The notes beneath the pieces are model-generated. The model was not told where the DNA came from, did no database searches, and worked only from the letters and a program-made list of their open reading frames with translations. The position numbers were made by a program, and so were the translations under genes. From Bacteroidia bacterium (GTDB lineage: Bacteria > Bacteroidota > Bacteroidia > J057 > JADKCL01), in assembly GCA_041565275.1 (NCBI GenBank), contig JBFGVE010000004.1:1-59343 (forward strand): a stretch of DNA of 59,343 nucleotides, read 5' to 3'. This document shows, one piece after another, positions 1-59,343 of this stretch (the first letter of the stretch is position 1; each line of letters opens with the position of its first letter).

Positions 1-108
1 ACGTATCCCAAGCTCACTGGCCAGGACGGCTATGCTTTCGGTCTCGTAACTCCGGCGAACCGCCCGAATCTTGAACTCCTTGTCGTAAACTTTTCTTTTA
101 ATTGACAT
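1..108 (-). mobile_element. IS3-family transposase OrfA N-terminus (HTH_Tnp_1-like), runs off the window edge
   Basis: Not in the ORF track. The minus strand from ATG at 108 reads MSIKRKVYDKEFKIRAVRRSYETESIAVLASELGIR, matching the RKxYDKEFKxxAV...A.ELGI pattern of IS3 OrfA. Confidence 0.8.
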
Positions 109-140
109 AGGGTAATGATAATAGATCTTTGACTAAACCT

Positions 141-169
141 ACCGTCCACACAAATGTAGCAGCTCCACA
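141..169 (-). mobile_element. Probable left terminal inverted repeat of the IS3-type element
   Basis: The minus strand reads TGTGGAGCTGCTACATTTGTGTGGACGGT. It starts with TG, lies about 35-60 nt upstream of the OrfA ATG and contains TACATTTG, a TAnnTTTG promoter-like box. The partner IR is outside the window. Confidence 0.5.
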
Positions 170-287
170 TGTCGTTGACCAGAGGGATAAGACAGCATTA
201 AATCACTCAACCTGCCAAGTTTATCGCAGTTCTGATTAGGCCACGATGAAATTGTCTGGACATTTGATCCATTATAATCAAAAACCC

Positions 288-319
288 TTGCACATATAAG
301 CTCAAACCACCTATATTTG
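288..319 (+). promoter_or_regulatory. Bacteroidota housekeeping-type promoter upstream of porV
   Basis: TTG at 288-290 and TATATTTG at 312-319 fit the -33/-7 consensus TTG...TAnnTTTG. Confidence 0.55.
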
Positions 320-427
320 TATCCTACGATAGACTCATCAGCTTATAAGATACATTCTACTTTAAAAGTCATTTACATTTAAATTGATCGCGCCCCCTAA
401 TACTTTAGGAGGCATTAAAGCAGAATC

Positions 428-1573
428 GTGATGAAAGTCAAAACAACTATTCAAGTCCTTGCTTGCGCCGCTCTGTTAATTGCGGTTAGTAACTTCAACG
501 GGTTTTCCCAATCCACCACCTCGGGAACAGATATACAAGCTATTACAACTGCGGTTCCGTTCTTAATGATTGCACCTGACTCCCGTGCCGGGGCCATCGG
601 GGAAGCGGGAGTTGCAATGGACAATGGAGCCAATGCCACGCACTGGAATCTTGCCGGACTGGCATTTACCGAAAAAAAGTTTGGCGTCGCGCTCTCCTAC
701 ACACCCTGGTTGCGGGCACTTGTTCCAGATATCAACCTCTCCTACCTTTCCGGATATGCCAATTTGGGTGAGCGAGCTGGGGTAGTTGCAGCGTCTATCC
801 GCTATTTTACACTGGGTAAAATTGAATTTACCGATGACAATGCGATCAAGTATGGGGAGTTCAATGCCAATGAATTTGCAATTGACGCAGGCTATTCCCG
901 CAAAGTTACTGGCAACCTTTCCGCTGGTGTCTCCTTGAGGTTCATTTACAGTAATCTCGCAGCCAATGCCTTGGTTGGTTCATTCGAGACCAGGCCCGGT
1001 GTCTCCGTTGCGGGTGACGCCAGTTTGCTGTACGACAAAGATTTTGAAGCTGGTGGTACCCCCTTTAATTTCCGTTGGGGGATTAACCTGTCCAATATCG
1101 GTGCTAAGATATCTTACACCAATTCCAGCAACCGGGACTTTATTCCGACCAACCTCCGTACTGGTATTGCCTTAACGGGTGCAGTCGATGAGTACAATAA
1201 AGTGACCGTCACTGCGGATGTCAATAAATTGATGGTTCCAAGCGAAGGTGGTCAAAGTGACCAAACCCTGATCAGTGGTATCTTTTCTAGTTTTGGTGAT
1301 GCACCCGGAGGATTCGGTGAAGAACTCCAGGAATTGAGCCTCGCAACTGGATTGGAATACTGGTACAACGATTTGTTTGCTGCTCGTGCAGGGATCTTTC
1401 TGGAACACTTAGAAAAAGGTAACCGCAAGTTTATCACCCTTGGAGCGGGTGTCAAATACAATGTATTCGGGCTGGACTTTGCCTACCTGGCATCTCTGAC
1501 CCAGAACCATCCCCTTCAAAATACCCTTCGTTTTTCACTCTCGTTTGAGTTTGAACCGGAAGGGAATCGCTGA
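428..1573 (+). CDS. porV: Type IX secretion system outer-membrane shuttle PorV
   Basis: Signal peptide, the ITTAVPFLMIAPDSRAGAIGEAG signature, SYTPWLRALV, GNRKFITLGAG and a C-terminal HPLQNTLRFSL. Confidence 0.95.
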   Translation: MMKVKTTIQVLACAALLIAVSNFNGFSQSTTSGTDIQAITTAVPFLMIAPDSRAGAIGEAGVAMDNGANATHWNLAGLAFTEKKFGVALSYTPWLRALVPDINLSYLSGYANLGERAGVVAASIRYFTLGKIEFTDDNAIKYGEFNANEFAIDAGYSRKVTGNLSAGVSLRFIYSNLAANALVGSFETRPGVSVAGDASLLYDKDFEAGGTPFNFRWGINLSNIGAKISYTNSSNRDFIPTNLRTGIALTGAVDEYNKVTVTADVNKLMVPSEGGQSDQTLISGIFSSFGDAPGGFGEELQELSLATGLEYWYNDLFAARAGIFLEHLEKGNRKFITLGAGVKYNVFGLDFAYLASLTQNHPLQNTLRFSLSFEFEPEGNR

Positions 1574-1609
1574 GAAACTGGTTCCGCACACCTTACTACA
1601 TCTTACACC

Positions 1610-2725
1610 TTACCCACCACCCTGGTTGTTGAGCAACCAGACCAAAGCACCTATCACACCAGTTGCAATCAATATGGCAATGATCACCTTGCCCCATGAG
1701 ACCGGTTTCTTCCCGGAAACCTTCCCGGTCTGCCCATTGACAATGAACCTGTAGATCTTTCCTTTGAACTGGTACGCTGCGATCCAAACCGGTAACAGCA
1801 AATGCTTGAATGTCACCTTGCTCTTGCGGGTATTGATCCTAAGATTTCGCTGAGTATCTCCCGGGACCATCCTGCTACACTGTTTGCGGATCTCATTGTC
1901 CATGATATGGTCAGCTATTTTGTAACCTTCATAGACATCCTTTTGGTAGACTTCGCTTTCATGGCCCAGGATAAAGCGGCTGTCGTAATTGACTACATCT
2001 TTCAACTCATAGGGAGAGATCTTTTCAACTTCCTTTTGCTTGAGACCATGCGACCCTCCCACCAGCACATCATTGAAATAGTGCTCGTAGTAACCACTTA
2101 CCGGGACCCAGCGGGTTTTTTGCACCTGCCTGGTCTGGACATTTCCATCCCTGTCCCTGAAAGTTTGACTTTCGTAGTAGTAGTACCCTGCATCGGCATG
2201 CCAACTGGAAGCTGTATTGGCGTCGTAGGTCCAAAATGGCAGATAGACACTGTTGATGCCATCCATCCGGGCTAATTTGCCCAGTTTGGAGGGGCGAAAC
2301 AACCTCCCCTTGCCAATCCAGGCCTTGAACATGTTGACTGCTTTGTTCTTGGTGATCTTGAAAGGCAGCACTCCGGATGGCCGGATCATTCTCCGGTCAA
2401 AAGCACTTTCATTGACATTCTTAGAACTGCAGAACGGACAGGTAAAGCTGACCACATCAGGGTCGACTACAGTATTGGATCCACAGTTATTGCAATGGAA
2501 GAGTTTGGTTTCGACATCAAGGCCGGTAGGTTGATGGCTCAGGGAAAAAGTTTCGGAAAACGAACGTTCTATAATGCGGTCCGAGGACCTGGGGAGTTCC
2601 CTGCGGTTGCCGCAGTGAGTACAGTGAAGACCCTGTGTGCCAGGGTCAAAAGTCATTTCAGAACCACAGGCATTGCAGGGAACACTTATAAATTGCTCTT
2701 TGGATCCGGGAAGTTGATCGTTCAT
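1610..2725 (-). CDS. Double Zn-ribbon protein with C-terminal membrane anchor (conserved hypothetical)
   Basis: Four CxxC pairs (CNAC, CTHC, CNNC, CPFC), YLPFWTYD and LLPVW...VNGQTGKVSG motifs, and a C-terminal TM helix. Confidence 0.8.
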   Translation of the reverse strand: MNDQLPGSKEQFISVPCNACGSEMTFDPGTQGLHCTHCGNRRELPRSSDRIIERSFSETFSLSHQPTGLDVETKLFHCNNCGSNTVVDPDVVSFTCPFCSSKNVNESAFDRRMIRPSGVLPFKITKNKAVNMFKAWIGKGRLFRPSKLGKLARMDGINSVYLPFWTYDANTASSWHADAGYYYYESQTFRDRDGNVQTRQVQKTRWVPVSGYYEHYFNDVLVGGSHGLKQKEVEKISPYELKDVVNYDSRFILGHESEVYQKDVYEGYKIADHIMDNEIRKQCSRMVPGDTQRNLRINTRKSKVTFKHLLLPVWIAAYQFKGKIYRFIVNGQTGKVSGKKPVSWGKVIIAILIATGVIGALVWLLNNQGGG

Positions 2726-2733
2726 TGCGGGGA

Positions 2734-4548
2734 TCAGAATTGATTCAGGAGCCCTAAATGTATTCTGCCACGGGAAGGCTGGAAGGGAAATTCTGCCACT
2801 TGCCCTACAGCATAGGTAACGGAAACCATACCTGCTCTCGTCTCATAGGTCAGACCCAAACCAATCCCCCAGGGGCGAAGAACTTCATTCTTTCCGGCTC
2901 GGCTCTCAAGATAGGCATAATCTGAAAAAACAAAAAGATAGGAGTTTTGCTCCAGGAGAAAGCGGCTCTCAACTGTGAACTGGGAGTAGAAATGGGTGAA
3001 GAACTGATTTTCGTCAAATCCTCTAATGGTGCGGCTTCCCCCTACCTGTAAGAGGTCATTGTCGAAATATTGTTCCTGATCCAGCCAGTAAGTCCTGTTT
3101 CCCACCCGGAGTACCAACCTTTTGGCGAGGCTCCGGTACCAGTCTATGGAGAATTCAAACTCCCGTTTGGGAAGCCTCAAGATCAAGCCTTCGTAGATCC
3201 TGTCATCAAGGGTAGGGTTGTTGATCACCCTTTTACGGCCGATCCCAAAGTCGGCGAGAACGTCCCAACCTCTTCTGGGATTGAAACGATAATCCAGGTT
3301 GTTAAAGGTAAATCCAATCCCATAAGTTTGGTCCTTGGCGTCCAAAATAGGGGGAGGGCTCAGGGTGTCGTAATGCTTGGTGGAGATCAGGCTGGATGTT
3401 TTACTTTTCAGATAGACTTTGACCGCAAGTTGCGGAGAAAAGGCATAGGCAGAGGACAGGCGAAAATAACGGGTCAGGAAGGAGGTGTCTTGCTTAAGCA
3501 GGTCGACTTCTACCCTGACATTCATGGGGCTGCTGAACAGGTAGGGCTGGGTATATTTCACGTGAAGCTTTTGGGAACTGCCGACCAGTTTGTCGTACCG
3601 GAATTCTAAGACCTCTCCGGCGCGGAACAAGGGACTGACCAATTGGAAGTCGGCGAGGGCAGTGAATTCAATTTTTCTTGATTCATCCCTGGGAGGAAGG
3701 ATCCCAAATAGAAAATCAAACTTGCCTGATTGGCGCGGCTCAACTGTGATCTTCAGGTTGGCTGTTTCTTCATCGATAAATTCAACTTCAATGGGATCTA
3801 CATTCTTGAAATATATGGAATTGTTGAGAATGCGCGGGGCGGATTCCACCGCCGTCTGGTCAAAGACCATGCCCGAATAAAGCCCGGTGATTCCCCTCAC
3901 AAAACTTTCCTTTTCCCGGATATCTCCTTCTACATGAACACTGTCAATGAGAGTCAGTTTTCCGGCATTGAACCTGTAGCGGATGTGGCTGTGGATGGTA
4001 TCATTTCGTTCCAGGTAGCTGACTTGCAAGCTGTCAAAACGGGCGAATGGGTACCCATGGTCCTGGAAGGCCCTTAAGTTACCCTCCATTCGTAGCTTAA
4101 TATCTTCCAAGGAAAGTAGAGGGCGCTTTTGGTTCAGTTTTGCGTACCCGCCTTTTTGAAATTCAGATTCACCCAGACCATTGATTACAAGGGAGTCCAA
4201 CCGGTAGACGGCTCCTCGGTGGAAATCAATAAAAAGGGTCTTTTCTTTGACTTCAAATCCCTTGAGGGCCGCTTCCAGGTAACCATTGGCAGCGAGTACA
4301 ACTTCGGCTTCGCGGCCGATTTCAACCACATGGGTACTGTCCCGGGCCTTGAGAAAAGCTTTCTCTATTGTTCGCTTTAAGCGTCTTGGTATCTGCAAAT
4401 TGGAATTCACTTGTTTGAGTCTGTAGATGGGTTTAGCTCGGAGCCTCTCCTTATCAGTAGTGTCTCGCTCGGAAATTGGAGTACTGGTGCCGTCCGCTGT
4501 GGGAATTGGTTCGGCCAGGCTATCCGATTGGGTGCCATTTTGGCCCAA
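2734..4548 (-). CDS. BamA/TamA (Omp85) family outer-membrane protein with POTRA-like repeats
   Basis: GYPFA POTRA motif, GGSRTIRGFDE lid-loop motif and terminal Phe. The true start is probably upstream (see findings). Confidence 0.85.
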   Translation of the reverse strand: MGQNGTQSDSLAEPIPTADGTSTPISERDTTDKERLRAKPIYRLKQVNSNLQIPRRLKRTIEKAFLKARDSTHVVEIGREAEVVLAANGYLEAALKGFEVKEKTLFIDFHRGAVYRLDSLVINGLGESEFQKGGYAKLNQKRPLLSLEDIKLRMEGNLRAFQDHGYPFARFDSLQVSYLERNDTIHSHIRYRFNAGKLTLIDSVHVEGDIREKESFVRGITGLYSGMVFDQTAVESAPRILNNSIYFKNVDPIEVEFIDEETANLKITVEPRQSGKFDFLFGILPPRDESRKIEFTALADFQLVSPLFRAGEVLEFRYDKLVGSSQKLHVKYTQPYLFSSPMNVRVEVDLLKQDTSFLTRYFRLSSAYAFSPQLAVKVYLKSKTSSLISTKHYDTLSPPPILDAKDQTYGIGFTFNNLDYRFNPRRGWDVLADFGIGRKRVINNPTLDDRIYEGLILRLPKREFEFSIDWYRSLAKRLVLRVGNRTYWLDQEQYFDNDLLQVGGSRTIRGFDENQFFTHFYSQFTVESRFLLEQNSYLFVFSDYAYLESRAGKNEVLRPWGIGLGLTYETRAGMVSVTYAVGQVAEFPFQPSRGRIHLGLLNQF

Positions 4549-4827
4549 TAAAATAGAACAGGACAGCAGGGCAGCAACGATGGTATATAGGACAGGTGCG
4601 ATCTCTGAAAATTACCAAAGAATCACCACTTCCTGTGTACCATTTGAAGTCTCCATCCGTGTGCCACGTGAAGTCTCCATCTGCGTGCCGTTTAGAGTCG
4701 CCGCTTTCAGGGAATTATCGATGGAACCTTCCCTCGGCATTCTATTAGATATTCAGGAAAAAGGGCCGGGAACCATTGTATTCCTCAACCATCTCTTAAC
4801 TGCCCCCATTTTAATTGCCTTCATCTC

Positions 4828-6249
4828 TTAACTGCCCCCATCTCTCAACTGTCCCAGGAGGTGTTGAAAAGCTGGATCACCTTCCATTCTCAAGAAGTCA
4901 GGATCGTTTGCCATCCTTGTCCTGTCATCGAATCCCAGGCCGACAGCATTCTGAAGCGCAGAGATCGCCTCACCTTGTCGGCCTTGGCGCATCCTCAATT
5001 TTGCTTTGAAGTAAGCGTGCTCACTGTTTTGAGGATCAACCAGTTCATAGATTTCAATGTACTTCTCAGCACTCGCCAGGTCATTCATACCCAGAGAACG
5101 GTTGGAATAGGAATAGGCCAACAGGCTAATGAATCCGAGAATTCGACGATGCATCCAGCCTTCGCCTGTTTCCGGTTTTCCAGCCTCGATCAGGCGGGAA
5201 ACTTCTGTCTGCCAATACCCTGGCCCCATGGTGTAAATATCATGCTGATATTTCTCCCGTAATGCTATCTCCTTTGCCTCAAGGCTCATCGTTCTGGCTT
5301 GTTCATCCCTAGAGGCTTTTTCCTCGGCGAGTCGCCTGATCTCTGCTTTCAATCCCTCCACATTATCCAATTCCACTAAATAGGAATACATCAATTTGTT
5401 CAATTCATAGCAATCCGCCCCTTCGCACTTGTCGATTTCTTCTACCAATTCAGTGCGTAAAGCTTCGATCCGAACCGGATCCTTTGGTATAATGCCACTG
5501 GCCATCGCTCTGAATTCCATCCATTCCCATGCTTTGGCAATGACAGTTTCTTCCGGCCATGTGTGCCCTCCATTCCAGGTTTGGATCCGGTAAGGAAGCG
5601 CTGAAGTTTCCAACATCCGGTCCAGGCTCCTCAATTCAAGAAAGTTAAAATCCTCTACCCCAACGATCCCATAGTAGGAAAAATTTTGTCTTTGAATATC
5701 GGGTTGGTATCCAGCGGCACAACCGATAACACCTGTGATATCACTTCGGTTCTGTGCAGCCAGGGCCGCCACCCTGGCCCCACCCGAAAAACCAGTCAGG
5801 TAGATCCGCTTTGGATCAATGCTCAAACGTGCTTTCAGATCGTCAATCGTGGTACTTGCGATCCGGAGACTTTGCTGAGGGCCCTGACCATTCCTAGAAT
5901 CATTGGACACGGCCAGGATAAAACCTTTTTCCTCAGCAAGAGATTGATACAACCCAACTACCCTATCGCCACGTGCATGTGAATCAAATCCCAATAGCAA
6001 GGGCAAGGGGTCTTTCCCATCATAGGCCGAGGGCAAGTAGAGGGTTATTTGCAAAGTGGGATCATTGCGCAGGGTAAAATCCGAATAGACCCTAGCGGAG
6101 GGGTTCGCTTCTTTCGAAGAAGGCACCGTAAGACTACCTTCTCCATCAGAACAAGATTGGAAAAGGAAGATCAAAATAAAGACCCGTACCCAATGGGTTG
6201 CCGAGTGAAAGTCATACCGGGTGAGATCATATAAGATTGCGGAGGCCAT
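4828..6249 (-). CDS. Alpha/beta-hydrolase (esterase-like) lipoprotein with C-terminal TPR-like region
   Basis: Lipobox FQSC, IDPKRIYLTGFSGG nucleophile elbow, GGHTWP catalytic His and a helical C-terminus (ALQNAVGLGF...NDPDF). Confidence 0.8.
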   Translation of the reverse strand: MASAILYDLTRYDFHSATHWVRVFILIFLFQSCSDGEGSLTVPSSKEANPSARVYSDFTLRNDPTLQITLYLPSAYDGKDPLPLLLGFDSHARGDRVVGLYQSLAEEKGFILAVSNDSRNGQGPQQSLRIASTTIDDLKARLSIDPKRIYLTGFSGGARVAALAAQNRSDITGVIGCAAGYQPDIQRQNFSYYGIVGVEDFNFLELRSLDRMLETSALPYRIQTWNGGHTWPEETVIAKAWEWMEFRAMASGIIPKDPVRIEALRTELVEEIDKCEGADCYELNKLMYSYLVELDNVEGLKAEIRRLAEEKASRDEQARTMSLEAKEIALREKYQHDIYTMGPGYWQTEVSRLIEAGKPETGEGWMHRRILGFISLLAYSYSNRSLGMNDLASAEKYIEIYELVDPQNSEHAYFKAKLRMRQGRQGEAISALQNAVGLGFDDRTRMANDPDFLRMEGDPAFQHLLGQLRDGGS

Positions 6250-6392
6250 GTACCATGGGTTTATCAGTTTTGATTTGCAAAGGTGAGTTATTTGGGGGCA
6301 CGATTTCTAAGATAAGGAATGATATAAAAACATTCCTGCCTAATTACAGATCGGAGAAGCGGAAGAAAAGTTTTTCTATTTTAGGGGCAGTT

Positions 6393-6755
6393 ATGTACAT
6401 CTCCCGCAGGGCATCATATATCCTATTGTTCTTGGGTCTCATTTTCGGGATTACAGCCTGTTTCCTCCCTTGGTCCGGCAATGAAGTTGCGACTCTCGGT
6501 GCCTTCAATGGTACTATGGGTAATCCCGGGATATGGGTGCTTATATTGATGGGTCTGAGAAGTGGTTTACACATTCTTGATCACGTGCTTGCCAGACGGG
6601 CTGCCATTCTGGTATCGGTCCTATTCCTTTTCCTGGTGCTCAACCACCTAAAAACAGCTTTCCGCCTTGAAATGGCTTCACCACTGACAGGTTTATTCCT
6701 CTTGCTGATGTCAGCTGGAATATTTACAGTCCTGGGGTTTCTTAAAACCAGGTGA
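6393..6755 (+). CDS. Small hypothetical membrane protein (about 4 TM)
   Basis: Hydrophobic helices and a FLPW motif. ATG at 6393 is preferred over the 6237 start, which overlaps the divergent gene. Confidence 0.65.
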   Translation: MYISRRASYILLFLGLIFGITACFLPWSGNEVATLGAFNGTMGNPGIWVLILMGLRSGLHILDHVLARRAAILVSVLFLFLVLNHLKTAFRLEMASPLTGLFLLLMSAGIFTVLGFLKTR

Positions 6756-6992
6756 TACTTCAACCGAGATCAGTACCGATGCCATTGGTGTCTTCAACAA
6801 ATTGGTTTCGGAAAGCGCAGACTACCGATGACTTAGTTATATTTTACTGATATTTGCCGGGATGGTTCTGGCAAAGACAAGGATAAGCATTCTGGTCAGA
6901 AAAAGGACTCTGTTTGTGGACAAGTTTCCCGATATTAGGAGAATAGCTCTGTATAATTCAGTAGGGGAATCTCAAGATGATTAGGAGATTAA

Positions 6993-8414
6993 ATGGAACA
7001 ATATGAACCACCATATGGTTGGGAGGACCAGGGAGACAACCGGGTTCTCGAGGAAGTACGCCGTTTCGAAGAAATGTTGCAGCTAGGAGAATATTCCTAC
7101 ATTGATCTGATGACTTTGGATGAGATATATTTCTATTACTTCCAAAACCAAATGTATCCTCAGGCGATGGAATTGGTCAATTTCGGTATTGAACAGTATC
7201 CTAAGACCGAAGAATTGTATTTCAAGCGAGCGGCTGTCCTCATGGAAACCGGGCGCCTTCCTGAGGCCAAGCTTGATCTGGATCGAGCGCTTGAGGTAAA
7301 CCCCAAGCAAATGGAATACATTTTCTTAAAGGCTGAAATTTTAAGCCGGGACGGAGACTACGATGAGGCGATGTCTCTCCTGCGCAGTACTGAGATTGAT
7401 TCTGAATTCCAGGAAGACCTGTTGTTGCAAATGGGTTCTATAGCCATGGGAGCGGGGAGATTGGGCGAAGCTGAAAAATATTTTCGGTCTATTTTGCAAG
7501 TGCGTCCTGACAATGAAGAAGCCATTCATGAGCTCGCCTTTTTGTTGGAATCCAGGAACCTCGTCAGCGATGCCATACAACTGTACCACAAGTTCCTAGA
7601 CAAGAATCCTTTTTCTGCACCTGTCTGGTACAATCTGGGTATTCTGTATGACAAACTGGGCCTTTATGAAAAGGCGATAGATGCCTACGATTTTTCTTTG
7701 GCGATTGATGATGCATTTGCCCCTGCCTGGTACAACAAAGGCAATACCTTCCTTGAACTGGAAAAATTCAACGAAGCCCTGAAGTGCTTTTTTGAAGCTT
7801 CCGTCCTTGAAAAGCCAGACCTTGCCCTCAACTATAGCATTGCCGAATGTTACGAGCACTTAGGTGATCTTAGGATGGCCAGCAAGTATTACCACAAATG
7901 CACCGGCAGCGATCCTGAATATGTTGACGCCTGGATGGGGCTAGCATTTTGTATGGAGTCCCAGTCTCGCCACATGGAGGCAATCCACTACTATGAGAAG
8001 GCTCTGATCTACGATCCCGATAATTTTGAAGCCTGGTCAGCCAAAGCTGCATGTGAATACCGGATGGGAAATGCTGCTTCAGCATATGAAGGCCTGGAGC
8101 GGGCGCTGAAGATCAACAGCAATGACTCGAAAATGTGGCAAGAATGGGGAGAACTCCTCTATGTCGGGGAAAATCCAGAAGGAGCAATCAGCTTTCTCCT
8201 GGAAGGTATCCGGGTCAATCCCCGAATGGCCGAACTGTATTACCAGGTAGCGGCTTATTCCTTTAAGTCCGGACATTATGAAAATGGGTTTACTTATCTG
8301 GAAAATGGACTTCTTGTTGATGCGAAAAAGCATTATGTATTATTTAATATCTTTGCCGATCTAAAAGAGGATCCCGGTGTCAGAGACCTCATCCATCAAC
8401 ATACGAATGCATGA
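6993..8414 (+). CDS. Tetratricopeptide repeat protein
   Basis: Many TPR motifs (WYNLGILY, AWYNKGNTF, AWMGLA). Overlaps the start of comA by ATGA. Confidence 0.9.
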   Translation: MEQYEPPYGWEDQGDNRVLEEVRRFEEMLQLGEYSYIDLMTLDEIYFYYFQNQMYPQAMELVNFGIEQYPKTEELYFKRAAVLMETGRLPEAKLDLDRALEVNPKQMEYIFLKAEILSRDGDYDEAMSLLRSTEIDSEFQEDLLLQMGSIAMGAGRLGEAEKYFRSILQVRPDNEEAIHELAFLLESRNLVSDAIQLYHKFLDKNPFSAPVWYNLGILYDKLGLYEKAIDAYDFSLAIDDAFAPAWYNKGNTFLELEKFNEALKCFFEASVLEKPDLALNYSIAECYEHLGDLRMASKYYHKCTGSDPEYVDAWMGLAFCMESQSRHMEAIHYYEKALIYDPDNFEAWSAKAACEYRMGNAASAYEGLERALKINSNDSKMWQEWGELLYVGENPEGAISFLLEGIRVNPRMAELYYQVAAYSFKSGHYENGFTYLENGLLVDAKKHYVLFNIFADLKEDPGVRDLIHQHTNA

Positions 8415-9178
8415 AGCCCAAACTGAAGCACTTACCCTCACGTAGTGTAAAACCACGCGAAAATGGTGTCACTATGGTCATGGATAAAGGGCTGAGCACC
8501 CGTCAGGCGGAAGATTTTGCAGATGTAGCAGGTGAGCTGGTTGATGTTGTCAAGCTAGGGTTTGGCACCAGTTATGTTACTCCAAGACTTGACAATAAAC
8601 TTGCTGTCTACCGGGAGGCGAAGATTCCCTATTATTTTGGCGGTACCCTCCTCGAAGCTTTTATTATCAGGGACCAGGTAGATGAATATTGCCGGATGGC
8701 TGAACATTACCAGGTCACATTTGTAGAGGTTTCAGACGGGTGCATTGACATATCACGAGACCAAAAATGCAAGCTGATCCGCGACTTGTCCAAGAATTTC
8801 AGTGTACTCTCTGAAGTTGGAAGCAAGGACAGTTCCGTAGTGATCCCTCCTTACAAGTGGGCGGAATGGATGAATGAAGAATTGGAGGCTGGATCCTGGA
8901 AGGTGATCGCTGAAGCGCGGGAAAGTGGTACCGTAGGTGTTTTTCAAAGCTCCGGGGAAGCCCGCACAGGACTCGTTGACGAGATCGCTCACTACGTTCC
9001 CAACGAAAGGATCCTATGGGAAGCACCCCAAAAATCCCAGCAAGTCTGGTTTATCAAATTGTTCGGTTCCGCGGTCAATCTGGGGAATATAGCTCCCCAT
9101 GAGGTCATTCCACTTGAGGCATTGCGGATGGGCCTTCGTGGCGATACCTTCTTCCAATGGCTTCCAGATCAGAATTAG
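8411..9178 (+). CDS. comA: Phosphosulfolactate synthase (ComA family)
   Basis: KPRENGVTMVMDKGL, KLGFGTS, EVSDG, SEVGSK, EARESG, WEAP and VNLGNI...LEALRMGLRGDT motifs. Confidence 0.93.
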   Translation: MKPKLKHLPSRSVKPRENGVTMVMDKGLSTRQAEDFADVAGELVDVVKLGFGTSYVTPRLDNKLAVYREAKIPYYFGGTLLEAFIIRDQVDEYCRMAEHYQVTFVEVSDGCIDISRDQKCKLIRDLSKNFSVLSEVGSKDSSVVIPPYKWAEWMNEELEAGSWKVIAEARESGTVGVFQSSGEARTGLVDEIAHYVPNERILWEAPQKSQQVWFIKLFGSAVNLGNIAPHEVIPLEALRMGLRGDTFFQWLPDQN

Positions 9179-9255
9179 ACTTTCTTTAACAGTGGGATTG
9201 CATGCCAATCAATATTGCATGCCAACCTATCCTAAACCTATCCTTCTATATTAGG

Positions 9256-10590
9256 CTATTCTTCCAAATCCAAAATACCTCCCGTCAACCGTACCAAAGC
9301 CACCTCCGCAGCTATGACATTGAAGAGCGCCTGACTACGGGCCAGAACAGCTGAGAGGTATGCTAGTTGTACATCCCTGAAATCAAAGGAACTAAGGATG
9401 CCGTTTTGGAACTTCACTTCGGCAATATCCAGATTTTGCCTGGAGGTAGCAACAGATAGGTTTACCACATCAAGTACCTTTCGGCGTGTGTCGTATAGAG
9501 CCACTGCATCTTGCAACTGGTAATCCATACTTTGTTCCAATTGCTCTATGCCTAGCTCCGCCACTTTTTCATTTACCAGTGAATTTCGGATGGCTCGCTT
9601 GATCATGCCCCCGTTGTAGAGGCTGAAGTTGAGGCTGAAGTTGGCATAGTAATCGATTTGACTGCCCTTGGCCGGTTCGAATCCATCCAGATCGAAACGG
9701 CTGAGGGTATAGTTACTTCCCAGATTGACACTGATTGCAGGATACTGGCTGGCGCGGGCCAGGGCTACATCTTTCTGCAGGATCTCCAGGTTGATGAACT
9801 GGTTCCGGAGTGTGAGGTTGCTGGCAAGCATCTTGCTGCGCAAGAGATGGGTATCGTAGGAAAAGAACTCTGTCTTCAGAGGTTCATTGGGAACCACCGG
9901 AGAATCCGGGGGCAGACCGATCAACTGGCAGAGCTGCCTGTTAGCCATCTCCACAGCAAGTTGCTGCTGGAGCAGAGCGGATGAGTCTGCCAGGTAGGCA
10001 CTCTCTACCAGGAGCAACTCAAAAGTCGTTCCCGTACCCAACTTCCGCTTGTTGTTGACGTAAGCGTACCTGTCACGGGAAAGCGCCAGGTTGGCTTCCA
10101 GGCTAGCCAAGCGCTCTTGTTCGATCAAAGAAGCATAGTACTGAAGGATCACTGCTTGCAGGCTGTTTTCCACAACCACGGCAACGTTTCCCTCGGACAA
10201 GCGTTCCAATTCCTCTAACTTTCCCTTGGTGATGCTAACCCGGTGGCCGGAGAAGATATCCCAGGAAACATTGACGGTTCCCGTCCCACCTTGTGTGTTA
10301 TAGGTACCGTTGATAAAAGAGGCCGGATTGTCGACAGTACTTATGCGGTTGTTGCTGTTCAGTTGAAGGGTAATATTGGGATAGCGACCCGCTGTACCCC
10401 AGTTGTTGTTGTTTTGAGAGACTTCGGCCTTGGTTTGCTCCAGTCTGATGTCAAAGTTTCTGGCCAAGGTCAGTTCGATGGCTTCACTCAGACCAATTGT
10501 TTCCTGCGCAAAGATGTGTTCAGGAGAGGTCAGGAGGCCCATTGCCGCCCATAGAACCAGGAAGAGATATTTCCAAAAGGATATTTTCAT
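9256..10590 (-). CDS. TolC-family outer-membrane efflux protein
   Basis: Signal peptide, two OEP repeats; last gene of an MFP-RND-OMP operon. Confidence 0.9.
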   Translation of the reverse strand: MKISFWKYLFLVLWAAMGLLTSPEHIFAQETIGLSEAIELTLARNFDIRLEQTKAEVSQNNNNWGTAGRYPNITLQLNSNNRISTVDNPASFINGTYNTQGGTGTVNVSWDIFSGHRVSITKGKLEELERLSEGNVAVVVENSLQAVILQYYASLIEQERLASLEANLALSRDRYAYVNNKRKLGTGTTFELLLVESAYLADSSALLQQQLAVEMANRQLCQLIGLPPDSPVVPNEPLKTEFFSYDTHLLRSKMLASNLTLRNQFINLEILQKDVALARASQYPAISVNLGSNYTLSRFDLDGFEPAKGSQIDYYANFSLNFSLYNGGMIKRAIRNSLVNEKVAELGIEQLEQSMDYQLQDAVALYDTRRKVLDVVNLSVATSRQNLDIAEVKFQNGILSSFDFRDVQLAYLSAVLARSQALFNVIAAEVALVRLTGGILDLEE

Positions 10591-13500
10591 GACTGTGGGA
10601 ATATGGGATCTTCATGAGCCGGAGGATGGTTGCCCGAATCAGGCAGCAAGTTATTTCCCCGGCTGTGATAAGGGTCGGGGACTCCTCCCCGGATCTGCCC
10701 ACTGTTGAGGAATTCATTGTGAATATCTTGTCGCATCATTTCGCGAACGGAAGGTTCTACCAACTCAGAGGTTATCCTTTCTCCATTCCAAAACCAATAC
10801 AGAAGCCGTCGTATTTCGTTGAGAACTAACAGGATGGCAGGTAGAAAAAGGAGGATAAAGAAAGTGCCGAACAGGACCCCATACACTACCGAGATCGCCA
10901 TGGGGATGAGAAACTGAGCCTGGCGGCTCTGAGCCAGGATCAACGGATACAATCCTGCCACGGTGGTAATACTGGTCAGGATTATAGGTCGGAACCGGGC
11001 TAATCCTGCTTGGTAAACTGCTTGGTATACCTTCATGCCCTCTTTCAGATTCAGGTTGAATTTGGCTACGAATACCACAGCATCGTTGATAACAATACCA
11101 GTAACCGCCAGGAGTCCAAACATCGAAAGAAGGGAAACAGGCTTTCCGTGGATTCCGTGTCCCCAGATGGCGCCCATTAGTCCAAGAAGGATGAGCGGCA
11201 CCATGACAAAAGCTTGGGGAAGGCTTCGGAAGGTTAGGGTCAGTACGAGGAACATCAGGAAAAGGGCAATGGCAAATACGAGCGGTGCATCTGCAAACAA
11301 TTCTTCTTGCCGCTGGGCCTGGCCCAGGTATTCTACCCGTACACTGGGATGGGCATCAAGTACCTTTGGGATCACATCTGACTTGATCTCTTCAAACAAG
11401 GGGGTTACTGCTACATTTTGGTCGGCTAAGTCTGCCTCTACCCTGATTTCTCGGGCACCATCGTAGTGGTTAATGGCATCGATCCCACGTTCAATGGTAT
11501 AATTTGCTACTTCTGTAAAAGGATAGGACTCTCCCTGGGCAGTTTTGATCCTCATTTCTTCTAATTTGCCTAGGTCTCGACGGCCGGATTCTGGGTAACG
11601 AACCCATACACGGACTTCATCATTACCTTTTTGCAGACGTTGGGCTTCAGCTCCGAAGAATCCCTGACGCACTTGGGTTGAGACATCGCCATGGGTAAGT
11701 CCCAGGCTATATGCCCGGGGCTTCAGCCCGATGCGCACCTCCCGCTTGCCGACTTGTTCGTTGTCGATGATGTCTTTGAGTGCCGCGTATGCAGTCAACT
11801 CCTGCTTGAGCATCTCTTTGGCTGACTCCAACATCTCGAGGTCGTTCCCGATCAGACTGATCGAAACTGGCTTCCCAAAGGTGCGAGCACCTCCTATAGC
11901 CAGTTTCTCTGCTTCCGGTATCGGAGGTATACGCTTACGCAGCATCTTTTCGATTCCGTCACTTGGGACTGGTCGTTCCTTTCCTTCGAGCAAAGCGATG
12001 TTGAGGGTCGCACAATGGCTTCCACTTTCACCCAGACCGGAACCGATCTCAATCCTTGTGTTTTTAATGATGGAATCTATTCCGAGGCTATCCGAAAGAT
12101 GGTCATTCAACTCCCAGACTAAGCGCTCCATATTTGCGATATGATCTTTTACTACCATTTCACGGGTGCCAGGCTTCATGACCAGGCTAATGGAGGTTTG
12201 GTCTCCTTCAATAAAAGGGAAAAAGGTACTTTGAATGAATCCTCCATCCATCAATCCCAGGGTGATGAGAAAACAGAAAACGGGGATAAAAAGGGTCGCG
12301 CCGCGGAAACGCAGAACCCAGTCCATGGCAGGGCCATAGATCTTGTACTTCATGAAATTAATGATCCCTTCGAAGAATTTCCTGAACCGTGGGATTTTCT
12401 TTTGGTTGGCTGCATGAGAGAGATGAGAGGGGAGGACCAGGGTACATTCAACGAGAGAAAAGGCAAGGCTGGCTACCATGATGATCGCAATGTCCCGCAA
12501 GAAGTTGGCAATGTCGCCACTCAGGAAAAAGAAGGCTGAAAATACGATGATGGTGGTAGTGACCGAAGTAAATACCGAAGGCAATACTTCGAGAGAGCCG
12601 TCGATTGCAGCACGAAGCGGAGATTTTCCTTTCTCAATATGAGAGAAAATATTTTCCCCCACTACGATCCCGTCATCTACCAGAATGCCGATGGCAAGGA
12701 TCATCCCGAAGAGAGATAGCATGTTGATGGTTACACCTATCAAAGCCGCAACCACGAACATGCCCAGAAAGGAGAAAGGGATACCAAAAGCTACCCAGAA
12801 AGAAAGGCGGAAGCTGAGGAAGAATCCCAGAGCGAACAATACAAGAATAAGACCGATAGCACCATTGTTAACCAAAAGCTCCAGCCGTTGGCGAAGACCG
12901 ATACTGGCATCAGAGACAAATTCCATCTGGATGATGTCGTTTTCATCGTTGAAAACCGAGGCGTACTCTCGTACATAGTCTGTTATCAGGAGCAGATCTT
13001 CGGAGATGAGCTTGTTGACATTGATCGTAACAGCTGGTTTTCCATTGAAGAAGGTCTGGTTGGGGGATTCTGCAAACCGTTCAGTGATACTGGTGGCGAT
13101 TTCCCGGAGGGTGATCCTACTGCCTTCTTTGTTCGAGATCAACGTGATATTACCAATTTCATCCGGTGTATACCCCTTTGCATCTGCCCGGATCAGGATC
13201 TCTTCCTCCCGTGAACGAATTGAGCCGCCAGTGATATTGGTGTTATTTAAACGAACGGCTCTGGAAATCTGGTCTATAGTGAGTCCGTAGCGTAACAATT
13301 GTTCTTCGGGAACCTCAATCGAAATCTCCCGGTCGGGAAAACCGGAGAGGCTCACTTGGGAAATCAGACCGGAGGCAAGGAATTCATCTTCCACCATCTC
13401 TGCTTTTTCTTTGAGCGTATTGAGATCGGTTTTACCAGTTAGGACTACAGTTGCAGCACGTCCCAAGGAGGGCTGCTTGAATACTACAGGTTTTTCTGCA

Positions 13501-13868
13501 TCTACGGGAAAAGAATTGATCCGGTCCACCCCATTTTTAACATCTGCAAGAAAGCGGTCTCCATTATAGCCTTCTATCCATTTGACACTGATACTGGCAA
13601 CATTTTCTTTGGAAACGGACTTGATCTCCTCGATACCTTCGATTCCCCGCATGGCTTCTTCTACCTTTAGGGTCACACCTTCTTCCATTTCTTCCGGTGA
13701 GGCCCCGGGATAGACGACCTGCACCGAAACGATGCGGTCTGAGTCCTCCGGGAAATAAGATTTTTTCAGACTGAAAAGGGCTACTCCACCTGCTACTACA
13801 AATACTGCGATGATCGCATTTGACCATATCGGGTAGCGAACAAAATATTCTATCAGTCTTGCGATCAT
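10587..13868 (-). CDS. RND efflux permease (AcrB/AcrD/AcrF family)
   Basis: YPGASPEEME, GILVDDGIVVGENI, GIVINDA and RFRPIILTSITT motifs; 1093 aa. Confidence 0.95.
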   Translation of the reverse strand: MIARLIEYFVRYPIWSNAIIAVFVVAGGVALFSLKKSYFPEDSDRIVSVQVVYPGASPEEMEEGVTLKVEEAMRGIEGIEEIKSVSKENVASISVKWIEGYNGDRFLADVKNGVDRINSFPVDAEKPVVFKQPSLGRAATVVLTGKTDLNTLKEKAEMVEDEFLASGLISQVSLSGFPDREISIEVPEEQLLRYGLTIDQISRAVRLNNTNITGGSIRSREEEILIRADAKGYTPDEIGNITLISNKEGSRITLREIATSITERFAESPNQTFFNGKPAVTINVNKLISEDLLLITDYVREYASVFNDENDIIQMEFVSDASIGLRQRLELLVNNGAIGLILVLFALGFFLSFRLSFWVAFGIPFSFLGMFVVAALIGVTINMLSLFGMILAIGILVDDGIVVGENIFSHIEKGKSPLRAAIDGSLEVLPSVFTSVTTTIIVFSAFFFLSGDIANFLRDIAIIMVASLAFSLVECTLVLPSHLSHAANQKKIPRFRKFFEGIINFMKYKIYGPAMDWVLRFRGATLFIPVFCFLITLGLMDGGFIQSTFFPFIEGDQTSISLVMKPGTREMVVKDHIANMERLVWELNDHLSDSLGIDSIIKNTRIEIGSGLGESGSHCATLNIALLEGKERPVPSDGIEKMLRKRIPPIPEAEKLAIGGARTFGKPVSISLIGNDLEMLESAKEMLKQELTAYAALKDIIDNEQVGKREVRIGLKPRAYSLGLTHGDVSTQVRQGFFGAEAQRLQKGNDEVRVWVRYPESGRRDLGKLEEMRIKTAQGESYPFTEVANYTIERGIDAINHYDGAREIRVEADLADQNVAVTPLFEEIKSDVIPKVLDAHPSVRVEYLGQAQRQEELFADAPLVFAIALFLMFLVLTLTFRSLPQAFVMVPLILLGLMGAIWGHGIHGKPVSLLSMFGLLAVTGIVINDAVVFVAKFNLNLKEGMKVYQAVYQAGLARFRPIILTSITTVAGLYPLILAQSRQAQFLIPMAISVVYGVLFGTFFILLFLPAILLVLNEIRRLLYWFWNGERITSELVEPSVREMMRQDIHNEFLNSGQIRGGVPDPYHSRGNNLLPDSGNHPPAHEDPIFPQS

Positions 13869-14989
13869 TGTATGACCATTACAGGGAGGTTCTCGATGGC
13901 ATTGAGTGGAATTTCGCTGACCAGCTTTTGACCTTCGGAAAGTCCGGAAATGATGGCTGTTTTGGGATTTACCTTGTGAACTATAACTTCACTTTGTTTC
14001 AATTTACCATCTGTGACGATGTACACTTTGTTCTTGTCAAACATGGCACTCCTTGGGATAGTCATGGCTTTTTGAACAATATTTCCAGGTAGGACTGCCC
14101 GGAGGTATTGGCCGTTGTAAATGGGTGACTCGGGGTCAACATGAACGGTAACGTAAACGTCGACTGATTGGGTGCTCGGGTTAACTTTCTCACCAATGCG
14201 GGCAATCTTTCCTTTCCATTGCATTTTCTCATCTTCTGATTCTACATCCACTTCTTTGCCGCGGGTTAGCCATTGCAGGTCTTGGGACCGGACAGGTAAT
14301 ACCAGTTCAAGTTGAGAAGTTCTGGTCAGGGTGGCAATCCTCGATCCAGGGTTGGCGACTGCCCCGGGCTCCAAAAGGACGTCGCTGATGGAGCCACTGA
14401 AAGGAGCGTAAAACCTGTATTTATTGAGCCTTGCTTCTTGAGCGAGGATGGAATAATAAGAGCTAAAGATACCCCTGGTGGAAAGGAAGGTTTTCTCTTT
14501 TATGTTATTGACTTCAGGAATTCCAGGAAGAGGTTCGTCGACCTTAATGTTCTCAAAGTATTTTTGCCATACATCGAAGCTTTCTGGAAAATCGACCTGG
14601 AGGTCAGCGAGAATATCCGCGACGGATTTCATGAATAGGCTTTTTTGGCTTTTCAGGCTAAGTCGGATTTCCTGGTCATCAATTTTAAAGAGTAGTTGCC
14701 CCTTGGATATGCGTTGCCCGGGTCTGAGGTAAACTTTTCCTTGCTGGATCTTACCTGCTACTTCAGAGATTAAAGCAACGGACTGGTAAGCCGCGACACG
14801 ACCAAAATAGCTCAGTTGAGTCTCCTGATCTTTATATTTTACAGGGAGTACAGGAACTTTTGTAAAGGATTCTCCGGGGGTTTTCTTGGGTTGGGACTTC
14901 TTTTGGGAAGCGAGGAAGCTCTTTCCGAATAACCCTGCAAACAGGATCAGGAGGCCAACTCCGACGATTATAAATTGTCTGGGTTTCAT
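13865..14989 (-). CDS. RND periplasmic adaptor (membrane fusion protein)
   Basis: N-terminal TM, lipoyl-like SEVAGKI and APFSG halves, IPRSA; coupled to the RND gene. Confidence 0.9.
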   Translation of the reverse strand: MKPRQFIIVGVGLLILFAGLFGKSFLASQKKSQPKKTPGESFTKVPVLPVKYKDQETQLSYFGRVAAYQSVALISEVAGKIQQGKVYLRPGQRISKGQLLFKIDDQEIRLSLKSQKSLFMKSVADILADLQVDFPESFDVWQKYFENIKVDEPLPGIPEVNNIKEKTFLSTRGIFSSYYSILAQEARLNKYRFYAPFSGSISDVLLEPGAVANPGSRIATLTRTSQLELVLPVRSQDLQWLTRGKEVDVESEDEKMQWKGKIARIGEKVNPSTQSVDVYVTVHVDPESPIYNGQYLRAVLPGNIVQKAMTIPRSAMFDKNKVYIVTDGKLKQSEVIVHKVNPKTAIISGLSEGQKLVSEIPLNAIENLPVMVIQ

Positions 14990-15055
14990 TTTTGGATCGC
15001 TTTTGGGTCTCTGGCGATGATCCGGAGCAATTCTATAGACCTAAAGACTAAGAAC

Positions 15056-15574
15056 TCAATTCAGTAGCCTTTGTTTTTCTTTTATGCGTTCGATGGAACT
15101 TTCGTAGGATTTGATATTGGTAGCGACAAAGGAAAACTTAATCGCTTTTTGATAGTATTCGATCGCACTGTTGTAATTGCCTCTCACCTCGTGCATGATC
15201 GCATATTCATTGTAAATCTTGGCCTTGTTCATTCCAGGGACCTCAAGTGCCTTTTCAAGCAAGGCGACTAGGTCTTCGTAGCGTTCAAGGGTGGAGAGTA
15301 ATACACAATAATTCAAGTAAACAGCGGGATATTGGGGGCTTAATTCCATACACTTTTGGTAAAGAGGCTCGGCTTTTTCCGGGTTGCGGTATTTAGTCTC
15401 ATAGATAAAACCAAGGTGATTGTAGGCTTTACCGTAATCCGGAAATTTGGTGATACATTCCTTTAACAATGCGTAAGCTTTATTAACTTCATTGGCATTG
15501 ATGAGCTGATCTGCCTCAAAGAAGTAGGCGTCGGGGGTATCGAACATGAAGTCAGGACCTGAAGTATCGGTCAT
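15056..15574 (-). CDS. TPR protein
   Basis: PDYGKAYNHLGFIY and further TPR motifs. A TATATTTG box lies on the minus strand at 15594-15601. Confidence 0.85.
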   Translation of the reverse strand: MTDTSGPDFMFDTPDAYFFEADQLINANEVNKAYALLKECITKFPDYGKAYNHLGFIYETKYRNPEKAEPLYQKCMELSPQYPAVYLNYCVLLSTLERYEDLVALLEKALEVPGMNKAKIYNEYAIMHEVRGNYNSAIEYYQKAIKFSFVATNIKSYESSIERIKEKQRLLN

Positions 15575-15694
15575 GGGTGGAAGGATTTTTCGGCAAATAT
15601 AGTGGAAGAATTACAGTGGAGGAAAAAATGAATCCTGCCCCTGGTAGTTCATTGCGAAATGTTTGTAAAAAGTAAAGTGCAAAGCTTGCTGAAT

Positions 15695-16369
15695 TCAGGA
15701 AGGTTCAACTACTTCCATAATAGCTTTGTTCAAATAGGTATTCAAAGGAACCATTGCCTGATAGACATCCAATGCCATGGTGATAAAGTCCTCACTCGTC
15801 GTCTCGTCATCGGATAAATTCCGGGTCATCAGGAAACTTTTGTGACGGATAAGATCAATAGCTGGATGGTCCTTGCTGTAGCCCTTTGGCGATGTTTTTA
15901 CCTTGTCACCTTCCATTTCTCCAAACTGACGGACGAATTCTTCACTGTTAATGATTTGCCGCAAAGATTGGGCATCATAGTCAATCCCTTCGCGGATAGC
16001 CTTCAGTATACCGGAATCAGGACGGTAGATGCCACCAGCAAGAAAGGAGCCACCTGGTTGAATATGCAAGTAAAATCCGGCAAAAGGAGATTTTCGTCCT
16101 CCCCTGGCCATCCAAGCCCCCATATTGGTTTTGTAAGGAGCTTTGTTGGCGGAGAATCTGGCATCCCTGAAAATGCGAAATATACTCTTCTTAGCTTCTA
16201 AATTCCTAAAATCAGGTTCATAAGGAACCAAGCCAGCGATCAATTCACCTGCCACTGACTCAAGGTTCTTCTTGGCAGCTTCGTAAGTTTTTTTGTTCTT
16301 TAAGAACCATTCACGGTTGTTGTTGTCAGCAAGGTCAAGTAAAAATTGAAGGGTAGAAGGTTGAATCAT
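15695..16369 (-). CDS. DUF2461 (TIGR02453) family protein
   Basis: NNNREWF, IFRIFRDARFSANKAPYK and PKGYSKDHP motifs. Confidence 0.92.
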   Translation of the reverse strand: MIQPSTLQFLLDLADNNNREWFLKNKKTYEAAKKNLESVAGELIAGLVPYEPDFRNLEAKKSIFRIFRDARFSANKAPYKTNMGAWMARGGRKSPFAGFYLHIQPGGSFLAGGIYRPDSGILKAIREGIDYDAQSLRQIINSEEFVRQFGEMEGDKVKTSPKGYSKDHPAIDLIRHKSFLMTRNLSDDETTSEDFITMALDVYQAMVPLNTYLNKAIMEVVEPS

Positions 16370-16389
16370 CGGAGTTTAATATTTAGAAA

Positions 16390-17412
16390 TTATTTGTCAA
16401 ACCAAGACTGGACCAATTTTTCGGTGGGTTTGTTTTGAATGGTGTAGTCACTGTTGCCATTCCCCCCGGCACGGTTATCATTGATGTACCAGTTCCAGAA
16501 GAAAACCCCTGCAAACCATTCTTGATCCCAGAACTGTTCAAAGAACGCCTGGTATGCATTCATCTGGGCTTGAAGATTGATCTTTTGATTGTATGGAGTT
16601 GTTTCCAGTTCCCACTGTTTCCAGCTACAGTTGTCAATGCTTCGGTACCCAAACTCTGTAAAAAGGACAGGCTTACCAAAGATTTTATTCAGTAGTTGGA
16701 TCTTTTTAAAGGGTACAGACCAACCAGCACGTAAGGATTTTATGTCAGGCGTCTTGGCTTCTACGAGAGGAAAATAAGCATCCAGACCAATGTAATCAAG
16801 AGCATCCCAAAAGCGGATGCCTTCGTATTCATCCCAGTTGGCGGCATAGGTGATGGGTCCAGAATATACCTTACGCACTTCTTTGATCAGCTCCCGCCAG
16901 AACTTTTCCCTGCTGTTTGAAGCGACTTTGAATTCAGTTCCTATACAGAACATTTCTACATTCTCAGCTTGCGCGATACAAGCTGACTCGAGAATATATT
17001 GAGAATAAGCGCTCTCCCAGGTAGCCCATTTGGTTTCCGTTTTCAGGTCATATCCACCTACCCAGCCCCCTACAATCCACACCATTGGTTTCAACATTAC
17101 TTTGAGATTGGCGTCGTGAGCATGGCGAATCAATTCGGTCATTCCCTCAAACCTTTCCCCCCACCATTGTTTATCCAGATTATAAATTAGGCCAGGGCTA
17201 CCTTCATGACTGAACCCATAAGGTAAGATGGATACCCAATCGGCACTGATATGGGATACGTGATCTGTCCATCCGTCGTCCACCCGATTAGGAGGAGAGA
17301 CCAAACTAACGCCTCCAATTCTCTTTTTGACAGGTCCGGAAGGAGGGGGGCTGGAAAATCCGGCTAGCAAAAGAACACTTAGAGCGAGTGTGATTCTGAG
17401 TAAATGCTTCAT
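16390..17412 (-). CDS. Glycoside hydrolase family 113-like TIM-barrel protein
   Basis: KVMLKP, CIGTE, ITYAANWD, DYIGLDAYFPL and FTEFGY motifs, plus a signal peptide. Confidence 0.88.
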   Translation of the reverse strand: MKHLLRITLALSVLLLAGFSSPPPSGPVKKRIGGVSLVSPPNRVDDGWTDHVSHISADWVSILPYGFSHEGSPGLIYNLDKQWWGERFEGMTELIRHAHDANLKVMLKPMVWIVGGWVGGYDLKTETKWATWESAYSQYILESACIAQAENVEMFCIGTEFKVASNSREKFWRELIKEVRKVYSGPITYAANWDEYEGIRFWDALDYIGLDAYFPLVEAKTPDIKSLRAGWSVPFKKIQLLNKIFGKPVLFTEFGYRSIDNCSWKQWELETTPYNQKINLQAQMNAYQAFFEQFWDQEWFAGVFFWNWYINDNRAGGNGNSDYTIQNKPTEKLVQSWFDK

Positions 17413-17559
17413 TTCATTTAGTTTATTGTGCCACAGGTTGTGACAGTAGCGGTGACTAAATTATCCAATTGCCTTGCGGTGGCGAACATCTCCTCTGGCC
17501 AATCCCGACCCTATCAAGGCCTGGTCAGGACCTAATCCCTAAGTTGAGAAATGTATACA

Positions 17560-17603
17560 GAAAACAAAAAAAGAGCACCAGAAAGGTGCTCTTTTTTTGT
17601 TTC
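17560..17603. terminator. Rho-independent terminator (bidirectional form) after the beta-barrel gene
   Basis: AACAAAAAAAGAGCACC-AGAAA-GGTGCTCTTTTTTTGTT is a perfect hairpin with A and T tails. Confidence 0.9.
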
Positions 17604-17615
17604 ATTTCGAATTTC

Positions 17616-18545
17616 TTAGAAATGGAGAGTAACTCTTAAAGATCCGGCAGGACCGAACAGTGAATTCATCGCATCAGTATCGATAGCGAATCCTGAGCCA
17701 TTCTTAGCTTCAGTAGTGAAGGTGCCTTGTACTTCGTTACCACCGCTGTCAAATCCTTCAGTTTCTACTGTAGACGAAGAAGTTCCATTAGCCATGAACA
17801 TAAGGCCCCATCCAAACTCACCACCTACAGCAAGTCTTGGAAGAACGAAATATTCAGCTCCGATAAATCCGCGAAGACCTACACCGAATGCGGTTCCACT
17901 TTTGGATTCAGTAAGACGTCCGGAGTTACCGAATGGGTCTACTCCGACGTTATCAGCAGAACCATCTCCATCTACGTCCATATCATCTGCTGGATCAGCT
18001 GAGACATTGAAAGTAGCGTTTGAGTTGTAAGCGTTACCGTAAGTAAACTTGTTTCCAGAGGAAGAAAATGCAATTCCCAACTCACCCCCGTAGAATCCCT
18101 GCAGGCGTCCAAATCCACGACGCATTTCGAGACCTCCAGCGAGGCCGATATTAGTCATTCCAGACTTCCAGGTGTTTTCGACCATTGCTGGCTCACTAGA
18201 GGGATATTGGATGTCCGCTGGATTTGTTCCGCGGTTGAAAACCATTTCGGAACCGCTATTTGAAGCGAAGCCTATGCGTAAGGAGGCACGGTATGCCATG
18301 TCATCTGCTACGAAGTACTTCCCTGTAATAGTTTGATTAGTAGTAAGGTAATTCCAGGTCGGAACAGCGTTACCGTCGCTTCCTCCAATAAAATTACCAA
18401 AGTAGCTTAGGAACGGAGTAGCATCAATTCCAATGGCCCAATCGCCAGCCTGTGGGAGGTAAGTCTCACCCATTTTGTTTTCCAAATCCTGTGCAAAGAC
18501 AGAAGTAGTGCTTAAAAGCAATACTGCCAAAATAAACTTTTTCAT
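17616..18545 (-). CDS. Outer-membrane beta-barrel protein
   Basis: Signal peptide, amphipathic strands, GFIGAEYFV...GGEFGWG and terminal F; followed by a strong terminator. Confidence 0.8.
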   Translation of the reverse strand: MKKFILAVLLLSTTSVFAQDLENKMGETYLPQAGDWAIGIDATPFLSYFGNFIGGSDGNAVPTWNYLTTNQTITGKYFVADDMAYRASLRIGFASNSGSEMVFNRGTNPADIQYPSSEPAMVENTWKSGMTNIGLAGGLEMRRGFGRLQGFYGGELGIAFSSSGNKFTYGNAYNSNATFNVSADPADDMDVDGDGSADNVGVDPFGNSGRLTESKSGTAFGVGLRGFIGAEYFVLPRLAVGGEFGWGLMFMANGTSSSTVETEGFDSGGNEVQGTFTTEAKNGSGFAIDTDAMNSLFGPAGSLRVTLHF

Positions 18546-18715
18546 ATAAAATAATTAATTTCTGGTTTGGTCAAAACTACGTAAGAATTCTGGAATGATT
18601 GCAAAAAAGTGTAAAATAACTCTCTGGATTTTTACACCAAAGGCTCGCTTTGCTTGGTTGTAGTAACATAAATGACCATTAAATTGGAGCAAACGATAGA
18701 TCACCATTCCAGGAG

Positions 18716-19411
18716 CTAGCCCTCTCCTTCAAGCCGGTTCAGAGACAGGAGCAGGTCCACCTCTTGATCCACATCCGCTAGGGTAGGCAACAGAAAGTAT
18801 GTCTTGCCCAGGTTCTCGAAATCTGCCAGGGTGGCTGGTAGTACGTCTTTTGTGCTCCAGGTCTTATTCTCAAAGATTCTCTTCTGCATGGAACGCATGC
18901 CCAATAAATAGTAGCCTCCATCTTCAGCAGGACCGATCACGAAGTCATGTTCCCTTAGTGCTTCAAGTGCATCTTTCAAATGACAAACTCGCAGGTCTAG
19001 GCAGTCACTGCCTATGATGATCACCCTTTGATGGCCCTGGGAAAATACTTCTGCAAAGGCATTGTACATTTTGTCGCCCAGATCTACTCCCGACTGAACC
19101 CTCTTTTCATATGCTTGGGCCGACCATTCATCCCCTCCATCCACAAAAACTGAATAGTAGAGATAGCGGATAGCATCCAATTGGAGTGTAGTTTCCCGGG
19201 TATGGTTCAGCAAATAGAGGTACCATTTCAGGGCTGCTTCATCCCCAATGGTAGCGGCCAATCTGGTTTTTACGGTTCCCAACTTGGGGTTTTTAACCAT
19301 TACGATAATGGCTGGAGGTTGCTCGATCAGTTCCAGATCCTCCCCGAAACCTATAGCGTCAGCTTGTTCATTTGCATAATCCCCGGTCCAGCTATCTCCA
19401 AATCCACACAT
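18716..19411 (-). CDS. DUF2064 / TIGR04282-family glycosyltransferase-like protein
   Basis: KNPKLGTVKTRLA, DLGDKM, IIGSDC, IGPAEDGGYYLLG and DVD motifs. The start is uncertain and may lie about 25-30 codons downstream. Confidence 0.88.
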   Translation of the reverse strand: MCGFGDSWTGDYANEQADAIGFGEDLELIEQPPAIIVMVKNPKLGTVKTRLAATIGDEAALKWYLYLLNHTRETTLQLDAIRYLYYSVFVDGGDEWSAQAYEKRVQSGVDLGDKMYNAFAEVFSQGHQRVIIIGSDCLDLRVCHLKDALEALREHDFVIGPAEDGGYYLLGMRSMQKRIFENKTWSTKDVLPATLADFENLGKTYFLLPTLADVDQEVDLLLSLNRLEGEG

Positions 19412-19432
19412 GATTTAAGTGATTGATTGACC

Positions 19433-19948
19433 CTATTTGACCACCTTCTCACCCCGATCCAGCCACCTGCCCCAATCAGCATTGTAAGTATGGACCTGCT
19501 CGGTAGGCCTCTCTTCTCTATCGACAACTTCATTACCAACGTTCTTCCATTCAAAGATCCCTCCATACAAATTGGAGATGTTTTTAAAGCCCATATTTTG
19601 TAGTTTTTCTCCGATGCGTTCAGAGCGGTAACCTACAGAGCAATAGACAATGATAGGTTGCTCTCTATCCATTTCTTTCCAGTCTTTTTTATCGAAAGAA
19701 TTGAAGTCAACAAATGTGGCATTTGGGATATGACTGACTTCATATTCACGTTTTGTTCGTGTATCAAGAAGTAAGACTTCTTTGTCTCCTGCAAGGATTT
19801 CCTCAGCAGTTTTTGGATCTACAAGGGGAACGGAATGTTTATAAATCCGTTCAAGCTTTTGAGTGTACCTCGGGTTTTGGGCTCGCTGTGCGAAGATAGT
19901 AGAGCTGTAAGAAAACACAGTTAGTGCTATGAGGATTGTAAATTTCAT
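19433..19948 (-). CDS. Secreted rhodanese-like domain protein
   Basis: LLDTR...EYEVSHI, VYCSVGYRSE and NLYGGIFEW motifs, plus a signal peptide. Confidence 0.9.
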   Translation of the reverse strand: MKFTILIALTVFSYSSTIFAQRAQNPRYTQKLERIYKHSVPLVDPKTAEEILAGDKEVLLLDTRTKREYEVSHIPNATFVDFNSFDKKDWKEMDREQPIIVYCSVGYRSERIGEKLQNMGFKNISNLYGGIFEWKNVGNEVVDREERPTEQVHTYNADWGRWLDRGEKVVK

Positions 19949-22383
19949 TCCACAGGTTCCAATGCTTTGGGATGGATGTAATAGCCTTCGATGAGAACCC
20001 GATCCAAACGCTCAATACCAATAGACCTCGCCATTTCACGGGCGTTGCGAACAGTTCGGGGTACATCAGTGACCCGTTCGGAGAAGGGGCGGACATCTCC
20101 TTCCGGAAGTTCTGCCAGTTTCAATCCTTTGGTAACCATGAGCACATTGAGCCTAGCGACATTGCCGTCTTTAGAATTCATACTGTAGCGGAAGTAATCA
20201 AAGGCATGGATCGCCATTTCGAAGGCCTGAGACCACCAAGTGCGAAGTTGCTCCAAGGTTGGAGGATCATCGTACTGACTCAATTTATCAAAAAGGTCAC
20301 CATAGAGATCTACATAGGCTTTGCAGAATTCATTTTCACCGACTTGTGAGTTGAAAGCAAGTATGAGGCGATTGACACGTGCAAGGACATTTGCCGACAA
20401 TTGATGCTTTGCAAATCGCACATCGTCCCGGAATAGACCTATGCGTCCTTCCAGACGTGCTTTTATCTCTTTGAAATCCTCATTACCCTCGATATCCCGT
20501 CCGATTCCATCTAAGAGGAAACCATTCATAAGATTTTCGATGGCCTTGGGATAATCGGCTACTGAATCTTTACCTAATTCGAGGCGGGCTAGCTTTTCCA
20601 TGCAGTTCAATGCACGGATCAACTCGGCAAATTGTCCTGCGGTTTTACCGCGGTCATCGGTACGTAATGCTTCTGGTGCAAGTTGGTCAATTGCAATGTC
20701 CTGAACAAATTGATCAATGATCTCTGAACGGTCCATCAGTTTCTTAACGGTTTCGGTGTGACCTCCACCGAAGGATAGAGCAAGAGTGTTGAGAGCGGAC
20801 CGGACTTTGTCGTCTTCAAACCCTTCCTTGACCCTTTTGAGGGTACGGTACCCTCTGAGTATAGTTTTCAGATTGGAGTTCATTTCTCCTCCCATTTTGA
20901 ATTCAGCATCCCAGAAAGATACAGCAACCAACAATTTTTCTTCAGCGGTTTCCTGGTTGGCCAGCCGCACCATTAACTTCTCTCTGTTGGGGATTTCTTT
21001 GATATAGACTTCTTTGATTACCTCCCGTATAACTTCGCGGACCTCAGGTTCTTTCCTGCCGTGCTGAGATGAGTTTTTCTCATCATTATTTTGTTTTGTT
21101 GGTTCAACTGAAGGATTTTCTGCTGCTTCTTCTCTGGGCTTTTCCCCAGGTTTTTCTTTGGGACTATCAGTTTCAGCACTGTCTTTTGCTCCGACAGAAG
21201 GTTTTTTTCTTGCTCCCTGATTGGCCATGGAGATCTTGATCTTGCCGGATCTGCTTCTATTGTTATCAGGGTGCTGAGATTCTCCTGAAGTTTTTTCTCC
21301 TTGAAGAGATTCTTCAGGTGTGTGGGTATTTAAGCCATCGTCTGACTTAAGAGCTTTGTCAATGAGTAATCTGGTCTGGGTTAGTACGCTAGCTACCTTT
21401 TCAGATTCATCAAAATGAGTTGCCAGCACTTTGAGCAGGTCTTTAGGTTCAAGAGGTTGGTTCAAGTCATTTGAGAGAGAGACGAAACGTGGATCTTCTT
21501 CCAGAATTACTGCTTCTCCGGGCAAGAGGTCAGTTTTTCTCTTTTGGCCTGATCGCTTTCCGAGAAAAAGAGCAATCACAAAGGCTAGAAGAAAGGCACC
21601 GCCTGAAATGGTTAATACCATCCAGAGAGGGAATTTTCCTGCCCCGGCAATTCTACCCAGGACGGTCGGGTCATACACTGCAGCCAAAAGACCGGTTTTC
21701 TTTTCCCAGTTCAGAATCATGCTTTGGTCAATGCTTCTTAGGTTCCCCTGATCTAACAACAGGGTCTGATCGGGTTCAGTTTGAGAAGCACGCCTCACCA
21801 ATATAGAGGATATCACCCATTGGATGTTGGGGAGGTTGGCCCAATCCTTAATATAACTGCCCATTTCCAGGGGAATCCCCATTTCTTTCTCAATAACCGC
21901 AAGGTCCCATGCGCCCTCCGGGGTAGAGCCTCTTTTAGCCAATCTAGGAAATTGCTGGTTGACAAGAGCGCTAAAATCATTGTTCTCTAATATCCTGAAA
22001 TAGGAGATGGCACTGTCCCTGGAAAAAGGGTGAATCGCAGCTCGGTAACTAAAAGTTTGGTTTCCGATATAAATTATTCCTCCAGCCCCTGTTCCTGTCA
22101 GCCGGACGGCTCCAGGTTCGGAAAAGTAGAAGATCCGACCTTTGTAGTTGCCACCTGGCTGTACATATCCCGGAAAATCAATGTATTGAATGGTTTCGGG
22201 ACCCAATGCTTCCTGCCAAGCTTTTTGCAATTCGCTTTCGGTCATCTCCAAGTAGATATTGTCGCCATCTTCAGGTGTTGCATGGACATGGTTGAACGAT
22301 GGGAAGAAAGTAGCAACCAAAACAATGGTCACGAGGCAAGGGTAAATTTTTTTCATGTCTTGGATCATCTTCTGCCAAATCAA
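19945..22383 (-). CDS. Large hypothetical single-pass membrane protein
   Basis: 812-aa ORF with a signal peptide (probable start MKKIYP), a TM around aa 255-275, a charged low-complexity linker and a helical C-terminus. No family recognised. Confidence 0.7.
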   Translation of the reverse strand: MIWQKMIQDMKKIYPCLVTIVLVATFFPSFNHVHATPEDGDNIYLEMTESELQKAWQEALGPETIQYIDFPGYVQPGGNYKGRIFYFSEPGAVRLTGTGAGGIIYIGNQTFSYRAAIHPFSRDSAISYFRILENNDFSALVNQQFPRLAKRGSTPEGAWDLAVIEKEMGIPLEMGSYIKDWANLPNIQWVISSILVRRASQTEPDQTLLLDQGNLRSIDQSMILNWEKKTGLLAAVYDPTVLGRIAGAGKFPLWMVLTISGGAFLLAFVIALFLGKRSGQKRKTDLLPGEAVILEEDPRFVSLSNDLNQPLEPKDLLKVLATHFDESEKVASVLTQTRLLIDKALKSDDGLNTHTPEESLQGEKTSGESQHPDNNRSRSGKIKISMANQGARKKPSVGAKDSAETDSPKEKPGEKPREEAAENPSVEPTKQNNDEKNSSQHGRKEPEVREVIREVIKEVYIKEIPNREKLMVRLANQETAEEKLLVAVSFWDAEFKMGGEMNSNLKTILRGYRTLKRVKEGFEDDKVRSALNTLALSFGGGHTETVKKLMDRSEIIDQFVQDIAIDQLAPEALRTDDRGKTAGQFAELIRALNCMEKLARLELGKDSVADYPKAIENLMNGFLLDGIGRDIEGNEDFKEIKARLEGRIGLFRDDVRFAKHQLSANVLARVNRLILAFNSQVGENEFCKAYVDLYGDLFDKLSQYDDPPTLEQLRTWWSQAFEMAIHAFDYFRYSMNSKDGNVARLNVLMVTKGLKLAELPEGDVRPFSERVTDVPRTVRNAREMARSIGIERLDRVLIEGYYIHPKALEPVE

Positions 22384-22657
22384 TCAGGTACTGATATGTT
22401 TACTTTTTACAACGAACTCTGCTTTGTTCCCTCTCTTTGGAATTTTTATTTTCGGAACCTGAGGGCAAATTTCTTGAAACATAAGGAAAAAGCAACTGTC
22501 ATGCTAATGCATTTGAAAAGGGACATTGAGCTGGAATTGCAATGGGTTACGTTTATTGATAATAAATACGATAATAAGATCGGAATTTTTATTGTTTCTT
22601 GCCGGAATATTTAATGGTCTGTCCAGAAGATGCTCTTTTTCCTAACTTGGTGACGAA

Positions 22658-23572
22658 ATGTATTACTTGGTAAAATCCATCTTTTACCTCTGGAGTTTAG
22701 TCCCACTTCCAGTACTATACCTCCAAAGCAATTTTTTTGCTTGGATATTGTACCGGGTGATCGGGTACAGACGGAAGATAGTTCGCAGCAATCTTCAAAG
22801 TGCATTTCCCAATCAATCTGAGCAGTGGATAGCCCAAACCGAGAGTATTTTTTATCGTCATTTTTGCGATGTGGTTGTCGAGACCGTTAAACTGATGTCT
22901 ATTTCATCCAAGAACCTCAAAAAGCGGATGCGGATTTTGAATCCTGAAGTAATTTCTGAAATGACCGTGCATGGAGGAGGAGGAGTTGCAGTATTCGGAC
23001 ATTATTGTAATTGGGAATGGTTGGGTTCAGGTATGGGGGTTCAGCTTCCTTTCTCAACGGTTGGCGTCTATAAGCCATTAAACAACAAACTTTTCGACCG
23101 ATTGGTTTTGCACATCAGGTGTCGTTTTGGAAATGAGATGATTCCCATGAAAGATGCATTTCGCGAAAGCCTTAAACGGCTTCGGGCACCATCTTACATT
23201 GCATTTCTGAGTGACCAAACTCCTTCTCGTCACGGCAAGATGTATTTCTCAAGTTTTTTGGGCCGCCCCACTCCGGTCCATTTGGGGACGGCTACAGTGG
23301 CCCTGAAGATGAATGTTCCTATGTTTTATTTTGACATTCGCCAGGAAAGCAGAGGGATGTATACAGTTGAGCTTGTGCAAATCCCACATAAAGACCTGTT
23401 GCCATACACCAGAGAAAGTGCCCATGTTTTGACAGATCGACATGTCGCTTATTTGGAGCAGGTGATCCAAAGATATCCTGGCAAGTGGCTATGGTCACAT
23501 CGTAGGTGGAAACACAAGCCGCAGGAAGGTGATACTTTGTCTATGAATCTCAGAGGTGACTCTGAGCAATAG
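22658..23572 (+). CDS. Lipid A late acyltransferase (LpxL/HtrB family)
   Basis: GHYCNWE, SDQTP and WLWSHRRWK motifs. Confidence 0.92.
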   Translation: MYYLVKSIFYLWSLVPLPVLYLQSNFFAWILYRVIGYRRKIVRSNLQSAFPNQSEQWIAQTESIFYRHFCDVVVETVKLMSISSKNLKKRMRILNPEVISEMTVHGGGGVAVFGHYCNWEWLGSGMGVQLPFSTVGVYKPLNNKLFDRLVLHIRCRFGNEMIPMKDAFRESLKRLRAPSYIAFLSDQTPSRHGKMYFSSFLGRPTPVHLGTATVALKMNVPMFYFDIRQESRGMYTVELVQIPHKDLLPYTRESAHVLTDRHVAYLEQVIQRYPGKWLWSHRRWKHKPQEGDTLSMNLRGDSEQ

Positions 23573-23580
23573 AATGCTTC

Positions 23581-23645
23581 ATTGTAGGGCAATCACCTGT
23601 GTCTCAATTGTGGGGCAATCACCTGTGTCTCAATTGTGGGACAAT
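23581..23645. repeat. 26-nt tandem repeat, about 2.5 copies, intergenic
   Basis: ATTGT(A/G)GGGCAATCACCTGTGTCTCA twice, followed by ATTGTGGGACAAT. Confidence 0.85.
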
Positions 23646-23766
23646 TTATCACAGATACCCGATAAGACCGGTCGTGACTGGTACGCGATGGGAATTTATA
23701 TAGCAAATAAACTATCTTAGCAATCTTTCGTATTGACTTTAAGATTAACAATTGAAATAAACAATT

Positions 23767-24102
23767 ATGTTTAATCCGATGGAAATGATGAGCAAGCTCA
23801 AGGAAATGCAAACCGAAATGGAAAAAGCAAGGGGTCGCTTGAGTGAAATCACGGTTGTTGGGGAGTCCGGTGGCGGAATGGTAAAGGTTACCGTGAATGC
23901 CAATCGCAAGGTGCTCAGAATCGATGTTGATCCTGAGCTAGTGAACAAAGATGACAAGGAAATGATGGAAGATTTGATTGCAGCTGCAGTCAATGTGGCT
24001 CTTGAGAAAGCAGAAGAAACAGCCAGGGAGGAAATCAGCCGCGTTTCGTCGGGGATCATGCCTAATATTCCTGGTTTTGACCTGAGCAACCTCGGCAAGT
24101 AG
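23767..24102 (+). CDS. ybaB: YbaB/EbfC nucleoid-associated protein
   Basis: GESGGGMVKVT and EDLIAAAVNVA motifs; 111 aa. Confidence 0.93.
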   Translation: MFNPMEMMSKLKEMQTEMEKARGRLSEITVVGESGGGMVKVTVNANRKVLRIDVDPELVNKDDKEMMEDLIAAAVNVALEKAEETAREEISRVSSGIMPNIPGFDLSNLGK

Positions 24103-24107
24103 ATTGA

Positions 24108-25166
24108 ATGGCCACTCCCGTAACTATTGTCATTCTCAATTGGAACGGAAGACATTTGCTAGAACAGTTTTTACCATCTGTGATGGCTACGGATTATGAG
24201 GATTTCGAAGTCCTGATCGTTGACAATGGTTCTACTGATGATTCCCTCGTTTGGTTGAGTGAGTATTATCCTCAGGCCCGGCAACTCATTCTAGAAAAGA
24301 ATTATGGATTCACGACAGGCAATAACTTAGCGCTTCCAGAAGTTCACACACCTTACTTTGTTCTGTTAAACAATGATGTAGAGGTAGAATCCGGATGGCT
24401 TCACCCCTTGGTTGAGATGATGGACCAAGATACTAAGATTGCCTCAGTTCAACCTAAATTACTTTCTTTTCAGGATAAAGGGCAATTTGAGTATGCTGGT
24501 GCAGCAGGTGGCTTTATTGATGTGCTGGGATACCCCTTCAGCAGAGGGAGGCTTTTCGAAGTGACAGAAAAAGATGAGGGGCAATTCGAGGAGCCTTGCG
24601 AAATTTTTTGGAGTACTGGAGCATGTATGCTGGTTCGTAAGTCGGTTGTAGACAAGATTGGGCTATTCGAAGAAAGGTATTTTGCCCATATGGAAGAGAT
24701 CGATTTTTGCTGGCGAGCCAAAAATTTTGGATATAAGATAATGTATGTCCCTTGGGGAGTTGTCTATCATCTCGGGGGAGGAACACTGCCCCGGACCAAT
24801 CCCCGTAAAACCTTCCTTAACGTCCGAAACAGTTTGGCGACATTGCTGAAAAACCTTCCCGCTTCCCAGCTTTGGTACAAATTTATCTTTCGCTTGGTTT
24901 TGGATGGGGTTTGGGGTGTGCGTGCTATGTTAAAGGGAGAAGTTAAGATATTATGGGCAATCTTTCGGGCGCATTTTGCCATTTATGGGTCCTTTAGCTT
25001 TTGGCTTAGAAGAAGAAGGAAGATCTACAAGGAATTGGAAAAACTTCCACGGCACGGTCCCGGATACTACTCCAAGAGCATTATTTGGGAGCATTTTGTC
25101 CGGCGGAAAAAGCGTTTCTTTGACCTGAATGGGATAGAAAGTCCAGAGAGTACGAAAGGGAATTAA
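24108..25166 (+). CDS. Glycosyltransferase family 2
   Basis: IVILNWNG, VDNGSTD, LLNND, FAHMEEIDFCWR and VYHLGG motifs. Confidence 0.93.
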   Translation: MATPVTIVILNWNGRHLLEQFLPSVMATDYEDFEVLIVDNGSTDDSLVWLSEYYPQARQLILEKNYGFTTGNNLALPEVHTPYFVLLNNDVEVESGWLHPLVEMMDQDTKIASVQPKLLSFQDKGQFEYAGAAGGFIDVLGYPFSRGRLFEVTEKDEGQFEEPCEIFWSTGACMLVRKSVVDKIGLFEERYFAHMEEIDFCWRAKNFGYKIMYVPWGVVYHLGGGTLPRTNPRKTFLNVRNSLATLLKNLPASQLWYKFIFRLVLDGVWGVRAMLKGEVKILWAIFRAHFAIYGSFSFWLRRRRKIYKELEKLPRHGPGYYSKSIIWEHFVRRKKRFFDLNGIESPESTKGN

Positions 25167-25321
25167 TTAAATTGAGTCTTTTATTGTATATTTGGAGGAG
25201 CTGGTTAAATCCATAACGGAACAAAATTTTCCTCTCGGGTTCTAGCTGATTTATTTGAATTCTGCGGTATGAATCAGCTTATATTTGAAGTATTAACCAT
25301 TTTTATTATTTCTTATCAGTC

Positions 25322-26209
25322 ATGAATATTTTTGTCGCGAAGCTTGACCCTATTACCAGAGACAGTGACCTTATCGAACTATTTAGTCAATATGGCGATG
25401 TAGTTTCTTCAAAAGTTATAATGGACCGGGAAACCGGAAATTCTAAGTGTTACGGTTTCATCGAAATGAAAGATGAAGATGAGGGCTATAATGCAATCAA
25501 TGAACTAAACCGTACAGACTTCCAGGGCAGTGAGATTCACGTCAAAAAAGCAAGTCCACGTGAAGAATACAACAGCTCTAAGCCAAGTGGTGACCGTGTT
25601 GGTTATGGCGGTGGCGGTCGTAGTGGTGGTTATGGTGGCGGACGTAGAGGTGGGTATAATGGCGGTAGTAACAACCGTAGTGGTGGTGGCGATTATAACC
25701 GAGGAGGTAGCGGTGGTTACAACCGAGGAGGTAGCGGCGATTATAACCGAGGAGGTAGCGGTGGTTACAACCGGGGAGGTAGTGGTGGTTACAACCGGGG
25801 AGGTAGCAGTGGTTACAACCGAGGAGGTAGCGGTGGTTACAACCGAGGAGGTAGTAGTGGATACAACCGGGGAGGTAGTAGTGGATACAACCGAGGAGGT
25901 AGTAGTGGATACAACCGAGGTGGAGGTGACCGTAACTACAATGACCCGCAAGACACAGAGTTGCGTCCAGGTGAGATCGGATACGGCAGCATCAGCGGTC
26001 AGTATCGCCGCCATTCTGATGAAAATAACCGAAGCAGATACGAAAATGACCGTCACAGACCTAATAGGGACCCTTCAGGTCATCATCGTTCATTTTCTAA
26101 GGAAAGAACTAGGAAAATTGGAAACTTCGTAGACAGAAATGAGCTGGTTGATAGTTTCCGGATTTCTAGTAAAGTGTCCGAAAATTATAACGAAGGTGAT
26201 GATAAATAG
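25322..26209 (+). CDS. RRM RNA-binding protein with long Gly/Arg/Tyr-rich tail
   Basis: RNP2 (NIFV) and RNP1 (KCYGFIEM), DRETGNSK, then YNRGG repeats. TATATTTG boxes lie at 25187 and 25280. Confidence 0.92.
   Translation: MNIFVAKLDPITRDSDLIELFSQYGDVVSSKVIMDRETGNSKCYGFIEMKDEDEGYNAINELNRTDFQGSEIHVKKASPREEYNSSKPSGDRVGYGGGGRSGGYGGGRRGGYNGGSNNRSGGGDYNRGGSGGYNRGGSGDYNRGGSGGYNRGGSGGYNRGGSSGYNRGGSGGYNRGGSSGYNRGGSSGYNRGGSSGYNRGGGDRNYNDPQDTELRPGEIGYGSISGQYRRHSDENNRSRYENDRHRPNRDPSGHHRSFSKERTRKIGNFVDRNELVDSFRISSKVSENYNEGDDK
25688..25927 (+). repeat. Coding tandem repeat of 10 x 24 nt ([GS][GD]YNRGG[SG])
   Basis: Ten consecutive 8-aa units counted in the DNA, varying at synonymous positions. Confidence 0.95.
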
Positions 26210-26292
26210 AATCCTGAATATCTCTATTGGGCTACTTAATGTACAGCGTAGATCAAATCAAAGGATATATCCTACAACTAACTTGTCAGTGG

Positions 26293-26790
26293 TTAGATGC
26301 TTTTATCGAGAAAGAACATGGCGATGAACGGCAAAAGTAATCCTGCGCAACTCACCCAGTAACCCGGACCCGTTAACAGGTAGAAGTTGGTTTGGATTCC
26401 AGTGTCTGTTCCGAAAAAGTTAACCATGACCCAGGCTGCGATGTTAAAGAGCAATAGGAAGGTAAAAGGGCCACCCGCGTATCGGCCTCTTAAGAGCATC
26501 ACCAAACCAATCAAAGGGAATGCGAAATAGGCCACGATGAGTAGGAAGTTGACAATGGATCCGAAAGCTGATTTAGCAGCGAAAAGACCTGTTATTGTAT
26601 CTCTGAACCCATTTTCAGTTATACTGTTACCAATGTCATTAACAAGGTTAAGGCCACTCAAGTTATTTAGATAGGGTAGGAAAAAACCGCCTATAGCAAT
26701 TAATCCACAGATTCGAACCACTAGCTTAAAAGCTGTTCCCGTTTCTTTTGGATACTCTGATCGAGGTGATATTTTAAATATTCCTGCCAT
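26293..26790 (-). CDS. Hypothetical membrane protein (about 4 TM)
   Basis: FFLPY, several hydrophobic helices and GPGYW. Confidence 0.7.
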   Translation of the reverse strand: MAGIFKISPRSEYPKETGTAFKLVVRICGLIAIGGFFLPYLNNLSGLNLVNDIGNSITENGFRDTITGLFAAKSAFGSIVNFLLIVAYFAFPLIGLVMLLRGRYAGGPFTFLLLFNIAAWVMVNFFGTDTGIQTNFYLLTGPGYWVSCAGLLLPFIAMFFLDKSI

Positions 26791-27135
26791 AGCGCGAACT
26801 TACGTTTTTCGGAGATACCCTTTGTCACTTGGAAACTGATTTGCCTGATTTTACACCAACGAGTAATTCGAATCTGATCAGATTATTCTTCTATTGTGGA
26901 AGACTTCTTTTTATTGCTCACCTCGCAATCTATAGTGAAAAACACGATAGCTCTTACGCCTGATAATTTGGTTGAGATAGAGCCAACCCAATCACTGGCC
27001 TAAGAGATACAGCCTATTCATTGACACAAACATAGGCGCATTGACTCTCAATTATGATGGGGTCGGATATGTCCTCAAGCGGCATTGCTATGGGCCACCA
27101 TTGTGATTTAACCAGTTCTCTGAGAAAATTTTAAC

Positions 27136-27501
27136 TCAATTGTCCTGAACTCTTTGGATAACCTTGCGCTGAGCTGTGGCACTAGCTGCCTCATGAGAAA
27201 AATCTTCATCATCCTCCTCAACTCTTTGGATAAGCTCTTGTTGGGTAGAATAGGCATCCGCCATAACCTGTAATTGGAGAGCCTGCTTAACCTGAGGGCT
27301 ACTGTTAGCTGTTTCTTGTAAAGCTCTTAGTTGAGCAACCTGGGGACTGTTATTGGCTACTTCTTGCAGTTTTAGCTGGGCAACTGACTCAGGCCTATTG
27401 TTAACAAACTGAAATGTAGACTCGCCACCGCTGTGAATATTACCGTTGTCAAGCGATTGGCTTTTACTTTTTTCTTGTTCTCTGTCAGTATGAGTATTCA
27501 T
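27136..27501 (-). pseudogene. Truncated protein consisting only of the N-terminal leader typical of eCIS-associated/DUF4157-type proteins
   Basis: MNTHTD...KSQS...GGESTFQFVNNRPESVAQLKLQEVANNSPQVAQLRALQ with LIQR/AQRK/VIQR motifs; it stops 4 codons after VIQR. Confidence 0.6.
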
Positions 27502-27714
27502 TTTTTTGATTTTGAGGGATTCAGATGTGCTGTTTAATGAATAAATTGATCAATATCCAAAGTAGTTATTTTCAGGATCAAAGACAATAGCTCATCGCAA
27601 ATATTCTTGAAAAGCGGTATTTGTCTCCAAAAGATCCATGATAAAGAGAAGACTAGAAACAGCTATTTCCATTCTCTTTTGTGGTGTCAACTTTCCGAAA
27701 AAGTTTAGCAAGTC

Positions 27715-28161
27715 TCAATCAAGTTCTTTCAGCTCGAACTTGACAGTGACCCTTTCTACTCCGGGATTTCCGTTGTAGATGACCGTAAAATACTTGGTCT
27801 TCTCTCCAATTTCCATGTCTTTGGTATCGATTTCGGCATGGATTGTTCCACTTCTCCCCTTGGGGATGGGAGTTTCAGTCCAGGTCAGATCGGAACACGA
27901 GCAGGAAGGTTTAACATGCTCAACTTCGAGGTCTTCTTCACCAGTACTGTTAAAAAGAATATCAAATACAACAGTATCACCCTTATTAAAGATCCCTAAT
28001 TCGATGGTGCTGTTTTCAAACTCAATTGAAGGCTCACCTTTATTCGTAGAGAGGTTCAAATTCCCATTGCCAAATGTTTGGGCAACAGTAGTTTCGGGAA
28101 TCATCGAGATTAGAATTAGGAAGGTTATCAACCTATACCCAGTCAAATGTTGGTTTAGCAT
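27715..28161 (-). CDS. DUF1573 domain protein
   Basis: G.F..G....F...NSTGEEDL.VEHVKPSCSC...PIPKG Ig-like pattern, plus a signal peptide. Confidence 0.85.
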   Translation of the reverse strand: MLNQHLTGYRLITFLILISMIPETTVAQTFGNGNLNLSTNKGEPSIEFENSTIELGIFNKGDTVVFDILFNSTGEEDLEVEHVKPSCSCSDLTWTETPIPKGRSGTIHAEIDTKDMEIGEKTKYFTVIYNGNPGVERVTVKFELKELD

Positions 28162-28182
28162 GTCTTGTGAAAAGATTGATTG

Positions 28183-28740
28183 TTACTCTGTTGCAGAAGA
28201 CCCATTTAATACTGGCTCACTTTTAGGTTCCTTTTCTTGGGGAGCAGGAGCAACTACATTGCCTCTGAAGGAAACGCGTTCAGTCTCAGGGGTACCGTTG
28301 TAACGAATGGTGAAGTATTTCTTCTGCTGTCCCAATTTACCACGAGAGTTGAATTGAGTTACGATGGTCCCGGATTCACCTGGCTTGACAGGTTCTCTCG
28401 GCCAATCAAGGGCGGTACACCCACAGGTAGGTTTTACATCCTCAAGAATTAGGTCATTTTCACCTTCGTTGGTAAATACAAAGTTATGTTTAACGATATC
28501 ACCTTGCTTGATAGTACCAAAGTTCCACTGGGCTTCCGGGAAGCCAATTTTAGTTTGGGGAACTCGCACCGCGATCTGCTGGGCACCGTCAGCGTCCTCA
28601 GCAGGCTTGGGAGTAGTGGTGGCCGAATTTTGGCCATCCGTTTTGTTTGAAGGAATGACAGTATCAGAAGTTTGGGCAAGAGTGCTTCCTGCGAGTATCA
28701 TGGTGCAAACAAAGCTAACTGTGTAAATAATCTTTTTCAT
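28183..28740 (-). CDS. DUF1573 domain protein (tandem paralog)
   Basis: NFGTIKQGD...FTNEG...VKPTCGCT...PVKPGESG, plus a signal peptide. Confidence 0.9.
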   Translation of the reverse strand: MKKIIYTVSFVCTMILAGSTLAQTSDTVIPSNKTDGQNSATTTPKPAEDADGAQQIAVRVPQTKIGFPEAQWNFGTIKQGDIVKHNFVFTNEGENDLILEDVKPTCGCTALDWPREPVKPGESGTIVTQFNSRGKLGQQKKYFTIRYNGTPETERVSFRGNVVAPAPQEKEPKSEPVLNGSSATE

Positions 28741-29077
28741 TGTGTTAATTGTCTTTGTGTAGTTTCTACTAAAAATACCCTATATAAATGCCGTAAATGA
28801 GCAAAATGTAAACCTACCTACGTTCTGAAATTCAGTCTAGTATATACTTTGACCCAACTGGGCGAACCTCTGCTTAGTAACAGGCCTCTAATTGGTATGA
28901 TAAGCCCGTATCCAAATTTACAAAAAGTTTGGAAACCAGATTTATCTTGGAGGTCACAACTTTAGTGCCAAAATTATTTCATGAGGTTGGGGCTTGCTCT
29001 TCAAATCTTCTGGATTTCTTTTGCTTTTTCATTTCTTTGGGTCAAATTAGACTCTTGGATTCGAGGGTGTATGGGAT

Positions 29078-30040
29078 TTGAATATGCGTTTTGTTGTGTA
29101 TCCCAGATTTAATATGGAAATCATTAACTATCAGATGGCATTCAGACAAACATACAGAGGAATATTTCAATTCAAAGATCAAGCTTCCCTTGAGCGTGCG
29201 ATGGCTGAAATTCAGGCGGAAGCGCTTGATGCAGATGCAATGGGGCTACAGGACAGCTATCACGGCGATGGCGTGATGCTACTCAATATTGATGCCAGAG
29301 CATCAGAGAAGGATTGGGACGAAATGGCGGTTGCCGTTGCAACTTTGGCCATGCATGCATCCAAAGGATTTGTGTATGCTTATGCCGACAGGGCGGACGG
29401 AACCGAGCCTCAAATCGATTATTATGAAGCCAATAGCGGTGATCCTGCACCCGTTCCGGAGAATACCGACACACCACCTCCGCATCAACATGACTACTTC
29501 CCAATGTGTGAGGGGGCACATTTTATTTTTTGTTCCGATATAGACTCAAATAAGATTTTTGATTGGACCAAACATAAGTACAGTACCATTGACAGAGACT
29601 ATTATTATTTCAAGGATGCCGGCCATCACAACGTCCACTTCAATGATTATTGGGATGGAACCTATTATTACGTGAACAATTCCTTGATTGGTACCGTTGC
29701 CGTGGGCTCGGAAGCAGAATTGGATCAGTTATCACTTAGTGATCCATACGCCTCTCAGATCATCTACAATTCAAATGGCAAGCCTGGAGATATTCTCTAT
29801 TCGATCTGGAACCAGTCTGATGTACTGCTGATTCTTACCCAAGAAGGTTTTCAAAATATTTCAGTTCCTTACGGCAATTTGGAAGATTGCATGGTCATCC
29901 GTGTTGAAATGTATAAGATTACTCAGGACAGCTTGGATGTGCACTTCCACAAACAATATTTCTGCAAAGGAATAGGATTGGTAAAGTGGGAATTAAATGA
30001 TGAAGCTCTGGAATTGGTTGATTACAATCACCCCTGGTAG
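29078..30040 (+). CDS. Hypothetical two-domain protein
   Basis: 320-aa ORF whose C-terminal part has DYFP...ISVPYGNLEDC...YFCKGIGLVK. The start may be at 29113 or 29136. Confidence 0.7.
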   Translation: MNMRFVVYPRFNMEIINYQMAFRQTYRGIFQFKDQASLERAMAEIQAEALDADAMGLQDSYHGDGVMLLNIDARASEKDWDEMAVAVATLAMHASKGFVYAYADRADGTEPQIDYYEANSGDPAPVPENTDTPPPHQHDYFPMCEGAHFIFCSDIDSNKIFDWTKHKYSTIDRDYYYFKDAGHHNVHFNDYWDGTYYYVNNSLIGTVAVGSEAELDQLSLSDPYASQIIYNSNGKPGDILYSIWNQSDVLLILTQEGFQNISVPYGNLEDCMVIRVEMYKITQDSLDVHFHKQYFCKGIGLVKWELNDEALELVDYNHPW

Positions 30041-30070
30041 ACTACCTCTACACTCTGATCATTAGAAAAA

Positions 30071-31876
30071 CTATATCTTTTCGTTCCTCAACTCACGAAT
30101 GCGCTTTCGAACCGCAACGATGTACAAGCTCCCGGTATAGTTCCTAAGGAACTTAATATACAGTTTCATAGCTTCTTCTTTGTCATTCAGGGTAAAATCG
30201 TAAATCTGAGCTTTCTTGTACAGGGCATCGTCACCGTAAATATCAGTTGGGAATTCAGTGATGATACTTTCTAAGAACTCAAGGGTTTTTGGGATATTGT
30301 TCTTTTGCTCAAAGATGGAAGCTTTTTCCCACAGGATATCGTCAGTCAGAGTATGGTTAGGGAAGGCAAAAAGTATAGAATCCAGTAGTTCCAAAGCCGG
30401 GTCAAAGTCGCGTTGGAAAACCATAAGCTGAGCCTGAGCAAATTGTTCTAAAGCAGTCGTTGTGGTATCCAGCCCTATATTGTCTTGGATGACCAAAAAG
30501 AGTTGAATAGCATCATTGGAGATGTCATTGGAAGTATTGTCTTTGATGGTCTTGAGACGCGCCTTGGAATATTCAAAGTCACCCTTGAAATAGGAGAGGC
30601 GGCCCTGCTTGTACTTAGCCATAGCTCCGGTTTGTCCCTCCTTGAAAGCTTCAGCAACCGAATTATACCTGAGTTTACTTTTATTGTATTCTTTCTGCAT
30701 AAGCAATACGTCTCCGTAAAGTAGGTTGGCTTTGGCTGACAATTGAGGAGGAATGCCAAGGCTGAGGATCCTGTCGAGTTCTTCATTTGCTCCGGCAAGA
30801 TCAAAGAGATAAAAGGCTTGTAGATTTGCTTTGCGGTACATTGCCTCGAAATACTGGGGCAAGCGTCCGCGCTTGGTGAGTAAGTCCTCATAGGAATTGA
30901 CCGCTTCCCGAATCAGGCTTGTATCCAGGGGTAGGGTTTCAAAGGCAACCAGTTCTGTATTAACTGTTTTCTCTTGGTAGGCTTTATCACCAAAAGATGT
31001 ATTTTCATAGTTTTCGATGATGTAGTCCAGAGCCTTGTTGCTTAGCCTGTACTCCTTGTTGTTGCGGAGGGTCATAGCAAAATTATAAACCAGGGCTCCC
31101 TGGTTGTTTTGGAGCCGATCAATGGATTTGACCTGAGTGAAGGCCTCGTGGAAGTTCCCTATAAGAACATAGAATTCATAGATCAGATCGCGTAATTCCC
31201 GATCTTTGGAATTTTTTTGAACCTCTGCTAACAAAACTGTCTCGATCTCCTCTTTGGATTCATCATTTACAAGGTTGAGGATGTTAATTTTGATGATTTC
31301 AGCTCTTTCGAGCCGCTTCTGGAGCATGGTTAGATATTCCTGAGTAGCTAGGGTATATTCTCTTGCTTGGCCGTAAAGGTTAGCAATTTCACTTGAAAAG
31401 ACATATTTATCCTTCAAGGTTTTTCTAGCCTGAATATAGGATTGAAGAGCCAAGTCTTCACGGCCCTTTTTGTAATTGTATCCTCCGGCCTCCATGAACT
31501 CTGCCTCTGACCTTAAGTCGGAAAAGATTACCTTTTTTTCCATTTCAACTGCACCATCTGTGTCTCCGTTAAGACGCATTAGATCTGCCATCATAAATGA
31601 AAGAACATGGTCTTCGGGATTTTTTCGCATGGCCCTAGATAGGAAGTCAATCCCTTCTTCGTATTGTTCCAACTCCCTAAAGCAAGAAACGAGGCGCTGA
31701 TTGAAAAGCCTGACGGAGGGATCTTTTTTCTGTAGTTTGCTATAAAGGGCAAGCGCGTTTTGGTAATCCTCGTCTTTGTAATATTGTTCTGCCAACTCTA
31801 ACTCGCCTGTCTGGGCCATCTGCCAAACAGGTATAAAGGCCAGCAGAACCAAAATTACACCCTTACTCAAATTCAT
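30071..31876 (-). CDS. Periplasmic TPR protein
   Basis: Signal peptide, TPR helices, SNDISNDA and DIYGDDALY motifs. Confidence 0.88.
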   Translation of the reverse strand: MNLSKGVILVLLAFIPVWQMAQTGELELAEQYYKDEDYQNALALYSKLQKKDPSVRLFNQRLVSCFRELEQYEEGIDFLSRAMRKNPEDHVLSFMMADLMRLNGDTDGAVEMEKKVIFSDLRSEAEFMEAGGYNYKKGREDLALQSYIQARKTLKDKYVFSSEIANLYGQAREYTLATQEYLTMLQKRLERAEIIKINILNLVNDESKEEIETVLLAEVQKNSKDRELRDLIYEFYVLIGNFHEAFTQVKSIDRLQNNQGALVYNFAMTLRNNKEYRLSNKALDYIIENYENTSFGDKAYQEKTVNTELVAFETLPLDTSLIREAVNSYEDLLTKRGRLPQYFEAMYRKANLQAFYLFDLAGANEELDRILSLGIPPQLSAKANLLYGDVLLMQKEYNKSKLRYNSVAEAFKEGQTGAMAKYKQGRLSYFKGDFEYSKARLKTIKDNTSNDISNDAIQLFLVIQDNIGLDTTTTALEQFAQAQLMVFQRDFDPALELLDSILFAFPNHTLTDDILWEKASIFEQKNNIPKTLEFLESIITEFPTDIYGDDALYKKAQIYDFTLNDKEEAMKLYIKFLRNYTGSLYIVAVRKRIRELRNEKI

Positions 31877-31939
31877 AATTTCGATTTTCTTTTGGAAGGT
31901 AACGGACCTGCCGTCTCCTTTATTTTTTATCCATAAACG

Positions 31940-31973
31940 AAAATCCCGGAACCAGGCTCACTGATTCCGGGAC
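31940..31973 (-). terminator. Probable terminator after gcvH
   Basis: TCCCGGAA...TTCCGGGA stem followed by TTTT on the minus strand. Confidence 0.55.
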
Positions 31974-32002
31974 TCCAATATACACATATTCACAAATCGG
32001 TC

Positions 32003-32386
32003 TTAGTGGCCGATTTGATCTTTGTATGCTTCTACGTCCAGCAGGGATTTTACTTGATCGGGATTGCCAATAGAGATCCTGATCAACCAGCCTTCACCAT
32101 AGGGATCGTTGTTAACCAGTTCAGGATCATCAACTAAAGCCTCATTAAATTCAGTCACCTTCCCATCAACCGGCATGAAAAGGTCGGAGACCGTCTTAAC
32201 CGCTTCGACGGAGCCAAAGGATTTATGCTGTTCAAGGATTTCATCTACACTCTCCACGTCCAGATAAACAATATCACCGAGCTCCTTAGCTGCATATGCA
32301 GTGATACCAACAGTTGCAGTATCGTCGTCATTTACCCGTATCCATTCGTGGTCCTCTGTGTATTTCAGATCTTCAGGAAATTCCAT
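32003..32386 (-). CDS. gcvH: Glycine cleavage system H protein
   Basis: YTEDHEW, LGDIVY, VEAVKTVSD (lipoyl-Lys) and NNDPYGEGW motifs. Confidence 0.97.
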   Translation of the reverse strand: MEFPEDLKYTEDHEWIRVNDDDTATVGITAYAAKELGDIVYLDVESVDEILEQHKSFGSVEAVKTVSDLFMPVDGKVTEFNEALVDDPELVNNDPYGEGWLIRISIGNPDQVKSLLDVEAYKDQIGH

Positions 32387-32511
32387 AGTGAAGTTAAAAT
32401 TTAATGAGGCTCGAATCTAGTGTTTTTGCTGGAAAAACACCAACCTAATAAGCGGAGGAACAAGGGAGATTACCATTCACACTTCCATAATAACCAAAGA
32501 AAGTTACCCTC

Positions 32512-35500
32512 TTAATTCGCGAGGGTAAATCGAACCTGGAACCCGACAGCTGTGTAAGAACTTGGGAAAGAAGTCGAAATGGCAGGTCTATTCCGGTTAT
32601 GTTCGATGTAGAACCGGAGATTGATCCTGTTATTGAGAACATAGTCAACACTAGGCTTTACGATCAATTGAAAGTTACCTCCCGTGATCTCAGAGTTGGC
32701 TGAATTGTCAAGACGTCTGTTCCTCGTCTTTGTATCTCGGAGGGTGATATCCAATCGGGAGTTAAGCTGATTTTGCATATTGATGGTTTTGCCAAACAGC
32801 CGGAAGGTCTTTTCGAAGCGGTCCTTCCGGTAAGCCAGTCCAATGGTGAAGTCTTTGCTCCGTTGTTCTGTCAACTGGATATTGGTCATACTAAGGTTCA
32901 CGTTACGGGTCATTTTTAAGTCAACATTGGCAGAAAGTCCATTAACGAATTTCACATTGACACCTGCCAAGGGGGCGAAACTCTCTGAGAAAGAAACCGA
33001 AGGAACCACATACTGACTTTCAATATTGTAGAATGTATCTCCAGGGGCGATGATATCTGCTGGGTAGAACTCTGAAGAAAACCCTTCATCACTTCCTGTA
33101 TAGCGGACGTTCTGGGTAAAGCCCCCAACATTGTACAGACCCCTGTAGCCGTGACGGATAGTGACCGACCGAAAAGTCTTTTTGAGTGACTCGATCTTAC
33201 CCAAGCCATTGTAGTTGATGTTCCAGTTGGGGAGTGGAATGGCTGGGAAGGCGGATAGGTCTCCTCCTCGTTTAAACTTTCCAGCTCCATAAGCCATGCG
33301 GAATGCTGGGAGCAAGACTTCTTGGGAACTGGGTGAATAGCCCTGGGCATAGCCATCTCTCACCGCTTGGTTCGGGTCAATCCCTGCGCTATCCAAAAAC
33401 TGATCATAAAAGGGGTTCCTGGTCGCCAATTCATTTGAGATGTCATAACGAAGGCTTTCCATAGAAGTAAAACTATTCGAAGCAGGGATGTTTCTCTCGA
33501 AAGCCGTACCGATGAAAATATAACTGGTGGAATACTGCCCGTTCAGGAGGCGATTGTTGTGTGCCCAGCCCTCGGTAAGGGTATCATAGCTGAAGATCTC
33601 TGAATAATTCTGAGAAGATGTCCGAGATGCGTTCAGGTCAATTTTGAAATCCTGGAACAAGGTTGCCGCTACTCTTGGAGACAAATTTTCTGTCCAAGTC
33701 GCATTAAAGGGAGTCACCAGATTAGAACTCGAAGAGATCCAGCCATTTTCTCCCCATTGGTCCAGGAAGTTCGTAGGGTTGTCAAGCTCGGCAATCGAGT
33801 TTTCTTGCCATCCAAATACAAAGGGGAGCCCTGGTGCCATCAATGGGCTTTGAGTAAGGTTGTCCGTCTGCGGGTCAATATAGCGGTAGTTAAAGTCCAG
33901 ACCGAAATTGTCCGTTTGAGGTTGATAACCTGCAATTCCTGTACTCATGCTTTGATTGTAATCAAGGTTGACACTCTTGATCGACATCAACAAGCGTCCA
34001 ATCTGTTTTCCAATCTTGCTGAAGATAGACGGACCCTTCTCTACCGAATCTTGTTTCGCCGCCTCTTCTCCGGGAGGGTTGGACTCACTTAAACGGCTAC
34101 GCAGTTTGGGTACAGTCTGGTCATTCCGAGGTTTATTTTCTAGGATTTTCCTCAGAAATCCGATCTTATTGTAAAGACTTTCAAAATTTAGACGGACATT
34201 TCCCTGGATACTTTGCGAATTATTGACTTGGTTGCCCAGCTCCATGTTATTATCTGGTGCTGCAGTCCAACTATATCCACCCTGGTAGGAACCAGAGCCA
34301 GAAATCCAGTTGGTCAGGTTGAACTGGTCAAAAGGGAGGGCGTAGTTGATACCTAGGTTTTGGCTGAAGCGTAGATTCCGACCAAAATTTACCTTTTTGT
34401 CTTTGCCCAATTGGTAGAGGCCAGTTGTATCATTTGTTTCAGCACCGATGCTGAGCAGGTTGCCCCATAGAGAATCCTGGTTAGCTTCTGTCAATTCACC
34501 AAATGGCTCATCCACTCGGCCGATATTGTTTGCTGTATAGTTTAGACTCAGACTCTTAGTCAGATCCCAGCGAAGGTTGTAACTCCGACTGAGGGTAAAG
34601 TTCTTCTGGTAGGTGGGGCGAATAGGAATTCCGTTTGCAGTGGGTCGAATAATGTTTTTCTCGTAGCGGCGATCACCTGCGACCATCATGGTAAAGGTTT
34701 TAGGTAGCAAGTAAAAGTTGAAGGCTGTGATCAGGTTCTTATTTTTCGCATTCTTAAAGGGTTCGACGAGTTTTGGATTGAAGTTGTAACCGTAGGCCAC
34801 TGAACCCCGGTAGTTCCTTTGAAGATTCTCCAACAATCGGTGATTGGTATGCAGCACCTCGTTGAAAGAAGCCGAAATAGTGAAATTTTCAACGGCCCAA
34901 GGGAAGGTCCGGTTCTTTTCATTCGGTTTGGCCCCTTTCTTAGACACCTTGACCTTTCGAATATTGTTTAAGGAGATACTTCTGTTGACTCTCCGGTCTA
35001 TTAAAGCCTCCAGAAGCGTATCCCTGACATTTTCTTCAGAATTAGCGATATAATTGCTCATCAGGACATCAGCTTCCAAGGGGTTGTATTGTGGGGTAAT
35101 TGTTCGCTCACCATACGTAACATAAAGGGGAAGTTGAATGCCCCAGTTCTTTGGGAAGAATTTTCCCAGGTTGAAGTTACCTGTAACGTCCCAGATCGCT
35201 GTTGTTTCCCGGGATCGGTTATTGATACGTTGTTCAATTGAACCAAACCCAGGGGTCATATAACTACCAGAAGCACTGATGGTAGCAAAATCGGCTAGTT
35301 TGATGCTGGCACGTGCATTGGCAGCCCAGCCGGAGCGCTCGTTGAAGTCGACTAGTCTCAATTCATTCATCCAGACCTCAGTGCAGATGTCTCCTGCACC
35401 ATCATTCTCATTGCGGATTCCCACCATAATAGTTTTGACATCACTGAGTTTGGGAGTACCAACAATGTAGACCCTATGGGAATCCGGTATAATAGAGTTC

Positions 35501-38500
35501 TGTCCGCCTTCATAGAGGAAACGATTGATCACCGGCCAGTTTTGAGCATTGCGAATTGCCTTGATGTCTGGTAGTTCAAGCAGGTTGATGTCAAACTGGT
35601 TCCGCCAGATATTCAAGGTATCGTTCGGGCCAGATAAATCAGAGGCCTTTAAAGGGATCTCATATTCGTAATAATTACTCCTTGTATCCGACCCCAATCG
35701 AATAAAGGCTCTTAGTTCTCCTTCTTCCCACATTCGCTCTCCAGGTACGTGTTCAGAGTGGACCCACATTTTTAATCGTTCGTATGACCGCATATCAAAG
35801 TTGGTAAGCTTGAAAGCTCCTCTGGCATCTCCATCATCGAGCCCGCAAGCACGCATGACGAGGGATTGCTCATTTTGTAGGAGTCCAGGTTGGGGACTGG
35901 AGATTTGCTGCTGCCGGAGGATACCAGGAGGGAGGATATAGTTAAATGGCTCGCGGTTGCCATTTTGCTCTATGTTAACAGTACCGATCTCAAAACTGCT
36001 GTTGGGGTCGGGATCGGGAACCAAAGTATCGGTTTCAAGGCCTAGATGGTCACGAAAGGTACGCCAGGTGGTGGAGACCAACTGGAAGCGTGCAAAGCGG
36101 AGTACCACTTCTTCTTCCCAACCTTTGAGGTACATCCGGATAAATTCGATCGCTTTGAAGTTCTGTATATTGTTGATTGGTATCCCGGCTTGTAGCGGAA
36201 TCCGGAATTGATACCAATTTATATTGTCGGTCTCGCCATTGACCAGACGGATTTCGGAAGGGATGACGTCCACGATAAAGTTCTTGCCGATCTCCATTTC
36301 AGAGGGGCGTAAGCTCATTTTGTATTCATAATACTCTTCATTGGAGTTAAGAGTGCCATTGAGGTTAAGATCTTCAGTATCGGGATTGGGTGACCCTTGG
36401 GTAGAAAAGCCATTTTGAGTGGCATTGAGAGGTGTATTTCCTTCTTGGCCATTGAAAGCCATATAGCGATCCAGAATGCCGAGGCCATTCCAGAGATCTC
36501 CACGGAAGTATTCGTAGTTGTCCCCGGAGGGGTCAGTTAGGGTCTGAATATAGGAAGGTGCTCCCGTTCCGTGGAGTGCGGCCAGTGTGTCAACAAATGT
36601 TTTAAAGTGTATTAACTCATCTTCATTTCGGAGACCGTCCAGGCCTACGTCCTGGTATTCGCGTGCTTCCGGCTCATTGTTAAATGAGTTAGTCGGAGGA
36701 GTAGTATTAGGGTAGCGGCCCCATGAGGTGACACTGTAACTGCTGGTATCTGTAGGATTAGCAGGAAGTCCATTTTCAAAGTTCCGGTTATTGTCTTTAA
36801 CGATATCTTCGCTGATTTGACCGAGATCAATATAGAATTCACCTCCCTTAGGTTGCCCGGCATTATCGATAAAAGGATCGAGCAACCAGAATTCGATAAA
36901 TTCAAAATTGGCAGCCTCAAAATCGGTGTTGCCACTGGTACGGCGTTGGATACCAGCCCAGGAAAGGGTTGGATCCACAAATTTATTGTTGGAATTGATC
37001 AGGTTAGGGTCGACGGCATAGTTGTAGGGACCACGGTCTTCAGGGAGAAAGTGGAGGTCAAATGTTCGCTGAAGGTTGTCACCGGTAATGTTCGTTTGGT
37101 TGGGGAAAACTTCATTGGGAGTAACCTGGCGGGTATAGTGATTGCTCAAGTCTGCTTCCGGAAAGTCTTCATTGTTGTTGCCGTAGTAGAAACTTGGGTC
37201 AATAGAGTACCAGGCAAGTTTGGATCTGCTAAATCCGGGGGCCAGGGTATCATTCCAGCCTGATGGTGGCTCGTACATGTCATTGAAGCCATTGTCACCC
37301 GGGAAGGAAGCATAACTCCAGGCCCTGAACCCAGTCAGGTCAAAGGTGGTCTTTGCGCTTTCGAAATCATCTACATAAGCTATCCCTTCCTCTCCATTGA
37401 CTTCGATTGCCTTTGGATGACCCGGTACCAGCATGGCAAATTCACCACCTGCGTTTAAGGTGGAAATTTCATTTGTCTGGATCAATGGGATTTTATCGAC
37501 CAGTCTGGTCAGAAAGCGGGAGTCCTTACGTACATTACCGTCAACGCCCCAGATCAAATTGGACAGCGGCTCATCGCCTATATTGACTTTGTTGGTAAGG
37601 GGGCGCTCATTGAGGTGAAGGACAGTCGCACCAAATTGGACATCTTGACTGACGACATAGTCAAGTCGGGTACCAACCAGTGTCTTAGTTTCAATCCCAA
37701 ACAAGGTATTGGTTTCAAAATCAACCTTGATCTCTTGCCCAGAGGTAAGGATACCCTGGTTGAGGATGACTACTTTTCCAATATTGTAATCTACCTGGTA
37801 GTCAATTCCTTCATTGAGAAGGATACCGTTTGCTGTAACCCGGACAGATCCCCGCGCGACATTGATGGAATTCAGGGTAATTTCTGAGCTGCTTGATCCC
37901 TGATAAATCCCCTGAATGTAATAACGGTCCTTATCGGTGGCATAGTTCAGAGCATCCTGACGGGTAGAGGAGTACATCTCGCTAAAGACGTACTTGTCGA
38001 TTTCTTCCTCATCATTTTCAAGCTTCTTTTCCAGGTGGGTACCGAAAGGCTCCAAGACCGGGAAAATGATCAGGCCCTTATCTGGTTGGATGGTGATGTT
38101 GGTGAGAAAGTCAAAGATTCCGTCAGGGCCTGCTTGGTTGTTATTCTGCAAAGTGTCCATGCCAAATACCTGAAGCAAAGGAACGTTCTTCTGAGGTCCT
38201 GTGGGTAACAAGGGGATATCGCCGGCTGAGGTACGGGAGTCAAACATAATTTCCAGTCGGAAATTGTTGGAAGTGATTCCGTAACCACCAATATTGTAGA
38301 TGTTCTTCATCATTAGGTCCCAGGTGGGGAAAGGATCACCATTGTAAAGGGGGCGTACCTGAGCCGGTTTGATCATTTTTAGAAACAAGACATTGGAGTT
38401 TAATTCATTGGCTTGCTTGCCATTGTCAAGGGAAAAGTCCCCTACTTGATAGACACTGCCTCCGAGCATGTATTCATATGAAACAAATAATACCTGATTG

Positions 38501-39942
38501 GCCTGCAGGGGAGAATTTAAAGATAGATAGCCCAATTGAGGATGAATTCGGAATTCATTGGGATTCAGTTTCCGCATATTTTCTACCTTCACGAAGTCGA
38601 CACCATTTTCCAAGCCAATTTTTCCAATCAGTGCTTGTTCAACTGTAGACTTATCTGAATATACCGGATCACTTTCCAAAATACTCTTAAGTATATTGGC
38701 GTTGTTGTCCGGATAGGAGTTGTAGCTGGTCAGTGTATCCCTGAAGAGTACGCCTCGTTCATTCGGGTATCCAGGGTTGGGGATCTGTTCTGTTTCTCCA
38801 AGGTCTACAAAGCCTACTGCATTTCGATTGTCTACGGTTGATGAAGAATTATTGTTAGTAATCCATGCTTCTATTCGTGTAATGGTAATAGGAGTGTTGA
38901 TGGTGGGGCGGGTTTTAAGAGCACGTTCATACTGTGAACGGAACCAGTGACTTATGAAGAAGTGACGATTCTCATCGTAGTCAATGGCTTTTTTGCTGAA
39001 TTCAGTTTCTTGAGCACCACCGGGAGCTTTGATACTCTGTGTCCTTCCTTTCTGTTGGGAAGCAATAGCCGTCACCAAAAGGGGCCCAAACTTTAGAGCA
39101 ACCTTCACACCGAAAAGGTTTTGTCCACCTTGGATCAAGGAACTGTTCAGTGGGAGGCTCACATTTCCAGCTTCAATTTTTTGGATAATTTCATCTTCTG
39201 TGCCAGCAAATTCCAGTTTGAGCTGATTTTCAAAGTCAAATGTCGCCTGGGTGTCCCAATTGGCATTGAGGCGCAGCTTTTCTCCGATCTTACCCACGAC
39301 ATTGAGTTGGATGTTTTGGTCGAATCTAAAGTTGGCAGTACGCTGTTGACGAATAGGTAGAGAAGTGTTACCATTGCGGTTGAACTCAGCACCAAGATCA
39401 AGAAGAGCGGTACCGTTGGGGCGAATTTCGACTGATCCTCCACCAAAAAGATCCTTGAAGGCTTCCGAATTAATGGCAAATTTGGGTGCCAATGCATTGT
39501 TGGAAATTTCCTCTGTACTTCCCGCTGCACGCGCCCTCCAGTGATCGTGAATTAAGTTTTTCCGCCTAAAGGTGATATAATCTTCATTGCTAATAAAACT
39601 AGGAAGAGAAATGTCAATGCCTCCCACACGCTCGTGGATGTAGAACCCATCACCCTCCGGCGTCATTTCAAAGTCTATTTCAATATTGTTGGGCGGAGGA
39701 ACGTTGAATGGATTGTCATCAATGGGGTCCATAGTAGGGTCTCCATTGCCCAAGGAAGGGTCGGGAGGAGGCGTATCAGTGGGCATGACGATCAAGAGAC
39801 AATCATCATAATTCCCTGTATAAAAACTGCTGTTATCCGAATAGGCCAGGAAGTTAGCACCCTGCACATCGTTCTTCTCTACCCCCGCCATACAGAGGAA
39901 AAGAAGCAAAGCAAAGACGGTTATTCTATTGATTTGGATCAA
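32512..39942 (-). CDS. sprA: T9SS translocon SprA (Sov)
   Basis: 2476 aa, FDFENQLKL...EDEIIQKIEAGNVS, WDLMMKNIY, YVDDFE, QDVGLDG, WYQFRIP and EVWMNELR motifs; ruvA/gcvH context. A TATATTTG box lies on the minus strand at 40079-40086. Confidence 0.97.
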   Translation of the reverse strand: MIQINRITVFALLLFLCMAGVEKNDVQGANFLAYSDNSSFYTGNYDDCLLIVMPTDTPPPDPSLGNGDPTMDPIDDNPFNVPPPNNIEIDFEMTPEGDGFYIHERVGGIDISLPSFISNEDYITFRRKNLIHDHWRARAAGSTEEISNNALAPKFAINSEAFKDLFGGGSVEIRPNGTALLDLGAEFNRNGNTSLPIRQQRTANFRFDQNIQLNVVGKIGEKLRLNANWDTQATFDFENQLKLEFAGTEDEIIQKIEAGNVSLPLNSSLIQGGQNLFGVKVALKFGPLLVTAIASQQKGRTQSIKAPGGAQETEFSKKAIDYDENRHFFISHWFRSQYERALKTRPTINTPITITRIEAWITNNNSSSTVDNRNAVGFVDLGETEQIPNPGYPNERGVLFRDTLTSYNSYPDNNANILKSILESDPVYSDKSTVEQALIGKIGLENGVDFVKVENMRKLNPNEFRIHPQLGYLSLNSPLQANQVLFVSYEYMLGGSVYQVGDFSLDNGKQANELNSNVLFLKMIKPAQVRPLYNGDPFPTWDLMMKNIYNIGGYGITSNNFRLEIMFDSRTSAGDIPLLPTGPQKNVPLLQVFGMDTLQNNNQAGPDGIFDFLTNITIQPDKGLIIFPVLEPFGTHLEKKLENDEEEIDKYVFSEMYSSTRQDALNYATDKDRYYIQGIYQGSSSSEITLNSINVARGSVRVTANGILLNEGIDYQVDYNIGKVVILNQGILTSGQEIKVDFETNTLFGIETKTLVGTRLDYVVSQDVQFGATVLHLNERPLTNKVNIGDEPLSNLIWGVDGNVRKDSRFLTRLVDKIPLIQTNEISTLNAGGEFAMLVPGHPKAIEVNGEEGIAYVDDFESAKTTFDLTGFRAWSYASFPGDNGFNDMYEPPSGWNDTLAPGFSRSKLAWYSIDPSFYYGNNNEDFPEADLSNHYTRQVTPNEVFPNQTNITGDNLQRTFDLHFLPEDRGPYNYAVDPNLINSNNKFVDPTLSWAGIQRRTSGNTDFEAANFEFIEFWLLDPFIDNAGQPKGGEFYIDLGQISEDIVKDNNRNFENGLPANPTDTSSYSVTSWGRYPNTTPPTNSFNNEPEAREYQDVGLDGLRNEDELIHFKTFVDTLAALHGTGAPSYIQTLTDPSGDNYEYFRGDLWNGLGILDRYMAFNGQEGNTPLNATQNGFSTQGSPNPDTEDLNLNGTLNSNEEYYEYKMSLRPSEMEIGKNFIVDVIPSEIRLVNGETDNINWYQFRIPLQAGIPINNIQNFKAIEFIRMYLKGWEEEVVLRFARFQLVSTTWRTFRDHLGLETDTLVPDPDPNSSFEIGTVNIEQNGNREPFNYILPPGILRQQQISSPQPGLLQNEQSLVMRACGLDDGDARGAFKLTNFDMRSYERLKMWVHSEHVPGERMWEEGELRAFIRLGSDTRSNYYEYEIPLKASDLSGPNDTLNIWRNQFDINLLELPDIKAIRNAQNWPVINRFLYEGGQNSIIPDSHRVYIVGTPKLSDVKTIMVGIRNENDGAGDICTEVWMNELRLVDFNERSGWAANARASIKLADFATISASGSYMTPGFGSIEQRINNRSRETTAIWDVTGNFNLGKFFPKNWGIQLPLYVTYGERTITPQYNPLEADVLMSNYIANSEENVRDTLLEALIDRRVNRSISLNNIRKVKVSKKGAKPNEKNRTFPWAVENFTISASFNEVLHTNHRLLENLQRNYRGSVAYGYNFNPKLVEPFKNAKNKNLITAFNFYLLPKTFTMMVAGDRRYEKNIIRPTANGIPIRPTYQKNFTLSRSYNLRWDLTKSLSLNYTANNIGRVDEPFGELTEANQDSLWGNLLSIGAETNDTTGLYQLGKDKKVNFGRNLRFSQNLGINYALPFDQFNLTNWISGSGSYQGGYSWTAAPDNNMELGNQVNNSQSIQGNVRLNFESLYNKIGFLRKILENKPRNDQTVPKLRSRLSESNPPGEEAAKQDSVEKGPSIFSKIGKQIGRLLMSIKSVNLDYNQSMSTGIAGYQPQTDNFGLDFNYRYIDPQTDNLTQSPLMAPGLPFVFGWQENSIAELDNPTNFLDQWGENGWISSSSNLVTPFNATWTENLSPRVAATLFQDFKIDLNASRTSSQNYSEIFSYDTLTEGWAHNNRLLNGQYSTSYIFIGTAFERNIPASNSFTSMESLRYDISNELATRNPFYDQFLDSAGIDPNQAVRDGYAQGYSPSSQEVLLPAFRMAYGAGKFKRGGDLSAFPAIPLPNWNINYNGLGKIESLKKTFRSVTIRHGYRGLYNVGGFTQNVRYTGSDEGFSSEFYPADIIAPGDTFYNIESQYVVPSVSFSESFAPLAGVNVKFVNGLSANVDLKMTRNVNLSMTNIQLTEQRSKDFTIGLAYRKDRFEKTFRLFGKTINMQNQLNSRLDITLRDTKTRNRRLDNSANSEITGGNFQLIVKPSVDYVLNNRINLRFYIEHNRNRPAISTSFPSSYTAVGFQVRFTLAN

Positions 39943-40176
39943 ACTATATCGTCTCTTTGGAACAAAGAATAATACTCATCCAAAAATTATGTATGAGAGG
40001 GTATAGTTTTAGATCATAGGCCGGAACATTATACTAAGTAGTTTCCCAATCGTAAATCGATACTTTCACTGCGTTTTGCAAATATAGAATTTTTAACCTT
40101 CGAGGAAAGGGTAAAAAGCATTGGAGGGCACAATAAACGAGTCTAAGGAAGAAAGATTGGTTGATAGCAAAAGACC

Positions 40177-41028
40177 TTAGTGTTCAGCACTGAAGGAGGT
40201 TTCTAACTTATCGTTGATGTCAACTATGAAATGGCCTGTGATCAAGTCCTCAGATAAACCTTCTGGTATTTCAAAGTGCATGCCCATATCATGGGCATAG
40301 CTCAGAATTGCTATCATGGGAACCAAGGTTTCAATAGAAGAATGCTGTCCAAACTCTTTTCTGAATGAAATAATTTCTTTCAACCTGAGATTGAACTTGC
40401 TTTCGTCTCCTTCCATCACTGGCTTCCACAAGGGGAAGTAAGAGTGGTAGTGAGTAGCATAGTTCATTGGTATTTTAGTTAAAACCTGAGCCGAACGATT
40501 CAGAAAAATTTCCATTTGAGGGGTCTCCAATTGGCGGAGGAAATGGTAGTAAATGACCCTGAACTCATCGAAAATATTGTTTTGTAAAAATTGCCGGGTA
40601 TAAGGCAGCATCCGGAAATCAGACATGAACATTCTTGAGCGACATATCAAACCAAAGTAAAATCCCATTTCCCAAACCTTGTAGCTACGACGCCTACTGG
40701 TGTATACATCGAATTTTCTGTGTTCTGCACCAAGCTGAAAATTGAGGGTTCCTGACTCTTTGGCATACATGTGTGCCTCCAGGCGATAACTCTGAAGTAT
40801 CAATTGCAGAGCGGCTTCGACTCTATTGAGGTCGATGTTCATCTCTTTTTGGGCTTCCAGAACAAAATCTGTGCAGAGTGCAATCAGGTAATCCAATTCT
40901 GGATGACCTTCAAGACAGCGGCTGAATTGTAGCGGAATACGCTCTTCGCACAGACTTTTTAGCCGACTCTCGCTTTGAGCTGATTTAACTGAGTCGGGTT
41001 GGGGGGTATTTTTGGTCTTGGACTTCAT
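40177..41028 (-). CDS. Imm49-like polymorphic-toxin immunity protein (putative)
   Basis: WEMGFYFGLICR, GDESKFNLRLKEII and PMIAILSYAHDMGMHFEI...EDLITG resemble the Imm49 C-terminal pattern. It has its own TAAATTTG box (minus strand, 41089-41096). Confidence 0.6.
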   Translation of the reverse strand: MKSKTKNTPQPDSVKSAQSESRLKSLCEERIPLQFSRCLEGHPELDYLIALCTDFVLEAQKEMNIDLNRVEAALQLILQSYRLEAHMYAKESGTLNFQLGAEHRKFDVYTSRRRSYKVWEMGFYFGLICRSRMFMSDFRMLPYTRQFLQNNIFDEFRVIYYHFLRQLETPQMEIFLNRSAQVLTKIPMNYATHYHSYFPLWKPVMEGDESKFNLRLKEIISFRKEFGQHSSIETLVPMIAILSYAHDMGMHFEIPEGLSEDLITGHFIVDINDKLETSFSAEH

Positions 41029-41271
41029 AGTAATAATCGGGGTACAAAAAATATATCATCCTTTACTTCCAACAACAGATTTAATATACAAATTTATATG
41101 TTATACCGCCCTTTTACTATTTGCGAATTCTTATAAATAAAACCAGGATAAAATCTCAAAAAATGTATCATGTGAAGTATGAAAGGCCGATCTACTTATA
41201 ATACTTTTTTGCAGTAACTATTTATTTTTCCCGATGTTCTAGTCTACTTAGAACTGTGGAGAAAAGATCTG

Positions 41272-41850
41272 TTAATTCTGCTTAAGTGCTTCTTTTATAA
41301 GCTGTTCTAGGCTGACTTCACTGGTGGAGTTCTTTAAAATGGCATCTACTCTTTTTTCCATTGCAGTTTTTGGCAAGCCTAAACTGGTCAAGGCAGAAAT
41401 GGCTTCTGCCCGCACACTGGAAAAAGCTCCTCCGCTTCCATCCACAGAATCCTCCGTTACTAATTTCCCTTTCAGTTCCAAAATGATTCTTCCCGCTGTC
41501 TTAGCGCCAATTCCCTTTATTCGCTTTAGGGCATTTAGGTCTTCCGACTCCAATACTTGGTACAATTCTTTAGAGGTAATACTAGACAGGATGGTCAGTG
41601 CAGTATTGCCTCCTACTCCGGAAATGGAAATGAGTTGCTTAAAAAGACGCTTTTCCGATCGTTCAAAGAAACCATATAACTCATGGGCATCGTCTTTGAT
41701 CATCAGGTGTGTGTAGAGCTTGACCTTCTCTTCTTTAATTTGTGTATAAGTTTGCAGGGATATCTTTATCTGATACCCGATCCCATTTGTTTCTATTATT
41801 ACAAAAGAAGGGTCTTTATACGTTAGGCGGCCAAAGACAAACGCGATCAT
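41272..41850 (-). CDS. ruvA: Holliday junction branch-migration protein RuvA
   Basis: NGIGY, LYGF, LISISGVGG and IKGIGAKTAGRIILELK motifs. Confidence 0.97.
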   Translation of the reverse strand: MIAFVFGRLTYKDPSFVIIETNGIGYQIKISLQTYTQIKEEKVKLYTHLMIKDDAHELYGFFERSEKRLFKQLISISGVGGNTALTILSSITSKELYQVLESEDLNALKRIKGIGAKTAGRIILELKGKLVTEDSVDGSGGAFSSVRAEAISALTSLGLPKTAMEKRVDAILKNSTSEVSLEQLIKEALKQN

Positions 41851-44117
41851 TTATCTACTCCTTTTGTTTGGGCATCTACCACTGCAATCGCAGCGATGTT
41901 GACTATGTTACGCACTGTACTACCGATCTGGAGAATATGAACCGGGTATTTCATCCCTAGAAGAATGGGTCCGATCACCTCTGCATCCCCCATTTCATCC
42001 ATCAATTTGTAAGCGATATTACTCGCCATCAAGGTCGGAAAAATAAAAGTATTGGCGCCACCGTTTTTGGCAAGAAGACTAAAGGGATAATTCTCTTTCA
42101 AAATATCTAGTCGAATTGCCACATTGGCTTGAATATCTCCGTCAACGATCATATCAGGATAAGTTTTCTGTAGTATGCGAGTGGCATCCCTAACTGCCTC
42201 TGTTTCTTTATCAATATTAGAGCCAAAATTAGAGTATGACAGCAGGGCGATTCTGGGCTTGATCTTGAAGGAAGAAACAGAGTCGTAAACCAATTTTGAG
42301 ATCGCTATCAGATCTTTTGCGGTAGGTGTCTTGTTGACGGTTGTATCAGCAAAAAAAAAGGTTCCCTTTTTAGATTTAACAATGTGCATTCCTGCGACCA
42401 GATGGGTGTCTTTTTGTCGACCAATAGCCTGAAGAGCAGGACGGATTGCAGTTGGATAGGACTTGGTCAAGCCAGCTACAAAAGCATCTCCCCCACCCGT
42501 CTGAACCATCATGGAGCCATAGTAATTTCGGTCACGCATTAATTTTTCCGCGTCTGCAAGAGTAATTCCTTTGCGCTTCCTTTTTTCATAAAACAGTTGA
42601 GCAAACTCTGACCGTTTCTCATCTTCTTCCCGGGAGTCGATGACTTGGGCGTCTCCAAGATCCAGATTGTGGGCTGCAATCAGTTCAGCAATACGCCGTT
42701 TGTTGCCCAGTAAAATAGGAATGGCGATCCCTTCTTCTTGGATAATCTGGGCCGCTTTCAGCACTTTAAAGTTATCTGCATCTCCGAATATGACCACTTT
42801 GGGATCTTCTTGGGCCTGGTGAATGATCTTTCTGGTCAAACCTCCGCTCAATCCTACCCGGTGGTTAAGCTCCTCTTTATAGGCTTCGAAGTCGGCAATT
42901 GGCTTACGGGCAACGCCACTGTCCATTGCCGCTTTTGCGACGGCCATGGAAATCCGGGTGATCAAACGAGGGTCCAGTGGCTTAGGTACAAGGTAATCGT
43001 ACCCAAAGGTCATCATCGTTTTATTGTAAGCCATCAGCACTGACTCGGGGACCGGCTCGTGCGCTAACTCTGCGATGGCCTGAGCTGAAGCTATTTTCAT
43101 GGCTTCATTGATGGAAGTTGCACGTACGTCAAGAGCACCCCGAAAGATGTAAGGGAATCCGAGGGCATTGTTGACTTGATTGGGGAAGTCGGAACGGCCG
43201 GTAGCAATGATGGCATCGTCCCTGACGGAGCGGACATCATCCGGATGAATTTCGGGGTCTGGATTAGCCAGAGCCAAAATAATGGGCCTGGGAGCCATAG
43301 CTGCTACCATTTTTTTGCTGACAACACCCCCCTGAGCCAGCCCAAGCATTACGTCTGCTCCTTCGAAAGCCTCTTCTAGGGTTTTGGCAGCCATAAGGTT
43401 GGCAAAGCGCTCTTTGTATTTGTTGATTCGTTCCCGGCCCCTGTAGATGAGACCCGTGCTATCAAACATGAGAATATTCTCAACCTTGACTCCCATTTCC
43501 ACATAAAGGTTGCCACAGGCAATTGCTGCAGCACCGGCTCCAACGATTATTACTACGATGTCTTCAATTTTTTTTTCTGCCAGGATTAATCCGTTCAGCA
43601 ATGCAGCAGCAGAAATAATGGCAGTACCATGCTGGTCATCATGCATCACAGGGATGTTCAATTCCTCGGACATCCGACGTTCAATCTCAAAGCTTTCCGG
43701 TGCTTTAACGTCTTCAATATTGATGGCGCCAAAGGTAGGCTCCAGAGCTTTGGCGACAGTGACAAACTCGTCGACCGTAGTTGCATTGATTTCAATGTCG
43801 AAGACATCAATACCTGCAAATTTCTTGAAAAGGACGCCTTTTCCTTCCATTACTGGCTTAGCGGCCTCGGGGCCGATATTGCCCAAACCCAGAACGGCAG
43901 TACCGTTGGTCAATACCGCAACGAGGTTGTCACGGGCAGTATATTCATAGACGAGGTCGACATTATTGGCGATCTCCAAACAAGGGAAAGCAACTCCAGG
44001 AGAATAGGCGAGGGAAAGGTCGCGCTCAGTGGAGACGGGTTTGGTAGGGTTGACTTCGATTTTGCCTTTAGGGCTACGGTGGTGGTATGCCAGCGCATCT
44101 TCTTTGCGAATACTCAT
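41847..44117 (-). CDS. maeB: NADP-dependent malic enzyme with phosphotransacetylase-like domain
   Basis: LSLAYSPGVA, PVMEGKGVLFK, HDDQHGTA and ATGRSDFPNQVNN motifs, plus a C-terminal PTA domain. Confidence 0.96.
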   Translation of the reverse strand: MSIRKEDALAYHHRSPKGKIEVNPTKPVSTERDLSLAYSPGVAFPCLEIANNVDLVYEYTARDNLVAVLTNGTAVLGLGNIGPEAAKPVMEGKGVLFKKFAGIDVFDIEINATTVDEFVTVAKALEPTFGAINIEDVKAPESFEIERRMSEELNIPVMHDDQHGTAIISAAALLNGLILAEKKIEDIVVIIVGAGAAAIACGNLYVEMGVKVENILMFDSTGLIYRGRERINKYKERFANLMAAKTLEEAFEGADVMLGLAQGGVVSKKMVAAMAPRPIILALANPDPEIHPDDVRSVRDDAIIATGRSDFPNQVNNALGFPYIFRGALDVRATSINEAMKIASAQAIAELAHEPVPESVLMAYNKTMMTFGYDYLVPKPLDPRLITRISMAVAKAAMDSGVARKPIADFEAYKEELNHRVGLSGGLTRKIIHQAQEDPKVVIFGDADNFKVLKAAQIIQEEGIAIPILLGNKRRIAELIAAHNLDLGDAQVIDSREEDEKRSEFAQLFYEKRKRKGITLADAEKLMRDRNYYGSMMVQTGGGDAFVAGLTKSYPTAIRPALQAIGRQKDTHLVAGMHIVKSKKGTFFFADTTVNKTPTAKDLIAISKLVYDSVSSFKIKPRIALLSYSNFGSNIDKETEAVRDATRILQKTYPDMIVDGDIQANVAIRLDILKENYPFSLLAKNGGANTFIFPTLMASNIAYKLMDEMGDAEVIGPILLGMKYPVHILQIGSTVRNIVNIAAIAVVDAQTKGVDK

Positions 44118-44204
44118 ACTACAAGTATAGTGAAAAAGAAGAAGGATTCATCCAGTTACATGTTTCATAAATAACTGTTTACCAACTGGTAGCTGAAATG
44201 CCTT

Positions 44205-47200
44205 TTAATCTTCAACTATAACTTTTCCATTCCACTGTGTTCCATCAACCTGAGCCTTTAGGAAGTAAATACCTGGAACGATATCACCCAGATCAATTTC
44301 CAGAGTCTCCGACCCGCCCTCCTCTCCAAATACCCCGATCATTTTTCCGATTGCATCATAAATCCGGACCTCACTGTGGGCTGCGGGGAACTCCAGATTG
44401 ACCCGGCCTGTGGCCGGATTCGGATACACTACCACTACCGCTTCTGAAGGATCACCAAGGTTGACCAATTCTTCCTCAACAATGATCCCAAAGTCTTCGA
44501 CCTCTCCGAATGCATTTTCGCAGGGGCTTGCTACTGGTGACGGACATTCGTAAATATTACGGACACGCATCACAACCGTGTCCAGCACAGCATTGGCAGG
44601 AACAGCGACCGTGCCAGTTGTCGTTTTAAAGGCATTAGGGCCAGACATGATTATTTGCTCATTGGTTTCAAAGATAAAATTATTGTTCCAGTCGATCCAG
44701 GCAAATACCGAATCACAAATGAAGAAGAAGTTCAGGGTGACTTCCAAAGGATAACTGGAGCCCCGATTCAGCTTGGTCTGGACAGAAGGGAAATAGTCCG
44801 TGTAGTAGTTCTGGCCTGAATTCTGACTGATGGTATTGAGAGCCACATTGACGATGTAATCTGCGCCCGTGCCATTGCTGCCTGAGGCATTACATAAGAT
44901 CGCCTCTTTGACCCTGTAAACGATCTTGTCAGTCCTGGCGGTATCGGCATCAATATCCTCAGCCCTCACCCTGAAATAGACCTGCTGGCCTATGGTTTGG
45001 GGTGGGATTGCAGTGGATGTCTTGAAAGTATCGTTGCCGAGTAAACCCATGGGAAGCATGTTGGGGAAATTCACCCCGTCCAGGCCCCAATATAGATTGA
45101 CGTTGTTCAAAGGGTCGGGGCTGCGAACTACCGCTTTAACATGAACGCTGTCCATATTAGAAGGCCGTTTTGAAGTGTTAACTGCGGGGTCAATGTCAAT
45201 GCGAACAATCCTCGGAGCACTGGCGGCATCCGGCAGGGGAGCTTCAAATACGCCTCTCCCGAAAATGCCTGCCCGAATGGTGTTGGCACCATGTAAAATT
45301 TCCAAATCGCGGATCGGTTGGACAGGCAGGCTGTCCGAGTACTGGACCCAATTCAGGTTCAGGCTATCCCGGAACCAGACCCCACCATCCTGCCCGATGA
45401 ATAGCCGGTCCAGCCAACTGTCTTGCCAAACCGCAACCTGCACCGGTAAGTTTGGCAGTCCATTGCTGATATTGGTCCAGGTACCGCCACCGTCCATTGA
45501 CTCGTAGACCTTGTTGGAGGAATTGAATCCAGAATGCGTGGTAACAACCCGTAGAGGATCCCGGGGATGCACAGCGATCCGGGTGATGCTTTGGCTGGGT
45601 AGTCCCGCCGAAACCTCTGTCCAGTTCAGACCATTATCGTAAGAAGCAAAGATACGGCTATCGCGAGCTGCATAGAGGTAATTTGAATCGCTGGGGGCGA
45701 TTGCCAGATGCTTTAGGTTTCCCAGAAAAGAGAAATCTTCGAGGGCAGTCCAACTGTCACCGTGATCGGTGGACTTGAAAAGAGTATCAAATCCGGCAAA
45801 CAGAGTGCTTTCATTGAGACGGTCCAGTACAGTCGGTGTCACCCAGTCACCATTTCCGGTATTGGGCTTGATGCCTTGAATAGAGGATCCGAAGTCATTG
45901 GTACGCCGCATTCCCCCAAATTGCCAGTTACCATACCAGATCTCCGGGATGGCCCAGTTGACATGGCAGTCCATACCGTCTCCTCCAAACCATTCGTACC
46001 AGGTAGAATCATATAGTATACTGGTTCCATTGTCCTGAGAACCACCAACCACGATGTCTGTTCGCATCTCAGAAGTTCCGATCCGGTAAAATTCACGCAC
46101 GCCTGTCCCGGAGTTGTTGACTTGGGTCCATGTATTGCCATTGTCGGTGCTTTGACCGAGATAGCCGTCTGTTCCCAGGTAGATGGTCCCATTCCAGCTA
46201 CGGACAACCCGTCCGTCAGCATGTAGATAATTGGGAGCGGAAGCATTGACCCAGGGGCCAAATAAAGTCCAATTCTGTCCACCATCGGTAGAAATAAATT
46301 GGTCCAGGCTACCGAAAATACAAAGGTTGTGGTCGGCATCTGAGACACCAAAGGTCATCAGGCCAGCAGGAGCATTACCTTGATTGGTGAAATTCTGCGC
46401 ATAGTCGGTAGATTTCCATATACCTGAACTTGACGCAAAATAAACAGCTGAAGACAAGTCGGGCGTGGTGCAAAGGCGTGGTGCAGAATTGTTATTGCCG
46501 CTGATCGTGGTGGAATCCGGCCAAGTCAAGCCCCCGTTAAAAGAAGTAATGATCTGGTTACGGTCGCTGTTTTTGACCAGGTAGATATGTTGTGAGTTCG
46601 AGGGGTCTAGGGCATAGCTACGGACCCTTCCGCTTAAGATCAGACTCCAGTTGGCCCCCCCGTCCACGGACCGGTAGAACCCATCTTCACCACTCAAATA
46701 CATAGTATCGGGATTGTTCTCAACGATCGTCATGTCATAGAGCCGCTCGGTATTGTTTCCAAAACTGAGAGAGGTCGTATTCCATGTTTCTCCAAAGTCG
46801 GAAGAATACATCAGTCCCAGGCTGTATCCGGTTGCATGACGTGTTACGATCCAAACCTCATTGTGTGAATTCGGATTGACCTCAAGGTCAACCACGCCCA
46901 CCGCAGGCAAGTCCTGGGTCGTTGAACGCCAAGAGGACCCCCCATCTACCGTTTTCCAAAACCCTCCGTTGCGAGCCCCCAGGAATATGGTATCATTTGT
47001 CGCGAATCCGGCCCATACGGTTTCGATGCGACCTACCCCCGAGGCATAACTTGGAGAAAGAAGGTTGTTGGCGTAACTGGGACCCATTTCCCGCCAATGC
47101 TCACCTGGTGCTGCGCTTGTCCGTTGACCGATTTGCTCTAATCGAACCCGGCTCATTTCATTGTAGAGCTGTGCCGGATCGAAATTGCTTCGGTCACCGC

Positions 47201-47423
47201 TGGGGTAAAACATGGGTTCTATGGCATTCCGCCAACGCATATATCCTTTGAAACCGGACCCCTGCCCCTTGTCATGGGTAGTGAAATAGGCTTCAGCAGC
47301 TTCGATTACTTCATAGACATTGTAGCGAGTATCGGACATCATTTCCTTGTAGCTGGGTTTCTGGGCTACTAACTGCAAGGGGATGGAAAAACTACATAGC
47401 AGGGTAAGAAGCCATTTATTCAT
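44205..47423 (-). CDS. Secreted BNR/Asp-box (VPS10-like) beta-propeller protein with GEVED domain and T9SS type A CTD
   Basis: Repeated SxDxGxxW boxes, GGSQDNGT, AWIDWNNN...GEVED and a YPNPA...GIYFLK...KVI tail. Confidence 0.88.
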   Translation of the reverse strand: MNKWLLTLLCSFSIPLQLVAQKPSYKEMMSDTRYNVYEVIEAAEAYFTTHDKGQGSGFKGYMRWRNAIEPMFYPSGDRSNFDPAQLYNEMSRVRLEQIGQRTSAAPGEHWREMGPSYANNLLSPSYASGVGRIETVWAGFATNDTIFLGARNGGFWKTVDGGSSWRSTTQDLPAVGVVDLEVNPNSHNEVWIVTRHATGYSLGLMYSSDFGETWNTTSLSFGNNTERLYDMTIVENNPDTMYLSGEDGFYRSVDGGANWSLILSGRVRSYALDPSNSQHIYLVKNSDRNQIITSFNGGLTWPDSTTISGNNNSAPRLCTTPDLSSAVYFASSSGIWKSTDYAQNFTNQGNAPAGLMTFGVSDADHNLCIFGSLDQFISTDGGQNWTLFGPWVNASAPNYLHADGRVVRSWNGTIYLGTDGYLGQSTDNGNTWTQVNNSGTGVREFYRIGTSEMRTDIVVGGSQDNGTSILYDSTWYEWFGGDGMDCHVNWAIPEIWYGNWQFGGMRRTNDFGSSIQGIKPNTGNGDWVTPTVLDRLNESTLFAGFDTLFKSTDHGDSWTALEDFSFLGNLKHLAIAPSDSNYLYAARDSRIFASYDNGLNWTEVSAGLPSQSITRIAVHPRDPLRVVTTHSGFNSSNKVYESMDGGGTWTNISNGLPNLPVQVAVWQDSWLDRLFIGQDGGVWFRDSLNLNWVQYSDSLPVQPIRDLEILHGANTIRAGIFGRGVFEAPLPDAASAPRIVRIDIDPAVNTSKRPSNMDSVHVKAVVRSPDPLNNVNLYWGLDGVNFPNMLPMGLLGNDTFKTSTAIPPQTIGQQVYFRVRAEDIDADTARTDKIVYRVKEAILCNASGSNGTGADYIVNVALNTISQNSGQNYYTDYFPSVQTKLNRGSSYPLEVTLNFFFICDSVFAWIDWNNNFIFETNEQIIMSGPNAFKTTTGTVAVPANAVLDTVVMRVRNIYECPSPVASPCENAFGEVEDFGIIVEEELVNLGDPSEAVVVVYPNPATGRVNLEFPAAHSEVRIYDAIGKMIGVFGEEGGSETLEIDLGDIVPGIYFLKAQVDGTQWNGKVIVED

Positions 47424-47631
47424 CGCAAATTGAGGTTATAAGTGTTGATATCAATATATAAGTAGTGATATTAATGTATATGATTATTATTAGAAATACA
47501 ACTGTACAGTACAATTACGTCCGTTCAAACATATAAATGATTTTAAAATTAGGTTTAAAACAAAAGATTGGACCGTAAGGTTATTTCCGTGTTAAAATGC
47601 GTACTTTTAAAAAAATCAAATTACAACTAAT

Positions 47632-49362
47632 ATGAAAAGACTTCTTACACTTTCAGCTCTATTGCTTCTCTTCACGGGAAGCGTGTTCGCTCAGTCCGCA
47701 AGAGTGCAAGTTATTCACAACTCGGCTGACACAGCGGTATCTACCGTTGATGTATGGCTTACGGTTCCAATAGTTGGTTCACAGAAGTTGCTTGACGACT
47801 TCTCATTCCACACCGCCTCCCCCTTCATTGATGCTCCCGCCTCGGTTCCGTTTCAAATCGGTGTTGCTCCAAGTAACAGTACAACTGTGGATGACACTAT
47901 TGCGAACTTCACCTTTCTTGGCTTAAACGCTAATGATACCTATGTGATCGTCGCCAACGGCATCTTTAGTGCTTCAGGTTACTCACCCGCTCCCCCACTT
48001 AGCTTGGATCTTTTCACTTTTGGTAAGGAAGCTGCAGATTCCGCTGGGTTCACCGACGTACTGGTAGCCCACGGTTCTACTGATGCTCCTACGGTAGATG
48101 TAGTGGAAGTTGGCGTTGGTGCAGGTACCATCGTGGACGATGTCTCTTATCAAGACTTTTTAGGTTATCTTAATCTTCCCACAGCCGACTACTCGTTGCA
48201 GATCCGCACTGGCGATGGCAATACCGCTGTTGCTCAGTTTGGTGCTCCCCTTTCTTCCTTGAGTTTGCAAGATTCCGCAATTGTAGTTGTCGCTTCTGGC
48301 TTTTTGGATCCAATGAATAATAGCAATGGTGAACCTTTTGGTCTTTGGGTAGCAATTCCCAGTGGTGGACCCATGACGCAGTTACCGGCTGAAACGATTT
48401 CTACTGCTCGCTTACAAGTCATTCACAATTGTGCTGACACTGCTGCCTCTACCGTTGACGTGTGGTTAAATGACGTACTTCTTCTCGATGATTTCAACTT
48501 CCGTGACGGTTCCGGATTCGTTGATGCTCCAGTAGTTACTCCATTTGATATCACCATTTCAGCTTCTTCTTCAACCGATACTACCAATCCGGTTTGGCGC
48601 AATACCTATACTTTGGCTGAAGGTGACAAGTGTATTCTTGTAGCTGAAGGTATTGTGAGTCCTACCGGGTATTCCCCTTCTCCTGCTTTTGACCTGAATG
48701 CATATATGGGTGCTCTTGAGCAATCAGCCACAGTTGGGAACGTCAGTGTTCTCGTTTACCACGGGTCAACCGATGCACCTACAGTAGATGTAGAAGAGAC
48801 CAGTGTGCCAGCAGGTGTTATCGTTGATGACATTTCATACTCCGAATTTTCCGGCTACCTCGATCTTGCTTCCCTGGATTACACCCTCAACATCAATGTT
48901 TCCTCCGACAGCACAACGGTGGTTTCATATGAAGCTCCGTTGAACACCTTGAACTTGGCTGACAGTGCTATTACGATGGTTGCTTCCGGGTTCCTTGATC
49001 CAAGCGTGAACAGTGACGGTCCTTCCTTCGGTCTTTGGGTTGCAACAACTTCCGCAGGCCCAATGATACCACTCTCAGTTGTTACTAATATCAAGGATTT
49101 GGTTTCAGGTGCCGAGATCAAGCTTTTTCCGAACCCAACAACCGATCTGCTAAATGTAGAGATGAAGGGCCTGAAAGCTGGCAAAAGTGTTGTTACAGTT
49201 ACCGACCTCAATGGCCGTCAGATCGCACGACGCCACTTCGGTATTCAGTCTGGCAACGCCAAACTCCAGATGGATCTGTCAAATGTTCCCACTGGCCTCT
49301 ATATGATCAATCTTCAGCAAGGAGAATACCAAGTCAGCGAGAAGATCCAAGTCATCCATTAA
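47632..49362 (+). CDS. DUF4397-repeat protein with T9SS type A CTD
   Basis: Duplicated AR(V/L)QVIHNxADTA..TVDVWL and HGSTDAPTVDV modules, and an FPNPT...GLYMI...KIQV tail. Confidence 0.88.
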   Translation: MKRLLTLSALLLLFTGSVFAQSARVQVIHNSADTAVSTVDVWLTVPIVGSQKLLDDFSFHTASPFIDAPASVPFQIGVAPSNSTTVDDTIANFTFLGLNANDTYVIVANGIFSASGYSPAPPLSLDLFTFGKEAADSAGFTDVLVAHGSTDAPTVDVVEVGVGAGTIVDDVSYQDFLGYLNLPTADYSLQIRTGDGNTAVAQFGAPLSSLSLQDSAIVVVASGFLDPMNNSNGEPFGLWVAIPSGGPMTQLPAETISTARLQVIHNCADTAASTVDVWLNDVLLLDDFNFRDGSGFVDAPVVTPFDITISASSSTDTTNPVWRNTYTLAEGDKCILVAEGIVSPTGYSPSPAFDLNAYMGALEQSATVGNVSVLVYHGSTDAPTVDVEETSVPAGVIVDDISYSEFSGYLDLASLDYTLNINVSSDSTTVVSYEAPLNTLNLADSAITMVASGFLDPSVNSDGPSFGLWVATTSAGPMIPLSVVTNIKDLVSGAEIKLFPNPTTDLLNVEMKGLKAGKSVVTVTDLNGRQIARRHFGIQSGNAKLQMDLSNVPTGLYMINLQQGEYQVSEKIQVIH

Positions 49363-49390
49363 AGGAAAGTACTTGTATCGAAGTTATCCA

Positions 49391-49424
49391 AGAGTGGACC
49401 TTACAGGAGGTCCACTCTTTTTTT
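49391..49424 (+). terminator. Rho-independent terminator
   Basis: AGAGTGGACC-TTACAGGA-GGTCCACTCT followed by a T run. Confidence 0.9.
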
Positions 49425-49482
49425 GGGCCCGCACTGACAATTAATATAATCTCTGATATATCTACTAACTTGCGCAGCTTAA

Positions 49483-50730
49483 ATGACAGAGAAGAACATA
49501 TCCTCTAAAAGTCAAAGCCTCTTTCCGGTGCTATTGGCAACTTTCATAGATCTTCTTGGGATAGGTATCGTGATTCCTGTTTTAGCGCCTTTGATGGTGT
49601 CCAACACTACAGGAATGTTTGAAGCCGGGATCAGTGAGGATACGCGGGAGATCCTCTATGGTCTTCTGATTGCATCTTACCCGATTGCCCAGTTCTTTGG
49701 TGCCCCAACTCTCGGTACATTATCTGACCGATACGGGCGAAAACCTATCCTTGAGTTTGCCTTACTTGGGAGTGCAGTGGGGTACGGGTTATTCGCCATT
49801 GGCGTCATCTATGATAGCCTTCCCATTCTTTTTTTTTCGAGAATATTAGACGGATTTACAGGAGGAAATATTTCCATTGTCTATTCGGCGGTGGCAGATA
49901 TCAGTACCTCCCGGAATAAGGCCCGGAATTTCGGATTGATTGGGATGATGTTTGGGATTGGTTTTGTTGTAGGGCCCTTCGTTGGAGGGGTTTTGGCAGA
50001 CAGCACCCTGGTATCTTGGTTCAATCCTTCGCTTCCTTTCTGGGTAGCTTCTGGTTTGTGTTTCTTCAATTTGCTGGCGGTCCGGGTGATGTTCAAGGAA
50101 ACCCTCCATGAACTGTTCCATCAGAAAGTAGATTTTCTAGCAGGCTTTAAGAACATGGTACTGGCCTTTTCTTTACCTAACCTCCGCAACCTCTTTATCA
50201 CAACTTTTCTTGCTGGTCTCGGGTTTGCATTCTTTACTCAATTTTTTCAGGTATTGCTGATCAAGCGTTGGTCTTTTGGAGAAAGTGAAATCGGGTATTT
50301 CTTCGGATTCATCGGAATTTGCATTGCTTTGGTGCAAGGGGGGCTAATGCGACCTGTCTCCAAGCGATTTCGATCAGATCAAATTCCAGGAGTGACCCTC
50401 TTTGGGTTGGCGATTGCGATTGCGACCAATGTGTTTACTACCGAAGCCTGGATGGCATTTGCCATCATTCCTCTAATTGCCATTTTTCATGGCCTTGGTT
50501 ACCCAAACCTGGCAGCACTTGTCTCTGATGAAGCCACCCCGGAGCAACAGGGGCGCGTTATGGGGATCAATCAATCGATCAATTCTGTGGCCATTGCAGT
50601 TCCCTCAGTCATGGCTGGGTTCTTAGGAACCATTAATTACAACCTTCCTACCATTGCTGCTGCTTTCTTTACCCTGTTGGCTGGTTTGAGTTTTCACTTC
50701 CTCTTCAAGGCCCATCGCAATAAGAAATAG
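49483..50730 (+). CDS. MFS transporter (TetA/DHA1-like)
   Basis: GTLSDRYGRKP motif A, RILDGFTGGN and FGIGFVVGPFVGG motif C; about 12 TM. Confidence 0.92.
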   Translation: MTEKNISSKSQSLFPVLLATFIDLLGIGIVIPVLAPLMVSNTTGMFEAGISEDTREILYGLLIASYPIAQFFGAPTLGTLSDRYGRKPILEFALLGSAVGYGLFAIGVIYDSLPILFFSRILDGFTGGNISIVYSAVADISTSRNKARNFGLIGMMFGIGFVVGPFVGGVLADSTLVSWFNPSLPFWVASGLCFFNLLAVRVMFKETLHELFHQKVDFLAGFKNMVLAFSLPNLRNLFITTFLAGLGFAFFTQFFQVLLIKRWSFGESEIGYFFGFIGICIALVQGGLMRPVSKRFRSDQIPGVTLFGLAIAIATNVFTTEAWMAFAIIPLIAIFHGLGYPNLAALVSDEATPEQQGRVMGINQSINSVAIAVPSVMAGFLGTINYNLPTIAAAFFTLLAGLSFHFLFKAHRNKK

Positions 50731-50816
50731 CGATCCACGAAGCTCCTGCTGAACCAGAAAGGGCAACCGAATCAGCAGTTCAGGCCCCAACCAGAAAGGG
50801 CAACCGAAACTACAAC

Positions 50817-51332
50817 TCAGTAAGGGACAATGTGTGCACTTTTCATCTTAGGCAGAAACTGCCTGATAATGCGTGCTCCATCCTGTAATTCCTGGAAAGG
50901 ATTCAGGAAAGAGTCTGAGCTTTCTTTCCCCTGGCAGGCTCCAGCGCAGTTTTTCCCTTCACATGTCTCGTTGTCAATTCCGGATAAAACTGGGCAGAGT
51001 CCATATTGACTGATCTTGTTTTTCAAGGCAGCGATTGCATCTGCCGGGGTGGAAAATTCACCCATGTTTTCTTTGCCTTTACGATGGGAACCTATGTAAA
51101 GCCGTGTATATTTTACGGTACAAAGCTTAGGCCGTTTAAATTCAATGCCTAGACGTTTAAACGACTCTTTTAAAAATTTGTAATCAAACCCGACGTTGTG
51201 GGCAACAAATACACTCCCTGCCGTCATATCCAGGATAGTAGAGGTGAGTTCCCGAAATGTAGGGGAGCAGGCTACCATTTCATTGCAAACATGATCGACT
51301 TGCGTGATTAAATTTATGCTGTGAATGATCAA
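50817..51332 (-). pseudogene. Remnant of a DEDDh exonuclease (DnaQ-like; probably an exonuclease-GIY-YIG fusion)
   Basis: It keeps PTF...VFVAHNVGFDYKFL...LCTV and a C-terminal LC...CAGACQGKES cluster, but lacks the ExoI (DxETTG) and ExoIII (HRA..D) motifs and the GIY-YIG region. Confidence 0.7.
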
Positions 51333-51351
51333 TATAGAGGTAAGTTCAGGC

Positions 51352-51966
51352 TTATTTCAACCTTAGCCGCATGCCGACCGTAAAATTGTGAATAGTTAAC
51401 CAGGGCCTTAACCGGGGATTGCTTTGTAGGTTGGAGAGGCCCACGGACCAGCGGGCAAAAATACCAGCTCGCTCGATGAAGTAATAAGTAGCACCTACAT
51501 GAACCTCAGAAGAAAATCTTCTGAAGGCTTCAGTATTGTCAACGGTAAACGGCACTAGGCCGCTTTTTGCGGACAGCAATACATTTCCAGAAAGGCCGAA
51601 TTCTCCGTTTATTTGGCCTGTTGAGATTTTTTTCCGGTAGATTAACAGGACTGGGAGATCAATGTAACGAAGTGCTATCCGGCCAACTCCAGCCTCCCGG
51701 CTACCCCGCAGAGAATTGCCAATCTCCATCTGAAGGGCCAAGCGGTCGCTGAAGTTGTAGTAGACAAACCCTCCCAGTTGATAGCCCCAGAAATTATATC
51801 CTCCCCACATATCTCCATCGATTTGGCTAGAGGTAAAGCCAACTGCCACGCCTCCTTTAAATCCTTGAGCCAATGATTCTTTGGAGAAATGAACGATAAA
51901 AAACACCAAGAGCAGTGCGGTAATGGAACAAGATCTCACTTTTGAAAAGAAGAATGAGTACACCAT
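51352..51966 (-). CDS. Outer-membrane beta-barrel (PorT-like/OMP_b-brl) protein
   Basis: Signal peptide, SQIDGD...GY and LRYIDLPVL motifs; size consistent with 8 strands. Confidence 0.78.
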   Translation of the reverse strand: MVYSFFFSKVRSCSITALLLVFFIVHFSKESLAQGFKGGVAVGFTSSQIDGDMWGGYNFWGYQLGGFVYYNFSDRLALQMEIGNSLRGSREAGVGRIALRYIDLPVLLIYRKKISTGQINGEFGLSGNVLLSAKSGLVPFTVDNTEAFRRFSSEVHVGATYYFIERAGIFARWSVGLSNLQSNPRLRPWLTIHNFTVGMRLRLK

Positions 51967-52028
51967 CCGTCAAATTAGGGAAATTCCATCATATTTAACT
52001 TTTTTCATTCTGAAGGGAACTGTAATTT

Positions 52029-52835
52029 GTGCCAATGAAGCTTAGAATTCCCACTTACTCTCTGATCCTGATCATGACTTGTTCACTACTTGGAATGGGT
52101 TCTTGTAAGAACCGAAACGGAGAAGGCAAGGTCAAGAATACAAATGGACCTCAGTCTGGTCTTCAAATTCCGGCTGACTTGGCAGCCAAATACAAAGAGG
52201 ATGCACATCGCCTTGCCGCCCGTGAATACAACACCACATCCCGCAATAGCCAACCCGACATGGGTCTGCCTCAAGACCGGGTTGGTTTCTTTTATGACCT
52301 TTTGACCAAGGTCTACCTGATGTCTGAAAAGGATCCTGAAATCCCCTCGATCCGGGATATCCATACTTTTCCCAATCCACCACTACACAATGTGATGGTA
52401 GTGCTGGAAAAGGATGCTGACTTTTCAAGGAACTGGATCAAAGGTCAGCGAATGACCAGCAACCTGTATCTCAATCAGGTAATGAGCCAAAATGGTCTGC
52501 GGTTAAGTGGATTTCGGGAATCAGGATTGGGTACTACTGGAATTATTTCTTCTCCCAATTATGTTAACACCAAAGATCTGGCTTATATTCTACAAGGTAT
52601 TGATGGCATAAAGGTCGCTGAACCTGACATCGTAGCCGGGGATGGAAACAATATTGAGTGGGGCTCAGAAGGAAAAAACCACATGGCTTTGAAGTTTAGT
52701 AAGGGTGCAGGTGATTGCCCTTCGGGATGCATCTATCGCAAGTATTGGATTTTTTATGTCCAAGATGGAAATATCAGTTATGTGGGAACGAGGGGAGAGC
52801 TTCCCGGTGAGGATGAAATATCTGAGGAAGACTGA
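52029..52835 (+). CDS. Hypothetical lipoprotein
   Basis: Lipobox MGSC and a C-terminal GAGDCPSGCIYRKYWIF motif. Confidence 0.75.
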   Translation: MPMKLRIPTYSLILIMTCSLLGMGSCKNRNGEGKVKNTNGPQSGLQIPADLAAKYKEDAHRLAAREYNTTSRNSQPDMGLPQDRVGFFYDLLTKVYLMSEKDPEIPSIRDIHTFPNPPLHNVMVVLEKDADFSRNWIKGQRMTSNLYLNQVMSQNGLRLSGFRESGLGTTGIISSPNYVNTKDLAYILQGIDGIKVAEPDIVAGDGNNIEWGSEGKNHMALKFSKGAGDCPSGCIYRKYWIFYVQDGNISYVGTRGELPGEDEISEED

Positions 52836-52840
52836 ACTTT

Positions 52841-54358
52841 TTATTTGTCCCAGGGTTCTTCATCCAATTCTTCATCGTTGTCAAATCCTCCTTTTGAGAA
52901 CAGGCCGCTCATCAGGTCCTGGAACTGAAGCCCTCTTTCCAATCGGTTCTTGCCGATCAAGGAGAATTCTGCCATTCCATGCAGTACGAACTCCATCAGG
53001 AAGAGCTGTTCTTCGTCATTGGTTCTGGGGAAGTACCTCTTTACGAGGTCTTTGAGGCCGGGAATGCCATTGAGGACATCTGCGTATTGCTTGTTGCTCA
53101 GGTCTGACATTAGATCTGCTGTGTTCCCACTGCCAAACCACTTGGCAACATGGGTATAGGGACTGTCTTTACCTTTGCGCTTGGCCTGTTCAGGATCAGG
53201 AAAAAATTCAGCGAAGCGGCTTCGGATAGCTTTTCCCAACAAGTTCTGTGCTACGATGGCCGGGCCTTCCTGCTCACCTTCGTACACCAACTCGATCTTG
53301 CCGGTCAGGGAGGGAATAATTCCCCACAGGTCTCCTATCCTTGCATAGACGCTTTCTTCATTGTTGATCAGGGCACGCAATTCCGCGGCGCTGACCAGGT
53401 TTTCAAGGGCCGTGATGGTCAAGCGTGCAGACACTCCCGATTTCTGGTCAACATACTCGCTTTTTCTGGCTTCAACTGAGACCTGCTCTACCAGATCACG
53501 CATCACTTCCGGGATAAATACTCTTTTTTGGGCTTCAGAGCTAATATTGGCTTCTTGTTCTGTAATTTGTCGGGAGATCTCAATCGACTTGGGATAGTGT
53601 GTCAGGATTTGGCTTTCGATCCTGTCTTTCAAGGGAGTGACGATGGAACCTCGGTTGGTATAGTCTTCAGGATTAGCGGTAAATACAAACTGAATATCGA
53701 GTTGAAGCCTCAGTTTAAACCCCCGGATTTGGATGTCCCCTTCCTGGAGGATGTTGAACAATGCAACCTGTATACGTGGCTGAAGGTCTGGCAACTCGTT
53801 GATCACGAAAATAGATCGGTTGGCTCTTGGGATCAATCCAAAGTGGATCACACGCTCATTGGAATAGGCAAGGCGCAGGTTTGCAGCTTTGATCGGGTCT
53901 ACATCTCCGATCAAGTCCGCGACCGAAACATCGGGTGTTGCCAGTTTTTCTGCATAGCGATCCTTCCTGTGGATCCATACGATCAAGGTATCGTCCCCGT
54001 TTTCTGCTATGATGTCTTTTGCTTGACGGCTCAATGGATTGAAGGGGTCATCGTTAAGGTCTGTTCCTGCGATGGCTGGAATGTATTCATCCAATAGGTG
54101 GACCATCATTCGGGCGATTCTGGTTTTGGCTTGCCCCCGAAGACCCAAAAGCAAAACGTTGTGGCGGGAAAGTATCGCACGCTCAAGGTCAGGTATGACC
54201 GTGTCTTCGTAACCGTAAATACCGGGAAATACATCTTCTCCGGCCCGAAGTTTTCGAATCAGATTTTTTCTGAGTTCTTCTTTTATGGAGATCGATTTGT
54301 AACCAGAGGCTTTCAGCGCCCCCAATGTCCCAATGCTGGTGGGTATAGATTCCTGCAT
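52841..54358 (-). CDS. AAA+ ATPase (Mg-chelatase ChlI-like)
   Basis: GLRGQAKT Walker A, INELPDL Walker B-like, and FTANPEDYTNRG. Confidence 0.9.
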   Translation of the reverse strand: MQESIPTSIGTLGALKASGYKSISIKEELRKNLIRKLRAGEDVFPGIYGYEDTVIPDLERAILSRHNVLLLGLRGQAKTRIARMMVHLLDEYIPAIAGTDLNDDPFNPLSRQAKDIIAENGDDTLIVWIHRKDRYAEKLATPDVSVADLIGDVDPIKAANLRLAYSNERVIHFGLIPRANRSIFVINELPDLQPRIQVALFNILQEGDIQIRGFKLRLQLDIQFVFTANPEDYTNRGSIVTPLKDRIESQILTHYPKSIEISRQITEQEANISSEAQKRVFIPEVMRDLVEQVSVEARKSEYVDQKSGVSARLTITALENLVSAAELRALINNEESVYARIGDLWGIIPSLTGKIELVYEGEQEGPAIVAQNLLGKAIRSRFAEFFPDPEQAKRKGKDSPYTHVAKWFGSGNTADLMSDLSNKQYADVLNGIPGLKDLVKRYFPRTNDEEQLFLMEFVLHGMAEFSLIGKNRLERGLQFQDLMSGLFSKGGFDNDEELDEEPWDK

Positions 54359-54454
54359 GCTTTCAAAACTCCAAATTCCTATTTTGGTTTCAAAGAATGC
54401 AGAATTAACAAGCTGTCTACCCGGAGGAAGACAGCTTGTTAGGGTAGGGTTGTT

Positions 54455-56002
54455 TCAGAAATTAAATTCAATTCCCTGGGCCAACGGAAGTTCATCGGAC
54501 CAGTTTAGGGTATTGGTTTGACGGCGCATGTATGCTTTCCAGGAATCTGACCCGGACTCACGTCCACCACCAGTTTCCTTTTCACCACCAAATGCGCCAC
54601 CGATCTCAGCACCACTGGTGCCGATATTGACATTGGCGATCCCACAATCAGAACCCTCATGACTGAGGAACTTCTCAATCTCCTTGATATTTTCGGAGAA
54701 GATGGATGAACTTAAGCCTTGAGGTACATCGTTCTGCTTTTCGATGGCGTCCTGAATGTCTATGTACCGTATAATGTAAAGGATCGGTGCAAATGTCTCT
54801 TCTTGGACGGATGAATAATGATTCATTGCTTCTACCAAGGCAGGAACTACGTATTGGCCATTTTCATAACCTTCACCACTCAGTACTTCACCTCCGAAGA
54901 GGACTTTACCACCTTCTTCTTGGACAATTTCCAAACGACGCTGCATATTGGTAACAGCGTCTTTGTCAATCATAGGACTGATCAAGGTATTTGGGTCGAG
55001 TGGGTGTCCCACGCGGTTGCTCAAAGAAGCATAAGCCTTGATAAGTGTATCTTTTACCTTGTCGTAGATGGAGTCGTGGACGAGGAGCCGGCGGGTGGAA
55101 GTGCAGCGCTGACCACAAGTACCGACCGCTCCGAAAATAATACCTGGAAGTGCAAGTTCAAGGTTAGCATTTGGGGTTAAGATGATAGCGTTGTTGCCAC
55201 CCAGTTCGAGGAGGTATTTCCCAAGGCGTTTGGCTACGGTTTCTGCAACTGCTTTTCCCATACGGGTGGAACCGGTAGCAGATACGAGATCAACATCATG
55301 GTCGGCTGCCATACGCTGGCCAATTGTCCGGTCTCCCACCAGCACATTGAAAACCCCTTCAGGGATGTCGTTGCGCAAAAGGACGCTATGAATGATATTG
55401 GCACAGGCAATTCCTGTCAGTGGTGTTTTTTCAGATGGCTTCCAGACAGAGACATTGCCACATACGGCTGCAATCATAGCGTTCCAGGCCCAGACAGCCA
55501 CAGGGAAGTTAAAGGCGGAAATGATGCCAACAACACCCAATGGATGCCACTGCTCATACATGCGGTGCTTGGGGCGCTCAGAATGCATGGTTAAGCCATA
55601 GAGCTGGCGAGAGAGCCCGACTGCAAAATCACAGATATCGATCATCTCCTGAACTTCTCCCAGGCCTTCCTGGTAGATCTTACCCATCTCCATGGAAACA
55701 AGTTTGCCTAGAGGCTCCTTGAACTTACGCAACTCATCGCCGATCTGGCGAACGATTTCCCCACGTTTGGGAGCTGGTATCATTCGCCAATCTGGAAACG
55801 CTGCTTTCGCCTTGGCCACCACGTGGTCGTACTCGGCATCACCTGCCATTTGTACTGAACCCAGCACCCGGCCATCAGCCGGTGATATGACCGTATGATA
55901 ATCTCCGGCCCCATGACCAGAAGCTAAACCTGTATCCCAACAAGGATTTTGATCTTTGATTTTCAGAAGGTCAAGGAATTCTTCAGTTTTTACTTCGTAC
56001 AT
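54455..56002 (-). CDS. Aldehyde dehydrogenase family 7 (antiquitin/P6C dehydrogenase-like)
   Basis: GEVQEMIDICDFAVGLSRQL, FNFP, LELGGNN, GQRCT and GGGRESGSDSWK motifs. ATG at 56002 is preferred to 56062. Confidence 0.93.
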   Translation of the reverse strand: MYEVKTEEFLDLLKIKDQNPCWDTGLASGHGAGDYHTVISPADGRVLGSVQMAGDAEYDHVVAKAKAAFPDWRMIPAPKRGEIVRQIGDELRKFKEPLGKLVSMEMGKIYQEGLGEVQEMIDICDFAVGLSRQLYGLTMHSERPKHRMYEQWHPLGVVGIISAFNFPVAVWAWNAMIAAVCGNVSVWKPSEKTPLTGIACANIIHSVLLRNDIPEGVFNVLVGDRTIGQRMAADHDVDLVSATGSTRMGKAVAETVAKRLGKYLLELGGNNAIILTPNANLELALPGIIFGAVGTCGQRCTSTRRLLVHDSIYDKVKDTLIKAYASLSNRVGHPLDPNTLISPMIDKDAVTNMQRRLEIVQEEGGKVLFGGEVLSGEGYENGQYVVPALVEAMNHYSSVQEETFAPILYIIRYIDIQDAIEKQNDVPQGLSSSIFSENIKEIEKFLSHEGSDCGIANVNIGTSGAEIGGAFGGEKETGGGRESGSDSWKAYMRRQTNTLNWSDELPLAQGIEFNF

Positions 56003-56033
56003 AATAATTCTTGAATGATGGTTGATCAGATGA

Positions 56034-56609
56034 TTATTCAGCAGATCCGGCTTCGCCTTCAACGATCAGCCCGTCTGCTATAAAGGTTATACGCTCTTCT
56101 GGCTCTGTGATGGCACTGATCTCTTCTTCGGTCGCTTCGTTGTCAGCAGCAAGATGCCTGAGTTCTTCTAAAGAAACAATCTCGCGGTAAGCCCATCCTT
56201 CGACAACAGCAGACTTTCCACTGGAGTTCTTAGGAGCAAAGAATGCATAATCTTTGAACTTGATCATCATTTCAGCTTCATCATTTAGAGGCATGGTTAT
56301 CCAGCAGCCTTTGGCCTGACAACAGGAAGAAATAGTTCCACGTACTTTGGTCCTTACACTGTCCATGTCGGTGAGTTGGGCAATAACTTCGTCCCCGTCT
56401 ATTGCACCCTCGGCTGTGATCTCAGCACCAAATTTTCCAACTGCATCGGGTTCCGGAAACGTTTCTGACTTTTCCTCTGCGTCTGTTTCGTTGATTTCCT
56501 CTGCCGGGGGAACCTCTTCTGTAACGGTCGCTTCAGCAGTGGTTTTGGATGTATCGTCACATGCAAATAGGAAGCTGGCCAAAAAGAATAAAAGGATAAT
56601 TGTTTTCAT
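56034..56609 (-). CDS. DUF4920 family lipoprotein
   Basis: Lipobox LFAC, CQAKGCW, FKDYAFFAP and LRHLAAD motifs. A TAAATTTG box lies on the minus strand at 56635-56642. Confidence 0.9.
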   Translation of the reverse strand: MKTIILLFFLASFLFACDDTSKTTAEATVTEEVPPAEEINETDAEEKSETFPEPDAVGKFGAEITAEGAIDGDEVIAQLTDMDSVRTKVRGTISSCCQAKGCWITMPLNDEAEMMIKFKDYAFFAPKNSSGKSAVVEGWAYREIVSLEELRHLAADNEATEEEISAITEPEERITFIADGLIVEGEAGSAE

Positions 56610-56694
56610 AGAGCCTAATTCTCGTTACGGGGTGCAAATTTAAATAAATAATATTTCACTTCCCTGCGTCTGGAAAGTGCTGCTGCGAGACAAA

Positions 56695-57180
56695 GGAGTC
56701 GGAAGACGGTCGGAGGATAAATTAAGTGAGTTTGAGGGACAGCCCAGTTGTGGTCGGAGTACAACCTGGTTGGAGGTCGGAGTATAGCTCTGTGGTAGTT
56801 TCACCACAGCTCAGTTATGGTCGGAGTACAACCTGGTTGTGTCCAGAGTATAGCTCTGTGGTAGTTCCACCACAGCCCGATTATGGTTGGAGTACAACCC
56901 AGTTGTGTCCAGAGTATAGCTCTGTGGTAGTTTCACCACAGCCCGATTATGGTTGGAGTACAACCTGGTTGTGTCCAGAGTATAGCTCTGCGGTAGTTCC
57001 ACCACAGCTCAGTACGGTTGGCGCTCATCTCCGTTGTCGTCAGAAAATAACCTGTTTGGCACTCGGAGTACAATCCCCTGGTGTCCGTACTATAAATTAG
57101 TTGAGTTCTTAGTATAAAACAGCAATGTCCACAGTACTACCCAAGGGGCCACCGGAACATAACCTGTTATCGCCCGAGAA
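56695..57180. repeat. Non-coding array of about 22 phased, degenerate 22-nt units; the core (56739-57010) is a 66-nt higher-order repeat in about 4 copies
   Basis: Units begin A(C/T)A at 56717, 56739, 56761, 56784, 56806, 56828, 56850, 56872, 56894, 56916, 56938, 56960, 56982, 57004, 57047, 57070, 57092, 57114 and 57159, with weaker units at 56695, 57026 and 57136. Many end in (G)AGT. Confidence 0.9.
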
Positions 57181-57414
57181 TCGATTATTTGACGATGGTT
57201 GAAGATCTCCAACCCAATACCGGGCAGTTTCAATATATTTGATTCTGGATTTTGAAGGAATCAAACCATTAGCTACCAGCAACTTAGTATAATTTCATAC
57301 CCAATTCTATTCTGGAATCCGGAGAATGATGTAACGATACTCTCAACAATATTTGCGAGTTTGATAGAGTAACCCTGTTAACACTCTTTTTTCAACACGT
57401 TAACCTCTACAACC

Positions 57415-58242
57415 ATGAGCACTAATCCAGGGCGGGTCAACCGCCAGTTTTCCGACAATGAGTTGAAGGACATTGCCACAGCAATTGACCTCCTCAATCA
57501 ATCCTTCTCTTTCTCCCGTGGCCTCAGCTCCCGCGACCAACGCCGTCTGGTAAGGATCGGGACCAGCAACAGGAAGTTCGTACAGACCGTCAAACACGCG
57601 GTAGACAATGTCGCGGTACTTCCCGGGTACATCTCCATGACGGAGTTCCAGAACGAGTATGCCATCTTTTTTCAAATTGAAGCTTTGCTTGCTACCCTGA
57701 GAAGCTTTGAAGAGAAGCTGAGGCAAACGCAGTTGGTAGCGGGCAAGCACTTGATGAACGACTGCCTGGATGTGTACAAGACAATGGAATCCGCAGTGAA
57801 CAGGGGCTTTGCAGAAGTTGTCCCCTATTACGAAGAAGCCAAGAAGCGATTTGAAGGCCAGGGACGAAGATCATCCTCCCGGAAGGAAAGTGATCCTGAA
57901 GAGTTATCTCCTGTGGAGCCACCTCCCGCCGATCTGTCAGCTACCGATCCACTTCCAGTCGATTCACCTCTTGGCGAGCCACCTCCTGGCCATCCTTCTT
58001 CTGACGATGCACCCCCTGGCGACCCCAATGGTCCTCCGGTACCCGGACTGCCTGAAAGTACTACTGCCGACCGCCCGGAACCGGGTACCCCTGCTTTGGA
58101 CGGACTTAAACAGCCATTCAGAACGTTCAGCCTATCCGACCACCAATTGCATTCAGGATACGATGCCCACCACAGGGAACAGGCGCAAGACCATGGGTCA
58201 CCTGACTTGCCGCACCAAAAGACAGGGGTTAGAGGTGACTAA
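57415..58242 (+). CDS. Uncharacterised helical protein (about 150-aa core) with Pro-rich tail
   Basis: Core pattern LS..D.RRL..IG....FV......LP......EF..E....L...AG...M...L.VY...A...G....YEEAKKRF. A TATATTTG box lies at 57234-57241. Confidence 0.8.
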   Translation: MSTNPGRVNRQFSDNELKDIATAIDLLNQSFSFSRGLSSRDQRRLVRIGTSNRKFVQTVKHAVDNVAVLPGYISMTEFQNEYAIFFQIEALLATLRSFEEKLRQTQLVAGKHLMNDCLDVYKTMESAVNRGFAEVVPYYEEAKKRFEGQGRRSSSRKESDPEELSPVEPPPADLSATDPLPVDSPLGEPPPGHPSSDDAPPGDPNGPPVPGLPESTTADRPEPGTPALDGLKQPFRTFSLSDHQLHSGYDAHHREQAQDHGSPDLPHQKTGVRGD

Positions 58243-58337
58243 GACAATAGCGGTAATTAAAATTTTAGTAGACTTACAGCGCTGTTTGTCCGGTTTATTC
58301 AAATCTCAGCCCAAGTTTGACAAACCGTATCAAACTC

Positions 58338-58846
58338 GTGTACAAAAGCACATTGTTGCTACTCTTTGTTCTGGCTTCCCCCACCTTGCAAACGCTCTGG
58401 GCCCAGGCCCCTGATTTGTATTGGTACAATGCAAATGGCCAGAAACACCGCTACTGCTCAACGCACCGAACAGATCTTTGACATCTGGCGAGTCTCAACT
58501 TACCTCTGCGAATTTGACGTCATCACTAAAAATGACAGCATACAGGTCAGTTACCATGACAACTGACGGGGGTATCGTGGCCGTCGGATATGAAGATGCA
58601 AATTCGGACTGGATCACCCTCCGGAAATTCAGTCCTTCAGGTACGGTCCTGTGGAGCCGGACCTTCCAGCGTTTTCGAGATAATACAGCATTTGATGTGA
58701 TCGAGACCAATGACGGCGGCCTCGCTTTTGTGGGGAATGTATATGGTGAAACCCCAAACGGTTCTTTTGACTTCTACTTCGTAAAGACCGATTGCGAGGG
58801 AAAATTGAATTGGAATGAGCAGGTCGTCAAAATAACGCATGAATGA
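58338..58846 (+). pseudogene. Frameshifted/internally deleted secreted beta-propeller-repeat protein
   Basis: GTG at 58338 gives the signal peptide MYKSTLLLLFVLASPTLQTLWAQ and stops at 58481. A different frame (58421-58846) carries two TxDGG...G...W blades (DFYFVKTDCEGKLNW). Confidence 0.6.
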
Positions 58847-58911
58847 TCCCAGGTCTAGTTCAGACCAAAAGAAATTAATTGCATTTCAATTTTTATTTTG
58901 TAGAATGGTGT

Positions 58912-59343
58912 ATGGATATCATAGTTACAGGAGCAAGCAGAGGTATCGGATTTGAAACTGTATTACAATTCCTGGAGGACCGCCGCAATAGAGTGCTTGC
59001 ATTGTCCAGGAATTATGATTCACTAAGGCTACTCAAGGAGTCTTATCTAAACATGAACCTTGGAGACAGGGTCCATATCCTTGAATTTGATTTAACAAAC
59101 CCCGATTTCGAAGAACTTGACAAGACCTTGGCCAGTATCAATTTTGACGGGGTCGATGTTCTAGTGAATAATGCAGGTGTATTAATTTCGAATTCTTTTG
59201 AAAGATCAAGTGTTAAGGAATGGAAAACAACATTTGATGTAAATGTTTTTGGGCCTTTTGCACTCACTAAGCACTTGTTGTCCTACCTGAAGAAGTCACC
59301 AGGAGGGCATGTTGTTAATATTGGCAGTATGGGAGGGCTTCAA
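58912..59343 (+). CDS. Short-chain dehydrogenase/reductase, partial at the window edge
   Basis: Not in the ORF track. Reads MDIIVTGASRGIGFE...DVLVNNAG...FDVNVFG...VVNIGSMGG and is open to the end of the window. Confidence 0.92.
   Translation, partial: MDIIVTGASRGIGFETVLQFLEDRRNRVLALSRNYDSLRLLKESYLNMNLGDRVHILEFDLTNPDFEELDKTLASINFDGVDVLVNNAGVLISNSFERSSVKEWKTTFDVNVFGPFALTKHLLSYLKKSPGGHVVNIGSMGGLQ

Follow-up and report, generated by a model that had tools for sequence, protein, structure and literature searches.

A 22-nt phased repeat array and an uncharacterised helical protein point to an undescribed array-plus-protein module in Bacteroidota

A tandem array of 22-nt units, located close to one end of a stretch of Bacteroidia DNA and next to a gene for a helical protein, was found to have counterparts at many other loci encoding relatives of this protein, and the pairing of this protein family with arrays of 21-22-base units points to an undescribed array-plus-protein module of Bacteroidota. 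The stretch of DNA that was analysed, being 59,343 nucleotides in length, is referred to as the window throughout. The original prediction, which had been based on the window alone, held that the array and the helical protein form a pair and that homologues of the protein would be flanked by periodic arrays, and this proved correct for 34 of 72 loci, whose array units measure 21.0-22.0 nt. Its further proposal, according to which the spacing of about two helical turns and not the sequence is under selection, is strongly supported by the comparison across loci. Indirect evidence favours a DNA-level role for the array, and the best reading of the module, to which a probability of roughly 40% is given, is that of a DNA track with two-turn phasing on which a predicted dimer of the neighbouring protein would assemble.

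The array of the window lies inside an 805-nt divergent gap (56610-57414), the genes neighbouring the module in the window are of housekeeping type, and the array consists of a core and a degenerate continuation (Table 1). The 66-nt period of the core was recovered by TRF with 90% matches (score 412), each 66-mer being composed of three different 22-nt subunits, and the autocorrelation of the core amounts to 0.79 at lag 66 and to 0.50 at lag 22 (95% shuffle maximum, 0.35), so that the 22-nt period is real but nested within the 66-mer. The degenerate part retains the register and a unit start of the form A[CT]A[AG], and little else. Autocorrelation within 57011-57180 was 0.39 at lag 22 and 0.40 at lag 44, the lag-22 value being reached by none of 500 shuffles, and the register thus persists, as had been claimed, in diverged DNA outside 56739-57010. 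No 22-nt periodicity was detected in 56610-56738, where the value at lag 22 (0.196) is below the null mean (0.258); therefore, of the approximately 22 units first proposed, the 20 that were counted from 56739 to 57180 stand, while the leftmost two (56695-56738) do not. Similarly, the proposed unit junction, AGT followed by A[CT]A[AG], was retained in part, since the start is present in 18 of the 20 units and the AGT end in only 11. One 7-bp inverted repeat capable of hairpin formation (CTGTGGT-N6-ACCACAG) is present in each 66-mer of the core.

Table 1. Features of the array-plus-protein locus, with positions given for the whole window.
Feature	Position	Strand	Description	Basis
Terminator-like hairpin	56657..56679	-	Directly left of array	Consensus scan
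Array core	56739..57008	none	66-nt unit x 4.1, about 12 units of 22 nt	TRF, autocorrelation, inverted repeats, unit list
Degenerate array continuation	57009..57180	none	About 8 more units of 21-23 nt	Autocorrelation, unit list
Near-palindrome (candidate operator)	57197..57214	none	18 bp, GGTTGAAGATCTCCAACC	Repeat search, inverted-core scan
-7 box, Bacteroidota-type (likely promoter)	57234..57241	+	TATATTTG	Pattern search
Conserved helical domain	57415..57879	+	aa 1-155	ORF, alignments, AlphaFold2, phmmer, dimer prediction
Variable tail	57880..58242	+	aa 156-275, to stop codon	Alignment, charge count

No second array of this period class was found by TRF in the whole window, and a 22-mer of the array has three occurrences in the window, all of which are located within the array. 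A search of 56400-57600 against Rfam gave no match at E <= 1, and no GC-skew switch was found in the window. Folding of the whole array as RNA was modestly better than that of shuffled sequences (z = -2.8 and -2.5 for the two strands), a gain that is expected of any palindrome-containing repeat.

The gene to the right of the array starts with the ATG at 57415, which agrees with the predicted distance of about 235 nt from the array end, and specifies a protein of 275 aa. Its domain was modelled by AlphaFold2 as all-helical with a pLDDT of 94 (helices at residues 14-30, 39-44, 50-65, 75-129 and 133-146), consistent with the compact helical core that had been foreseen. By phmmer, 350 relatives of the domain were retrieved, the family size being at least 350 clusters at 50% identity, and a search of the ESM Atlas returned unnamed Bacteroidota clusters only, with no usable match when the search was limited to named entries; these relatives bear out the original assignment of the core to a widespread unannotated Bacteroidota family. 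Searches of 60 members against Pfam, NCBIfam, PHROGs and PADLOC produced only chance-level matches, each confined to a single member, and the best E-value obtained with a sequence profile against the PDB was 0.045. Foldseek recognised no DNA-binding fold in the PDB (best E-value 2.3), and VIA-align against representative PDB chains gave a best Z of 5.8 to generic helical hairpins, with the N-terminal helices barely covered; neither of these weakly matching fold searches listed a Nop or snoRNP protein. No family relative was found in the metagenome contigs that were scanned. One candidate, P0009 (1083 aa, 10 matching stretches), was dropped as an apparently spurious repeat ORF.

Prediction of a homodimer yielded a score of 0.79, the best of three controls scoring 0.00, and the runs agreed in at least 78% of contacts at a pLDDT of at least 79. 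The mark used for such predictions was reached by 20 of 30 structures of same-chain pairs and by 1 of 23 single-chain structures, a calibration which is rough as our own alignment was used. The domain is thereby confidently predicted to form an intertwined homodimer. Its 55-residue helix (75-129) would be approximately 82 A long, which by arithmetic from the model is close to 22-24 bp of B-DNA. The tail is acidic and disordered, is rich in proline, aspartate, glutamate, serine and glycine, carries a net charge of about -12 in the window protein, and is unconserved even in relatives that are 94-99% identical to that protein. Among 46 family members the net charge averages -1 for the domain (range -11 to +6) and -5 for the tail, and only five domain positions (7, 42, 47, 143 and 145) are mostly K/R. 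The domain is not basic, which is unusual for a DNA binder.

For 72 loci of the family, spread over more than 30 genomes, the association between array and gene was assessed. These were the window itself, 20 paralogs in genome G001, 25 loci of nine related genomes and, from an even sampling of the phylum in which 24 further genomes had a match, 26 loci contributed by 22 of those genomes. An array was counted when a tandem array of the 21-22-nt unit class was present within 1.5 kb of the family gene. In total 37 arrays were identified, 25 of them upstream (23 loci) and 12 downstream of the gene (12 loci), and 38 of the 72 loci, including the closest genome homologue (L001), are without an array under this rule. 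The same rule was applied to approximately 510 kb of control DNA, made up of far flanks (55.6 kb), the remaining 58 kb of the window and a 400-kb stretch of contig 1 of genome G005 that was chosen blind to gene content. No array of the 21-22-nt class was found there away from a family gene, the sole such array in the G005 stretch being located 750-1000 nt upstream of its only full-length family gene.

With the exception of one array with periods of 11, 22 and 33 nt, all arrays have units of 21.0-22.0 nt (36 of 37), namely 21.0 nt in 10 arrays, 21.2-21.4 nt in four, 21.5 nt (as 43-nt doublets) in six and 22.0 nt in 16; the 22 arrays with units of 22.0 or 21.5 nt derive from periods of 22, 43 and 44 nt. 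This distribution indicates a non-integer optimum near 21.5 nt, with units that for the most part are no multiples of 3, and it fits helical phasing rather than codons or the counting of nucleotides. The arrays have a median of 11 units (range 4.5 to at least 45), and several of the downstream arrays begin just past the stop codon. The 20 family copies of G001 are distributed over 20 contigs, and in five recent paralogs of this genome DNA similarity sets in at the array and breaks off where the domain ends; judging from these comparisons, array and gene are inherited and duplicated together. No conserved neighbour gene was identified in 21 loci, nor in 20 loci of 19 genomes (+/-6 kb).

In paralogs that are 84-90% identical a common unit core is recognisable, while in those that are 66-70% identical the units are unrelated, and at the level of sequence the unit is seen to turn over fast and to be private to each paralog, the pitch being kept. 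Related arrays are found in both orientations with respect to the gene (the window versus L035 and L031; L019 versus the second array of L020), and a 12-mer is common to the array of the window and those of L035 and L031, though the corresponding proteins are only 15-25% identical. Array similarity does not simply follow protein similarity. Sharing of 10-mers between arrays, observed for 71 pairs against a shuffle mean of 81, was not above the level of shuffles, though a few pairs share many, and neither a universal unit motif nor a universal dyad symmetry was found among the arrays.

Boxes of the type TAnnTTTG are present at both sites where they had been claimed, i.e. downstream of the array on the plus strand (Table 1) and at 56635-56642 on the minus strand, the former being likely to represent the promoter of the helical-protein gene. 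The near-palindrome pairs the unit core (GGTTGGAG-like) with the same core in inverted form; it ends 19 nt before this -7 box and hence occupies the position expected of a -33 element, where it may serve as an operator. An inverted copy of the unit core is present within 120 nt of an array end in 13 of 36 arrays, and that of the window coincides with the -33 position of the promoter. Among the 72 family loci, 19 contain a strict -7 box between -200 and -40 (about 5 being expected from the frequency in the window), and in the window and eight other upstream-array loci a strict -7 box is situated between array and ATG; array and promoter are separated by a variable distance, the shortest being about 50 nt and the longest above 1000 nt. 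A terminator-like hairpin separates stop codon and array in 7 of the 12 downstream-array loci. From the placement of the -7 boxes, these terminator-like hairpins and the occurrence of both array orientations, the array is probably outside the mRNA of the gene.

If the array is a DNA track, it would act as double-stranded DNA whose sites, all in equal phase, line up along one side of the helix, and dimers of the neighbouring protein would dock side by side to generate a higher-order nucleoprotein complex. The inverted copy of the unit core over the -33 region could make the same dimer a repressor of the gene that encodes it, in the manner of Rep dimers on iteron plasmids, and divergence of the units among paralogs would prevent cross-talk between the up to 20 modules of a genome. 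Such a complex might serve to mark or organise a site on the chromosome, or to control dosage. Several observations speak against a DNA track, namely the non-basic domain and the lack of a recognised DNA-binding fold, the 38 loci without an array, the variable distance between array and promoter, array similarity that departs from protein similarity, the 15 of 37 arrays whose unit contains no inverted repeat of at least 5 bp, and the skew towards G.T among mismatches in the units that do contain one. A more far-reaching version of this proposal, which is put forward tentatively, is that of a new class of chromosomal module in which each paralog of the helical dimer polymerises into a defined nucleoprotein body on a pad of its own, made of 5 to over 40 units with two-turn phasing, with the specificities of array and protein co-diverging, such that up to 20 bodies might coexist in a cell free of cross-talk as a bacterial counterpart of the co-evolution of satellite DNA and its binders.

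By analogy, such a module would resemble an iteron or centromere array, yet it would be chromosomal and present in many copies per genome. Iterons of R6K and pPS10 are 22 bp in length. The likeness to the iterons of R6K, pPS10, RK2 and F consists of direct repeats of approximately two helical turns beside the gene of a presumed binder (here a candidate), and helix-phased repeats of ~17-22 bp near the gene, by which iteron-Rep systems are identified, are present within 1.5 kb in 36 of the 37 arrays. A further likeness is that the promoter of the gene in the window contains the repeat core in inverted form; in iteron plasmids, Rep monomers bind to the iterons and Rep dimers bind to inverted repeats of the rep promoter to bring about auto-repression (PMC5397158). 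Differences from iteron systems are nevertheless considerable, in that the module is chromosomal with up to 20 copies per genome, and a tblastn search with the domain returned 0 matches in 72,556 plasmid records and none in a phage collection. Moreover, no match to a Rep or winged-helix family was obtained (Pfam, NCBIfam), the model being all-helical with a 55-residue helix, and the arrays are far longer, occur upstream as well as downstream of the gene and often keep a distance of several hundred nt from it.

The likeness to the plasmid partition centromeres sopC-SopB (F) and parC-ParR (R1) concerns layout only, i.e. a tandem array that directly adjoins a protein gene, which at these centromeres is the gene of the protein coating the array. 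Several module arrays likewise follow the stop codon immediately, and the 43-nt doublet units of six arrays recall sopC, described as 12 direct repeats of 43 bp, each containing a 16-bp inverted repeat that is bound by SopB (PMC3177203). In contrast to centromeres, the module is accompanied by no NTPase of the ParA, ParM or TubZ type and no other conserved neighbour (21 loci; 20 loci of 19 genomes), neither family nor fold searches pointed to ParB or a ribbon-helix-helix protein, and the modules reside off plasmids with many of them per chromosome.

An alternative that we regard as rather unlikely is an RNA-level module, in which the array is transcribed by read-through or from a promoter of its own and the repeat RNA is bound or cut unit by unit, similar to a type III TA system or a sponge RNA with multiple sites. 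In type III TA systems (ToxIN, CptIN, TenpIN) a repeat array, a terminator and a protein gene follow one another, and the protein cuts and binds RNA units in the mid-30s to 40s of nt. The module shares with them a short tandem array beside a small gene and the terminator-like site between the two in the 7 of 12 downstream-array loci mentioned above; it differs from them by its 21-22-nt units in far more copies, by arrays that may precede or follow the gene and point either way, by a protein predicted to be an all-helical dimer with no match to ToxN (Pfam, PADLOC, 60 members), and by the 15 of 37 arrays that are devoid of pairing potential. The remaining 22 arrays have an inverted repeat of at least 5 bp in their unit and would be hairpin-capable, which is in favour of a role as RNA, yet several arrays are strongly C-rich and almost without pairing potential. 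On the gene's strand the mismatches within inverted repeats are skewed towards G.T over A.C (48 versus 8 cells; 11 versus 3 arrays), a skew that is compatible with RNA pairing but which stems from few independent events and could also be produced by mutation bias. Across the stems, non-wobble mismatch cells (62) are as common as wobble-type ones (56), from which it follows that stems are poorly protected.

An RNA would also be in line with the acidic nature of the protein, which makes it no obvious DNA binder, with the G-rich-loop hairpin that closes the gene-distal array end in three genomes (L082, L083 and L030), and with the terminator-like hairpin to the left of the window array. The latter is relevant only if the array is transcribed leftwards, and its membership of the module is uncertain; terminator-like sites in the scan from which it was obtained were no more numerous than in shuffles. 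Signals for transcription of the arrays themselves argue the other way, since strict promoter boxes directed into arrays (5 of 35 from the left, 3 of 35 from the right) and terminator-like sites at the exits of arrays (3 of 35 and 4 of 35) are near chance, and the orientation of the array relative to the gene is not fixed. Base composition revealed no consistent strand skew among arrays. Rfam returned one tRNA only in 20 other family loci, and an RNA module receives no support from matches to Rfam, ToxN or another PADLOC or Pfam family. Finally, a pitch of 21, 21.5 or 22 nt is meaningful for duplex DNA and has no obvious sense in RNA. The earlier suggestion that the units might be processed to small guide-like RNAs gained nothing, considering that units are near-identical and that the window array has no match in phages and a single, chance-level match of 26 nt in plasmids (E = 0.4).

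It is also unlikely that the arrays operate as a sequence-independent DNA structure, in which in-phase bends would create curved or superhelical DNA that acts in cis (looping, silencing or insulation), or in which a host nucleoid protein binds and the neighbour is the regulated product. Such a structure explains why pitch alone is conserved amid free replacement of units and why arrays are employed both upstream and downstream of the gene and in both orientations, and it does not call for DNA binding by an acidic protein; furthermore, each 21-nt unit of the AT-rich arrays L081, L082 and L096 contains one A-tract or A4T4. The GC-rich arrays, however, are without A-tracts, and both the tie to one gene family, with no such array elsewhere in the ~510 kb of control DNA, and the joint duplication of array and gene are left unexplained.

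That the arrays are a non-functional satellite, a by-product of slippage or unequal exchange beside these genes, is improbable. Fast turnover, the lack of arrays in about half of the loci, and differences between arrays in where they lie, which way they point and how many units they have (4.5 to at least 45) are as expected of a satellite. The same applies to metagenome data for the window, as three DNA runs of one marine metagenome study cover part of the stretch in contigs that end within the array, at 56809 and 56961, and one source-metagenome contig joins 56813 to 57155, such that array length may vary. Neutral slippage, however, predicts neither a fixed pitch nor linkage to one family, whereas the 37 arrays, from more than 20 genomes, adhere to a 21.0-22.0-nt unit despite unrelated sequences, and other long arrays have quite different periods in the same genomes (8 of 9 long arrays in control DNA).

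The module has in common with guide arrays (CRISPR, TIGR and VIPR) that an array is genetically linked to an adjoining family of proteins. Intergenic arrays with a period were surveyed in a 2026 study, which reports periods of 60-79 nt for CRISPR, an 18-nt entropy period for TIGR and 5 nt for VIPR, besides a small number of arrays with periods of 10, 8 and 7 nt, and no 21-22-nt class is among those reported (bioRxiv 10.64898/2026.10.21.760802). Unlike CRISPR arrays, those of the module are head-to-tail successions of one to three near-identical units with nothing in between. No Cas domain was found in the adjacent protein and its four neighbours (last 5 kb of the window), PADLOC gave a single chance-level Cas5a match among 60 members (E = 0.0029), and the same members yielded no Nop family match in Pfam at E <= 0.01 and no Vipr-like match in Pfam or PADLOC. 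It is consequently most improbable that the array is a known guide array, as the original prediction had already stated for CRISPR and TIGR, or a repeat-protein gene, for although the array adjoins a small protein and a 124-aa ORF (56726-57100) is open through the 66-nt repeats, these readings are contradicted by the lack of spacers (adjacent units are themselves repeats, 90% alike), by the lack of Cas, Nop or other known domains, by periods of 22, 43 and 44 nt that are not multiples of 3, and by codon positions, none of the eight columns that vary among array copies 2-4 being at a third codon position of the ORF. The 124-aa ORF is not coding, in accordance with the non-coding origin initially proposed.

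In the literature searched, supplementary files being outside the reach of this search, no protein family was found to be associated with arrays of 21-22-nt units, and no such array-protein pairing was found in the searched libraries. Pairings of an array with a protein have often proved to be working machines, as exemplified by CRISPR, TIGR, iterons, centromeres and type III TA systems. In the current work, a family with no annotated domain or recognisable fold is linked across genomes to arrays that conserve only a two-turn pitch. If the array acts as RNA, the module would represent a new kind of partnership between repeat RNA and protein. If, instead, the protein assembles on the array, the module would constitute a simple natural system for the co-evolution of a DNA track and its binder, which could reveal how chromosomal sites are marked and might yield orthogonal protein-DNA pairs.

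Within the 805 nt separating the DUF4920 gene from the 275-aa ORF (see table), a single array was detected by TRF, located at 56739-57008 and having a period of 66, 4.1 copies and 90% matches. In this core the autocorrelation values for lags 66 and 22 were 0.79 and 0.50 (95% shuffle maximum 0.35), indicating that the 22-nt period, as put forward for this divergent gap in the original prediction, is real but nested, each 66-mer being composed of three different 22-mers. The claim that the register persists where the sequence has diverged also held, since 57011-57180 retains it in otherwise diverged sequence (lag 22 = 0.39, a value matched by 0/500 shuffles). The predicted extent of about 22 units from 56695 was confirmed to the right of the core but not to the left of 56739, where autocorrelation revealed no periodicity (lag 22 = 0.196, under the null mean), and 20 units are counted in total. 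Of the junction that had been described as kept (AGT/A[C/T]A[A/G]), the A[CT]A[AG] start is present in 18/20 units and the AGT end in 11/20. A 124-aa ORF running over the repeats was considered as coding and rejected, the eight variable columns of copies 2-4 being distributed 4/4/0 over first, second and third codon positions (thus 0/8 at the third), in agreement with the non-coding origin originally proposed. The array is without a second copy in the rest of the window and without an Rfam family match.

Features of the window (window coordinates) and hairpins at other family loci (relative to the ATG of the family gene)
Feature	Position	Strand	Remark
DUF4920 gene	56034-56609	minus	Pfam E = 3.6e-30
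18-bp near-palindrome	57197-57214		19 nt before the -7 box, at the expected position of the -33 element
Strict TAnnTTTG box	57234-57241	plus	Bacteroidota-type -7 promoter box
275-aa ORF	57415-58242	plus	
G-rich-loop hairpin, L082	+1205..+1244		
G-rich-loop hairpin, L083	+790..+839		
G-rich-loop hairpin, L030	+1040..+1087		

Part of the window, which makes up an entire 59,343-nt contig, is also present in sequencing runs labelled marine metagenome. In these runs many variant contigs pile up at 57175-57900 (promoter region and domain-coding part; summed depth 65-139, versus ~8 over the flanks and the array); the gene is therefore present in this sample as several related copies or strains, which does not apply to this array. 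One contig of metagenome run X1 fuses 56813 to 57155, thereby omitting 341 nt of the array, and may represent either an artefact of assembly or a variant with a shorter array. Elsewhere the window contains just one long array, a tandem repeat at 25610-25920 (24- and 48-nt periods, with up to 9.5 copies); as its period is a multiple of 3, it probably corresponds to a coding repeat rich in Gly and Arg. At 58317-58481 lies an ORF whose start resembles a signal peptide. A 141-aa ORF comes next in a different frame (58421-58846), contains repeat-like 'DGG..VG' segments and is unmatched in Pfam, and the two may be a single gene broken by a frameshift or by misassembly.

Species-representative genomes yielded a single homologue (L001, in a Bacteroidia MAG, 59% identical), which is preceded by a 970-nt gap without periodicity, and by itself this locus would have spoken decisively against a pairing of array and protein. 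A family profile search of the same 7.3-Mb genome (G001) retrieved 20 paralogs, 12 of which display upstream periodicity (lag 22, 44, 42-43 or 66-67), and TRF placed the upstream arrays at a distance of 260-1000 nt from the genes, their unit sequence varying between paralogs. Of 40 genomes related to G001, 10 contain the family, in 1 to 20 copies, as do 25/301 genomes of an even sample of the phylum. When 72 family loci were scanned for arrays with a minimum TRF score of 50, a minimum length of 85 nt and a period being a multiple of 21-22 nt, 37 were identified within 1.5 kb of the gene, spread over 34 loci, with 25 placed upstream (23 loci) and 12 downstream (12 loci); the same flanks contain 12 arrays of other periods. 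Unit length is 21.0 nt in 10 arrays, 21.2-21.4 in 4, 21.5 in 6 and 22.0 in 16, the remaining array exhibiting periods of 11, 22 and 33 nt, and the number of units has a median of 11 (range 4.5 to at least 45). Under the same rule, zero arrays were obtained from 55.6 kb of far flanks and from the remaining 58 kb of the window, and one from 400 kb of contig 1 of a further family-carrying genome (G005), chosen regardless of genes; its position is 750-1000 nt upstream of the sole full-length family gene in the 400 kb, in which eight more long arrays (periods 18-112 nt) fall outside the class. By these counts, chance accounts neither for the association nor for the conserved pitch. The proposal that array and protein form a system, and the periodic arrays expected beside homologues, are thus strongly supported by comparison, the original observation itself being confirmed in part; across loci, a pitch of 21.0-22.0 nt is kept in unrelated units.

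Long arrays with periods of 76-112 nt were observed in G005 (L032 -898..-380; L054 +1088..+1958; contig 1 65238-65824, 132298-132844 and 240576-241097). Two of the long arrays of this genome adjoin family genes, one (108-nt unit, 4.8 copies) lying between a 43-nt array and the gene and the other (97-nt unit, 9-10 copies) downstream of another family gene. At L035, a gene with a 22-nt array upstream is followed at +726..+871 by about four copies of a 36-nt unit, each containing an internal palindrome. The many heptamer tandem repeats in G005 contig 1, 1-400000 (e.g. at 16063, 30491, 30616, 152915 and 364694) recall the intergenic 7-nt direct repeats described in Beggiatoaceae (PMC4679880).

A conserved protein-coding neighbour was found neither among 21 loci nor among 20 loci of 19 genomes (+/-6 kb). 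Five recent paralogs of G001, 84-90% identical, resemble one another at the DNA level from the array through the end of the domain (aa 1-155) and no further, showing that array and gene were duplicated as one unit. In a second group (52-70% identical), the similar stretch is confined to -200 to +450, and the array sequences show no relationship, yet remain 22-, 43- or 44-periodic, so that arrays are replaced far more rapidly than the gene, with the pitch maintained. A few arrays are clearly related between different genomes. A 12-mer of the window units, read on the minus strand, recurs in the arrays of L035 and L031, where it is located on the opposite strand relative to the gene and beside proteins just 15-25% identical to that of the window; orientation is therefore not fixed, and array likeness does not simply track protein likeness. 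A second array downstream of G001 paralog L020 (+649..+971, 44-nt units) corresponds, in reverse complement, to the array type upstream of paralog L019, so that members of one array family lie on either side of family genes and in either orientation.

Five close relatives of the window ORF (66-99% identical) retain residues 1-155, the tail (aa 156-275), in which proline, aspartate, glutamate, serine and glycine are abundant, being variable. A phmmer search with the domain against 1.84 billion representatives returned 350 proteins (E <= 0.001), mostly of ~160 aa and 21-32% identical, and in the ESM Atlas the domain falls in unnamed 'hypothetical protein' clusters with Bacteroidota as the commonest source, as expected of the unannotated Bacteroidota family that had been suggested. 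Among 60 family members no consistent match to Pfam, NCBIfam, PHROGs or PADLOC was obtained, and a sequence profile search against the PDB returned nothing (best E = 0.045). The anticipated compact helical core of ~150 aa was recovered by AlphaFold2 (60 sequences) as a confident all-helical model (pLDDT 94, pTM 0.74; helices at residues 14-30, 39-44, 50-65, 75-129 and 133-146). The suggested Foldseek comparison of this model with the PDB gave no match (best E = 2.3), and as VIA-align, run all-against-representatives, peaked at generic helical hairpins (Z = 5.8), the domain is assigned to no known fold. The predicted homodimer scored 0.79 (best of 3 controls 0.00), a value reached by 20/30 proteins whose solved structure is a pair of one chain and by 1/23 proteins solved as a single chain, counts that are approximate here owing to the use of our own alignment; dimer runs displayed at least 78% contact agreement and pLDDT of at least 79, with the long helices predicted to pair antiparallel. 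The domain is not basic (mean net charge -1, range -11 to +6), and the tail carries a mean of -5 in the family and -12 in the window protein. By arithmetic from the model, the 55-residue helix (75-129) would span ~82 A, near 22-24 bp of B-DNA, and is a possible ruler for unit length.

Our preferred reading, to which we assign a probability of roughly 0.4, is that the array acts at the DNA level, offering a row of sites in identical phase along which the adjacent protein would assemble as dimers. Pairing, pitch, joint inheritance of array and gene and the predicted dimer are shown by the analysis; that the protein binds the array, and to what end, is inferred. The pitch optimum of ~21.5 nt, together with 43-nt doublets and 21- and 22-nt units, points to two helical turns rather than to codons or nucleotide counting and favours DNA. 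The same applies to the gene's own strict box, being enriched between -200 and -40 (19/72 family loci, ~5 expected from the window frequency) and situated between array and ATG in 9 loci (the window and 8 other upstream-array loci). Also counted toward DNA were a hairpin with T-run between stop codon and array in 7/12 downstream-array loci, the near-chance occurrence of promoter boxes aimed into arrays (5/35 and 3/35) and of terminator-like sites leaving them (3/35 and 4/35), the 15/37 arrays without an inverted repeat in the unit, and some arrays too C-rich to pair. It is rather unlikely that the repeat instead functions as RNA, bound or processed by the adjacent protein, a reading to which the acidic protein lends weight, as do non-Watson-Crick cells on the gene's strand of the 22 inverted-repeat arrays (48 G.T versus 8 A.C; by sign, 11 arrays versus 3); however, few independent events lie behind this skew, 62 other mismatches occur in these arrays, and a strand-specific mutation bias would give the same skew. 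A further point in its favour comes from three different genomes, in which the gene-distal array end (21-, 42- and 43-nt arrays) is closed by a G-rich-loop hairpin (GAAGTGGGAGGGGGTACTTC, about two copies); the element could form a hairpin or a G-quadruplex. Sequence-independent phased curvature, acting in cis or used by another factor, would involve the same two-turn pitch in unrelated units and is considered unlikely, and a neutral satellite, set beside an association and pitch not due to chance, very unlikely.

A 2026 survey of periodic intergenic arrays describes classes at 60-79, 18, 5, 10, 8 and 7 nt and, in the portion of its text available, no class at 21-22 nt (bioRxiv 10.64898/2026.10.21.760802); a literature search, with supplementary files outside its scope, returned no published account of a 21-22-nt array/protein pairing. 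The module differs from other known array systems and is without the ToxN nuclease of type III toxin-antitoxin systems, and a known array type or a coding repeat is extremely improbable. By analogy, its way of working may be closest to that of an iteron-Rep pair or of a centromere and the protein that binds it, sopC being described as 12 repeats of 43 bp beside sopB (PMC3177203). Unlike these, it is without a Rep, ParB or RHH domain, a partner NTPase or plasmid context and is present in many copies per chromosome, and therefore belongs to neither class. We rate it as falling outside every described kind of system, with a putative molecular function.

The near-palindrome ahead of the window gene joins the unit core to its inverted copy, and such an inverted copy is found at most 120 nt from an array end in 13/36 arrays, ~2-3 times a rough chance estimate. 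This layout corresponds to that of iteron plasmids, with direct repeats plus an inverted copy at the promoter, where Rep monomers are described as occupying the direct repeats and Rep dimers as repressing via inverted repeats in the rep promoter (PMC5397158). If the array indeed acts as DNA, dimers of the neighbouring protein would assemble along its row of identically phased sites, the promoter-proximal palindrome would allow auto-repression of the gene, and the divergence of units would keep paralogous modules mutually orthogonal.
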